Shown here piece by piece: positions 1 through 64,000 of a stretch of 64,000 nucleotides of DNA. The notes beneath the pieces are model-generated. The model did not search any database and was not told the origin of the DNA. It saw only the letters and a list, made by a program, of their open reading frames with translations. Position numbers and translations under genes: made by a program. Positions within the stretch are counted from its first letter, which is position 1, and each line of letters starts with the position of its first letter. The DNA lies in NCBI RefSeq assembly GCF_963921235.1, contig NC_086107.1, positions 107,820,001 through 107,884,000 of the forward strand. Direction: 5' to 3'. Origin of the DNA: Mobula hypostoma (Eukaryota).

Positions 1-289
1 TTCTCCCTCAGATCTGAAAGCTGGGTGGTCATCCTGCTCTTGGGTCCTCAGTGCAGGCCAACCTCCTGCTTATGCCCAGGAGGTTCATTGGAGAGGGAGG
101 ATAGGGAAGAAGGTGGCAGGAGAAATGAAAGCTGGTCAGAGTGGGTCAATTCTAACTGCATTCCTTTTCTCAGGGATGTAGTTCTGCACCCCTCACACAT
201 CACTGCCTCCAACTTGCCATCTCACGGGCAATTCAGTGATAGCAAGATGTGCAATTACGTTGCGTTGTTCCACCACACTAGTGTGTCCA

Positions 290-590
290 TGACACACAGA
301 AGCAGAATTAGGCCATTCGGTTCGGCAGGTCAGCTCCACCATTCCATTATGGCTGATTTATCATCCCCCTCAACTGCACTCTCCGGCCTTCTCCCCTTAA
401 CCTTTGACAACTTAACCATGGACTTATCAACCTCAGCTTTAAACGTACCCAATGGCATGGCCTCCACTGCCGTCTATAGCAATGAATTCCACAGATTCAC
501 CATCCTCTGGCTAAAAAAAAATCCTTCTGTCTCTGTTCTGAAAGGATGTCGTTCTATTCTGAGGCTACACCCTCTGGTCCTAGACTCCCC
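290..590 (-). mobile_element. CR1-type LINE 3' fragment
   Basis: Antisense of the CR1 C-terminal motif (FFSQRMVNLWNSL) plus 3' UTR, recurring throughout the window. Confidence 0.8.
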
Positions 591-1169
591 ACATTTGCAG
601 TGATACTGAAAGTGGCCACTGTGTGACACAGCCTGCATTTTTATAGCATCTACTGTTGTAATTTATTCCCAGGGGACATCAAAAGTTAAAAACTAAAATC
701 AACACGCATTAGGAGATAAAGGCAAAGACCAAAAGCCTAATCAAAGAATTAGTTGTTGATGGCCGCCTTAAAGGGAAGTCACAAGGATTTTAGGGAGAGT
801 TTTCTAAAGCTTGGGGGTCAGACAGTTGAAGGCGTGGCCATCAATGAAAGATCGATTATATTTTAAAACGATCAAGAGACTGGAATTCTAGCGGAGATTT
901 CAGAGGACTGAAGGAGGTACAAGATAGTGTCAGACATGAAGACAAGGGTGAAAAACTTTACGTTGGCTAGCTTGCCAAGCAGTAGATGGGCGCCATTCAG
1001 TGCAAGTTAGGGCAAGGGCAGCAATTTTGAGCAATTTAGGGTTTATGGAGGTGGATTTAGGAGGCCAGATGAGAGTGCATTGGAACTGTTGACTGGAGAT
1101 TGCTCATGATCAGAAAAAAAACAAGCTTTAGATCAAGTACGGAGCCAGCACCCAAACTGGACAAGCGTG

Positions 1170-1500
1170 CCTTCTCTCTTATGAATTTTGTGACGCAACT
1201 TTTCGTAACTCCAAAGAGCTTTACAGCTAACGAAGTTCTTTCTAAGTGTCAGCATTGATGTAATGTTGGAAACAACGGCAAATTTGTATACAGAAGCCAG
1301 CAATGTGCTTTTCGGAAGACTGCTCGATGGTCAAATATTGACAAGAACAGTATCCATCCCTTTTCTTCCGATTCATACAGTCTTCTACTGAAAGCGATAC
1401 CTGGGCTACTGGTCCAAAAGACACCACCTCCAACAATGCAGCAGTCCCTCGGTACTACATTGGTAAAGTCAGCCTAGCTGGATCTTGCGGTTTAAGCTGA
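1170..1500 (-). mobile_element. Deu-domain SINE-like fragment
   Basis: Reverse complement contains gtagtaccgagggactgctgcattgttggaggtggtgtcttt, a Deu-core-like motif. Related pieces at ~5490-5630 and ~18110-18360. Confidence 0.5.
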
Positions 1501-3090
1501 GACGAATCCACCAAGAGAACTAGCTCATAAGCCCTGTCTGACAACTTGTAGACAACAGCACGTGTATGGAGAAAAGAGTGAACAGTAATTGATGACTAAA
1601 GTTTGGTTCACCTCGCTATTAGTATAGCGAAAACAAAGCAGTAAGCACACAGAAACATTCCAATTGAAGACCGGGAGCCTGTCTCCGCATTGACAGGCCT
1701 GCCATCTCCTCCGAGGGCCTTCAATGTCACTTGAGTCGAGAGAGCCAGAGCAAGCAAGCCGAGTTTGTGGCTACCTGCCCGAACCCCACCGCAGGTTCCC
1801 AGTGTCTAAACAACCTCTATCCGCCCCACGGAGCTGGGATCTTCTCCGTGCGCAAGCATCTGCTGCTGGTGAACATTATTCGGACGATTTGGCGTTTGCA
1901 CCTCCCAAGATCGCCAGTGAATTTACCAGTAATTCACACAAAACGATGGACCCTAGGCGTGATTTCCGCCAGGCCCGGCAATGTTCCTTCTATTTCCTTC
2001 TTCTGCTAGTATGGTAGTTAGGGAGTCTGATTTCCCCTTATTGGTTCTTTCTCTACATCCAATTCTTACCTTCATCTAATACTCCCATTGCAACTCATTT
2101 GAACATTTTGACTAATTTGTCCCCGCCTTATTTTTCTTCATTACCTGCTCTTTCCCCCCTCTGTCTTGTTCTCGTCTTCTTTCGCGGCGTCAGTGTCGTT
2201 AAACTCCTTATTCTGTCATCCATTTCGCCTTGCGTACATTGCTTGCATCCGTTTTGTCCGTTTATTGAACTTCTGCTTTTCGTTTCCCCACTGTCCCGAT
2301 CCTCTCCTTCCCACACATCCTCTCCCATTTCTCGCCTTATCCGTCCCCTCAGCGTCCTGCTCTTTCCCTCGCTTTCTCTCCAATCCACAGAAATCCAAGT
2401 GTTGAAGCCCAGCAATCTCGCCAGATCTTTCCCCCCGACATTCAGCCCCATTCCACCGCGGTTCTCCCAACGAAAAATGTGGGGTGGTGGGGGGGAGGAG
2501 TTGACTTTTCACGGGTTGAAAAAGACAAAACCTTTCGACCGAACGTTTTACCTGCCGAGTACGTTACCACCCGGTGGCTCAAACTAACTTGCAACTATTT
2601 TGTCCAATTTATTTATTATGAAGTAACTTTTCGGACGACCAATTAGTCAAAACCTTTAAAACAGCAGGTCTGCAGCTCTCGAAAAACGAATTAGCACACG
2701 CAGATACGCAAGGAAAAAACAGGAAATGCTGGAGACATTTCTTTGTGGTTCAGATTTCCATCCTTTACCACTTCTACATCAACGGACGGGAGTCAGTAGA
2801 GACCGACTGAATCTATGGAGAAAGCTAGGAGGAATATTTAACCCTCTACCCTCCTTCAGTCATACTTTACCCCACATATTTTACTCGCCTTAACAACATT
2901 TTTCTGAAAATCTTACGCTAAATTCAGGATTAAGTAGAAGGAAAATTTATTTATTCTTGTAACAGTGCGTAACAGCGCATGGTTTCTAGTTGAGAGTTTG
3001 TTAAAGAAGGTGGGTAGGTGTGTTAAGTACATTGAGATTCTCGGGGGAGGGGGAACTGAGGGTTTTCTTTATACACATGCAAGGACTCAC

Positions 3091-3482
3091 CTCCACAGTT
3101 TGCCTAGTGTTTTGCTGAGTTCTGCGTTGTGCAGATGTGGGTACTGGTCTGCCAACTTTCTCCGTGCCGCCTGAGCCCATACCATGAAGGCATTCATGGG
3201 TCTCTTCACATGGGGCTTGCTCTTGGAGGATCCGTTGACTCTAACAGGCATGGGGACCAGAGTCCAGTCGTAGCCTTCCAAGACCTGGCTCACAGCCTCT
3301 CTGATGCAAAGGGGGAACTTGTCTTCCTCGCTCTCTCGCTTCCCACTCCCTTCCTCGGTGCCAGCCTGATACTGAGATTTCTCTTCCCCATCGGCAGCAA
3401 AGGACGAGCTGGGAGACAGCACCGAGTCACTCTCAGACCCTCTCGGGCTAGCCACGTCTGACACACTGCGATCATCCGTCAT
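3091..3482 (-). CDS. sox10: SoxE transcription factor, first coding exon (dimerisation domain + N-terminal half of HMG box); best match Sox10
   Basis: Translation [17 protein letters not shown]...[78 protein letters not shown]. It ends at AG|GTGAGT (donor 3090-3085), the conserved phase-2 SoxE intron in W-R-L. KSKPH, GYDWT and the lack of the Sox9 MNLLDPFMK start favour Sox10 over Sox9/Sox8. The next exon is not in the window. Confidence 0.88.
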
Positions 3483-3609
3483 TCTCTTTTCCAATTTTTC
3501 CCCTTTCAAAAAAAAACACCCCGGAATTTTGTGATTACTAACGGCGAACAAGAGAAAAAAAATGATTTTTTCGCTTTTCCACGTTCACACACACACACAA
3601 AAAAAAAGT

Positions 3610-3650
3610 CTGCAGGCACGGAGAACGGGGGCGGGGGGAAAGAAGATTTT
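3610..3650 (-). other. Candidate 3' splice acceptor upstream of the ATG exon
   Basis: Minus strand TCTTCTTTCCCCCCGCCCCCGTTCTCCGTGCCTGCAG|A: polypyrimidine tract plus CAG, 127 nt before the ATG. Confidence 0.5.
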
Positions 3651-3982
3651 CTTTCCTGAAGTTGTCAAACTTGTTTTTGCAAGTTAAGATTTGTCAAAGT
3701 TAGATCGTAACGTATCCACAGAGTCTTCGACAAAAAAAACTTAGATTATTTAAAAGTTTTCCCCCCCCCTGATTTACATCGAACCTCTTATTTCAGGTTT
3801 TGTTTAATTTTAAAAAAAGCCGGGCAAATGATCCTGCTGCAGTAACTCTCGGCACAGTTGCAGACCTATGATGTTTGCGCAACCATACAACAAGCGAAGA
3901 GAGAGAAAAAAAAATCTGCTCTGCTCTCCGAAACACACGTGAATTTAACCAAAAGAAACTTTGGAGCTCTCGGCTCCCTTCC

Positions 3983-4090
3983 TTTAAATATAATGCTCAA
4001 CCCCACGGTCCAATCTCTCATTGCCATTGGCTAAACTGGCTGCCAGACCTACACGCCCATTGGCTTCTTTCCCCCATAGCGGGTGGGGTC
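3983..4090 (-). promoter_or_regulatory. Candidate sox10 proximal promoter
   Basis: Minus-strand TATATTTAAA (3992-3983), AGCCAAT boxes at ~4026-4032 and ~4059-4065, an opposite-strand CCAAT at 4010-4014 and a GC/GT box at ~4080-4088. Repeat-free, CpG-retaining context. Confidence 0.7.
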
Positions 4091-4324
4091 TAGTTCTGAC
4101 TCCTCCCGTGAAAGGCGGTGACCTGGAGGAATTAGCGAAATTATCAGAAAAGATTTTAAGGAAGCTTTAAGATTTAGAGAGAAAAAGAGAGACATAGATA
4201 AATATCCACAGCATATTATGCATTCCTTGGCGACTTTGATATTTTGAAACTTAGAAAGAATGCTTTCTTTCAGTTTTAGAACTATAAAGTCAACAGGTGA
4301 GCCTGCCAATTGGACTTGAATTAA

Positions 4325-4460
4325 CGTGATGAAAGGTTTCGCCCGAAACATCCACTATTTCCTTTTCCATAGATACGCCCTTACCTGCTAAGGTCCTCCA
4401 GCATTTTGTGTGTGTGTTACCCACGATTTCCAGCATCTGCAGAATCTCTTGTATTTATGA
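4325..4460 (+). mobile_element. Penelope-type 3' terminal repeat fragment with decayed hammerhead core
   Basis: gtgatgaaaggtttcgcccgaaacatcc followed by the family tail (...tcctccagcattttgtgtgtg...tttccagcatctgcagaatctc). Confidence 0.65.
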
Positions 4461-4669
4461 ATTCATCCATTGGACTAGTGCCCTTGGTCCTTGTGTATCC
4501 TAGAGCTCTTGGATCCTCAAGGCTTGATGCAATCACAGAATAGTCTTCATTCCTGCTTCCTGAAACGTAAGGTTGTTTGAAGGAAGCTTTAGGAGATCCA
4601 ACTTAAAGCTTGATATTTGCAGCACACCGTGGATGACAGAGCAAGGTTGCTGGGCAAGGTGTTAATACA

Positions 4670-5000
4670 AACTAACTGGTTGCATCACCGTCTGGTCTGG
4701 AGGGGACAGGACAGTTCACAGGATGGAGTAAAAGCTGCAGAAAGTTGTATACTGAGCCAGGTCCATCATCGGCACTAGCCTCCCCAGCACTGAGGATACC
4801 CTTAAAAGGTAATGCCTCAAAAAGGCAGCATCAATCATTAAAGACTCCCATCACCCAGGACATGTCCTCTTCTTATTACTACCATCGTTTTAGAAACATC
4901 TTCTTTCTTATTGTTATTTATAGTATTTTTGCGCAAGACAACTAAAATTGCAACATAATGCATGATGTATGTCAGGGATAATAAACCTGATTCTGATTCA
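4670..5000 (+). mobile_element. Rex1/Babar-type LINE 3' fragment
   Basis: LTGCITVW / IIKDSHHPGHVLF-like remnants and an aataaacctgattctgattc tail. Confidence 0.7.
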
Positions 5001-5739
5001 AACTAGTTAAAGTCATAAAGAGTTATACAGTATGGATACTAATTTTTGACCAACTGAGTCTGTGTCTGCCATCAACCATCCATTTAGATGAACAGCATTT
5101 TAATCTCATATTCCCACCAACACCCCACAACACTCCACCATTCACTTGTACTCAGTGGCAAATTAACCTACCATCCTGCACCACAGCGGGTTGTGGGAGG
5201 AGGAAGACCCGCAGGAGGAAAGCTCTCGCCCAGGGAAAACCCCACATAATCATGGGGGGAATATGCCAACTCCACACAAGACAAGTTTGAGCCTGGGACA
5301 CAGGAGCTGTCAGGTAACAGCTTTTCTTCTAGCTCAACCTTCTCAAAAAAATATCTGGGCAGCTTTTATGAGCACCTCATCTTCCTTTTGCCTTTGTGAA
5401 AGTGCAAAAATTACGTCCATACCCGGTTTCAAACACTGTTATAGATTTTTTTGTGTAAATTGTCTCTGAGTCCAAGCTCATGGGCTTGAGTGTCACTCAG
5501 GAGAAATGAGCAGATCCATGAAGCCATAGATGAGTCCAATACTCATACATTGTCAGAGGTTTGGGATGTGTCCTTAAACTAAGGACTTGTCTGCTCTCTT
5601 GAATGGATGTAAAAAATTCTGTGGCATACAGGTCAGGATCACAATCAGGTTTAATATCTCTGACGTATGTCATGAGACTTGTTCTTTTGCGGCAGCGGTA
5701 TAAAAATGCTATAAGTTACAATAATAAATAAATATTTAT

Positions 5740-6080
5740 ATGCTTGCTTACTTACTACCTGTTACACCGTCGGTGTTTAGGGCAGCAGTGAAGGGCCACT
5801 ACCTCTGTATGTTCATACCATCACACACAGATATAGAAGGATTCTTCATTGCTGCCTCTGTAACAGTTCTGTTTTACCAGTCAGGGTTGTTAGTCCTGAG
5901 CTGAACTCCTAAACCTGGGCAACCAGTGGACCACTCGTAGTCTGGCCTCTACCCTTTGACCTGTTTGGCATGGGTGACCCTACCAAGGGCCAAAGCATAA
6001 AGCCCTGACTCCAGCCAGCATCACTCTCCGGGTCATTGAGGCGTGCAAGCACCTAAACCCTACCACAGGGTTATGGTCCT
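5740..6080 (-). mobile_element. Non-autonomous bipartite RTE-derived element
   Basis: Homologous to 23079-23390. Its 3' end matches the RTE fragment tail at 12140-12223. Confidence 0.65.
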
Positions 6081-6099
6081 CTTGAAGAAAAAATATTAT

Positions 6100-6400
6100 C
6101 TTTACAAGTTGTGCAGAAAGAGAGCAGAAATAGTGAGGTGGTGATAATGGGTTGGTTCATTGTCTGTTCAGAAATCTGATAGAGGAGGGGAAGTGACTGT
6201 TCATAAAACATTGAGTGTGTGTCTTCAGGCTCCTGTACATCCTCTCTGTGGTAGTAATGAGAAGAAGGCAAGTCCTGTGTGATGGGGGATCTTAATGATG
6301 GATGCTGCCTTTTTGAGGCATCACCTCTTGAAGAGTCCTCAATGTTGGGAAGGCTAATATTAGCAATGGAGCTGGCAGAATTTTCAACCACCCAACAGCT
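6100..6400 (-). mobile_element. Rex1/Babar-type LINE 3' fragment
   Basis: Same C-terminal remnant as the other copies (caggaggtacaggagcctgaagacacacactc). Confidence 0.7.
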
Positions 6401-6509
6401 TTTGAAAAGTGATAGTGACGTGTTTCTTTGGATTTACTGTGAATGCCCGCAAGAAAACGAATCTCAGGGTTGTATATGTACCTTGAATATTAATTTACTT
6501 TGAACTTTA

Positions 6510-6700
6510 TGGTAGTGCAGCCACACAGCTTCAGCAACCCAGGTTTAATCTTGGACTTCGGTGCTGTCTCTGAGGAGTTTGCATGCTCTCTCTATAATAG
6601 TTTGCCAAAGATATGTTCTTTGCCAGGTTAATTGGCTACTGTAAATCATCTGTCATGTAGGTGGTGGCAGGAGAGTTAGGAATATGAATGTAAGAGGAAT
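6510..6700 (+). mobile_element. HE1/V-SINE-like tRNA-derived SINE fragment
   Basis: ggtgctgtctctgaggagtttgcatgctctc...aggttaattggc core. Relatives at ~5150-5330(-), 9200-9450(-), 21120-21380(-), 26420-26610(+), 47510-47690(+), 52530-52720(+), 53480-53700(-), 61640-61920(-). Confidence 0.6.
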
Positions 6701-9700
6701 AATTGCTTCTAGCGTAGGAGGATTCAAGATTCAAGATTCAAGTTTATTTGTCATGTGTACATCAGGACCCCCACCACCCAGAACATGCTCTCTTCTCACT
6801 GCTGCTATCAAGGAGAAGGTACAAGAGCCTCATGACACACACTACCAGCTTCAGAAACATTTTGTTACCCCTCAACTGTCAGGTTTTTGAACCAAAGGGG
6901 TAACTTCACTTGTCCCACCATTGAAATGTTCCCACAACATATAGACTTACTTTTAAGGTCTCTTCATCTCTTGTTCTCAATACTTATTGCTTATTTATTT
7001 ATTATTATTATTTCTTCTTTTTGCATTTGCACATTTTGTTGTCTTCTGCACTCTGGTTGAATACCCTAGTTGGGCAGTCTCTCATTGATTCTGTTATAGT
7101 TATTATTCTATAGATTTATTGAGAATGCCCATTAGAAAATGAATCACAGGGCTGTACATGGTAACATATATGTACTTTGATAATAAAATCTACTTTGAGC
7201 TTTGAAGCATAGAGTAAGATATGACATTTGATGGTTGACATGGATGCAGTGGGTTGAGGCACCTGTTTCTGAGCTCCGCTAATTTAAAGAAAAGCAGGAA
7301 TGTTCTTAGTGTCGCAGCTAATAACTATTCATTGACCAATATCTCTTTAAAACAGTTACCGTGTTCCTGTTTGTGGAAACTTACTGTGTATAAATCTATT
7401 GTCTTGTTTGCTACAGCATACTGCACTTCAGAAAGTCAATGTTCGTGGATTGCTTCCTGAGACCGTGACAGTTGCTGCAGGAATGTAAGTTTTCTTTTCT
7501 GCTTAGAACTGTCACAAACTATATGTGTGCCAGTCCTAATCTACTTTCCACCATTGTTACAGCATAGAAGGAACCCATTTGTCCCATTGAGTCTGTTCTA
7601 AATAATCCAATCTATCTCATTCCCTCTTTTTGCATTATCTTATGAATTATGGTTTCACACTCTATTTAAATCCCTCCTTGAATCTGTTTTCCTCAACTCT
7701 TATCTACATAAAAACAATCTTGCAATCACCACCTATGTTTTAACGAACATTTTAAATGTATGCCTTTTGGCTCTTGAACCATCTGCTAATGGGGGACTTC
7801 TTCCTTACCCAGTCATGATCTGTCCAAGTCATGGCATGAGCTCCATGACAGGGAGGAAGCTGACAGATCATTAAGGGTTCTAATGATAGGTCATTGCTCT
7901 GAAATATTTAGTGGTTTTCTCTTGTCACAGATGCTGCCTGACTTGCTGGTTGTTTTCTCTTTTTATTTATGTTGTTTTTTTCACTCTTGTGAAATCTCCT
8001 TTTTTATTCTTTGCTCAAAGGTTACAATCCTGGCTCCTCCTATGTACCCTGATGCCCTCAACCCTGGAACCCTTCTAATACATTTCTTCTGTACCCACCC
8101 TGGAGTTTCAATATCCTTCCTAAACTGTGCTGACCAGAACTGGAAGCAGTACTCCAATTGCAACCTAGTGATTCTTTTTGTACAGATTTATTATAACATC
8201 CCTGCATATTATAATAACATTGCTAACATCAGGAAGGAGGTACAGGAGCCTGAAGACACACACTCAATGATTCAGGAACAGCTTTTTCCCCTCTGCCATC
8301 CGATTTCTGAATGGACATTGAATCCATAAACACTACTTCACTATTTTTTAACTTTTATTTTTGTACTACTTATTTAATTTAGCTATTATATATATGCTTA
8401 CTGTAATTCACATTTTTTTCTCCATTATTATGTGTTGCATTGTACTGCTGCTGCAAAGGCAATAAATTTCACTCTATATGTCGGTAATATTAGACCTGAT
8501 TCTGATTCTGAAATCTTGTATGACATATTGTTTTCTAACAGTTCTCATAATATTTCTTTTAAACATTTAGCACAAATACATCCAGATCCCTCTGATTCTG
8601 TGCGCCCTTCAGAACTGTGTTATTTCATCTCTTTTGATTTTCTTATTACTTTTGTCAAAGTTTATTACTTCATACTTTGTATTAAACTTCATTTGCCACT
8701 TGTCCACTCTGCTTGTTTATCTATACCTTCTTCCAGTCTATTAATTTACTCTTTAATATTTGCCTTATCTCCAAGTTTGAAATCATCTACAGAATTTGAA
8801 ATGGAGATGAAGAGGAATTTATTTTGCTAGGGCGTGGTGAATCTGTGGAATTCTATGCCACATGCAACTGTGGAGACCAAGTCATTTGGTATACCTAAGA
8901 CAGAGGATGATAGATTCTTGATTAGTTAGGGCATGAAAAGATACGGGGAGGAGCAGGAGATTGGGGCTAAGAGGAAACCTGAAACGGCGGAGCAGACTCG
9001 ATGGACCAAATGGCCTAATTCTGCTCCTATATCTTACGGTCTTATATTAGACTCCAAGCCCTTAGTCAAGTCAACTACATCAAAGAAAATCAATAATCTT
9101 AGGATCCACCTCTGTGGGACATCACCTCGCCATTTTCAATCCTAAACAAATGTTTCCTTTCTAATATATCTCTGACCCTTTTCTTTATTTTTTATTTAAT
9201 GATACAGTGCGGAATAGGGCCTACCAGCCTTTTGAGCCGCGTTGCCCCACCAACCCGAATTTAGTACTAACCTAATCACAGGACAGTTTACAATTAACGT
9301 ACCCAGAACATCTTTGGAGTGTGGGAGGAAACCGGATCACCCAGGGAAAACCCATATATTCCAGGGAAGGACATACAGAGACTCTCTCATCTGAATTCCG
9401 ATGCCCCGAGCTATAATAGTGCCCAACTAACCTCTGTACTACTCTGGCACCTGCTTACCAGCTTCTGTGTCAAGGACTTCTGAAAATACACATGAATGAT
9501 ATTCATTGCATTCCCTTCACTGCTGTTGTCCGTTCTCTTGTCAAAAGGTTTACACAAATAAGATTTATTTTTTAACAAATCTACATTGGCTGTCAATTAT
9601 TAACTCAAAATATTCCCAGAATAATTTTTCCATCAGTTATTGTCTCTATAAGCTTCTTCACCATTGATGTTAAACTGACAGATCTGTAGCTACCAGGAAT

Positions 9701-9759
9701 GATTCTGCATCCCTTTTGAACAAGGTTGCCACATTTGGCACCTTCCTGAAACACGTTGC

Positions 9760-10300
9760 TCCACATTGGTTGGACTGCACTTGGAGTACTGGGAGCAGTT
9801 TTGGGCCCATTTTCTGAGAAGGGATGTGCTGACATTAGAGACGGTTAAGAGCAGGTTCACTGGAATGATCCCAGAAATGAGAATGGACCTGTACTCACTG
9901 GAGTTTAGAAGAATGAGGTGGGACCTCATTGAAACCTATTGAATATTGAAAGGCCTAGACAGAGTGGATGTTGAAAGGATGTCTCCTATAGTGGGGGAGT
10001 CTAGGACCAGAGGGCACATTCTTAGAAGAGAAGGATGTCCCTTTCAAACAGAGATGAGGAGGAATTTCTTTAGCCAGAGGGTGGTGAATCAATGGAATTC
10101 ATTGCCACAGATGGCCGTGGAGGCCGAGTCATTGAGTATATTTAAAGCAGAGGTTGATAGGTTCTTGGTTAGTAAAGGCGTCAAAGGTTGTGGAGAGAAG
10201 GCAGGAGAGTGGAGTTGAGAGGGATAATAAATCAGCCACGATGGAATGGCAGAGATGACTTGGTGAGCCGAATGGCTGAATGGGTCTTATGTTTTTATGG
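9760..10300 (+). mobile_element. CR1-type LINE 3' fragment
   Basis: ORF 9946-10218: KGLDRVDVERMSP...TEMRRNFFSQRVVNQWNSLP. An antisense RT fragment (YRSVSLTS) abuts it at ~9480-9750. Confidence 0.85.
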
Positions 10301-10699
10301 TCACATGCCTCAGAATCCTAACTCAGAATGGAAAACTCCAATGCACTCTCAGAATCCACAGCATCTTTTTTGTGGGGTGAGAGTTCTAGATGTAATCCAC
10401 AGATGGGCCTAAGAATTGACACAGCAATAGGTCACTTGGTCTTTCCAATCTGCCTTGCTTGTTTAGAATCTAGCCACCTCTGCCGTAAACATATTCAAAC
10501 ACTTTGCAATTGTCAATACTGAGGATGACGAGATTGCCGTGCTACTCCATTCAGTGTAAAACAACGTACGGGCAACTCAGTTACGAGAATGACTGAACGT
10601 AAAAATAACTTCTGAGTTACGTATTTAGAATGATACCTAGAGTACAACTGGATTAAAAACAACCATTAATTGATTTTAATTAATTGGGAGGACAATATA

Positions 10700-11080
10700 T
10701 TAGAGCATTCTAACTGGATCTATCACCGTCTGGTATGGGGGGGCGGTGTGGGGTGCTATCGCACAGGATCAGAGTAAGCTGCAGTGAGTTGTAAACGTAG
10801 TCTGATCCATCACGGGCACTACCCTCCGCAGTATCCAGGACACTTCAAGGACCAGTGCCTCAAAAAGGGGGCATCCATCATTAAGAACCCCCATCACCCA
10901 GGTCATGCCCTCTTCTCATTGCTATCATCAGGAAAGAGGTACAGGAGGCTGAAGGCACACACTCAACGTTTCAGGAACAGCTCTGCCATCTGATGTCTGA
11001 ATGGACATTGAGCCCATGAACACTGCCTCTCTACTTTTTTTTCCTATTTTTACAACTACTTATTTAACTATTTAATATTG
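10700..11080 (+). mobile_element. Rex1/Babar-type LINE 3' fragment
   Basis: SIIKNPHHPGHALFSLLSSGKRYRRLKAHTQRFRNS. Confidence 0.8.
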
Positions 11081-11877
11081 TATATGTGTGTGTGAGTGCG
11101 TGTATCAGTAAGGTGACAATTCTCAGAGAAGGCACTTCATTAGTTGTATCATCAATAAAGGATTTGCAACAGCTAAAAGGAGAAAGTCAATCCACTAAAT
11201 TGGTTTGTTTGTAACTACTGATTGAGTTTTATTCTTTTTCCAGTTCATGCTGTTGCTGCCACAGAATTGTTTAATTGGAGAGTGTAGAGTGAGCTTTGCT
11301 CTGTATCTAACCTATGTAGTATCCTCCCTGGGAATGTTTAATTATACAGTACAACATAAGTCTCTTCTCAAAGAGTTTGCTGAGACAATGTAGAGTGAAC
11401 TTTATTCTCTTACCAACCTGTGTTGTATCTTTTCCCCTGGAGTGTATGGGAGTTAGAACAATGGAGGTACCGTGGAGAGCACCCGGATTTAGTTGCATCA
11501 CCGTCTGGTAGGGAGCCTCCAATGCACAGGATCGAATAGGCTGCAAAATGTTGCAGACTCAGCCAACTCCATCATGGGCACTAGCCTCCCCATCACCGAG
11601 GGCACCGAGGGTGTACCAAGAAGATCGGATCCATCATTAAGGACCCTCACCATCCAGGACATACCCTCTTCTTATTACTACCTTCAGGCAGAAGGTACAG
11701 GAACCTGAGGACGAACGCTCAATATTTCAGGAACAGCTTCTTTCCCCTCTGCCATCAGACTTCTGAATGGTCCATGAATTCTACCTCACTATTTTGCTCC
11801 CATTTTACTATTTTTGTACTATTTATATTTTTATATATATTTCACGTTGTGATTTATAGTAATATTTTAGTATTGCA

Positions 11878-12223
11878 GATGCTCCATATTTTCTGTCCAT
11901 GAAGGATCTCCAACCACGCCTTACTCTTTCAGCGTCACCAAGAGGACATGGCCACAATCATCATGTTGGCGATGGGTTGGGCATGTGATGAGAAGAGAGG
12001 CCAACTCCATCTTCGAAACAGCACTTCATTGGACCCCTGAATGGAGGAAACGCGGGAGACCAAAGACAACTTGGCGCCATACAGTAGAGGCAGAAATGAG
12101 GACCCTGAACCACATCTGGGTCACAATAGAGAAGATGGCCAAGGACAGACAGAGATGGAGGTCCTTCCTTGCTGTCCTAAATGCCAGTGATGCCAGTGGC
12201 ATAATGGGCAGTAACTAATTAAC
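11878..12223 (+). mobile_element. RTE-clade LINE 3' fragment inserted in a Rex1-type copy (11470-12300)
   Basis: TALHWTPEWRKRGRPKTTWRHTVEAEM...AKDRQRWRSF. 12-bp TSD TTTAGTATTGCA at 11866-11877 and 12224-12235. Confidence 0.85.
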
Positions 12224-13999
12224 TTTAGTATTGCATTGTATTGCTGCCAAAAAGAACAAATTTCGTGACATCTGTTAATAAACCTGATTCTGATTCTGAG
12301 TTGGAAGATCAGTGGTGTCAGGCATTAATAGCTGAAACTAGGGAAAGATAAGATCTATCTTTGTGGTTAAATTAAGACAGACCAAATGTTGTTCATTGTT
12401 AAATAAACTGACTTTCTTTTCTCCCCTGTTAACTTGAAACTCACCCCCTCTTGCTCTAGTCACTTTTTCCTCACTCTATAGTACATAGCAATTTAGCAAG
12501 AACAGTCACCCATTTAGTGGAGCTAAAAGTTCTTCAGACATGAAGCATTCATGAGCGGGTGGGCTCCAAAATGCTTTGACAATTTTTAAATCAGTCTTGC
12601 CCCCAACATTCCTGGACAAAACGGCCCAATCCTAGGAAGCTGAAGTTTCCCTTTAATAAGTAAGGGAAACGTGATAATGCCAGCGGGGGTAGCTTGCTCC
12701 CAACACAGTAAAGTCAATTGTGTACCAGGTCCGTGGCACCCTCCCCACCCCCCCCCTCACCACCACTCGGCGTGTCGATGAAAAGGGATCATTAGACTGG
12801 CTGCCCCTGGAGTGGGCGGATCAGTGGGAAGGATACAATAAAGGGCTACAGTCTAGTTCTTTGTTCGCCCCTCATTCCCACAATCAGCAGGGTAATGGCC
12901 GAATTATGGCTGGAGCACTCACAGGCCGGAGTCTGTCAGAGATTAAGAGATGAATTGTGTGGCTGCCCCCAATTCCAGCTTCAAACCCCACCCCCCCGCT
13001 GTACCTCTAGGCCAAGAAATCCCCACAGGTGCCTTATTTTCCTGGGAGCCGCAGAAAGCAATTTATTTTTCTTCTTTTAATCTCTGCGATCAATTGAGAA
13101 TACTCACAATTTGTCCATATTGGAATGTTGGTTTGTAAATGCAACGTGGAAGCGCCGTTGAAATTTCACTTTCAATTTGAAAAAAGAAGCAAGGTTTTCA
13201 CAAACTGAAAAGAAAATCAAAACAAATCCAGTGCAAAGCTGCCTCTGGGCCTCACTGCAGATCAGAAACAGTTTATTTCACAGCATTCAGGTTTTCTTCT
13301 CCAGCCAGGAATCAAACAGGGCAGCAAAACTTGCTGACAAATTGCGCTCCATTGTCCGAAGTAAATTCATCCTTGTGAATTTTATCTTTTAACCGTCATA
13401 GCTAATAAACACAGACCATTATATCAGTGGCAGGGTACTAGGAGGGCTGAGAGGTTTCGGGGTCTGTGATAGAGAGTGCTGAGATGACAGATATAAAGTG
13501 ATACTGGAATGTCGGGTATTATCTCACACAGCTGGAATGCAAAGTGCTGGGAATGATCACTTTCTCCTTCAATTTTGATATCTGGTATCACTGGCAAGAC
13601 CAAATTGTTCTTTAAAAGTTTGGAAGTCGCCTTCGTGAACCACTGCAGTTTGGTGAAGGTGCTCTCGCAGCAGCCAGTTCCAGGATTTAAGCTCAGTGGC
13701 AATGAAGAAGTGACGTTGTATTTCCAAATGTGTACTCTGCAGGTCATGTCTCTCCCATGCCCCTGATGCCTTTGTCCCTTTTGGATGGTAGAATTGGTTG
13801 GTTCTGGGAGGTGCTGTCAGAAAAACCAGAGGCAGATTTATCCTGAATTACTTTAGTGTATTTTCTTTTTTGTTCGTGAAACATCTTTCTGAGAAGGAAT
13901 GAAAATAAAATTTCAATCAATGAAGGAGATTCTGCAGTGACTTTATGTAATAGCATCCCACTGTGCACAAATTATGAATATTCTTGATCAAATGACCAT

Positions 14000-14690
14000 A
14001 TGGTCATAAGGAATAGGAGCAGAATCAGGCCATTTGGTTCATCAAGTCTGCTACACCATGCTATCATGGCTGATTTATTTTCCTTCTCAACCCCATTCTC
14101 CTGCCTTCTCTTTGTAACGTTTGATGCCCTTTCTAATCAAGAACCTATCGACCTCCACTTTAAATGTACCTAACGACTTGGTCTCCGCACTGTCTGCTGA
14201 AATGAATTCCACAGATTCACCACCCTCTGGCTAAAGAAATTCCTCTGTTCTGAAGGGATGTCCTTGTCTTCTGAATCTGCCCTCTGGTCTTGGACTCCCT
14301 CACTGTTGGAAACATCCTCTCCACGTCCACTCTTTCAATATCCGATGGGTTTCAATGAGAACCCTCTTCATTCTTCTAAAAATGCATAGCCAGAGACTTT
14401 TTCCCCAGAGTAGAAATAGCTAATATTAGGGAGACATAATTTTAATCTGATTGGAGGAAAGTATAGGGGGGATATCAGAGAGTGGTGGGTGCATGGAACA
14501 CTCTGGCAGGGCTAGCGGTAGGGGCAGAAATATTAGGGGCATTTAAGAACTTCTTAGATAAGCACATGGATGATAGAAAAATGAACAATTATGTAGGAGG
14601 GAAGGGTTAGATTCATCTTAGATTAGGTTAAAAGGTTGGCACACCATTGTGGGCTGAAATGCCTATATTGTGCTGAAATTTACTATATTT
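14000..14690. mobile_element. Two adjacent CR1-type 3' fragments in opposite orientations
   Basis: Minus copy at ~14000-14380 and plus copy at ~14380-14690, both with CR1 3'-end motifs. Confidence 0.7.
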
Positions 14691-15529
14691 AATTAGAGAC
14701 TGAAATTAGAAAAAAAGTTTGATTTTTGCAAAAAAGGCATCTGAGAAGTTTACTTGGTGCGTGGTGTATTAAACAGAAAAAGATCTGCACTGACATCCTA
14801 CGAGTAATGGTGGTACCCTAATTAAACTCTCCGGACGAAGTGGCCTGTACTGGTAATCCAAAGATGTGAGTTCCTATCTCACCATGGTGATTTTTTAAAT
14901 TCAGTTAATCTGGCATTGAAAAGTAAATCAGCCAGTATTGGTAATAATATTGACCAAGATGGTAGATTATAAAGTCCTATCTCATTCACTAATGCTCTTC
15001 AGGGTGAGAAATCTGTGGGTCTTGCCTACTATGGGCCTGTAGGACGGATGTATGTGTCTCTAAAGAACTGGTGGATGAGGGCAGTGTTTCAGATTTGTTG
15101 ATCATAGATAGGTATACGGACGAAAGAAAATGGAGGTCTATGTGGGAGGGAAGTGTTAGATTGACCTTGGGAGTAGGTTAAAAGGGCAGCACAATATTGT
15201 GGGCCGAAGGGCCTGTACTGTTTTATGTTCTATATGTGACTGTAAATCGGCACCAACATGGTTGACTCTTGACTGTCTCTGAAATGGCCTAACATGCACT
15301 CAGTTCAGGAATGCCACATTCTTTGCTCGTTGTTCATAATTGTTTGTTGATAGAGACAAGCACATTGCTAGCAGCGGCAGCATTTCTTGGCCTCCCTTCA
15401 GAACAAGATGACGATGCATGTCCGCTATGCCTCGGGGGTAGGATTTTGTGGGAAGCAGGCACTGTTGGCTGGACCTCGGACAATCCTGCCCATTTAGTGG
15501 TGATCTAATTTAAAATGATGAAATGATTG

Positions 15530-15700
15530 GTGGGGGAGTGAGGCGGGGGGAAGAGGGAGGAGGATGAGATGAGAGAAGGAGGGAGGAAGGCGAGATGAGG
15601 AGAGAGGGAAAAAAAGAGGGACCAGATAGAGAAAGAAAGCGAGAGGGAAGTGAGGAAGAGAGGAGGAGGGTGGGGAGAGAGAGATGAAAAGAGAGAGGGA
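15530..15700. repeat. GA-rich polypurine low-complexity tract
   Basis: Almost only G/A on the plus strand. A similar tract lies at ~49230-49600. Confidence 0.8.
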
Positions 15701-15792
15701 GCTATAGCTTGTGCTATAGCTCCACAAAATCCTGGTTAAAGCAGTATTGTGAACATTCTGGGCACCAGGGAACCATACATATACCAGAACTA

Positions 15793-16428
15793 CACTAGGT
15801 GGCCACTTTATTAGGTATCCCCTGTACCTAACCAAGTGGCAACTGAGGGTATGTTCATGGTCATCGGCTGCTATAGCTCATCCACTTCAAGGTTTGACTT
15901 GTGCATTTAGAGATGCTTTTCTGCACACCACCGTTGTAACCTGTGGTTATTTGAGCTACTGTCACCTTCCTGTCAGCTTGAACCAGTTTGGCCATTCTCC
16001 TCTGACCTCTCATTAGAAAGGCATTTTCACCTACGGAACTAGTTCTTGTTTTCTTGCAGCATTCTCTGTAAACTTTAGAGACTTTTTGTGCACAAAAATC
16101 ACAGAAGATCAGCAGTTTCTAAGATACTCAAACCACCCCATCTGGCACCAACAATCATTCTATGCTCAGAGTCACTTTAATCACGTTTCTTGCCCCATTC
16201 TCATGTTTGGTCTGAACAACAACTGAATCTCGAACATGACTTCCCAACCTGGGATCCACGGACCCCTTACTCAATGTTTTTGGTCCATGGCATAAAAAAG
16301 GTTGGGAGCTCTTGTTCTAGACCATGTCTGCATGCTTTTATGCATTGAGTTGCTGCCACATGATTGGCTGATTAGATATTTGCATTAATGAGCGGGTGTA
16401 CAGGTGTACCTAATAAAGTGGCCACAGT
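15793..16428 (-). mobile_element. Tc1-derived non-autonomous DNA transposon
   Basis: TIRs cact(c)agtggccactttattagg / cctaataaagtggccac. Contains a small hAT MITE at ~16240-16315. Confidence 0.8.
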
Positions 16429-19400
16429 ATGTGCATTCAGTCATACATTGACTTCAAGAGTTAAACATACTTACACGACCTGCAGTTACGTTTCTTGGAA
16501 TGTAAAATTAATTTAGTTGGGGTATATGGAGAAACTAATTGAGTAATCAGGTCAAAGTTGCTGGCACAGATTGGGAGTATAGGACTTGAGGCTTTTAGGA
16601 AGTTAAAGACATTTGTACATGTAGTCGCATGGTTGAAATTTAGAATTCTCTGGCTCACGAAGCTACTGATGTGAATCTGTTTTTAACTTTAAATCTGAAG
16701 TTGATGAATATTTGTTGGAATCAAAGTTGACAGAAGTTATTAAGGGACTTAGAAAGAAGTAGTTACATGGAATTTGATGACACAACAGCCAAGTAGTCTT
16801 ATTAAATAGGTAAGGGACTGAGTTCCTCTTGTCTACCTTTTCCCTATTCTTTAATTTTCTTCTGGTGTCAGTAAATTTTCATCATTTATTAAACAGTCTT
16901 GGCCCTGATCCCAGACCCTTCAGTAGCACCTTGTCTCTTTTCTTTAACTCAAGAAGGTAGCTGAAAGCTGGGGGTTAATGGCATAAATAAATAGAAGAAA
17001 GTGCTTATGACATGTTTGTGTTTCTGCTTTAGACGTCTGCCTTTGATACAGAGAGACTTTGGCATTCTATCAGATGATTGCTGAGGGTCCGGGGCTCAGC
17101 AGAAGAGGCAGTGGAATGGTTCGGGTGATAAAACGGCCGTCCGAGTACCTGGGGTAGCCCCAGCACACCAATTGCTCACACAGGGTGGCCTTTATACATG
17201 GCCTGTGGTCTGATATAAAACTGGTATTGTGCTGGCCTGGCTTGGTTTTCCACCCAGGGCTGCAAACAATGAATTTAATTTACAGTGAGGTCTTTTAGAA
17301 GCGACAGAGGCCTAGAACAATCCGACTTGTGTTTCCAATTTTGCAGTATGAATGGTAAGTTAGATAAGACATTGGGGCCTGGTTGTGTGTCCCCTTTGTT
17401 CAGGCCCAGGTGAACTGGAATCATGTGATCAAATGTAAAAACTTGTTAAACTGAAAAGCTGCTGGGACAGAGTCACAGAGCGACAACATGTTTCCAGTCT
17501 TGTTGCTGTCCGTCTCCCTTTGATTGCAGCGAATATGCCAGAATCGAGCACATTTGGTTGTTTGTAGTGGTTGGAGTTTAGGCCCTAAGCAACATCCACT
17601 GGAGTGGAATCCACCGCAGCGGTGGGAAAGTGATTATTCCTCATTTCTGGAAACAAAAGGTATGTAGAAGTGTCTCACATATTTGGCAACAGAGAAAATA
17701 GTTTTTCGTTAAGAATGGCATTAAAATGGAATATAGTTTGGCTGATGAACTTTGGTTCTTGTAATATAAGTAAGGCCTAGCTTGTTGCTCAGTACTAAAG
17801 TTAATTGGAAGCTTGGATGAGATTGAAGTCAGATTCCCACCAGTGGGTCAAACCTAAGAGACGAACAAGACATGGACATGGGTGACGATATAGAAGTTAT
17901 ATCTTATTGTGGAAAACACCCTCAACTGGCGGTCAATGAATTTCTCATAATATTGACTGATGAAACTTTCTGTATCCCTCACCATCATACTGGAGAATAT
18001 TCTGTGATGTCTTAAGAAGCCAAACATGGCGATTGAAGTTAATGAGATGTCGATGTAAATGTTCTTGTTAGAGGAGCTCTGAACATAACTCTGAGGAATG
18101 GAGAATGCATTTCAGTGACTAGTCCTCTCACCTCCAGGTGATAAGATCGAGACATGGTCCAGAAACTTGGGTACATAATCCAGACTGATAACCTCAGTGC
18201 AGTGCTGAGGGAGGGCAGGTTCCGTAGACACATGTGTAATAGACTGCGAATAAGTGGGACAGTTCTCCCATCGTCCTGGCCAGTATTTAAACAATATTCT
18301 TAAAAGAAATATATTGCCTGGTCATTTTCACATTGTTTTTTGTAGGTCCTTTCTGTGCACAAGTTGTTTGTTGTATTCCCTATCTTACAATCATAAATGC
18401 TTTTAAATTTCTTAATTATTTGAGAAACATTTTGGGATTTCCAAAGGTTGTAAAAAAGGAAGTTTTGAAATTACCTTACTAATGTTGGGACTCGAAGACC
18501 ACTTGATTGGTTGATTATGTCGATGAGTTTTAATTGGAAGTGGGCGGGAGGTTCGGGTGCAGGGCATCAGATGGAAGAAAGGTGTTCTGACGTCAGGAAG
18601 TCATCATGGCAGTGTGGGGGAAGAAGAGGAAAGGAGACTAGCGGCCATATTTATCTGTGGAGGGGACTGAGGGGTTGAAGACATAAGCTAACGTTTGAAT
18701 GCCTGTGACGTTTTGTTTGCAGAAGAGCGACATGCTCTAAATTCTGAATGTTGCGCTTTAATCAGAGAGTTTAGCAGAATGGTTTGACTGTGTGCCTCAC
18801 AGCCACATTTCCAGGTAATCAGCTGCCTTCTGTTACTCGATGTGCTTCCCTGCTCGCAGCAGAGTTATCGCTGTTCCCACACACCACTAGTTGAGAGCTC
18901 AAGAGCATACTCGCTGCAGCAGATTGACAGAAAGCTTTATGAGAAATCTCAGAACCACTGAAGTAATTAAAAAAGCTGTTCAGAAACTCACCTGAAATCC
19001 CAGGTTTTACCTTATTCCCAGGCACCTATTATTCCCATATAATTTCCACACCCAAAAGCCAGACAATCTCAGGCACCTGTTACTTTATGTATAATCCCCT
19101 CCTTAATCTCTTGATTACATCCCAGCCTGTAACTCACTCCAGATTACTCTATATAAACTCCATAAAACCCTCAATTGAATTCCAACATAACCCATTCCCA
19201 GGCTACTGTTAGTCCTTATAAAGACTCTCCCAAGCTTCTTGGTTGTAACAATCCCTGTTTGTAGTTCTTTCCTTAGCATCTGTATTTCTGAATTTCACCC
19301 CCTGAAACCCATGATTTGAATCAAGCCTGTAATTCCCCTTGTCTGTCTGTCTGCCTTTCTGTCTGTCTGCCTTTCTGTCTGCCTATCTATCTGTACATCT

Positions 19401-19757
19401 GTCTACCTATCATTCTATCTATACACCAAATATTCAGCTTCTAGCCTGCAACACAATCCTCCTATTCTCTTGATAAGCTTCTTCATTTGGATGGCAGGCA
19501 GGATCAACTTTATTAGCCATATACATTTGCATGTGTTAGGAATTTGCTGTGGTGTGTTTTGGGTGGCATACAACAAAAAAACCCCCACAATAATAAAGAA
19601 CAAAGAATTACATAAAAAATAAAGTTAGAGGTTAAGGGTACAGATACGGAATAAAATGCATAAATGCATAAATACAAGCATGCATTTACAACGTAAACAG
19701 CTTTATAAAAAGTGGTTTAAGGTGTTTACAGTGCAGTGACAGGGTATTAGATAGGGG

Positions 19758-20004
19758 ACGCAAACAACAGGAATTCTGCAGATGCTGGAAATTCAAGCAA
19801 CACACATCAAAGTTGCTGGTGAACGCAGCAGGCCAGGCAGCATCTCTAGGAAGAGATACAGTCGACGTTTCAGGCCCAGACCCTTTGTCAGGATTAGAGT
19901 CCTGTAGTCCTGACGAAGGGTCTTGGCCTGAAACGTCGACTGTACCTCTTCCTAGAGATGCTGCCTGGCCTGCTGTGTTCACCAGCAACTTTGATGTGTG
20001 TTGC
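19758..20004. mobile_element. Palindromic Penelope-derived element (two inverted terminal repeats)
   Basis: ~101-bp inverted arms at 19796-19896 and 19905-20005. TSD TATTAGATAG at 19745-19754 and 20005-20014. Confidence 0.85.
19903..19944 (+). ncRNA. Minimal type-I hammerhead ribozyme motif
   Basis: UGUAGUC-CUGACGA-AGGGUCUUGGCCU-GAAA-CGUC^-GACUGUA: stem I pairs, the core is intact and the triplet is GUC. Confidence 0.7.
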
Positions 20005-21712
20005 TATTAGATAGAGGGGTTGGAGAAGTTAACTTGAATGGTTATTTGTTTTAATAGTCCTATAGCACTTTCCAGTTAGTCTTTGTTCATGTATTTTTTT
20101 CATAAATTCTATTACATTTCTTTATTTTTCTGTAAATGTCTGCAAAAATTTTGGGTACCCATTGTTCTGCATACATACCCCAAAACTTTTGACTTGATTA
20201 CAGCCTGTGTATGTCATTCAGTGTAGTTGTAGTGTGATCTCTCAAGTCAAGTATGATGTTCTCCCAAGGGTGGAGTCCCCTTAATGGGGAATACCTGTGT
20301 GTAACTTTGTTTAACGTGGGGAGGCTGATGCATGGGCAGCCACCAGATGGTCCTTGACAGATCGGGGTCAGGCTCCAGTGGCATGGGATGCAAGATGTTG
20401 TGAAGTGCCGACATTTTCCGCCAGCTCCATTGCTGGAGTCATCATTGGACTGCTCTTTGGTTTGAACCTCTCTCTTTGCCTTACTGCCATGGATGACCTT
20501 ACCAGGAGCTGAGCTCCAGAAGATATGGCTCTTAGGATCTTAGGAACTCACAAACCTCTCCACCACGACAAGGTGACAATCCTCGGAGAATGTATACAAT
20601 ACCCCAAAACTCTCAATTAGATTTCATTCTACACGCCCGGGATGTTAGAGTGGACGAGTGTCTGAGAACCACTGTAAATATTTTGGCAAGCTCTGGGAAA
20701 GGAGTCAGGATTATTCCAGTATTGCAAGAAGGAAAGGAATGAGGAATGAGATACAATATTTAATAAAGCATTATTTATTGGGTGTAACAGTTCCATATAC
20801 ATTATAAAACAGAACTGCATGTTACAGAGTATAGTTATTAACACACTTATATTACAGGGTCTAACACTCCTGTGTGCATTTTAAAAGAATACACTGCACA
20901 TTACAGGGAATAAGAGATAGTAAATTATTTATGGACTTAGCTCACACTTCACAATTGCTCCCCTTGTCAACCTGATATCTTCATTAACATTTTGCAGCCA
21001 GGTGGCTTCAAGTAAACCGGAGACCTTTCCTGTGCTACTGCTCTGCAAAGTGCCTTGGCCTTGTACTTCAACTAAGCCTCATGCTATAGATCCTGACACT
21101 TCTGACAAATTTATTTGTTTATCTATTGAGATACAGTGTGGATTACGCCCTCCAGGCCCTTCGAGTTGCGCCACCCAGCAACTCCTCCCCCCCTGCCCCC
21201 GATTTAACCCCAGCCTAATCACGGGACAATTTACAATGACCTGCTAACCGCCTTTGGACCGCGGGAGGAAACCAGGGCACCCAGAGGAAATCCACGTAGT
21301 CGCGGGGATACATACTAACTCCCTACAGGCGGCAGTGACAATTGCACCTGGGTTGCTGGTGTTACGGTACTGTACCACCCCGTGTGGCATATATATTTAA
21401 TGTAATTAATAAATTCAAATTATCAAACCATGTTGCTGAATAGAAGTCTCCAGTACGTACTAGATATTAACCATACATCAATGGGAATAATGCATATAGC
21501 ATATACTGTATATGCATAATGTATATACTGTATTTTACATAATAACACACCATGCATTTCTGAGTATAATACTTCTGTATATCTTGCAGATTAGTAATGC
21601 ATTCTTGAATGTAATATCCCAGTGTATGTTACATTTAACACACTGTGAATTACTGGATATGGCACATCAAATGGTTCAAATAGTTCGATTTAGCATCAGA
21701 GAATGTATATAG

Positions 21713-21932
21713 CAGTGGTCCCCACCACCGGGCCGCAAAGCATGTGCTACTGGGCCGCGAGGAAACAATATGATTTGGCGATATGAAACGATATGAGTCA
21801 GCTGCACCTTTCCTCATTCCCTGTCACGCACTGTTGAACTTGAACATCCCCCCACCCCCCCCCTTGGCCGGTCCGCAAGAATATTGTCAATATTAAACCG
21901 GTCCGCGGTGCAAAAAAGGTTGGGGACCCCTG
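21713..21932. mobile_element. hAT (Charlie-like) MITE
   Basis: Ends CAGTGGTCCCCA / TGGGGACCCCTG with a perfect 8-bp TSD GTATATAG (21705-21712, 21933-21940). Confidence 0.9.
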
Positions 21933-22339
21933 GTATATAGTATACAACCTGAAATTCTTACTCTTCACAGACATCCACGAAACAGAAAAAAAAATCCCCT
22001 GAGAATGAATGACAGAAACATTAGAACCCTAAAGCCCCCCACTAAATAAACTGCTCAATAACATGTGTTACTGGGCTAACATTCCTGTTCATATTACAAA
22101 GCATACTGTGCAATACTCAGCATAACATTACTGTTTATGACTCATACAAGTTATTGTGTGTTACTGGGTACAATATATACATTGCATAGTAACTAACCTT
22201 GCATTACTGAGTGTAACACACTACAGTTTTTTGAAAATAGCATACCTATATATATTTAGAGTAACACATTGGATGGTACTGATTATAGTACTTTTGTACA
22301 TATTTTGTGTTAACACCATAAACATTACTGTACACATGA

Positions 22340-22750
22340 GACCATAAGATATAGGAGTGATTTGACCTGTTGAGAATGCAGACCATTTCATCATGGCTGA
22401 TCCATTTTACCTCTCAGCACCAATCTCCTGCCTTCTCCCCGTATCCCTTCACGCCCTGACTAATCAAGAATCTATCAACCTTTGCCTTAAATACACCCAA
22501 TGACTTGGCCTCTACAGCCACCTGTGGCAACGATTTCCACAATTTCCACAGGTTCGCCACTCTTAGGCTAAAGAAATACCTCCTCATCTCCATTCTAAAA
22601 GGGCACTCCTCTATTCTGAGACTCTGTCCTCTGGTCTTAGACTCTCCCACCAGAGGAAACATCCTCTCCACATCAGCTCTATCGATACCTTTCAACGTTC
22701 GGTATGTTTTGAGAAGGTCACCCAGAGTCATCAAACACTCTTCATATGAC
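22340..22750 (-). mobile_element. CR1-type LINE 3' fragment
   Basis: ORF 22414-22776: KGIDRADVERMFPLVGESKTRG... Confidence 0.85.
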
Positions 22751-23078
22751 AAGCTGTGCCTTACTGGGTACAACACTCAGCATAACACCACTTCACTGGG
22801 TAACACACACAAAATGCTGCTGGAACTCAGCAGGTCAGGCAGCATTTATGGAAATGAATGAGAAGGAAGGAGGGAAGATGCCAGAATAAGAAGGTGGGGG
22901 AGGGGAAGGAGACTAGCCGGCAAGTGATAGGTGAAGCCAGGTGGGTGGGAAAGGTCATGGGCTGAAGAAGAAGGAATCTGATAGGAGAGTGGACCTTAGG
23001 AGAAAGGGAGGGAGGAGGGGATGCAGGGGAAGTAATAGGCAGGTGAGAAGAGGTAAAAAGGTTAGAGTGGGGAATAGA

Positions 23079-23390
23079 GGACCACAACCTTGTCCTGGTT
23101 TGGAGGCTTGCGTGCCTCAGTGACCCGGAGAGCTGTGTTGGCTGGAGTCAGGGCTTTGTGCTTTGGCTCTTGGTGGGATCACCCATGCCAAACAGGTCAA
23201 AGGGTAGAGGCCAGACTAAGAGTGGTCCACTGACCCTCCAGGTTCAGGGATTCAGCTCAGAGCTAACAACCTCGACTGGTAAAAAAGCAATTATTACGGA
23301 AACAGCAATGAAGAATCCTTCTATACAGACAGAGATGGAGGACCTTCATTGCTGTCCTAAGCACCAATGGTGTAATGGGCACTAAATAAA
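23079..23390 (+). mobile_element. Non-autonomous bipartite RTE-derived element, inserted in a minus-strand Penelope 3' fragment (22800-23430)
   Basis: RTE-like 5' UTR joined directly to cagacagagatggaggacc...aatgggcactaaataaat, the tail shared with the RTE at 12140-12223. Confidence 0.65.
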
Positions 23391-23539
23391 TGAAAGGAAA
23401 AGAGAAAGGGGGAAATTTGTTTACCGGAAGGAGTGGTGTTGTATTTGTGTGTATATTATTTAATAAGACTATGGGTTACTGTGTATAGCTCTTCTCTATA
23501 TAATAGAAAATGAAGTATTAGGTATAATACTCCTGCTGT

Positions 23540-24120
23540 GAAGAAGGCAAGACAGTGGCTATATTTCATCAGGAATTTGAGAAATTTGGTGTGTCATCTA
23601 AAACACTTGCAAATTTCTATGGATATATCATGGAGAGCATTCTGACTGGCTGCATCACCGTCAGGTATGGGGAGGGGAGGGTGGTAGGCTACTGCACGGG
23701 ATCGAAGTAAGCAGCAGATCCATCATGGGCATGAGCCTCTTCAAGGAGCGATGCCTCAAAAAGGCGGCGTCCATCGTTAAGGATCCCCACCAACCAGGAC
23801 ATGCCCTCTTCTCGTTTCTACCATCAGGAAGGAGGTACAGAAGCCTGAAGGCACACACTTAATTCCAGGAACAGCTTCTTTCCCTCTGCCATCCGATTTC
23901 TGAAAGGACATTGAACCCATGAACTCTACCTCACTACCTTTTTTTATTCCCCAATTTTTGCACCACTTAATGTATTTAATTTAACAATTTTATATATATG
24001 TGTATATATCTTTTTTAAATGTGATTCACAGTTCTTTTCTATATTATCATGTACTGCATTGTATTGCAGTGGCAAAATTAAATTTCACGACATATACCGA
24101 TATTAAAACTGGTTCTGATA
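23540..24120 (+). mobile_element. Rex1/Babar-type LINE 3' fragment
   Basis: ESILTGCIT and ALFSFLPSGRRYRSL remnants plus 3' UTR. Confidence 0.8.
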
Positions 24121-26618
24121 TATCGAATATGTAGTACTCTGCTGTGTACCACTGTGTATAAAGCAGTATGTATTATGTATACATCCACTTTACTGGTTTT
24201 AGCACTCTAAGTACTCAATCTAATGTGATATAATGGATATACCAATGGAATGCTGTTCTGTTGTTTGGTCAATTCGAACACTGGCCCAGATAGACTGAAA
24301 AGACCAGGTGTCTGGATCTGAGATGATAGCCGACCTTGCCCGCTCTCCGCGATGGTCACTCCTCCCTCCATGGTGCTGAGGCTATGAAGGCTGCCCCGGC
24401 TGCTGTGCTCTATACCCACTAATATGATGAATTTATAAGCGAGGCTTTGGGCCTACTCCGGGCTTCGGATCTAAGGACTCAAATTGGTTCGGAATGTTGT
24501 TGTTTGCATGATTTGTGTTTTTTTTTTGGATCTTTCCCTTGTGCATTGGGTGTTGGTCTTTTTTTTTCTTTAATTAGGTTCTTTCAGGTTTCTTGCTTTG
24601 TGGCTATCTGTAAGCAAACAAATCTCAAGGTTGTATAATTTATATCTTCTCTGATAATAAATGAACGTTGAATCTTGAATACGCAGTATAACATGATTTG
24701 AATAATATAAAGTGATGAATATAATAATATAGTGAATCATAAGTAAAGTATAAAGTATAAAAGTATAACATATAATGAATATTAAAATACAATATGACCC
24801 AATGTGTTACTAAGGTAGTATAGATGTGTGCAGACAGGGAAGTGGGTAATGAGGTACCTGTTACTTTGACCAGTGGTGTGAGCAATGGATATGTGTGGAA
24901 TCAGCGACTCTATGGTTGCCAAGCCCTGCATCCTCTGTGCTTGGCTCAGTGTGATGTGATAATGGGACTGTCATTTATGTAATTCCATAACTGGCTTTAT
25001 TTGAGTAGGAGGCAGCACACAAGGCAGCTTTATTCAGAAAGTGTCTCACTATTCATGAGCAATAAGACAGGGCTGACTGTGGTGGCTGTCCTCTTGTACT
25101 GCTTTGTACGTTCCTTTCTTCATTTTGTAAGGAAATAACCTTTTAAACATGCTGACCTATGACCTTTCTGAATTGCAGAGCGTTTGAGTGTGGTTCAGCA
25201 GCTGCGCGACCTTGACAGCCTTCCCAGTGTTGAGTCGAATGAATCCCATCTTTGTGTTCCCACTTGTTTTGGTTCCTGCGTCAGGATGGCAGGTTGCTGG
25301 CATAGACTGGGATGTGTTTGAGGCGCCTGAAAGGGAATTCCTTGTTTAACAAGTGTTAAGAGGGGAGAAAAATGGTAGGGAAGGCAGATTTTTTTTCCTA
25401 TTTAACCTTAAGGGTGTTGTTGAAGATTTACTATTAGCCATGGCTTTGATCGCAACCATCTCGGGCCAAAAGAACCTTTGCTGACCCCTTAACATGAGAC
25501 AATGAGGATTAAAATGAGGAGAAGTCATCTTTTTCCAAGGGTCTGAATCTTTAAAATTACCTACTTCAGAGGCTGTGGGCTTATTGAAGACTGGGGCTGA
25601 CAGCTTATTGGATGCTAAGAAACCATGAGGATTGGGATAAGTAAAAGAAAATCTGCAGATGCTGGAAATCCAAGCAACAGACACAAAACGCTGGAGGATC
25701 TCAGCAGACCACACAGCATCTTTAATAGTCCAATCACAAGCAAAAGAAAATCTGCAGATAGTAGTCCAATCACAAGCTAGATGCTGCCTGTCCTGCTGAG
25801 TTCCTCCAGCATTTTGTGTGGGGATTTGGATGTTTGAACTTAAGAGACCTTACTGTTTGGTGAGCAGCCTGAAAAGGCCGAAGGGCTCCTTTCTGATCCA
25901 GTCCCGATGAAGGGTCTTGGCCCAAGATGTCAACTATTTACTCTTTTCCATAGATGCTGCCTGGGCCTGCTGAGTTCCTCCAGCATTTTTCCTGTGTTGC
26001 TTTGGATTTCCAGCATCTACAGATTTTCTCACGTTTGCTCCTTTCTGATTCTGTTCCTCAAGTTCTTCTGTGTAGCTGGAAGTTACTGGGATACGTCAAT
26101 AAACCAGCCATACCTAATTCTTTACCTGTTAGAGATCTGGACTACAATGAGAGGTTACCCGCAAAACTTTACATACTAATAATGGACAAGACCATGCATT
26201 CTCTTTCAATATCTCCCAGCCTCTAATGGAAATCTGTTCTCCACATCATTGTTATCGTGGGAGCAGGCTTTTTGGCCCATCTTCCCTGTGTCAGTGGGCC
26301 TTCTCCCAATTTCTCCTCTCCCCATTACATTTTCTTTCCATTCCATTCCTTTCCTCCTTGAATGTTCGTCCAGCTTCCCCTTAAGCAGGACTTCTCCCGC
26401 GCACATGGCTACCCGGAGCACAGCGGCTCAGCTGCTAAAGGTGCTCTGCACAGCTCCAGTGGCCTGAGGTCAACCCTGAAATCCAGCGCTGTCTGTGTGA
26501 AGTTTGCACGTTCACGCTGTGACTGCCTGGGTTTCTCCCAAGTGCTTCATGTTTCCTCTCACAACCCAGAAAAGTGAGGATTGGTAGGTTAGTTAGTCGA
26601 TGTAGTTTGCCCCTAATG

Positions 26619-26699
26619 CAGGGGTTCCCAACCTTTTTTGATGCCATGGTCCCCTACCATTAACTGAGGGGTCTGTGGAACCCTGGTTAGGAAGCCCTG
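26619..26699. mobile_element. ~80-bp hAT MITE
   Basis: CAGGGGTTCCCAACC / GGTTAGGAAGCCCTG ends, 8-bp TSD CCCTAATG/CCCTACTG. Other copies at ~16240-16315, 46744-46824, 51700-51780, 52850-52930. Confidence 0.85.
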
Positions 26700-26747
26700 C
26701 CCTACTGTCTAGATGAGCTGTAGAACCCATGAGGAGTTGAGAAGGAA

Positions 26748-26967
26748 CACTCACAACACGCTGGAGGAACTCAGCAGGTCGGGCAGCATCCATGGAAAAG
26801 ATCGGTCGACGTTTCGGGCCGGAACCCTTTGTCAGGGCTGTAGAGCGAAGGGTTCCGGCCTGAAATGTCGACCAATTTTTTCCACGGGTGCTGCCCGATC
26901 TGCTGAGTTCCTCCAGCGTGTTGTGAGTGTTGCTTTGACCCCAGCAGCTGCAGTTTATTTTGTGTTT
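26748..26967. mobile_element. Palindromic Penelope-derived element
   Basis: Inverted arms at ~26746-26830 and ~26849-26931. Direct repeat AGGAGTTGAGAAGGAA at 26732-26747 and 26968-26983. Confidence 0.85.
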
Positions 26968-26984
26968 AGGAGTTGAGAAGGAAT

Positions 26985-27695
26985 TGAATCAGGTTTCATG
27001 TTTCTGGGATATGTCTGATATTTGTCTTTGTGGCAGCAATACATAATAATAGAGAAAAAAAGACCCTGAATTACAGTAAGTAGTTAAATAAGTAGTGTAA
27101 GAATAAAATATTTTAAATAGTAGTGAGGTAGTGTTCATGGGTTCAATGTCCATTCAGAAATCGGATGGCATTGGGAAAGAAGCCTTTCGTGAAATCGTTG
27201 AGTGTGTGCCTTCAGGCTCCTCTACTTCCTTCCTGGTGGTAAGAATGAGAAGGCACGTTCTGGATGTGGGTCCTTAATGATGGATGCCGCCTTTTCGAGT
27301 CATTGCTCCGTGAAGATGTCTTGGATACTACAGAGGCTAGTGCCCATGGTGGAGTTTATACATCTCTGCGAATTATTTCGATCCTGTGCAGTAGCCCCAC
27401 TCCCTTCCCCATACCAGATGGTGGTGAAACCAGTTAGAATGCTCTCCACGGTACACGTGTAGAAATTTGCAAGTGTCTTTGGTGACATAGCAAATCTCCT
27501 CAAACTCTGAATGAGACATGGCTGCTGTTGTGCCTTCTTTGTAGCTGCATCGATATTCTGGGCCCAAGATAGATCCTCAGAGATGTTGACGCCAGGATCT
27601 TGAAATTGCTCACTCTTTCCACTTCTAATCCCTCTATGAGGACTGATGTGTGCTCGCTCGTTTTACCTTTTCTGAAGACCACAGTCAGTTCTTTG
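26985..27695 (-). mobile_element. Rex1/Babar-type LINE 3' fragment
   Basis: PKTLANFYTCTVESILTGFTTIWYG. Confidence 0.85.
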
Positions 27696-27775
27696 AGAAT
27701 AGATGGTGAAAATTAATGGGGAATGGGAATATTGGCATCGACTCAATGGGCTGAAATGACTTCTTTTTATATTAG

Positions 27776-28448
27776 GTTAGATTATGAGAACACTCAGCCC
27801 TCTTTTATTGTCATTTAGAAATGCACACATGCATTGAGAAATGATACAATGTTTCTCCGGAGTGATATCACAGAAAACAGGACAAACCAAAGACTAACAC
27901 TGACAGAACCACATAATTATAACATATAGTTACAGCAGTGCAAAGCAATACCATAATTTGATGAAGAACAAACCATGGGCACGGTAAAAAAGTCTCAAAA
28001 GTCCCTGAGTCGATCAACTCCCGAGTCCCCGATAGCAGATGGCAAAAGGGAGAAACTCCCTGCCATAAACTTCCAGGCACCGTCAACTTGCCGATGCCTT
28101 GGAAGCAGCTGACCCCGAGTCCATCCGTCCGAAAACTTCGAGCCTCCGACCAGCCTCTCCGATACAGCCTCCCGAGCGCCATCCTCTGCTGAGTGCCTTC
28201 GACCTCGCCCCGGCCGCTGAAACACGCAAAGCCGAGGATTTCGGGGCTTTCTGCTCCGGAGATTCCGGTTACCACACAGTAGCAGCGACAGCGAAGCGGG
28301 CATTTCAGAAGTTTTCCAGATGTTCCTCCGTACTCTCATATCCGTCTCCATCAAATCAGGATTGTGCACGGTCCCCTACTTGACAGATAACAGACATCAC
28401 CACCGAAGTGGCCACGTGCGCTGCCGTCGCACTGCCATCTTCTCCTCC
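27776..28448 (-). mobile_element. ~670-bp non-coding retroelement (AAGATGGC head, TAATC-type tail)
   Basis: Homologous to 39500-40195, 41222-41864 and 42781-43400. Confidence 0.75.
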
Positions 28449-28639
28449 TTTGTAAGGAGATATGGAAGGAAAACAATCCCCGTGGGAGTAAGTTCCATTA
28501 AATGTTCCTTACCGGGATTATTAGTGTCTATTTTTATTTAACCCCACCCTTTCTGATGTTGTCCATGCAAAATTATCCTCTTTAATTACTTTTGAGGTCT
28601 TAAGGATATCTGGTCATATATCAAAGGCAGAAGAGATTC

Positions 28640-29830
28640 TGCAGGTTCAGGAGATCTTGAGCAACAGATACAAATAAATGCTGAGGGTACTCAGCAAGTC
28701 AGGTGGCATTCATGAAGGGAAATAAGCAGTCAATCATGTTGGCCAAGGTCATTCATCAGGACTGGAAAGGAAGGGGGTAGAAGGTGGGGAGGGGGAAATT
28801 GGGTGAGGGAAGGAGGAATGATGTGAGAAGGTGAGAGGTGATAGGTGAAAGGGGTAAAGCGCTGAAGAAGAAGGAATCTAATAGAGGAGAGTGGATCATG
28901 GGAGAAAGGGGAGGGGCAAACCAGAGGGAGGTGATGGGCCGACATTGAGGGTGGAAAGAAAAGGGGCAAGAGGGCCTCAGACTGAGAGAAAACATATAAG
29001 AGTATCTAAGATTTGGGGTGAGACTAAGACTTTCTTATTTGGTAATAACTTATGCTACTTTAGTTTACATTATCTGTGGCCTTACTTCAAATGTTTGCTG
29101 TATCTTTTCCCCTTCATTCATTTGCTCATCAACCCCAGTAACATTCTTATAAAGCACTGTTGAGGCCTCACTTGGAGTATTGTGAGCAGTTTTGGGCCTT
29201 TTATCTTAGAAAGGATGTGCTGAAAAGGAGATTCATGAAAATGATTCCAGGATTTAAGAGCTTGTCATATGAAAAGCATTTGATGGTTCTGGGCTTGTAT
29301 TCAGAAGAACGAGGGGTGACCTAATTGAAATTTATCGAATGGTGAATGGCCTTGATAGAGTGGATGTGGAGAGGATGTTTTCTATGGTGGACGTGTCTTA
29401 AGACCATAGGACATACCCTCAGACTAGAGGGGCAACCGTTTAGAACAGAGATGAGGAGAAATTTCTTAAGCCAGAGAGTAGTGAATCTGTGGAAGCTAAG
29501 TATTTAGGTATATTTAAGGCAGAGTTTGATAAATTCTTGATTGGTCAGGGCATGAAGACATACCAGGGGAAGGCAGGAGATTGGGACTGAGGAAAAATAG
29601 ATCAGCCATGATGAAATGGTGGAGCAGACTCGATGGGCCAAATGGCCTAATTCTGCTCCGATATCTTATGGTCTATTGGAATAGGAATGGGGATAGGAAT
29701 GAAAGTGGTTGGCCCATGGGAAACCCTACTTGTTGCGGACTAAGCAAAGGTGCTTGACAAAGCGGACCCTGAATCAATGTCAGGCCTCACCGATGTAGAG
29801 GAGGCCGCATCTGGATCACCGGCTGCAATT
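28640..29830 (-). mobile_element. Penelope-type 3' region interrupted by a plus-strand CR1 fragment (29135-29675)
   Basis: GIY-YIG remnant at ~29680-29830. Pyrimidine-rich UTR and decayed hammerhead (ccagtcctgatga) at ~28730-28765. Confidence 0.65.
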
Positions 29831-30199
29831 CATCCAGTCTTCCTTCTCCTAGTTCTATCCCTGCAAAGCCTTTTGGAAAGTATAACTTCACGGGCCAGTT
29901 GAATGTTCAGTCCAAGTTGGCTACATCAGTTCTCAGTGAAACACTAAACACTTGACGAGTGAGGCTACGATTGTGGAGCTACCAAGGATGGTGAGTTCCT
30001 CAGGAATAGATACACTTTAGCCCAAAAAGAAAAATGACCATCGTTTACATTTTCAGTCACTTTAGATCAGTAAGAGTTTGAATTTCTGAATCATTGAAGT
30101 AGAAATGATCAGTATTCACATTTCCAAATGTGAGGAGATTTATCTCCCGTTCTAAATGAAGGCGCTAGATGGACAACATTCAACACCACTTGCATTAAC

Positions 30200-31670
30200 A
30201 CTACCCATCCAACACATTATCCTCCACAACTTCTGCCATCTCCAGAGGGATACTACCACCAGATATACCTTCACCACCCAATCCAACACACCATCTTCCG
30301 CAACTTGCGCCATCGCCAAAGGAATCCTACTATCAAACATATCTTCACCACCCCATCTCTTCCACTCTCTCTGCTTTCTGCACAGATTGCTCCCTAGGTG
30401 GCCCCTTTCTCCATTCGTCCCTCCCCACTAATCTCCCTCCCGACACTTAACCCCGCAAGTGGCCAAAGCGCCACGCCTGCCCACCCACCTCCTCCCTCAC
30501 CTCCATTCAGGGCCTCAAACAGTCCTTCCAGTTGAGGCAACACTTCCCCTGTGAATCTGCTGGGGTCGTCTATAGTGTCCGGTGCTCCCGATGAGGCCTC
30601 CTTTACACCGGTGCGACCCACCGTAAATTGGGGTCCACTTCGCCGAGCACCTCCGCTCCATCTGCCAAAAGCAGAACTTCTGTTGATGCAATGCCTCCTC
30701 TTGTGCCAAGATAAGGCCACTCTCAGGGTGGAGGAACAACTCCTTATATTCCATCTGGCCTGATGGCATGAATATCGATTTCTTCTTCCAGTAAAACAAA
30801 ATCCCTCCCCTTTCCTTTCTATTACCAACTTTGGCCTCTTACCTCTTCTCAGTCAGTGGTGGCCAGTGCGATCATGTTTGCTGTTGTGTGCTGGGGCAGC
30901 AGGCTGAGGGTAGCAGACACCAACAGGATCAACAAACTCATTCGTAAGGCCAGTGATGTTGTGGGGATGGAACTAGACTCTCTGACGGTGGTGTCTGAAA
31001 AGAGGATGCTGTCCAAGTTGCACGCCATCTTGGACAATGTCTCCCATCCACTACATAATGTACTGTGTGGGCACAGGAGTACATTCAGCCAGAGACTCAT
31101 TCCACCGAGATGCAGCACAGCATCATAGGAAGTCATTCCTGCCTGTGGCCATCAAACTTTACAACTCCTCCCTTGGAGGGTCAGACACCCTGAGCCAATA
31201 GGCTGGTCCTGGACTTATTTCCTGACATAACTTACATATTATTATTTAATTATTTATGGTTTTATATTGCTATATTTATACTCTATTCTTGGTTGGTGCA
31301 ACTGTAACGAAACCCAATTTCCCTCAGGATCCATAAAGTATGGCTATGACTATGACTATCACCACCCCTGGGTCCCCCCTCCCTTTCTCCTATGATCCAT
31401 TCTCCTCTCCTATTAGGTTCCTTCCTCTACAGCCCTTTATCTTTCTTACCCACCTGGCTTTGCTCATCACTTTCTACCTATCCTCCTTTCCCTCCCTCAC
31501 CTTTTTATTCTGCCATCTTCCCCCTTCCTTTCCAGTCCTGAAGAAGGCTATCAGTCCAAAACATTGACTGTTTATTAATTTCCATAAATTCTGCTTGACC
31601 TGCTGAGCTCCTCCAGCTTCTTGTATGTCTGTCTTTGGATTTCCAGCATCTGCAGACTGTCTTGATATTT
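30200..31670 (+). mobile_element. Penelope-like element 3' part (linker + GIY-YIG endonuclease + terminal repeat), split by a Rex1 insertion
   Basis: HIILHNFCHLQRD, VYSVRCSR*GLLYTG, TLRVEEQLLIFHL remnants. Decayed hammerhead at ~31533-31570. Confidence 0.75.
30850..31358 (+). mobile_element. Rex1 LINE 3' fragment
   Basis: VASAIMFAVVCWG...RINKLIRKAS...ILDNVSHPLH and a (tatgac)n tail. The same 3' end occurs at ~45925-46130(-). Confidence 0.85.
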
Positions 31671-32389
31671 TCACTAACTGTTCTACCTTACAGGCTTGTG
31701 TTCACATCCCAGGCCGGCAGACCCATAGTTGTCGGAAGGGAGTAGTACATATTTCGGAAAGATGTCAGTGAAATTGCACTGCACTATCTAATCAAAAAGA
31801 TATTACAATCATGGAAAGGCCCTACGGAAGAGAGCTTTATTGGGGGGGCATTTCTAAGGGAGTTCTATATGCAGAGGGACAGTACTGAGGGATTGTCTCA
31901 CTGTCAGAGGGACAGTACTGAGGGAGTGCTGCAGGTCCTGATGAAGGGTCACGGCCCAAAACATCAACTCTTTATTCCTTTCCATAGATACTGCCTGACC
32001 TGTTGAGTTCTTCCAGCATTTTGTGTGTGTTTGAGTGGCTATGAGGTAGTTTGGGATATCTTGGGGTTGTGAAAGGCACTATAGGAATTTCTTTTTTCTC
32101 TTCCAAGTGATAGGTGTTAACTGAACAGAAGAATGCTAATGGATTGACTCTCTTTGCGAAATTAAGTTTGCCATGAGGGGTGGAGCAGCATCCTTAAATT
32201 ATTTAATAGGAACCATTTAAAATTGCAAGAGATTTTGATAGAATACACAGGCAGTGTCCAGGAGTTGGTAGGGTCAGTAACCAGGCAACACAGAACTATG
32301 ATAATTGAAAACTTAGATTTTATAGTTCCTTTGGTATCCCTTTTAGAACATCCCACAGTAGTTAACGGTCAATGAAGTATTTGTCTCTG

Positions 32390-32800
32390 CTTAATGGAGT
32401 TTAGACGAATAGGCGGCGGGTGGGGGGATATCACTGAAACCTATCGAATATTGAAAGGTCTAGGTAGAGTGGACATGGAGAGGATGTTTCCTATAGTGGA
32501 GGAGTCTAGGACCACAGGGCACAGTCTCAGAACACAAGGGCATTCCTTCAGAACAGAGATGAGGAGGAATATCTTTAGCCGGAGGGTAGTGAATCTGTGG
32601 AATTCATTGGCACAGACGGCTGTGGACTCCAAGTCATCGGGTATACTTAAAGCAGAAGCTGATAGATTCTTGATTAGTAACGGCGTCAGGGGTTATGTGG
32701 AGAAGACAGGAGAATGTGATGAAATGGATAATATTTCAGCCATGATGGAATGGTGGAGCAGAGTCAATGGGCTGAATGGCCTAATTTTGCTGAATATCTT
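32390..32800 (+). mobile_element. CR1-type LINE 3' fragment
   Basis: ORF 32394-32837: ETYRILKGLGRVDMERMFP...VVNLWNSL. Confidence 0.85.
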
Positions 32801-34459
32801 ATGTTCCTCAAGCAGCACTGTGCTGCTGACCAAATGACCTGTTTTAGAAATGTGGATTGAAGGTTAATTATTAACCTCCATACAGTAGGAGAGAAATTTC
32901 CTGTTCTTATTCAAAATTAAAGCCATCCTTGAATTCCTCCCGGGAGACCAGATCTCTACTTAATATTACAGCTGAGAGTTAAATTAAGTTTTTTTTTATG
33001 AAGGCAATGAGTCATCATGATGTGGAATGCAAAATCCAAAAATGTCATGGTTTCATACTCCCTAGAATGTTCTAAAAACCATTGGGTAAATGCATTAACC
33101 AGAGATCACGCGATGGGTCTAACCGAATATTTTAAAAAATAGTTCCAAAGGTAATGGGCTGAATGGCTTCCACTTTGCATAATTCAGTGCTGCTGTCACT
33201 GGCAGATAGCCAGTCTTGGATAATAACACAAAATCGACAATTGTGAGCTGCCTGCCAGACCTACAATACAATGAAGCCCAAAGCATCGACTGTTTACTCC
33301 CTCCATATATGCTACCCGACCTGCTGTGTTCCTCCAGCACATATATGTGTTGCGTGTGTTGATCAAGATTTCCAGCATCTGCAGAATCTCCTGTGCTTAT
33401 GAGCCAAATTTACACCAGTTCTAAATATGACTTCTGAATTTGAAGAAGTCGCTGAGATTTTTTTTCAGGGTGATTATCAGATAAATAACTGCTAATTGTT
33501 TATGGTGCCTTGCTGTACTCAAATTGGCACATTTTCCTGCAGTTCCAACAGAGTGCCTCCCCAAAGGAGTATCACACGGGCATCCTCAAAGCATCTCTGA
33601 GGAAGTTTGAATTGGCACTGAAAGTTTGGGGAGGTTTAGCACTGAGGAAACCATACTATGGCAACATCTAAATGAGTGAGCCTTTCACTTCAAAGATATT
33701 TGCATCTCTCAGCCAGCCAATAAAGAGAGAAGAGAAAGCAAAGAGAGAGAAGACGGTGGTAAACAGGTATAGGTCTTCTTCCCTTGACCGTTGTGGAGTA
33801 AAATATGCATCAGGTTTGTGCTTTGAAGATTTGCCTCGGAAGCTACCATAGAGCCCACAACCATCAGGTTTCTGAACCAGTGTGGATAACTTCACTCACC
33901 TCAACACTGAACTGATCACTGAACACACTTTCAAAGGCTCTATAACCCATATTCTCAGTATTGTTTGTTTGTTTGCCTATTAGTGAATTAATTTTGCCTG
34001 CTTTTGCACACTGGTTCCCTGTCAGTCTTTGTGTGCGGTTTTTCATGAATTCTATTGTATTTCTTTGTTCTACTGCGGACGCTTGCAAGAAAATGAACCT
34101 CAGGGTAGTACAAGATGACATATACACACTTTGATAATAAATTTACTTTGAACTTTGAACTTGGGAACAAGCTAGCCAGAAACTGAAGAAAGATGATATT
34201 CCTTATCTCTGGCAGTTCAGCTAGAATAAGACACTTTGTAAGGAATTTATTGACTCTAATATGCTTTGGGACGTCTTGGAGTTATGAAAGGCAATACTTG
34301 TAGTACTTCATTCTTTCATACTTTTCATGTTTAGCCCTTTACTGTGTGACTGAACTCCCTTTAGTTATAAAGGGAAATGTAATCATCTTGAAGTCCTATC
34401 TCTGACAAGAATAGATGAAGCTCCCTTAACCTTTCTTTCCACTGGAACTTTAAGAGCTT

Positions 34460-35330
34460 CATGACACCAAGATTGAGAGCATAGTGGATATTGAGGAAAG
34501 GTATCAATACTTACAGCAGGATCTGGACTACCTGGAAAGATGGGATGAAAAATGACAGATGGAATTTAACGCAGACATGGGTGGGGTGTTGTACTTTGGG
34601 AGAACAAAGTAGGGTAAGACTTATGCAATTAATAGTAGGGCACTGAGGAGTGCCGTAGAACAGAGGGATCTGGGAATACAGATCCATAATTCCTTGAAAG
34701 TGGTGTCATAGGTAGATAGGGTTGGAAAGAGCTTTCAGCACATTGGTCTTCATACACAGAGTACGGCAGTTGGGATGTTGTGTTGAAGTTGTATAAAACA
34801 TCGGTGAGGCCACATTTGAGGTATTGTCTGCAATTTTGGTCAGTTATCTGTGGGGAAGATGTCAATAAGATTGAAAGAGTACAGAGAAAATTTACAAGGA
34901 TGTTGCTGGGACTTGAGGACCTGAGGTATCGGGAAAGGCTGAATAGTTTACGACTTTATTCCCTGGAGTGCCGGAGAATGAGGGGATAGAGGTGCAATAT
35001 AAAAATTATGAATGGTATGGACAGGGTAAATGCAAGCAGGCTTTTTCCACTGAGCTTGGGTGGGACTAGAACTCGATGCCATGGGTTAAGGGTGAAAGGT
35101 GAAATGTTTAAGGGGAACATGGAGGGGGATCTTGTTCACTCAGAGTGTGGAACAAACCGCCGGTGGAAGTGGTGGAACCAGGTTCAATTTCAACACTTAA
35201 GGGATATTTGGATAGATACATAAATGAGAGGGGTATGGAGGGCTATGGAACAGGCGCAGGTTGATGGAACTGGATAAATTAATAGTTGGTCATGAACTAG
35301 ATGTACTGCAATGTTCCATGACTTTATGAC
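34460..35330 (+). mobile_element. CR1-type LINE 3' fragment
   Basis: LYKTSVRPHLRYCLQFWS...IERVQRKFTRM. Confidence 0.85.
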
Positions 35331-36370
35331 ACTAATTTAGCCTGCCATTCCTGTGCTGGCTCTTTAAACATCGTCTCCAATTAGAACCACTTTCATGAAA
35401 CTCTTAGCTTTCTGAATGGAAATAGATTTTATTTTCACTGTTCAGTCTGCTTCCACTAGTTTCTCAGGAATTGTATTCAATGCAACAGTTCACTGCTCAA
35501 AGAGAAACAATCCACTCATATCCCCTCTGGTTCCTTTATACGTTATGTTAAATCCTCTATTTTCCTTCATTGGATGCAGTCACTTCTAAGTTATGCTACC
35601 AAACCCTTTATGACTCTGAACAGCTCTATTAAATCTTCCTTAACCTTATAAGCCCAAATAACCAAGATCTTCCAGCCATGTCTTGGTGGATGGAATTGGA
35701 TAGTATAGATCTTAACTGAGAATTAGCCGGTGGAAGTCAACTGTCTGGGATTCTATTGTGTTGCTTTGTTCTGTGGCTGCCTGCAAGAAGATGAATCCCG
35801 AGGATGTGTATGGTATACTCACTTTGAAAGTAAATGCACTTCAAACTTTGAACTTTGAGATATTGGCAGAGCCTGCCTCTTCTCATAAAAACAAGAGATT
35901 CTGCAGAAGCTGGAAATCCAGAGCAACACACACCTATAGTTTCCTATAGTGGGAGAGTCTAAAACCGAAGAGCACAGCCTCAGAATACAAGGACGTTCCA
36001 CTAGAACAGAGATGAGGAGGAACTTCTTTAGCCTGGAAGTATTGAATCTGTGGAGGCTAAGTCATTGGGTATATATTTAAAGCGGAGGTTGATAGGATCT
36101 TGATTAGTAAGGGCATCAAAGGTTACAAGAAGAATGCAAGGGAATGGGGTTGGGAGGATAATAAATCAGCTATGATGGAATGGCAGAGCAGACTTGATGG
36201 GCGAATGGGCTAATTCTGCTCCTATGTCTTATGATCTTATCATCTAAAATGTTGGAGGAAGTCAGCAATTGACATTTCAGTTTGAGACCTCTCACCCGGA
36301 CTGAAAAAGAAGGAAAAGAAGATTTCCACTCCCTCCACATTCTTCTTCTGGCTCCTTTTCCATTTCTTTC

Positions 36371-36408
36371 CAGTCCTGATGAGGGGTCTTGATCCGAAAC
36401 CTCGACTG
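36371..36408 (+). ncRNA. Hammerhead ribozyme motif in a Penelope-type repeat
   Basis: CAGUC-CUGAUGA-G-GGGUC UU GAUCC-GAAA-CCUC^-GACUG. Stems I and II pair; the ACGU palindrome is lost. Confidence 0.55.
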
Positions 36409-37214
36409 TTTATTCCTCATCTTCAATAATAGACTCTGAAATCTTACCAACCACTGAAGTCAGGCTACCTGTCCTATAATTTCCTGTATTTTGCTTCATC
36501 CTTTCCTAAAGAGTGGAGTAACATTTGCGTAAAGTGCTCTGGAACCATTCTTGACCCTAGTGATTCTTGAAAGGTGAAAGCCTCTACAATCTCTTCAACT
36601 ACCTCTTTCAGAACTTAGGAGTGTGTAGTTCATCTAATCTAAGTGACTGATCCACCTGCAGACCATTTAGCTTCCCAAGCGCCTTCTACTTAGCAATACC
36701 AGCTTCTGCCCTCTGACTCTCTCAAAGTCCTGCCATGCTGCCGGTGTCTTCCACAGTGAAATTCTCTGATGGGAGTCAGGTCATGTCTGTGAGAAGAGGA
36801 ACAGAGTCGATATTTCAAGTTGAAGACCCTCTGAAAAAGGGGCTTGAAGGGCCCAAAGTCCTTCAGTCTGAACCATTTCTCTCTCTGCAGATGTGGCATG
36901 GCCTGCTGAGTATTTCAAGCATTTTCTGTTTTTGTTTTGGATTTCCAACATCTGGAGTTATTTTGATATTCTCCGAAAGAAGCGTTCAAAATCATGGTGT
37001 GTTTCCTGTGTCACTGCGGTTGGAAAAGGGGGAAAGAAACATTAGGAATTTAACAAAAAAAAAAGAGGAGGTTGATAAGGCATCTTGTTTTGTACAGCAA
37101 GATTTGAAGCACACTGCCTAAAAGAGCAGTGGAAGTAGATTTGATAAAAATACACTCATCATCATCAAATGCCTGTTACACCACTAGCGTTCAGGGCAGT
37201 AATGAAGGGGAAAA

Positions 37215-37591
37215 TACGTTGGATTCTGGTTGATTGGGACACATTGGGAGCAGTACATTTTGGCCCAATTAAGCAGCTGCCCCCATTAGCTGAAGTTTTA
37301 TGGAAATAGTTAAAAAGGTATAAAAACATAAACTAATTGAGTAACCAATTATGTATTTAAATGAAATACAGAACAAGTTAGAACACTACCAATACAACGA
37401 CACTACTGTAAAATTGTGTATTGGTTCCTAATAGTTATCGGCATAGGAACTGTATGTTGCCGTATTCTTTTGATTGACTGTAAATGAGCAAAATCAGCAT
37501 AGACACCTAGTGCAGATAATGGACTTTAAGAGTTGTCCCAAATAAGAGGCTTCCCTGATTAACCGATTGCCCAATTAACTGGAATCTACTG
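37215..37591. mobile_element. Tigger/pogo-like MITE
   Basis: Inverted ends ggattctggttgattggg / cccaattaactggaatctactg followed by TA. Confidence 0.6.
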
Positions 37592-38369
37592 TATTTTATA
37601 GGCAATAAAGGTTTGAAGGGAAAATTATGCAGTGATGGTGGTGAGAGCAAGGCAGCAGAGCGAATTGAGGCCTGTTTCAAAAGATGGACAGAATGGCCTC
37701 CTATGATGTCTCATTGTCTGATTCTGTGAAACAGGATAATAAAGTGAACTCCCCAGTTGTAAAAGTAGCACAAATGAAATTTTCTTCTTATAATTTATAC
37801 TTACTTATTGTCACTGTGACTGGCAAGAAGAAGCTGAAATGATGAATGTTCGCTTGTCAAAGGACATTCTGAAGCGATTTCTCTCCCATAGTTTGTAGTC
37901 TAACAGCTGCAGTCAAACAGAGAAATCAATATTTTTTTCTTTATATAATTTACTTTTTTTTTAGCTTATTAGGCATGCAGAGAGTGCTAATGTCCCATGA
38001 AAGAGAGGGAAAGAATGTTTCCTTTCATCACAGAAATAAATGGTTTGTGATGCAAAGTTGCAGATGTTCATCAGAGGAGCTATTATCCAAGACATTTCCT
38101 GTCACTGGCTGCCTTTAACCCTCTCCCAGCCACCCACCCTTCTCAAAGTACCCACATTTCACGGCCAAACGTTATGCCATCACCAATGGCAAAAAAAAAC
38201 CATTTTTCACTCTTGAGACGCTGTCATTTTAGCAAGCCCTGCACTTCTTATCCACCCCTAATTGCCCCTTGAGAATTGAAGGTTCTTCTTGGACTACGTC
38301 GAGCCGCAGTACCATTGGGTCAGAAGCTCCAGGATTCTGACAGACAATGAAGGATTGGGCCTTTAGTGG

Positions 38370-38835
38370 GGCCTGGACTCGCTGGAGTTTAGAATAATGG
38401 GTGGGAGGGGATATCTCATTGAAACCTATGAAATATTGAAAGGCCGAGATAGAGTGGACGTGGAGAGGATGTTTCCTATAGTGGGGGAGTCTAGGACCAG
38501 AGGACATAGCCTCAGAAGAGAAGGACATCTATAGAATATTGAAAGGCCTAGATAGAGAAGATGTTTCATGCAGTGGAGGAGCCTAAGGCCAGAGGGCACA
38601 GCCTCAGAATACAAGGATGTCCCTTTAGAACAAAGATGAGGAATTTCCTTAGCCATGAATGTGGAATTCATTGGCACAGATGGCTGTGGAGTCATTGGGT
38701 ATATTTAAAGCAGAGGTTGATAGGTTCTTGATTAGTTAGGGCATCAAAAGTTAGGGGGAGAACAATAGAATGGCAGAGCATACTTGCTGGGCTAAACAGC
38801 CCACTTCTACTCCTATGCTTTATGATCTTATGGAC
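38370..38835 (+). mobile_element. CR1-type 3' fragment with internal duplication
   Basis: The aatattgaaaggcc.agatagag...agcctcagaa segment occurs twice (~38430-38525 and ~38535-38620). Confidence 0.75.
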
Positions 38836-39448
38836 TAGCAATATGTTTTCAAGCTAGGCTGGTGTTTGACCCACAGGGCATGCTGCTTGCTTTGTTCATA
38901 TGCCTGGTACTTTTGGTCCTCCAAAGAGCTGGGATTTGCAGGTACTTGTGAAGAGGATCTTGCTTGCTGAACTAGGATGGGTACACCATTTTGTGTGTCC
39001 GGGTTAAAGTCTGAAAATCGGCCTGCTGGTTTTACTTTACAATGTCTCACCGTAATGTTTTACTCAAACTGAGCTCCTCACCAAGCCATTTTAGATGGCA
39101 GCTAAAGGTCATCCATGCCTTTGCGGTTTTGCAGAGGCAAAGAAGCCAGATTTAGTAAAGACGGCGTATTTGGTTTTTTGGAGGATATTAGTGAATTGGG
39201 TGTGGTTTTTCAACAATCTACAGTAAATTGCCATTTTTGCCTTCCGTATTTATTTAATTAACGAAAATTCTATTCAAGATGCAAGTTTTCAGATAATTAG
39301 TCCAAGAACCTGAATGCTAATCCAGTAAACGAATCGCGACACCAGTTGTACTTTATAAAACCCTAGGAGAGGATTAAATCAATTGCAATTAGTGCATCCC
39401 ACACTCAACTGTAGTAAACATGTTACCAAAAAGAAGATGGTTAAGTCA

Positions 39449-40678
39449 CACTCAGTGGCCACTTTATTAGATACACCTAATCATTAATGCAAATCTCTAA
39501 GGAGGAGGGGAGGAGAAGATGGCGGTGCGACGCAGCGCGCGCGGCTGCTCCAAATTGATATCGTATTTGTTAAATAGGGGCCGTGCACAATCCTGATTTG
39601 ATGGAGACAGATGTGAAAAAGTACGGAGGAACATCTGGAGAAACTTCTGAGATGGCTGCTTTGCTGCTGTTGCTACTGTGCGATCGAGAATCTCTGGAGG
39701 GGAAGGCCCCAAATCCTCGGCTTTGCCTATTGCCTATTGCCGGGGCTGGGGTCGAAGCGCTCGGCAGAGGTGTGGCTCAGTGCTTGGTGTCAGAGGGCTG
39801 GTCGAAGGCTCGAAGTTTCAGACGGACTCAGAGTCGGACTGTGGTCGGATGCTTCCAGGATGCTGCATCGGCAAGTTTGCGGCGCTGGAAGCTCATGGCA
39901 GGGAGAGTTTCTCTTCCTTCTACCGCCTGCGTGAGATGATGGGACCTTCAAGAGACTTTGAGACTTTTTTTACCGTGCCCATGGTCTGCTCTTCATCAAA
40001 TTACGGTATTGCTTTGCACTGTTGTAACTATATGTTATAATTATGTGGTTTTTGTCAGTTTTTTTTAGTTTTGGTTTGTCTTGTGTTTCTGTGATATCTT
40101 TCTGGAGGAACCAATTGTATCATTTCTTAATGCATGCATTAATAAATGACAATAAAAGAGGACTGCGTGTCCTCATAATCTAATCTAATCTAATCGGCCA
40201 ATCATGTGGCAACAACTCAATATATAAAAGCACGCAGACATGGTCAAGAGGTTCAGTTGTTGTTCAGATCAAACACCAGAATTGGGAAGAAATATGATCT
40301 AAGTGACTTTGACCGTGGAATGATTGTTGGTGCCAGATGGGGTGGTTTGCGTATCTCAGAAACTGTTGATCTCCTGGGACTTTCAGTCACAACAGTCTCT
40401 GGAGTTTACAGAGAATGACACTAAATACAAAAAGCTTCCAGTGAGCAACATTTCTGTGGCCAAAAATGCCTTTTTAATGAGAGAAGTCAGAGGAGAATGG
40501 CTTGACTAATTCAAGCTGGCAGCTCAAATAACCCCATGGTGTGCAGAAGAGCATCTGCGGACTCACAAACCCATTGAACCCTGAAGTGGATGGGCGACTA
40601 TAGCAGAAAACGCTGAACAAACATTCAGTGGCCACACTAATAAGCACAAGAGGTACCTAATAAAGTGGCCACTGGGTG
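39449..40678 (+). mobile_element. Tc1-derived non-autonomous DNA transposon, interrupted
   Basis: TIRs cactcagtggccactttattag / ctaataaagtggccactgggtg-TA. Transposase N-terminal remnant DLSDFDRGMIVGAR...ISETVDLLG...TVSGVYRE. Confidence 0.85.
39500..40195 (+). mobile_element. ~690-bp non-coding retroelement (AAGATGGCG head, (TAATC)n tail)
   Basis: Splits the Tc1 MITE at caaatctctaa|...|ctaatcggccaatc. AATAAA then (taatc)n at the 3' end. Confidence 0.8.
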
Positions 40679-40829
40679 TACTTGTATTAGGTGAGCAAGA
40701 ATGAAAATGGGTGAGATCAGGGTTGTCGGGGGCTCAAAGGGCCGGAATTCTGCACTGTATTTCTAAATAAATGAATAAATGAAATTTTGAAAGCAAGGAG
40801 GAGAATTTTAAAATTGAGGTATTACTTAG

Positions 40830-42400
40830 CCGGGATCTCCTCCTCACGGACAGTCAACACCGGCACACCCCAAGGACGTGTGCTTAGCCCACTGCTCTGC
40901 TCTCTCCACAGTCATGACTGTGTGGCTAAGCACAGTACAAACAACGTCTGTACATTCGCCAATGGCATAACTGTTGTCAGCAGAAACGCAGGTGGCGATG
41001 AGGAGGTGTACAGGAGTGACGTAGATTGGCTGGTTGAGCGGTCTCGCAACAAAAACCTCGCACTCAATGTCAGCAAGATCAAGGAATTGATTATGAACTT
41101 CAGGAAGGGGAAGTCAGGAGAACACACAGGAGTTCTCATTAAGCGGTTAGCGGTGGAACGGATGAGGAGCTCCAAGTTCCTGGGTGTCAACGTCTCTGAA
41201 GGTTTATCTTGGGCCGAACATTATTATGATTATGATTATGAGCACACGCAGTCCCCTTTTACTGTCATTTAGTAATGCATGCATTAAGAAATGATAAAAA
41301 TGTTTTTCCAGAATGATATCACGAAAATACATGACAAACCGACTTAAACACTAACAAAAACCACATAATTATAACATATTGTTACAACAGTGCAAAGCAA
41401 TACCATAATTTGATAAGAACAGACCATGGCACAGTAAAAATCTCAGAGTCTCTCGGAAGTCCCATCATCTCACGCAGACGGTAAACCTCTAGCCCTGCCA
41501 ACTAGCCGATGCAGCGACCCGGAAGCATCCGACCACAGTCCGACTCCGAGTCCGTTTGAAAAACTCCGAGCCTCCGACCACCTATTTGACACCGAGCACC
41601 GAGCACCATCTCTGCCAAGCGTTTCCACCCTGGCAACAGGCGATACGCAAAGCTGAGGATTTGGGGCCTTCGTCTCCGGAGACTCTGGATCGCACAGCAG
41701 CAGTGGCAGCGAAGCGGGCATTTCAGAGGTTTCTCCAGATGTTCCTCTGCGCTTCTCACGGCTGTCCCCATCAAATCCGGATTGTGCATGGCACCCCTAG
41801 TTACACATATCGATATTCATTTGGAACGGCTGCGCGCGGTGCATCGCGCCGCCATCTTCTCCTCATATTGATACAATTACGACGATGGCATGCCAGCAGT
41901 TATATTTCATTAGGGGTTTGAGCAGATTTGGTGTGACACCAAAGACTCCAGAAAATCTCTGCAGATATATCGTGGAGAGCATTCTGACTGTTTGTAACAC
42001 CATCTGGAATGGAGGCACCAATGCACAAGGTCGGGAAAAACCTACGGAGGGTTGTAAATGCAGCCAGCTCCTTCATGAGCATTATCCTTTCCATCATCGA
42101 AGACATCTTCAAAAGACAATGCCTCAAGAATGCAGCATCCATCATTGGGCACCCTCACCATCCAGGACATGACTTCTTAGAATCATAGAAAAGTACAGTA
42201 CAGAAACAGGTCCTTTGGCCCATCTAGTCTGTGCCAAACCATTTATTAGTCTTATTATTTCTTGTTACTGTCATCAGGGAGGAGTTACTGGCGCCTGAAG
42301 ACGCACACTCAGTGTTTAAAGAACAGCTTCTCAATGGTCCATGAATCCATGAATATTGCCTCAATATTTTGCTGTCTATTAACACTCTTTATTTTGTTAT
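40830..42400 (+). mobile_element. Rex1/Babar-type LINE RT fragment, interrupted
   Basis: NTGTPQGRVLSPLL...HDC...FANGITVV...LALNVSKIKELIMNFR...KFLGV; continues after 41864. Confidence 0.85.
41222..41864 (-). mobile_element. Copy of the ~670-bp non-coding retroelement
   Basis: Head gaggagaagatggcggcg with a (cataat)n tail. Confidence 0.75.
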
Positions 42401-42780
42401 GCCCCCCTGAGTTGGCTTGCTACTTTATTTCTAGCTACTAGATCTCACTGCTTACTTGCAAACTTACAGATGTTGTTGACGACTTATTGTGTTGCTAAGC
42501 AATTGACCTTTGACATCAGGTCGGCCATTGTAGCCGCTTGTTTTTTTTTTCATTCATTAGTTAGAAGCACCTTCATGAGTCGAAGGAAGTTTCATCAATA
42601 TTTGAATCTATCTTTCGTGAGAATCCTGAAAAGTACTGTCTTTTCACTCAGCTATTTGTGGATTGAAGAGCATTGGCGAGCAATAAAAACCATCTTCAAA
42701 CTACAACTATACTGGAACTGGAGTTTACCAATCGGTCTAGCTTCAGAAAGACGGGGCAATTCTTGATTGAGGGCATAATA

Positions 42781-43400
42781 TTAGATTAGATTAGATTATG
42801 AGCACACGCAGTCCTCTTTTATTGGCATTTATTAATGCATGCATTAAGAAATGATACAATGTTCCTCCGGTGTGATATCACAGAAACACAAGACAGACCA
42901 AGACTAAAAAACTGACAAAAACCACATAATTATAACATATAGTTACAACAGTGCAAGCAATACCGTAACTTGATGAAGAACAGGCCATGGGCACAATAAA
43001 AAAAATTCAAAGTCTCTCGAAAGTCCCATGATCTCACGTGGATGGGAGAAGGAAGAAACTCTTCCAGCGCCGCAAAATTGCCAATGCAGCATCCTGGAAG
43101 CACCTGACCACAGTCCGACTCTGAGTTGTCCGAAAACTTCGAGCCTCCGACCAGCCCTCCAACACCAAGCACCGAGCACCATCTCTGCCGAGCGCTTCGA
43201 CCCCAGCCCCGGCTGCCAGCAATAGGCAAAGCCGAGGATTTTGGGCCTACCCCCTGGAGATTCTCGGTCGCACAGTAGCAGCGGCAGCAAACCGGGTATT
43301 TCAGAAGTTTCTCCAGGTGTTCCTGCATGCTTCTCACGTCTGTCTCCATCAAATCAGAATTGTGCACGGCCCCCTATTTAACAAATATGATATTATTTGA
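42781..43400 (-). mobile_element. 5'-truncated copy of the ~670-bp non-coding retroelement
   Basis: Highly similar to 39560-40195, with a (taatc)n tail. Confidence 0.75.
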
Positions 43401-44689
43401 TTTTTATATATTCATATTGTAATTTATAGTAAATTTTATGTATTGCACTGTACTGCTGCCATAGAACACCAAATTTCACAATGTGTGTCAGTGATGATAA
43501 ACCTGATTCAGATTCTGAGGAGGTACTGGATGTCAGTGAGCACATGGGTGATTGGAGAACAAGACCAGTTGCATCTTAGGATGTTGTAGCAGAGCTTTAT
43601 ATGAACTCAAGTTTTAGGAGATTGAGATGAGGAGAAAATAGACATAAGTGCTTTGGAATAGTCATATCTGTAGATAGGCAAGGCGAAATCACAAACATGA
43701 CCGAGTCTGCAGAAACCCAGAGCAGCACTTGCAAAAAGCTGGAGGAACTCAGCAGGTCAGGCAGTATATAGGACGAGACAGTTGACATCTCGGGCTGAGA
43801 CCCTCTGGGGACAATGAAGGTTTCAAAAGCAGGTGAGCTGAGGCAGCGTTACGTCTAAGTGTTGCTAATGAGGTTGCAACATTGGGTCTTCATGAGAGAG
43901 CTGGGATGTGTGGAATCAAGTTAATTTTGGGTCTCCTATGACACCATCCATATGGCCCAGTTTCAGACAGCAGCCAGGAAGTGTGACAGTCACTGATGAG
44001 GGAATGGGATTGCGAACAAGGATCAAACACAATAGGTTTAGTCTTCTCAATATTTAGTCATTTGAAAATTTATGCTCTGTCTGACAAAGCAGTATAGGAA
44101 CATTCGGACTGCTAAATTCCTCTAATTCCTCTAGTCTACGGAGATATATCCCCTGAGTTTAACCTCAAAAGATAAAATATTTCTAGTGAAAGGTCAGTTA
44201 ATCCATGACTGTACAAAAGTTGGGGGCTTTTGTTCCACTGAAGAGAAATTAAAATATTTCAGTTGATTAATTACTCTTTCCAAGATGAACCACATAGAAT
44301 TTTTCTCAGATGACGAATGAGGGTTGTGATTTGATTGGGCTGAAACTCCAGAAGAATGGGGCAGAACATTCAGATGAAAGCCAGGTGATTTTGGAAGCAC
44401 TTGTTCATAAAATGATGGTAGAAATTTAGAAATCTCTCCTCATTCTCTCTCCACCTCCTTCCCTGCTCTGCCCCACCCCCAAAAGAGCTCTGAAGCTGGA
44501 GGTCTGGACATTAGTAGAATCTGTCTAAGGAAAGATTAGTTGAATTATGTTGGACTTTAGAACTTACAAAGTCGTGATGGGACGGGCAAGTTAAAATACA
44601 TTTAAAACAGTTTGAAAGGGCTGAATAGTTCCCTCTTATTCCAACATTCTGCTTGGTTGCATGTTGGATGTAAGAATTACTAAGATGCA

Positions 44690-45330
44690 CATCAATCCTT
44701 AATGAGGGGTCAGCAGTGGAAAGGGTGAACAGCTTCCCTGGCTGTCAGCAGCTCAGGGGACAGCATATTGCTGCAAACCCAAAGAAGGCACATCAGCGGC
44801 TCAACTTCATTCGGAGTTTGAGGGGATTTGGTATGTCACCAAAGACTTGCAAATTTCTACAGGTTGTACGGCAGAGAGTATTCTGACTGGCTGCATCGCA
44901 ACCTGGTCACGGAACCTCCAATGCCCAGGATCACAGGAGTCTGCAGAAGGTTGTAAACTCAACTAGCTCCATCACGGGTACAACCATCCCTGCTGCCAAG
45001 GACATCTTCAAAAGGCAGTGCCTGAAGAAGATGGCATCCATTATTAAAGACCCTCACCATCCGGGACATGCCCTCTTCACGTTACTATCATGCAGGAGAA
45101 GGCACAGAAGCCTGAAGATCCACACTCAATTATTTATGACCAACTTCTCCCTCTCCGCTATTAGATTTCAGAACGCTCTATGAACTTATGAACACTATCT
45201 CATTATTTGTCTTTTGCACTATGTATTTATTTACTAACATAGTAATTTTTACATCTTCCCCTCTATTGCTATTGCAAAACAACAAATTTCATGACATATA
45301 GTAGTGATAACAAACGTGCTTCTGATTCCC
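44690..45330 (+). mobile_element. Rex1/Babar-type LINE 3' fragment
   Basis: gagagtattctgactggctgcatc and aaagaccctcaccatccgggacatgccctcttc motifs. Confidence 0.8.
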
Positions 45331-45353
45331 CTCAAAGCCATATTGGAACCTAT

Positions 45354-45903
45354 GTTGTTCGTCCATCGTTGACGTCGATGAGGACCTCGACACCATAATG
45401 ATGGTGTCGAGACTAGCGCGTGATTTGGATTTGAGGGAGAGTGGCGCAGCATCAGCCTCACTCTCTCTTCCCAATTCCCATCTGGATCCAGTGGCAAGAC
45501 AAGAGTTGAGACGGCTGGAGATGGGACTAGGCGCAGTGGATGACCAGGACATCTTCTATGTCTTGTCCTGTTCTACATGTTCCACGACGCTTGCAGAGAC
45601 CGTGTTCTTGACCATTGGACCTTCCATCGGTCTCATCCGCTCAATCCACCGGAGTCTGTCTTCACATGCTGGGATAGACAACTCCCTATCTCACCGAGGG
45701 TTTGAGACCCGTCGGCTACCCTCACCTGGTTTAGCCGGCTTGTCGAAGCCATTGCCCGGGGTGTGGCCGCTGTCGCATGCAAACAGCTACGGGGAGCCAC
45801 AGGTGAGATCTGAGTTCCAGGTGGGGACCAAAGGTGGACAAACCACCCTGAAAAGGACGAGACATGTTCCCCCACCAGAGGTGCTACCCCTCCCTGACAC
45901 CCC
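45354..45903 (-). mobile_element. Full-length non-autonomous retroelement (probably RTE-mobilised) with a 5' ribozyme fold
   Basis: 14-bp TSD ATATTGGAACCTAT at 45340-45353 and 45906-45919. 3' end ...gaacaac with terminal hairpins; CpG-rich, so probably young; no recognisable protein domain. Confidence 0.8.
45721..45903 (-). ncRNA. HDV-like self-cleaving ribozyme (predicted)
   Basis: P1 GGGGUGU/ACACCCC; P2 CUCACCUGU/ACCAGGUGAG; P3 GGC/GCC; L3 UCCCCG...; P1.1 CC/GG; GGGCAA junction; P4 UGGCUU/AAGCCG; J4/2 G-C-UAA. Confidence 0.8.
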
Positions 45904-46358
45904 ATATATTGGAACCTATATAGTCATATTCATACTTTGTTGATCCAGGGGGAAACTGGTTTTCGTTACAGTGCACCATAAATAATAAACAGTAATAAAA
46001 CCATAAATAGTTAAATACTAATATGTAAATTATGCCAGGAAATAAGTCCAGGACCAGCCTATTGGCTCAGGGTGTCTGACCCTCCAAGGGAGGAGTTGTA
46101 AAGTTTGATGGCCACAGGCAGGAATGACTTATCAGTCATAACCAAGAGACAAAGGTGTAGAATTAGGTAACTCAGCCCATCAAGTCTGCATCACCATTCC
46201 ATCATGGCTGATATAGTTTCCTTCTCAACTCCGTTCACTTACCTTTTCCCTGTAAGCTTTGATTGCCTTGTTAATCGAGAATCTATCAACCTCCATGCTA
46301 AGTAGTAGACATTAAACTCCAGTGCCAACCTTTAGCAAAACATCAATAATTGAGCACA

Positions 46359-46549
46359 CACGAGGAATTCTGCAGATGCTGGAAATTCAAGCAACACACA
46401 TATAAGTTGCTGGTGAACGCAGCAGGCCAGGCAGCATCTCTAGGAAGAGGTACAGTCGACGTTTCAGGCCGAGACCCTTCATCCTGATGAAGAGTCTCAG
46501 CCCGAAACGCCGACTGTACCTCTTCCTAGAGATGCTGCCTGGCCTGCTG
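46359..46549. mobile_element. Palindromic Penelope-derived element
   Basis: Inverted arms meet at cttcatc|ctgatgaag. 14-bp TSD AATAATTGAGCACA at 46345-46358 and 46550-46563. Confidence 0.85.
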
Positions 46550-47087
46550 AATAATTGAGCACAGTCAGGGCTTTGAAAACGGCCAGAGTGGCAGATTTTC
46601 TAAATTACTGAATTATTGATTGTAATACCCCAACACCATTTCAACTTAACTTTTTTCTAGATTTTATATGACAACGTAAGTTTTGCATGAAGCCCAGTAA
46701 GTTTAAAGGGAGCATGGGAAACAGGGCCTGAGTCAGTTTAAAGCAGGAGTTCCCAACCTGGGTTCCATGGACCCCTCGATTGATGGTAGGGTGTTGATGG
46801 CATGAAAAAGATTGGGATCCCCTGGTTTAGAAGGATCATAGGGACTGGGACACCATTACGTCGGAGTACGGCAAACATCACCTTTTGCTGAACAATTAAG
46901 ATTTTTGAACAGTCAAACTGAAGATTATTGGAGTTTAATATATGAACCTATATGCCAAACTTCCAAGCCAGGCTACAAGAAGAGGAGAGTTGGGCATGAG
47001 GCTGACAACCCCATCCTGTAAATACCCAGTGCTACGGAAATGCCAATGAAAGCTCCAAAGACCCTGGTCCCTGGAATACACGCCTGC

Positions 47088-47305
47088 TTGTAGTTGTTGT
47101 TGAGTTCCATCGAGTCATGTCAACTCATGGCAACCCTATGGATAGTGTAGTTTGCCTGTAGGGTTTACTAAAGTAGATTGCCAGGCCTTTCTTCCGCACA
47201 GATACTGCTGCTGCCCGGGTTTGGACTCCGCCGGATTCGAACTCAGGACCATTCACCTCAAAGTACGGTGCTGATGCCACTACGCTACCACAGAGACAGC
47301 CACGT
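47088..47305 (-). mobile_element. tRNA-head / RTE-tail SINE
   Basis: A-box-like TAGCGTAGTGG, B-box GAGTTCGAATCC, tail atagggttgccatgagttgacatgactcgatggaac(caa)n. Confidence 0.7.
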
Positions 47306-48282
47306 GGCCAATCCCAATGGGGGCCAATAAATTCACTAAAAAGTACTTCTAAAAAAATGTTGCGATTAATGTTAATTGTTGTTTCAAAAATACTTCTACA
47401 CTTGGGTTCTCTGTCAAGGTCACCAAATTCATTGAAACAACTGTCTTGTGTTAGTGTAAAACAGATACCAAATGTAACATTGATCTGTCCGTCAACACAG
47501 ACAGCTCCCCGTGACAGCAAGGGCTTCCGGCAGGTGCACTGGTTTCCTCCCACAGTCCAAAGATGTACAGCTTAGAGGGTGAATTGGTCATTATGAATTG
47601 TCTTGTGATTAAGCCAGTGTTACCGGGCAGCGTGGCTCATTGGGCTGGAAGGGCCCGTTCTGTGATACATCGCTAAATAAATAAATATACAGAGGAGTTT
47701 AGTCCGAATAGCATCAAGGGAGGATGGTATAGGAAAGATGATACTGGCACAAGTAATATATGAAAAGTATGCCCCTGGTTAGTTCAAACATTGGGCAAAC
47801 TATATCTTTCTCACCCACCTGGTTTCACCTATCACCTTCCAGCTAGCCACCTTCCCTTCCCCCTATCGTTTCATTCTGGCATTTACCCCCTTCTTTCTCA
47901 ATCCTGAACAAGGCTCTTGGCCCGAAGTGTCGACTGCTTATTCATTTCAATAGATGCCATCTGACTTGCTGTGTTCCTCCAGCATTTTGTGCGTGTTGCT
48001 TTGGATTCCCAGTACCTGCAGACTTCCCTGTGTTTATGTTCAGCGTTATCAGGTGTTACACTATATTCATGCTCAGCCCAGTAGAGAGGATCTTGTGATT
48101 TGCTATCCAATGAATTGGACTACCTGTGCCCATAAGGTCATCTCTTTCTGAAAGACTAGTCCTAATATGGAATCATGAGTTGTTCCCACTGAGTTTTAAC
48201 TCTAAGTAAACATTGGAAATTCAACCATGGTCCCATTCCTTGCAACCTCCACGTGGCCGTCTCTGGTTACAGGCTTTAGTAT

Positions 48283-48830
48283 ACACTCAATGACCATTTC
48301 ATTAGGTACACCAGTACACCTGCTTGTTAATGCAAATATCTAATCAGCCAATCACGTGGCAGCAACTGAATAGATAAAAGCATGCAGACATGGTCAAGGG
48401 CTTCAGACCAAACATCAGAATGGAGAAGATATGGGATCTAGGTGACTTTGACCGTGGAATGATTGTTGGTGCCAGACAGGGCAGTCTGAGTATCTCAGCA
48501 ACTACTGAGCTAATGCACAGCAATCTCTAGAGTTTACAGACAATGGTGAGAAAAACAAAACACATCCATTGAGCTTCAGTTCTGTGGGCAGAAGCACCTT
48601 GTTGATGAGAGAAGTGAGAGGCGAATGCCCGTACTGATTCAATCTGACAGGAAGACCACAGTAACTCAGATAACCACGTGTTACAACAGTGGTGTGTAGA
48701 AGAGCATCTCTGAATGCACGACATTATCAACCTTGAAGTGGATGGGCTACAGCAGCAGAAGACCATGAACATACACTCTGTGGCCATTCTGTAAGGTAAA
48801 GGAGGTACACAACAAAATGGTCACCCAGTG
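48283..48830 (+). mobile_element. Tc1-derived non-autonomous DNA transposon
   Basis: TA-cactcaatgaccatttcattaggtacacc left end; internal sequence matches the 39449 copy. Confidence 0.8.
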
Positions 48831-49644
48831 TAAGGAGCTCATTATTTTGGCATTACTGGGTGTGCTCATATAGGATTCCTCACGCCCATAATTAATGATG
48901 CCAACGACTGGTTCAAAGGAATCAGGGATAATGCTTGAGGACTTACTGGAGTTTAACTTCTTAAACTTTCTATGTAAGTGCAGAGTGAACTGCTGTACAG
49001 TAGCAGAAGCAAATTCTTCATTGTTGGTGGGGTAATACAATCTGCCTGTTTACCAAGTGTGATTCAATCCCCTCTGGCTCTGTTTGTGTAGAGAGCACAC
49101 GTAGTATCAGCTTCAGATTTTACATCCGCCTCTGTCCAACAGGTGAGGCAGAGCAGGATGTGGAAAACTTGCTGGCTTGTAAGCAGAATAAGAAGCTATA
49201 TATAAAAACCTTGGAAGGCATTAGGAACTGAAAGACAAAAAGAGAGGGGAATGCAGACAAAGGCAGACAAAGTGAAAGGCTCTGGCAATGGGAGGAGTCT
49301 AGGAAAGAAAATAAAGGAGTGAAATGGAGAGGGAGAATTATAATGAGAGGAAGGTACATTGATAAAGATAAAAGCGGCTGGGATGGAAAGCAAGATAAAA
49401 AGAGAGAGGATTGAGCGAGGATGTGAGCAAAGGCAGATAAGCGAAAGATGTTGGTTGAGAGAGGTGAAGTACACAGAGGGATAATGAGAGTGAGAGCAGT
49501 AACAAAAGGAGATAGTGAAGACAAGAATACGGAAAGAAAAAGTGAGTAAGAATGTCAATAAGCTCAAAACAAGAAAGAAAAACAACATTCAAGAAAGAAA
49601 TGTTTCTTCAAAACTCAGTGACCACTTTATTAGGTACACCTATA

Positions 49645-50268
49645 TGAGGGGTGATTGATAAGTTCGTTGCCTAAGGTAGAAGGAGTCAATTTTAGAAAAC
49701 CTAGCACATTTATTTTTCAACCTAGTCCCCTCCTACATGTACACACTTAGTCCAGCGGTCGTGAAGCATACGGATCCCTTCTTTGTAGAAGTGGTTCACA
49801 GCAGGGGTGATTGATAACTTTGTAGCCTAAAGTAGAAGAAGATGAGTTATTAACTTCAAACTTCCTGCATTATCACTCAAAGAGTTGACCTGCACGTGCA
49901 CTTAACGAGAGCGTCTTGGACCTCCAGGTGATCCACAGCAGGGGTGATTGATAAGTTTGTGGCCTTGGGTAGAAGGAGATGACTTATACAGCTCTCGTTA
50001 CATGCACGTGCAGTTCAACTCTTTGAGTGAAAATGCAGGAAGTTTGAAGTTAATAACTCATCTCCATCTACCTTAGGTCACGAACTTATCAACCACCCCT
50101 GCTGTGGACCACTTTCTGGAGATCCAAGACGCTGACTTCTACAAAGAAAGGATCCGTATGCTCCACGACTGCTGGACTAGGTGTGTAAGCGTAGGAAAAA
50201 TAAATGTGCTAAGTTTTCTAAAATTGACTCCTTCTACCTTAGGCCACGAACTTATCAATCACCCCTCG
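49645..50268. mobile_element. Mariner-derived foldback MITE inside a Tc1-derived element (49612-50630)
   Basis: TA-flanked TIR (c/t)gaggggtgattgataagttcgt.gcctaaggtagaaggag. Transposase C-terminal remnant FYKERIRMLHDCWTRCV. Confidence 0.85.
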
Positions 50269-50864
50269 TATACTTGTTCCGTAATGTAAATATCTAATCA
50301 GCCAATCATGTAGCAGCAACTCAACGCATAAAAGCATGCAGACATGGTCAAGAGGTCCAGTTGTTCAGACCACACATCAGAATGGGGACCTTGGCTGAGG
50401 AATGATTGTTAGTGCCAGTTGGGTTGATTTGAGTATCTCAGAAACTGCTGATCACCTGGGATTTTCACACACAATTGTCTCCAAAGTTTACAGAGAATGG
50501 TGTGAATAACAACGAGCGGCAGTTCTGTGGGCGAAAATAACCTTGTTAACGAGAGAGGTCAGAGGAGAATGGCCTGACTACTTCAAGCTGGCAGGAAGGT
50601 GACCGTAACTCAAATAACCACGTGGTGTGCAGAAGGGTATTCATTGCCCACCCCTTAAGAAGGCAACAATAAGCCACCTTCTTGTATCACTGCTGTCTGC
50701 AGGGTGAAGGTGCACAGACTGTGCTGTTGTTGGGCATGCTGTCATAATCACAAACATGAGGAAGTCTGCAGATACGGGGAATTCTGCAGATGCTGGGAAT
50801 TCAAGCAACACACATCAAAGTTGCTGGTGAACGCAGCAGGCCAGGCAGCATCTCTAGGAAGAGG

Positions 50865-50906
50865 TACAGTCAACGTTTCAGGCCGAGACCCTTCGTCAGG
50901 ACTGCA
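50865..50906 (-). ncRNA. Minimal type-I hammerhead ribozyme motif in a Penelope-type repeat (50774-50901)
   Basis: UGCAGUC-CUGACGA-AGGGUCUCGGCCU-GAAA-CGUU^-GACUGUA. Confidence 0.65.
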
Positions 50907-51944
50907 GATGCTGGTGTAGGTTGTTGCAAATAAAATTACATGAGGTGTTTTACGTTTAAGAAAAACCGTAACCACTCATTTACTGAGCACGAAGCGCGGT
51001 AACAGAACATCACCTAATTATGTCATCACCCCAGACCAGTCTCTTAAAGTGAACCCCAACTTAACGTCAGTGGTTGTGAATTATGTACACTTCCACCAAT
51101 TACATTACCTTACACTGGAAATCCAAAGCGACACACATAAAATGCTGGAGAAACTCAGCAGGTCAGGCAGCATTTCTGGAAAACAGTAAACAGTGGACAT
51201 TTTGGGCCAAGGTCCTTTTCCAGGACATAATCATTTAGTGAAACTAAAGTGTTCTGGTTCTGTATTCATGCATAGGCCCATCTGGGTATTTCTTTTCCTG
51301 ATGGATATTAAAGAACCAGGTGGGATTTTACAAGAATCCAGTAATTTTGCAATCATTATTAATATTGACTTTTAATTCCAGATTTATTTAATTCTCCATC
51401 TGCCATGACAGTATTTGAATATTGTTCCAAACTGTCAGTCTTGCCCTTTGGTTTACTAGTTCAATAACATAACAACTTTGTTACCAAGTCAGCAGAGTTA
51501 TCTGGAAACTTTATATGATAACTTTATTAGCAGCTCCCTCGTCTTTGACCTGCACTGTTTGTTCTGGACTGATCTTGTTACAACTGAGAACGCTTGTAAA
51601 ATGAAGACGCAAATAAGGGAGTGAAATTTAGGGGCCTGGTTCTGATATCAGGAGAATGGCTATACTGTAGGGAGATATTGTTCCAGTCATTCTCTTACAG
51701 CAGTGGTTCCCAATCTGGGGTCCCTGGACTGTTTGTTTAATGGCATTGGACCATGGCATAAAAAAGGTTTGGAACCCCTGGCAGTGGAAGGGTCACCTTA
51801 ACTTCAAAACAAGTGTTAATATATCATCCAGCAGACACGATGGGCCAAATGGCCTAATTCTGCTCCTATATCTTATGGGTTTATCCAGTTCCAAATAACC
51901 AGACTGAAATTAGTTTATCCATTTCACCCAATTTAGTTGTTTAC

Positions 51945-52515
51945 AGTCAGAATTGGGTTTAATATCACCTGCATATGTTGTGAAATTTGTTAACTTTGCG
52001 GCAGCAGTACAATGCAATACATGATAATAGAGAGAAAAAGAAAACTATGATTTGCAGTAAATATATATATTAAATTGTTAAATAAGTAGTGCAAAACAAA
52101 ATAGGAAATAAAAAGTAGCGAGGTAGTGTTCATGGGTTCAATGTCCATTCAGAAATTGGATAGCAGAGGGGACGAAGCTGTTCCTGAATTGTTGAGTGTG
52201 TGATTTCAGGCTCCTGTACCTCCTCCCTGATGGTAGCAATGAGAAGAGGGCATGTCCTGGATGGCGGGGGACCTTAATGATGGATGCCGCCTTTTCGAGG
52301 CACTACTCTTTGAAATGACCTGGATGCTAAGGAGGCCAGTGCCCATGATGGAGCTGACTAAGTTTACAACTCTCTGCAGCTTACTTCGATCATGTGCAGT
52401 AGCCTCCACCCCCCCACCCTCCATACCAGACGCCAGTTAGAATGCTCTGCATGGTACATCTGTAGAAATTGTCGAGTGTTTTGCTGACATACCAAATCTC
52501 CTCAAACTCCTCATA
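51945..52515 (-). mobile_element. Rex1/Babar-type LINE 3' fragment
   Basis: ATAHDRSKLQRVVNLVSSIMGT. Confidence 0.8.
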
Positions 52516-52974
52516 AACTGCTGTATATTAAGAACCAGCAGATGGGGAGCATAACAGTTTTCTCACTGTGACCTTATCTCCAACCCTGTTGTGTGGAATT
52601 TGCATGTTATCCTGGTTTCTATATTGGTTTCCTCTGGTTGCTCTGGGTTCCTCCCACATTCCAAAAAATGTGTTGGTAGGCAGATTGCTTGTCTTCTTTA
52701 AGTCACCATCTGTGTAGCTTAGTGACAGAAGAATCAACAATGTTTATGGGAAAGAAAAGTTTACTCTGAAATGTGATACAACTGGACTGATGTGTTTGCT
52801 CAGAGAGCTACCATGGATTCAATGGGCTGAATAGTCTCCTATGTCATAGGCAGAGGTTTCTAACCTTTTTTATGCCATGGACCAATACTATGAAGCAAGG
52901 CGTCCATGGACCACAGGTTGGGAACTCCTGGTTGTAGGAAAAGATGAAGAACTGACACTAAACAATTTGCATTT

Positions 52975-53300
52975 AATATGCAATCACAATGGCTGTAAGA
53001 TTGACTTTGATGGGAAAAAGCTACTGTGCCGTGCCAGTGGCTTTTGGGAGCGCCTGGTGAAGGAAGCCATTGAAAGAAGACTAGAGAAAAAAAGATTTTA
53101 ACAAAGATAACAAGGTGGCAGAGTGGAAACCTGATTGGTTGAGAATTAACTAATCAGGAGGGAGGGATGATGGGGTATAGATACCACCATTCGAGACATG
53201 CCCAGGCATCATCCCTGATGAAGGTGACAGAGTTTGTCACTGAAACATCAGTTAAAATCAGTACCTGTACCCGACTGGAAGGGCAAGAATAGTTTACTCA
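52975..53300 (+). mobile_element. Second Penelope-like family: GIY-YIG C-terminus + terminal repeat with hammerhead core
   Basis: KIDFDGKKLL...FWERLVKEAIE remnant. CUGAUGA-A-GGUGACA gaguu UGUCACU-GAAA-CAUC at 53215-53249. Confidence 0.65.
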
Positions 53301-55165
53301 AAGATAGAGAATATTGGGGACACTGCACAGATTAGGCAGCATCAGTGTAAGAGAGAAACATGTTTCAGGTCAAAGGACCTTCATCAAAGCTGATGCAGAT
53401 TATTGTAAAGTAATGATAGAATAAGGCTTCCCTGATACCTTCTGAATTTAATTTTTATTTTATTCACTTAGATATTAAACATTGTGGCCCTTCCAGCTCC
53501 ACAAGCTACGCCTTTCAGAAACCCACCTATTTAACGCAAGCCTAATCACAGGACAATTTACAATTACCAATTAACCTACTAACTGGTATGTCTTTGGACT
53601 GTGGGAGGAAACCCACGCAGTCACAAGGAGAATGTACAGCTCCTTCCAGAGGGCGCCGGAATTGAACAACGTCCGAGTTGAAATGATGTCACGCTAGTGT
53701 GGCGTCCTGATCACAACGATGTTACGTCAATGGATGGGCAAGCCAGCGGCTCGGACTAATGGTCCAGAGATGAGCATCAGTGACCTAAAATGTTAGTCCT
53801 TTTCTTTCTTCACAGATGCCGCTTATTTCCAGCGTTTCCAGCTTCTATTTTGGAGCGTTGTGATAGGTTACAGAAACAATTACCTGCAAAGTTGCTTGTA
53901 TCGAACTACCTCTGGCTGGGAGTTAAACTTCCTCCACCAGGTCAATATGGCTAGGCTGTATGGATTTCCAATTTTTCAGATTTTAAGTCAATGATATTTA
54001 ATTCTATCTTCCTTCTAATTCTATATTTCAGATTTCATGTACATCAAAACAGATAGTGAAATGTGTTAGAACATAGAACATAGAAGAGTACAGCACAGGA
54101 ACAGGCTATTCAGCCCGCAGTGTTGAGCCGAGCCAGCTGAAAAGCAAATCAAAAACACCTACTCCGTGTCCATATCCTTCCATCATCCATGTGCCTATCC
54201 AAATGTCTCTTAAAAGCCTCCAACGTTATTGCCTCTACAACACCAGTCAGGGCATTCCAGGCATTCACCACTCTCTGAGTAGAAAACTTACCTCTCACAT
54301 TCCCTTTGAACCTTTCATCTCTGGGAAACTCTCTGTCCACTCTATCGATGTCGCTCATAGTCTTGTCAACCTCTATCAGATCTCCCCTCAGCCTCCGACG
54401 CTCCCGAGATAATAGCCAACGCGACGTAAGGATGTGATGGGGCCTGCCCGCAAGTGTCGCCACACATTCTGGCGCCAACGTAGCCTGCCCGCCCATGCTC
54501 GGCAGAGCAACACATAACACAAATAACACAGAGCACAGCAAACAACCAAACAGCACTGGCAAAGCAAGTGCCTTTCCTATCTCCAACCCAAACTCACAGA
54601 CAGTCCTCCCACTCCGGGACAGTCCTCCAAGTGTACCGGCTTCGACCATCGGGCTATAACTTCTGGACCGCCGATCAACCTTTGGGCTTTGGTCCAAAAA
54701 GCACATCAAGAAATAAAAGTAGGAAATCCTACCAACATAACCCAAAATATTTTGCTGTTTTTCTTTCCGCAGATACTGCATGACCTGCAGAGTACCCAGC
54801 ATTTTCTCTTTTTTTTTCAGATTTCCGGTATTTATGATTTCTTTGCATAGGCAAGAGGTACTAATTCCAGAGGGAATATTGATATAGGCTAATCTGATTA
54901 CCTTCAGAGGTTAAGAAAGTGGTCTGGGTGGATTAATAAATATTCTACTCTTTTAGCAGGAGGCTTTCTACATTTCAGGTCAGATATACAGTCCATTGCA
55001 GAGAAATATGGAGGAAAAGGACAGATGAGATTGCCTTGAGAGCTTTCATAGACTCAATGGGCTGAATGGCCTCATGGGGAAATATAACAAATTGGGACAG
55101 CAAGGAACACACATAAAAGTTGCTGGTGAACGCAGCAGGCCAGGCAGCATCTCTAGGAAGAGGTG

Positions 55166-55203
55166 CAGTCGACGTTTCAGGCCGAGACCCTTCGTCAGGA
55201 CTA
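55166..55203 (-). ncRNA. Minimal type-I hammerhead ribozyme motif in a Penelope-type repeat (~55105-55210)
   Basis: UAGUC-CUGACGA-AGGGUCUCGGCCU-GAAA-CGUC^-GACUG, fully intact. Confidence 0.7.
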
Positions 55204-56211
55204 ACTGAAAGAACAAGAGGAAGCTTTACTTTTGTCTAATCCTTGTGCTTCCTACCTTGAGAGTGCTCCATGGGGTAGTTTGGAGGGAACCTTATGTAAT
55301 TTGGACTCTTCTTTGCCATGGGATAGTGTGAAAGGGACAGTCCAGGAGGATTATTCTCTGTCCGTAATAGAAGTTTCATTTGATATTTGATTGCTATGGA
55401 AATTTGATGGGTTAGCGGTTCCAGTGGTTTAATTTAATATCAGAGAATGTACACAGTATACAACCTGAAAGTCTTACTCTTCACAGACATCCACGAAACA
55501 AGAACCAAAGAATGAATGACAGTAACATCAGAAACCCAAAGCACCACCTTCCACCAACTCCCCCACACAATCAGCAAGTAGGGAAAGATTTAACCTGTGT
55601 CTAAACAGGTTCTGCTTGCATTGGGAACATTTGACAGGATGGAGAAGGAAAATCAGACAACAAGAACTGGAGATGCTAGAAGTCTGAAATAAAACCAGGA
55701 AATACTGAAAACACTTAGTGGGTCAGCTAAGATTTATGGGAAGAGAAAGCAAATTAATTCTAACTGAAGATCGCTGACCTGAAATAATAAATTTGTTTCT
55801 TTTTTTCACTGATGTTTTGTAGCATGCTGAGTTGTCCCAACCTTTTCTGTTTAATTTGACAGGACAGGGTTGTGTCGAGGGAACTCTGCTCTCTAGCTAA
55901 TTGGTGCTGTGCTTCCCATGGGGTATTTATGCTGGAGTCATTGAAATTCTTCTTTTCGCTAATCAAAATAGTAACACTTGGGATAAAAATTGTTCAGCCG
56001 CAAATTCAAATGAAAACTAGCATCACAATAGGAATGAAATGTCAAAAATGAAAAACTCATTAATATGTAAAAGCTACAGTTTGTTTGTTGCTCATTTTCT
56101 TGTTGTGGGCGCAATTGGCAGGGCTGCTGTTTGCCACTCTCCCCGCTGTCCTGACAAGGTCACTGTGAACTGAGCCACCACAGAGGACAGCTGGGCAAGG
56201 CTGGAGCCATA

Positions 56212-57828
56212 CACACTCAATGGCTACTTTATCAGTTCATCTAATAAATTGGCCCTCAGAGGTGGAATCCGGTTGCTGTAGCCCATCCACTTCAAGGTCT
56301 GACGTGTTGCGAGTTCAGAGATGCTCTTTTGCACGCCACTGTTCTAACACATAGTTATTTGAGTTGCTGTCACCTTCCTGTCAGCTTGAACCGTTCCCCT
56401 CTGACCTCTCTCATTGACAAACAAGAGAAAATATGCAGATGCTGGAAATCAAAGCAACACGCACAAAATGCTGGAGGAACTCAGCAGGCCAGGCAGCATC
56501 CATGGAAAAGAGTGAACAGTCGGCATTATGGGTCGAAACCTTTCATCAGGAGTTCTGATGAAGGGGTTTGGCCTGAGATATCAACTATTTATTCTTTTCC
56601 AAAGATGCTGCTTGGCCTGTTGAGTTTCTCCATATTTTGTGTGTATCTCTCTCATTAGCAAGGCATTTTCCCCCACATGATTGCCATTCACTGGATACCG
56701 TTTTTGTTTCTTGCACCATTCTAAAGCATTATCACCCTAACCATGGACTTTGTACTCCCCTTCTATCCGGTACAGGAGCCTCTGCTCCCACACCAGCAGA
56801 CACAGGAAGAGCTTCTTCCCTGAGGCTGTGACACTGCTGAACCTCACATCACAGCGCTAAGCAGTATTGCACCCATATTGTACTGTCTCAGTACTTTTAT
56901 ATTTGCGTGCTGTAGCACTTACTTTTTATTCATAGTTATTTTGTAAATAATACTCTTCTTTTGCACTTCTGGTCAGATGTTAGTTGCATTTCATTGACTT
57001 TGTATCTGTACCCGGCACAATGACAATAAAGTTGAATCTAATCTAATCTAATCTAATTCTCTGTAAACTCTAGAGACTGTTATGCGTGAAAAATCCTCGG
57101 AGATTAGCAGTTTCTGAGATACTCAAACCAGCCCGTCTGGCACTAGTAATCATTCCACAGTCATAGTCATTCAGATCACATATCCATAAGACCATAAGAT
57201 AAAGGAGCAGAAGTCGGCCATTTGGCCCATCGAGTCCGCTCCGCCATTCCATCATGAGCTGATCCATTCTCCCATTTAGTCCCACTGCCCCGCCTTCTCA
57301 CCATAACCTTTGATGCCCTGGCTACTCAGATACCTATCAATCTCTGCCTTAAATACACCCAATGACTTGGCCTCCACTGCCGCCCGTGGCAACAAATTCC
57401 ATAGATTCATCATCCTCTGGCTAAAAAAATTTCTTTGCATTTCTATTCCGAGTGGGCGCCCTTCAATCCTTAAGTCATGCCCACTCGTACTAGACTGCCC
57501 CATCATGGGAAACAACTTTGCCACATCCACTCTGTCCATGCCTTTCAACATTCGAAATGTTTCTATGAGGTCTCCCCTCATTCTTCTAAACTCCAAGGAA
57601 TACAGTCCAAGAGCGGACAAACGGTCCTCATATGTTAACCCTCTCATTCCCGGAATCATTCTAGTGAATCTTCTCTTTCCCATTCTGATGTTTGGTCTGA
57701 ACAACTGAACCTCTTGACCATGTCCACATGCTTTTATGCATTGAGTTGGTGCTATGTGATTGGCTGATGAGAAAGTTGCTTTAACGAGCTGGTGTATAGC
57801 TGTGCCTAATTCAGTAGCTACTGAGTAT
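56212..57828 (-). mobile_element. Tc1-derived element with three nested insertions
   Basis: Decayed TIRs at both ends. Contains a Penelope palindrome at 56416-56646 (TSD CTCTCTCATT), a Rex1-type tail at ~56725-57055 and a CR1 at ~57183-57675. Confidence 0.75.
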
Positions 57829-58669
57829 AAACCCAGACCGTACATGTTCCCGCATCTAAGAGGAAGCTATGAAGTAGTGGCTTTTTAGTTAAAATCCAAC
57901 AACTAAATTGCCAATTTCGTTTGTAGCCATCTTTTAAAATTGACTTCAAATTCTAAAACTCCCAAAGTAGGTTTTGAATATGCTTTCTTGAGATTAGTTT
58001 AGACCAATGTAATTAAGTTAGTGTGGTTTTGTTATCCAGGGAGTGCATTTTATGCACAGCCAGCTGCACATGCAATAATGTAATAATGACTGAATACGCT
58101 GTTGATTGAAGCTCAGACTCTGAGAGCTCCCATGCTTTTCTACCATGGGTCCTTTTAAGCCCACCTGAGAGTGCAAAGGGGCCCTTGGTTATGCATTCAT
58201 TCTGGAACGCCGTTCCTGGAAATGGAGAGGCACCTGTTTAGGCATGCCATGAGTGAGGGCCAACCGCTGGAAAATTCTGCAGGGACACGAGACTCAGAGC
58301 GTCGTGTAATTCTGTACGTGCCTCACACCCAATGGCGTTGATACTCTCTGCCATTTTAACAGATATGAAAGAAATTAGACAAAACTGAGACTAGGGCGTG
58401 GTTGGTTGCAAAGGGCAAACATCCTGGGGTAGTGGGGGTAAGACCAGGTACCAGAAGGGGGTTAGGGTAGGAGTCTGGGGCTAAATGGCATACAGAGAGT
58501 GGTTGATCAGCAGAGAGTTGGTAGCTGAGGCAATCAGTGGTCAAGGGAAGAACTAGTAGCCAGGGTGGTTGGTAGGTTGTTGAGGATGGAGATCGTGTTG
58601 GCAGTCAAGGAATGTTCACGATGGTCCGTTTGAGAGGCTTGACCAGGCCTTAGTCTCCCTGAAGCAAGA

Positions 58670-59415
58670 GACACCTCCTCCCTCACCTCCATTTAGGGCC
58701 CCAAACAGTCCTTCCAGCTGTGGCAGCACTTCACCTGCAAATCTTCTGGTGTTGACTATTGTGTCCAGTGCTCCCAGTGCGGCCTCTTCTATATTGGAGA
58801 GTCCCGTTGTAAACTGGGGGACCTCTTCGACGAGCATCTCGCAACATCTGCCACAAGCGGAACTTCTTGTTAGCCAAACATTTTAATTCCCATTCCCATT
58901 CCTCTTCCAACATGCCAATCCATGGCCTCCTCTTGTGCCAAGATGAAGACACCCTTAGGGTGGAGGAGCAACACTTATATTCTATGTGGGTACCCTCCAA
59001 CCTGATGGTATGGATATCGATTACTTCTTTCAGTGAACAAAATTTCCCACCCCTCCTTCCCCTACTCCCCACTCTTACTTCTTCTCACCTGCCTATAACT
59101 TCCCCCTACGTCCCCTCCTCCTTCCGTTTCTCCTGTGGTCTGCTCTCCTCTCCTATCAGGTTCTTTCCTATCCAGCCCTTAACTTTCCCACCCACCTGGC
59201 TTCACCTATCACCTTCCAGATAGCTTCTTTCCCCTCCCCCCTCCATCTTTTAATTCAGGCATCTCTCCCCACTTCTTTTTCAGTCCTGAAGAAGAGTCTG
59301 GGCCTGAAAAGTCAACTGTCTACTCTTTTCCATCGGTGCAGCCTGACCGGCTGAGTTCCTCCAGCAATTTGTGTGTGTTGCTCTGGATTTCCAACGTCTG
59401 CAGAATCTCTTGTGT
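58670..59415 (+). mobile_element. Penelope-like element 3' end (GIY-YIG endonuclease, UTR, hammerhead-bearing repeat)
   Basis: YCVQCSQCGLFYIGE, AKHFNSHSHS...GLLLCQDEDTLRVEEQHL; cagtcctgaaga...gaaa at ~59281-59320. Confidence 0.8.
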
Positions 59416-60914
59416 AAGAGATGGAGGAATCCATCCCTGCAGAGAGGGCATGCCTGGCACATCGGCTTGTCACCTAGAGCCTGGAAGGAGAACCTCGGGC
59501 ACCTGTCAGTAAATCCCCAGATCACATTTGACATTGGAAATGTGGCATAGGGCGGACATCTCTGATAGTTCAGTGCTCATTCAGTGCTGGGCTTCCAGAT
59601 CTGATTCTAGTCTGAAGCTGTCAGTAGATGAACCAGGTGGGAGTTGTCTTTGAGCTCTTTTGCCCAGAGTTCTCGGTCTCACCCCTGGAATTGTGGAGGG
59701 GATCTCAGTTTCCAATAACCTCAAGGCAAAGCAAAATTGCGACTTGCTACAGATTAAAATGTTGCACACAGGTCTCGACTGTCAGTTTACAAACCCCATC
59801 TTGAGGACTGATTGCTGCTTAATTGACACTTCAAAAGCATCATTACACCACTGACAACTTACAGGGCACTTTCATCGTCCTAAGGCGATTCACAGGAGGT
59901 GTCGTCAGACAGAAATCGACTTGAGCCTCAGACAGAAATATTGGGACAGGTGATCAAAAGCTTGGCCACGGGGGGGGGGGGGGGCGGAATGCCTTAAACA
60001 ACGAGAGAGAGATTGGTGGAGAGGCTTTTGGAGGGAATTCCAAAATCTAGGGTCTCAACAGCTGAAGGTATGGTTCCCACTGGTGAAATGGCTAAATTTG
60101 GGCTACTTAAGGTGAACTTGACCGAGTGCAGAGAAGTTGGCTGGTTGCAGGGAAAGAGCAGGTTTTATATATATTGTATGAGGAAGTGGGAAGACCATGG
60201 AAGGGTTTGAAAATGAGGTATTACAGATGGGAGTCAATCAAGTTAAGAAGATCTTGATCTTTCCTAGCTCTTGAAAGAGGATTAGGAGAAAAATGCTCAT
60301 TTAGAGTCTTGGCCAAAGCAAAAAAAAAAGGAATCCTTTAACCTGAAGGCAATCCGGGTAACTTCTGTTGGCCTTGGTTCTATCTATACATTCACAATTG
60401 GAACATTTATAATGATGTCCAAGGTTACAGAGAGAAGGCAAGGGAAAGATGGTCAAGAGGGAAAATAAATCAGCCAGGATCAAATGGTGGAGAAGACCAA
60501 ATGGGCTGAATGGCCTAATTCTGCTCCTCTGTTTTATGACGTTATGGTCTAACCCAATGCCGTGATGCAGCAGCACAATCTGAGGTTTAGTTTCAAATGA
60601 TCTTTCAAAAGGGAGATGATTCTGTTTAATCAAGTTGTGAGATGTATTATAATCTTAACAAATTGGGATCCTATAGACTTGTAAAATCATGAGCTCCAAT
60701 AGACCGAACCAGGCCACTTAACCACTGTCATGCAGTTCAGTCTTGACGGATGCTTTTTTAAAAATACCTTAAAACTTGTAACTGATTAAAAAATTCTCAA
60801 AGTTCAAAGTTTTAATTGATCCTCTTCCTCGAGGGAGAGGATTCCAGAATTCTGCCATCCTTTATGTGAGGGAGAGATGCCTGACATCAACTCTGAATGT
60901 ACCGCTTTATTAGA

Positions 60915-61367
60915 TCGTGAACACGGCCCAACACATCACACCAACCAAACTTCCGTCCTTGGACTCACTTTACACCGCACGCTGTCGGAGCAGTGCTGCC
61001 AGGATAATCAAGGACACGACCCACCCAGCCAACACACTTTTCGTCCCTCTTCCCTCCGGGAGAAGGCTCAGGAGCTTGAAGACTCGTACGACCAGATTTG
61101 GGAACAGCTTTTTTCCAACTGTGATAAGACTGCTGAACGGATCCTGACCCGGATCTGGGCCGTACCCTCCAAATATCCGGACCTGCCTCTCGGTTTTTTT
61201 GCACTACCTTACTTTCCATTTTTCTATTTTCTATTTATGATTTATAATTTAAATTTTTAATATTTAATATTTGTAATCCAGGGAGCGGGAAGTGCAGAAT
61301 CAAATATCGCTGTGATGATTGTACGTTCTAGTATCAATTGTTTGGCGACAATAAAGTATAAAGTATA
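60915..61367 (+). mobile_element. Rex1/Babar-type LINE 3' fragment
   Basis: LPSLDSLYTARC...IIKDTTHPANTLFVPLPSGRRLRSLKTRTTRFGNSFFP. Confidence 0.85.
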
Positions 61368-62114
61368 ATTAAGATTATACTCATCGTTCTAGCTATCTTT
61401 TTCCCCAACCAGATGAAATAGCTACTCTCTGACCAAATGAAATAGCTGCTCTCTATCCAAAAGAACAAATGAATACAGTTGCTGGAAACCAGAAATACTT
61501 AGCAGATCAGGCGGTGTTTAGAGAGAGAGAAGCAGGTATTAATGCTTAAGCTCATCAACTATCATCAGAGATATATGATATCTCTGGTATAGGGATAACT
61601 GAGGATTTATTTATCTATCTACTTTCCATCTATCTATCTATCTACCTATCGAGACACAGTGTGGAATAGGCCATCCCAGTGCTTCGAGCCACGTCGCCCA
61701 GCAATCCCCCAAATTAATCCTAGCCTAATCGCGGGGCCATTTACAATGACCAATTAACATTCCAACCAGTACGTCTTTGGAATGTGGGAGAGAACCGGAT
61801 CATCCGGAGGAAAACCCACACGGTCACGGGGAGGACGTACTAACTCCTCACATGCAGCGCTGGGAATTAAACCCTGGTCGCTGGTACAGGTAAACCATTG
61901 TGCTAACCACTACACTACGGTGAAATGGAGGTGGGTGAGGGAAATTGAGAAGTATGGCTGGCGTTATGGGAAGAGGTAAATCTCATACCCTATCATATTA
62001 TCGTTCTCTCTACACCCAAACCACCTGCCCACTTCCTCTGTGAGCTATCTGATCCAGTAGCTGCTTCAGAGATTTGTTCAAAGCTTCAGGCTGAATTACC
62101 CAATGTTGCACTGA

Positions 62115-62660
62115 CAGAAGCTGTTCCTGAATCTCCGAGTGCATGCCTTCAGGCTTCTGTATCTCCTTCCTGATGGTAGCAATGAGAACAAGGCATGTCC
62201 TGAGTCATGGGGGTCCTTTTTGAGACGTCGCTCCTTGAAGGTGTCCTGGGTACTATGGAGGCCAGTGCCTGTGATGGAGCTGACTGAGTTTACAAGTCTC
62301 TGCAGCTTAATTTGGTCCTGTGCAGTAGCCCCCCGCCCCCCTTCCCATCCCAGATGGTGATGCAGCCAGTTAAATGCTCTCCACGGTACATTTGTAGAGG
62401 TTTGAGAGGATTTTGGTGACATACTAAATCTCCTAATGAATTATAGCCACTGTTGTGCATTTTTTTGGAGCGGCATCGATACATTGGGTCCAGGTTAGAT
62501 CCTCAGAGATGCTGGCACCCAGGAACTTGAAATTGCTCACCCTTTCCACTTCTGATCCCTCGATGTGATCTGGTGTGTGTTGCCTCATCTCACCCTTTCT
62601 GAAGTCCACAATCAGTTTTTTGGTCTTACCAATGTTGAGTGCAAGGAGTAGTATTGTTGG
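62115..62660 (-). mobile_element. Rex1/Babar-type LINE fragment
   Basis: GHALFSLLPSGRRYRSLKACTRRFRNSF. Confidence 0.85.
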
Positions 62661-62664
62661 AGCA

Positions 62665-63215
62665 ATGCTGTTGGTCTCCTTATTTAAGAAAGGATGTGCT
62701 GACGTTGGAAAGGGTACAGAGAAGATTCACTAGAATGATTCCGGGAATGAGAGGGTTAACATATGAGGAACGTTTGTCCGCTCTTGGACTGTATTCCTTG
62801 GAGTTTAGAGGAATGAGGGGAGACCTCTTAGAAACATTTCGAATGTTGAAAGGCATGGACAGAGTGGATGTGACAAAATTGTTTCCCATGATGGGGGAGT
62901 CTAGTACGAGAGGGCATGACTTAAGGATTGAAGGATGCCCATTCAGAACAGAGATGCAAAGCAATTTTTTTAGCTAGAGGGCGGTGAATCTATGGAAATT
63001 GTTGCCACGGGCGGCAGTGGAGGCCAAGTCATTGGGTGTATTTAAGGCTGAGATTGATAGGTATCTGAGTAGCCAGGGCATCAAAGGTTATGGTGAGAAG
63101 GTGAGGGAGTGGGACAAAATGGGAGAATGGATCAGCTCATGATAAAATGGCGGAGCAGACTCGATTGGCCGAATGGTCGACTTCTGTTCCTTTGTCTTGT
63201 GGTCTAATGGTCTAA
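62665..63215 (+). mobile_element. Young CR1-type LINE 3' fragment
   Basis: WSPYLRKDVLTLERVQRRFTRMIPG...; nearly identical to the minus copy at 57183-57675. Confidence 0.88.
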
Positions 63216-63440
63216 TGCATTGTCAGAGGCAGTATTGGCGGAGTGCTGCCTCGTGAGAGATGCAGTATGCAGGAAGCATTGCATTGTCAGAGGGGCAACG
63301 CTGAGGGATTGTTACTCTGTCCAAAGACAGAACCAAAGGAGTACAGTATTGTTAGGGAAGCAAGACTGAGTGAGCATTGCACTGTTTGAAAACTGGTACT
63401 GAGGGAATGATGCTCTATCAGAGGGGCAATGCTGAACTGC
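63215..63440 (+). repeat. Degenerate ~33-bp tandem repeat
   Basis: Recurring cagtactgaggga.tgctgca.tgtcagagg unit; also two units at ~31872-31932. Confidence 0.55.
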
Positions 63441-63549
63441 TTGCTAATTTACTTATATGCTATTAGATGCTATGTCAGGCTAAGAAGGGGTTGCTCCCCA
63501 TCTAAATGCAGTTCCCTCTTGATTAATCTCTTGGAATATTTCAGAAATG

Positions 63550-64000
63550 TGCCGAAAAGTCCGAGGCTTTTTCCCAGGGCTGGAAATGGCTAGCATGAGA
63601 GGGCACAGTTTTAAGGTGCTTGGAAGTAGGTACAGAGGAGATATCAGGGGTACGTTTTTTACGCAGAGAGTGGTGAGTGCGTGGAATGGGCTGCCAGTGA
63701 CGGTGGTGGAGGCGGATATAGAAACATAGAAACATAGAAAATAGGTGCAGGAGTAGGCCATTCGGCCCTTCGAGCCTGCACCGCCATTTATTATGATCAT
63801 GGCTGATCATCCAACTCAGAACCCAGCCTTCCCTCCATACCCCCTGACCCCTGTAGCCACAAGGGCCATATCTAACTCCCTCTTAAACATAACCAATGAA
63901 CTGGCCTCAACAGTTTGCTGTGGCAGAGAATTCTACAGATTCACCACTCTCTGTGTGAAGAAGTTTTTCCTAATCTCGGTCCTAAAAGGCTTCCCCTCTA
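63550..64000. mobile_element. Two CR1-type 3' fragments (plus 63550-63720, minus 63720-64000)
   Basis: RGHSFKVLG...FFTQRVVSAWNGLP; (atagaaac)n antisense tail. Confidence 0.8.

Follow-up and report, generated by a model that had tools for sequence, protein, structure and literature searches.

A dispersed non-autonomous non-LTR retroelement family with a putative HDV-like ribozyme at its 5' end, represented in the window by a truncated copy

The minus-strand segment 45354–45905 of the 64-kb stretch of Mobula hypostoma DNA that was analysed (the window) is a decayed copy of a non-autonomous non-LTR retroelement family of ~560 nt (family A), and it lacks 7 nt at the 5' end. We regard it as probable, with moderate confidence, that RNA of this family is headed by an HDV-like ribozyme which cuts 9 nt upstream of the site proposed in an earlier sequence-only reading, and that the window copy is a truncated relic. 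Catalysis, the choice of the heptamer that forms P1, and transcription by read-through are each predicted from sequence.

The layout of the window copy is given in Table 1. Between the 5' target-site duplication (TSD) and G45903 only the dinucleotide AT is found, and the copy is without the other seven nucleotides of the family leader, which are the proposed true 5' strand of P1. It is a dead relic, in which the inner GGGGUGU heptamer would at best serve as the P1 strand; under the family model, this inner heptamer is instead predicted to be part of the basal stem of J1/2. The U and G of the L3 core occupy the positions of HDV U20 and G25, and the CC between them supplies the partners in P1.1. 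At position 45751 the family majority has C, which gives P4 a C-G closing pair.

Table 1. Features of the window copy and its flanks, in the order in which the minus strand is read
Feature	Position	Strand	Remarks
5' target-site duplication ATAGGTTCCAATAT	45906–45919	−	14 of 14 identical to 45340–45353
AT	45904–45905	−	End of the family leader GGGGT(G/A)TAT (9 nt)
Inner heptamer GGGGUGU	45897–45903	−	5' strand of P1 as drawn in the sequence-only reading
J1/2 peripheral domain	45808–45896	−	89 nt; long hairpin
P2, 5' strand CUCACCUGU	45799–45807	−	Pair lists recomputed
P3, 5' strand GGC	45796–45798	−	Pair lists recomputed
L3 core UCCCCGU	45789–45795	−	
L3 insert: A, hairpin GCUGU-UUGCAUGCG-ACAGC, G	45768–45788	−	Kept in families A and B; no counterpart in canonical HDV-like ribozymes
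P3, 3' strand GCC	45765–45767	−	Pair lists recomputed
P1, 3' strand ACACCCC (P1')	45758–45764	−	Same in the majorities of families A and B
GGGCAA	45752–45757	−	Leading GG pairs with the L3 CC in P1.1
P4 hairpin UGGCUU-CGAC-AAGCCG	45736–45751	−	
J4/2 GCUAA	45731–45735	−	Putative catalytic C at 45734
P2, 3' strand ACCAGGUGAG	45721–45730	−	
Non-coding body of the element	45370–45720	−	No Pfam domain
3' terminal motif ACGATGGACGAACAAC	45354–45369	−	(AAC)n extension in other copies
3' target-site duplication ATAGGTTCCAATAT	45340–45353	−	

The earlier description of the segment as a non-coding retroelement flanked by TSDs held: both copies of the duplication are in place and the element contains no Pfam domain. 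Searches of three long ORFs returned no Pfam family, only a sub-threshold DUF746 match (E = 0.011, below the cut-off), and the full-length open frame on the antisense strand is weak, being equalled by 50 of 5000 dinucleotide shuffles. A search of the element's own 3.48-Gb genome with a 581-nt query gave 4515 first-look candidates, and all 40 that were scored were 94–100% identical, spanning the query from position 11/18 to 567/580. The exact 24-nt start of the element, counted from G45903, occurs 1693 times genome-wide. In a second sample, drawn by the last 80 nt of the element and sharing a few loci with the first, 18 of 29 copies were full length and 11 were 5'-truncated, and one locus (L043) had an inverted 5' part. 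Family copies are flanked by TSDs of 8–14 nt and end in ...ACGATGGACGAAC(AAC)n without poly(A). The TSDs, 5' truncations, single inversion and microsatellite tail suggest that family A was mobilised by a LINE-type reverse transcriptase. Since there is also no Pfam domain, tRNA or Rfam small-RNA head, the element is best described as non-coding, LINE-mobilised and non-autonomous. Related copies are present in contigs of several other organisms.

Pattern searches of the genome and inspection of upstream flanks found no autonomous LINE with the same head or tail. Four short 3' fragments (L041, L052, L036 and L042) were considered as LINE ends and rejected as plain truncations, since their upstream flanks are unrelated. 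The 16-nt tail with a different upstream sequence gave 10 matches, all of them family A copies with a 2-nt deletion, and the 3' edge of the ribozyme with a different downstream sequence gave 24 matches, mostly mutated copies of family A or of its sister family B.

The sequence-only reading had called the segment a ribozyme-headed, SINE-like element that frees its own 5' end rather than using a Pol III promoter. The fold at the sense 5' end and the lack of a Pol III head stand, but the coincidence of the cut with the element boundary is not supported. Canonical SINEs have a Pol III head of tRNA, 7SL or 5S RNA origin, and no such head was detectable here with Rfam or ARAGORN. An ordinary Pol III SINE would be expected to be short, non-coding and high in copy number with a LINE-type tail, as this element is, and P4 holds a string, GGCTTCGA, that loosely resembles the B-box consensus. 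This string, however, is kept in family B only as TTCGAC and lies ~150 nt from the 5' end, ARAGORN found 0 tRNA genes in the element, and Rfam returned, at E up to 10 over 45300–46000, only three chance-level matches of any family, all unrelated. We consider a Pol III SINE origin very improbable.

The predicted cut had been placed at 45904|45903, directly before G45903 (G1), and this site had been equated with the boundary of the element. The family does not support that assignment: its 5' end is set by the G that opens GGGGT(G/A)TAT, 9 nt before G1. The dinucleotide AT precedes G1 in 1554 of the 1693 copies (92%) and the exact string GGTRTAT does so in 1091 (64%), which, at a decay of ~5% per site, indicates that the leader is present in nearly all copies. 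Of the 27 copies whose TSD measures 8 nt or more, 23 have the leader (G)GGGT(G/A)TAT before G1 and the remaining four retain a shorter remnant of it (AT in the window copy); none begins at G1, where the 5' ends had been expected to cluster. The G-run of the leader consists of exactly 4 G in 1018 copies, 3 in 159 and at least 5 in 68, and the 5' junctions scatter between 2 and 5 G with occasional extra bases. Among the first 100 leaders listed, 82 read GGTGTAT and 18 GGTATAT; in a separate listing, of G-runs, a T precedes the run in 76 of the first 100.

Together, the leader counts and the TSD-defined ends imply that the family RNA starts GGGGUGUAU-GGGGUGUCAGGG..., so that the P1 heptamer is present twice: the leader repeats it, and in the dominant variant the outer and inner copies are identical. 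With the outer heptamer in P1 the predicted cut coincides with the 5' end of the family, and with the inner heptamer it does not. The apparent coincidence of cut and boundary in the window arose because 7 nt of the leader are gone from this copy. The likely cleavage site, as judged from these sequences, is therefore 9 nt upstream of the one first proposed, at the family 5' end, and the ribozyme reading survives if the leader heptamer forms P1. A precise transcription start is equally compatible with the sharp 5' end.

A real HDV-like ribozyme could also operate in the register first drawn, with the inner heptamer in P1 and a cut at 45904|45903, which would shorten the family RNA by 9 nt. No variant, those with A-variant leaders included, has a mismatch between the inner heptamer and P1', and the inner heptamer is the sole P1 strand remaining in the window copy. 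Copies produced in this way should start at G1, yet only 139 of 1693 are without AT, close to the number that 5% decay at two sites would produce, and not one of the 27 copies with good TSDs starts there. Use of the inner heptamer would, moreover, cost ~11.6 kcal/mol of the J1/2 stem, which is kept in family B with changes on both sides (as seen by eye; the column count is confounded by an alignment gap). We judge this register to be improbable.

All of the features listed for the fold in the earlier reading (P1, P2, P3, P4, L3, GGGCAA and GCUAA) were found on the minus strand when the pairs were recomputed. The inner heptamer and ACACCCC are fully complementary, and the P2 strands form seven contiguous pairs followed by a bulged C and two further pairs. 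The strands are complementary throughout and follow the order P1-P2-P3-(L3)-P3'-P1'-P1.1-P4-P2', which is that of a nested double pseudoknot. The earlier description had omitted that L3 is 28 nt long and includes, after UCCCCGU, a 5-bp hairpin (GCUGU/ACAGC). A short L3 is a hallmark of HDV-like ribozymes, canonically ~7–8 nt, and this loop departs from it; we know of no described HDV-like ribozyme with a hairpin in L3. The other large insert, J1/2, whose length it had likewise not mentioned, measures 89 nt in the inner register and 98 nt in the outer register. Its basal stem, in which 45902–45893 pair with 45821–45812, has 10 bp in the family majority and one mismatch in the window copy, caused by an A at 45816 where the majority has C.

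The revised fold was computed on L002, a majority-type copy with the G-variant leader. Its outer leader heptamer is perfectly complementary to ACACCCC, while the inner heptamer pairs with CCUGGCACUC (positions 83–92) to form a 10-bp stem, which makes a closed hairpin of the whole J1/2. The J1/2 domain alone folds at −45.8 kcal/mol, compared to −34.2 kcal/mol with positions 1–7 withheld, and in this model the inner heptamer is sequestered in the J1/2 stem. The unconstrained minimum free energy (MFE) structure, at −79.2 kcal/mol, is a different, non-HDV fold. In copies with the A-variant leader, which include the nearest relatives of the window copy, the outer P1 has an A·C mismatch at pair 6.

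In the mechanism that we propose, the family transcript would, over its first ~190 nt, fold into an HDV-like self-cleaving ribozyme. P1 would form between the 5'-terminal heptamer of the leader, GGGGU(G/A)U, and ACACCCC, and would be followed by the structured J1/2 domain, its basal stem built from the second, inner GGGGUGU. P2 and P3 would come next, with an L3 that combines the canonical UCCNNG core with the extra hairpin, and then P1', the GG of P1.1, P4 with its variable sequence, the catalytic C within GCUAA, and P2'. A cut directly before the first leader G would release the exact 5' end of the element from a read-through or host transcript. A full-length copy would in this way bring its own processing signal with it, so that no Pol III promoter would be needed.

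How often such an arrangement arises by chance was estimated with a generic HDV-type descriptor, which was designed after the candidate was known. It specifies a P1 of 7 bp whose first base is G, a J1/2 no longer than 120 nt, P2 and P3 helices of 7 and 3 bp, and an L3 of at most 37 nt with UCCNNG; P1' has to be followed by GG, P4 needs 4 bp or more, and P2' has to be preceded by CNAA. When the window is scanned on both strands, the descriptor has exactly one match, at 45903, compared to two matches in 80.6 Mb of first-order Markov sequence, or ~0.003 per window. In 580 kb of sampled genomic loci it has 36 matches, all of them in family copies, and 0 elsewhere. A rate of ~0.003 per window corresponds to chance matches numbering in the order of 100 in a 3.5-Gb genome; thus, the fold by itself is no proof and its context must decide. 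The folding energy is ordinary (z = 0.46), as 137 of 200 shuffled sequences fold at least equally well. Comparison with the Rfam models, which the sequence-only reading had suggested as a check, returned no HDV-like match, whether the window was scanned at gathering score or 45300–46000 at E ≤ 10, a result that may be due to the two long inserts.

Family B, which we traced from contigs of other organisms, was represented by 1749 motif matches compared to 0 for the control. It is ~530 nt long, is homologous to family A along its length, ends in ...ACGATGGACAACCAC and is the older of the two; its copies are 70–80% alike. The C, U, A and A of GCUAA are invariant in 30 of 30 family A copies, and the J4/2 majority of family B differs at 0 of 5 positions. 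GG follows ACACCCC in both families, with CpG decay to AG in some B copies, while the L3 core is UCCCCG in A and UCCAAG in B, and the J1.1/4 region is GGGCAA in A and GGUACA in B. Overall, 3 of 53 core positions and 27 of 139 peripheral ones carry different majority bases in the two families (Fisher p = 0.024). In the core, the changes affect positions 4–5 of L3 (CC to AA) and one CpG-decayed G. P1, P1', P2, P3, the U, CC and G of L3, the GG of P1.1 and GCUAA are invariant across A and B, and J1/2 and P4 differ by compensation.

Covariation was assessed on an alignment of 10 family A copies and all 30 rows of family B, with no row removed and with the outer-P1 model. Paired cells make up 83.8% of this alignment, versus 34–46% with slid partners. 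In P4, one pair occurs as CG 10, GC 10 and UA 4 and the next as GC 17, AU 6 and GU 6, and three pairs of J1/2 switch on both sides (AU 27 to GC 10, GC 27 to AU 10 and UA 30 to CG 9). Among contigs of another organism, one has U-A in place of the C-G pair that closes P4, the product of two CpG transitions. Of the covariation that had been looked for in P1 to P4, compensatory change was therefore found in P4, and in addition in J1/2, but none in P1, P2, P3 or P1.1. The family masters do not vary in these four, so no covariation can arise there, and the double pseudoknot itself is consequently without covariation support, which speaks neither for nor against it. RNAalifold, run on the mixed and noisy A+B alignment, recovered only 5 pairs, all within J1/2.

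The conserved 5' ~190 nt might instead be a structured RNA or DNA module of another kind, namely an internal promoter that fixes a precise start at the G-run, a binding site for proteins of the partner, or a module for translation or stability, with a coincidental likeness to HDV. The missing Rfam match, the abnormal L3 and the lack of covariation in the core helices would all fit this reading, as would the failure of RNAalifold and of the MFE calculation to recover the HDV fold; compensatory support is confined to simple hairpins (P4 and J1/2), and the sharp 5' end suits a transcription start just as well. On the other hand, a complete and ordered set of HDV core features is expected only ~0.003 times per window by chance, and the 7 nt that fill the space from P3' to GG complement the exact 5'-terminal heptamer of the family. 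Moreover, families A and B diverge in J1/2, P4, two L3 positions and J1.1/4, the places at which known HDV-like ribozymes vary. On this balance we regard a non-ribozyme function as rather unlikely.

The core of the putative ribozyme follows the same sequence logic as that of HDV and CPEB3, which have a 3-bp P3, an L3 of the form U-Y-C-N-N-G, GG after P1', GGGCAA, and C-N-A-A before P2'; GGGCAA itself is found in family A. It differs from them in the first pair, as G1 of HDV forms a wobble with U whereas here G1 pairs with C, in the length of L3, in the 98-nt J1/2 of the outer register, and in the missing Rfam match.

Among known non-LTR elements the closest parallels come from R2. R2 and R4/Dong elements likewise have an HDV-type double pseudoknot at their sense 5' end, and R2 shares with the present family a long J1/2, of tens to hundreds of nucleotides, and a variable P4; the ribozyme cut sets the 5' end of the R2 RNA, freeing it from a co-transcript (PMC3774820). 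R2 SIDEs are reported to be internally deleted, non-coding derivatives that retain the ribozyme and the 3' end (PMC3414825). R2 and its SIDEs insert in 28S rDNA, whereas the present family is dispersed and flanked by 8–14-nt TSDs, and it differs from them further in its L3 hairpin and duplicated P1 heptamer. In trypanosomatids, L1Tc and the non-autonomous NARTc are reported to share a 5' HDV-like ribozyme (L1TcRz, Pr77) that releases the element RNA. L1TcRz is a compact 77 nt, also serves as a promoter and belongs to protists, whereas the head described here is ~190 nt long and resides in a 3.5-Gb genome of vertebrate size.

Ribozyme-headed non-autonomous elements are thus already known in the form of R2 SIDEs and NARTc. 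What appears to be new, as far as our comparisons went, is a family dispersed through a genome of vertebrate size, its two lineages together numbering more than 3000 motif-bearing copies, with relatives in several other organisms, as well as the L3 insert and the duplicated P1 heptamer. Three 17–20-nt strings from the element had no match in the set of papers searched. Few HDV-like ribozymes are known from vertebrates, namely those of CPEB3, R2 and lamprey, and if the present one is active, a high-copy dispersed family would join them. Activity would also mean that the L3 loop tolerates a whole hairpin, which would account for covariance models and the usual descriptors missing such ribozymes, and it would make thousands of natural variants usable for structure-function study. 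It would further provide a clean case of non-autonomous retroelements that use self-cleavage from host transcripts and have no promoter of their own. As the principle is established for R2 SIDEs and NARTc, the gain would lie in breadth and in a structural variant, with no new mechanism.

The 10-bp J1/2 stem of the family, with linkers of 2–3 nt and 4 nt, has a P1.2-like topology. In large HDV-like ribozymes of the drz-Agam-2 type, a P1.2 helix within J1/2, adjoining P1 and P2 as the family stem does, is reported to pinch the two together and to raise the rate of cleavage, with gains of as much as ~3 orders of magnitude (PMC4908430). The present family is set apart from the drz-Agam-2 type in that its J1/2 helix takes its 5' strand from a duplicate of the P1 heptamer, which gives two alternative registers for P1. 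A fuller version of the ribozyme reading, which we put forward only tentatively and hold to be possible rather than probable, would have the duplicated heptamer supply both P1 at the RNA 5' end and a P1.2-type closure of J1/2, with an L3-hairpin variant of the ribozyme replacing the Pol III promoter in thousands of copies and with a two-register switch as a possibility.

Two features of the family 5' end have counterparts in R2. The R2 junctions are variable where the cut coincides with the end of the element, and the scatter of 5' junctions in the present family agrees with such element-end cutting (PMC3774820). The distance from P1 to P1' in R2 ribozymes ranges from 23 to more than 700 nt, and mismatches at the top of P1 are tolerated, being found in a quarter of R2 ribozymes, an observation that bears on the A·C mismatch of the A-variant leader (PMC3774820).

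Most copies of this ~560-nt retroelement (family A) carry a sense open frame of 89–109 aa that starts at an ATG opening with the last two bases of the leader, the short family 5' end GGGGT(G/A)TAT, and traverses the predicted HDV-like ribozyme. In the window copy, on the minus strand, this ATG is made up of the AT of the leader and G45903. HDV-like ribozymes have reportedly been tied to translation initiation in non-LTR elements. The opposite strand is also open, with a stop-free frame that spans the whole element and measures, from stop to stop, 205 aa in the window copy and 183–184 aa in 19 of 30 copies. A Pfam domain search with the antisense product returned no match, and 50 of 5000 dinucleotide shuffles equalled the antisense frame, which is therefore probably an effect of composition.

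Open frames and inverted-repeat arms in the window
Feature	Position	Strand	Source
Sense open frame starting at ATG	45905-45633	-	ORF reading
Stop-free antisense frame spanning the whole element	45326-45943	+	ORF reading
136-nt inverted repeat, arms 97% complementary	45995-46130 and 31130-31265		repeat analysis

Among the first 100 copies listed from the M. hypostoma genome, a hand count of the base immediately 5' of GGGGTRTAT gave 76 T, 18 A and 6 C. In some copies the base that precedes the G-run of the leader falls outside the target-site duplication. The untemplated addition of an A to the end of the cDNA could account for it, as could microhomology or a preference at the target.

Variation within the ribozyme region was found in the older sister family, family B. 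Six of its loci (L061, L063, L066, L069, L080 and L087) are devoid of 20–37 nt in the central or 3' portion of J1/2, the peripheral domain between P1 and P2, and copies shortened in this way retain P2-P2'. The length of J1/2 therefore differs among sublineages.

Individual copies are also rearranged or clustered. At L043 (contig C40, 80.58 Mb) the 5' part, corresponding to residues 186–281 of the 581-nt search query, is inverted beside query residues 271–568, an arrangement that resembles twin priming. On contig C55 (74,766,427-74,905,040), four copies headed by the rare five-G leader are found on one strand within 140 kb, which suggests that the locus was duplicated, segmentally or in tandem, and not hit by four independent insertions.

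A further 60 or more direct-repeat families, together with 143 inverted-repeat pairs, occur in the window, so that the element is densely surrounded by other interspersed repeats. One arm of the 136-nt inverted repeat lies directly upstream of the element. At another copy, L019, the adjoining 3' flank (L019:2056-2140) holds a different and much more abundant repeat or transcript, with a word depth of 33,000–115,000 in sequencing run X1 that far exceeds the depth of the element itself.
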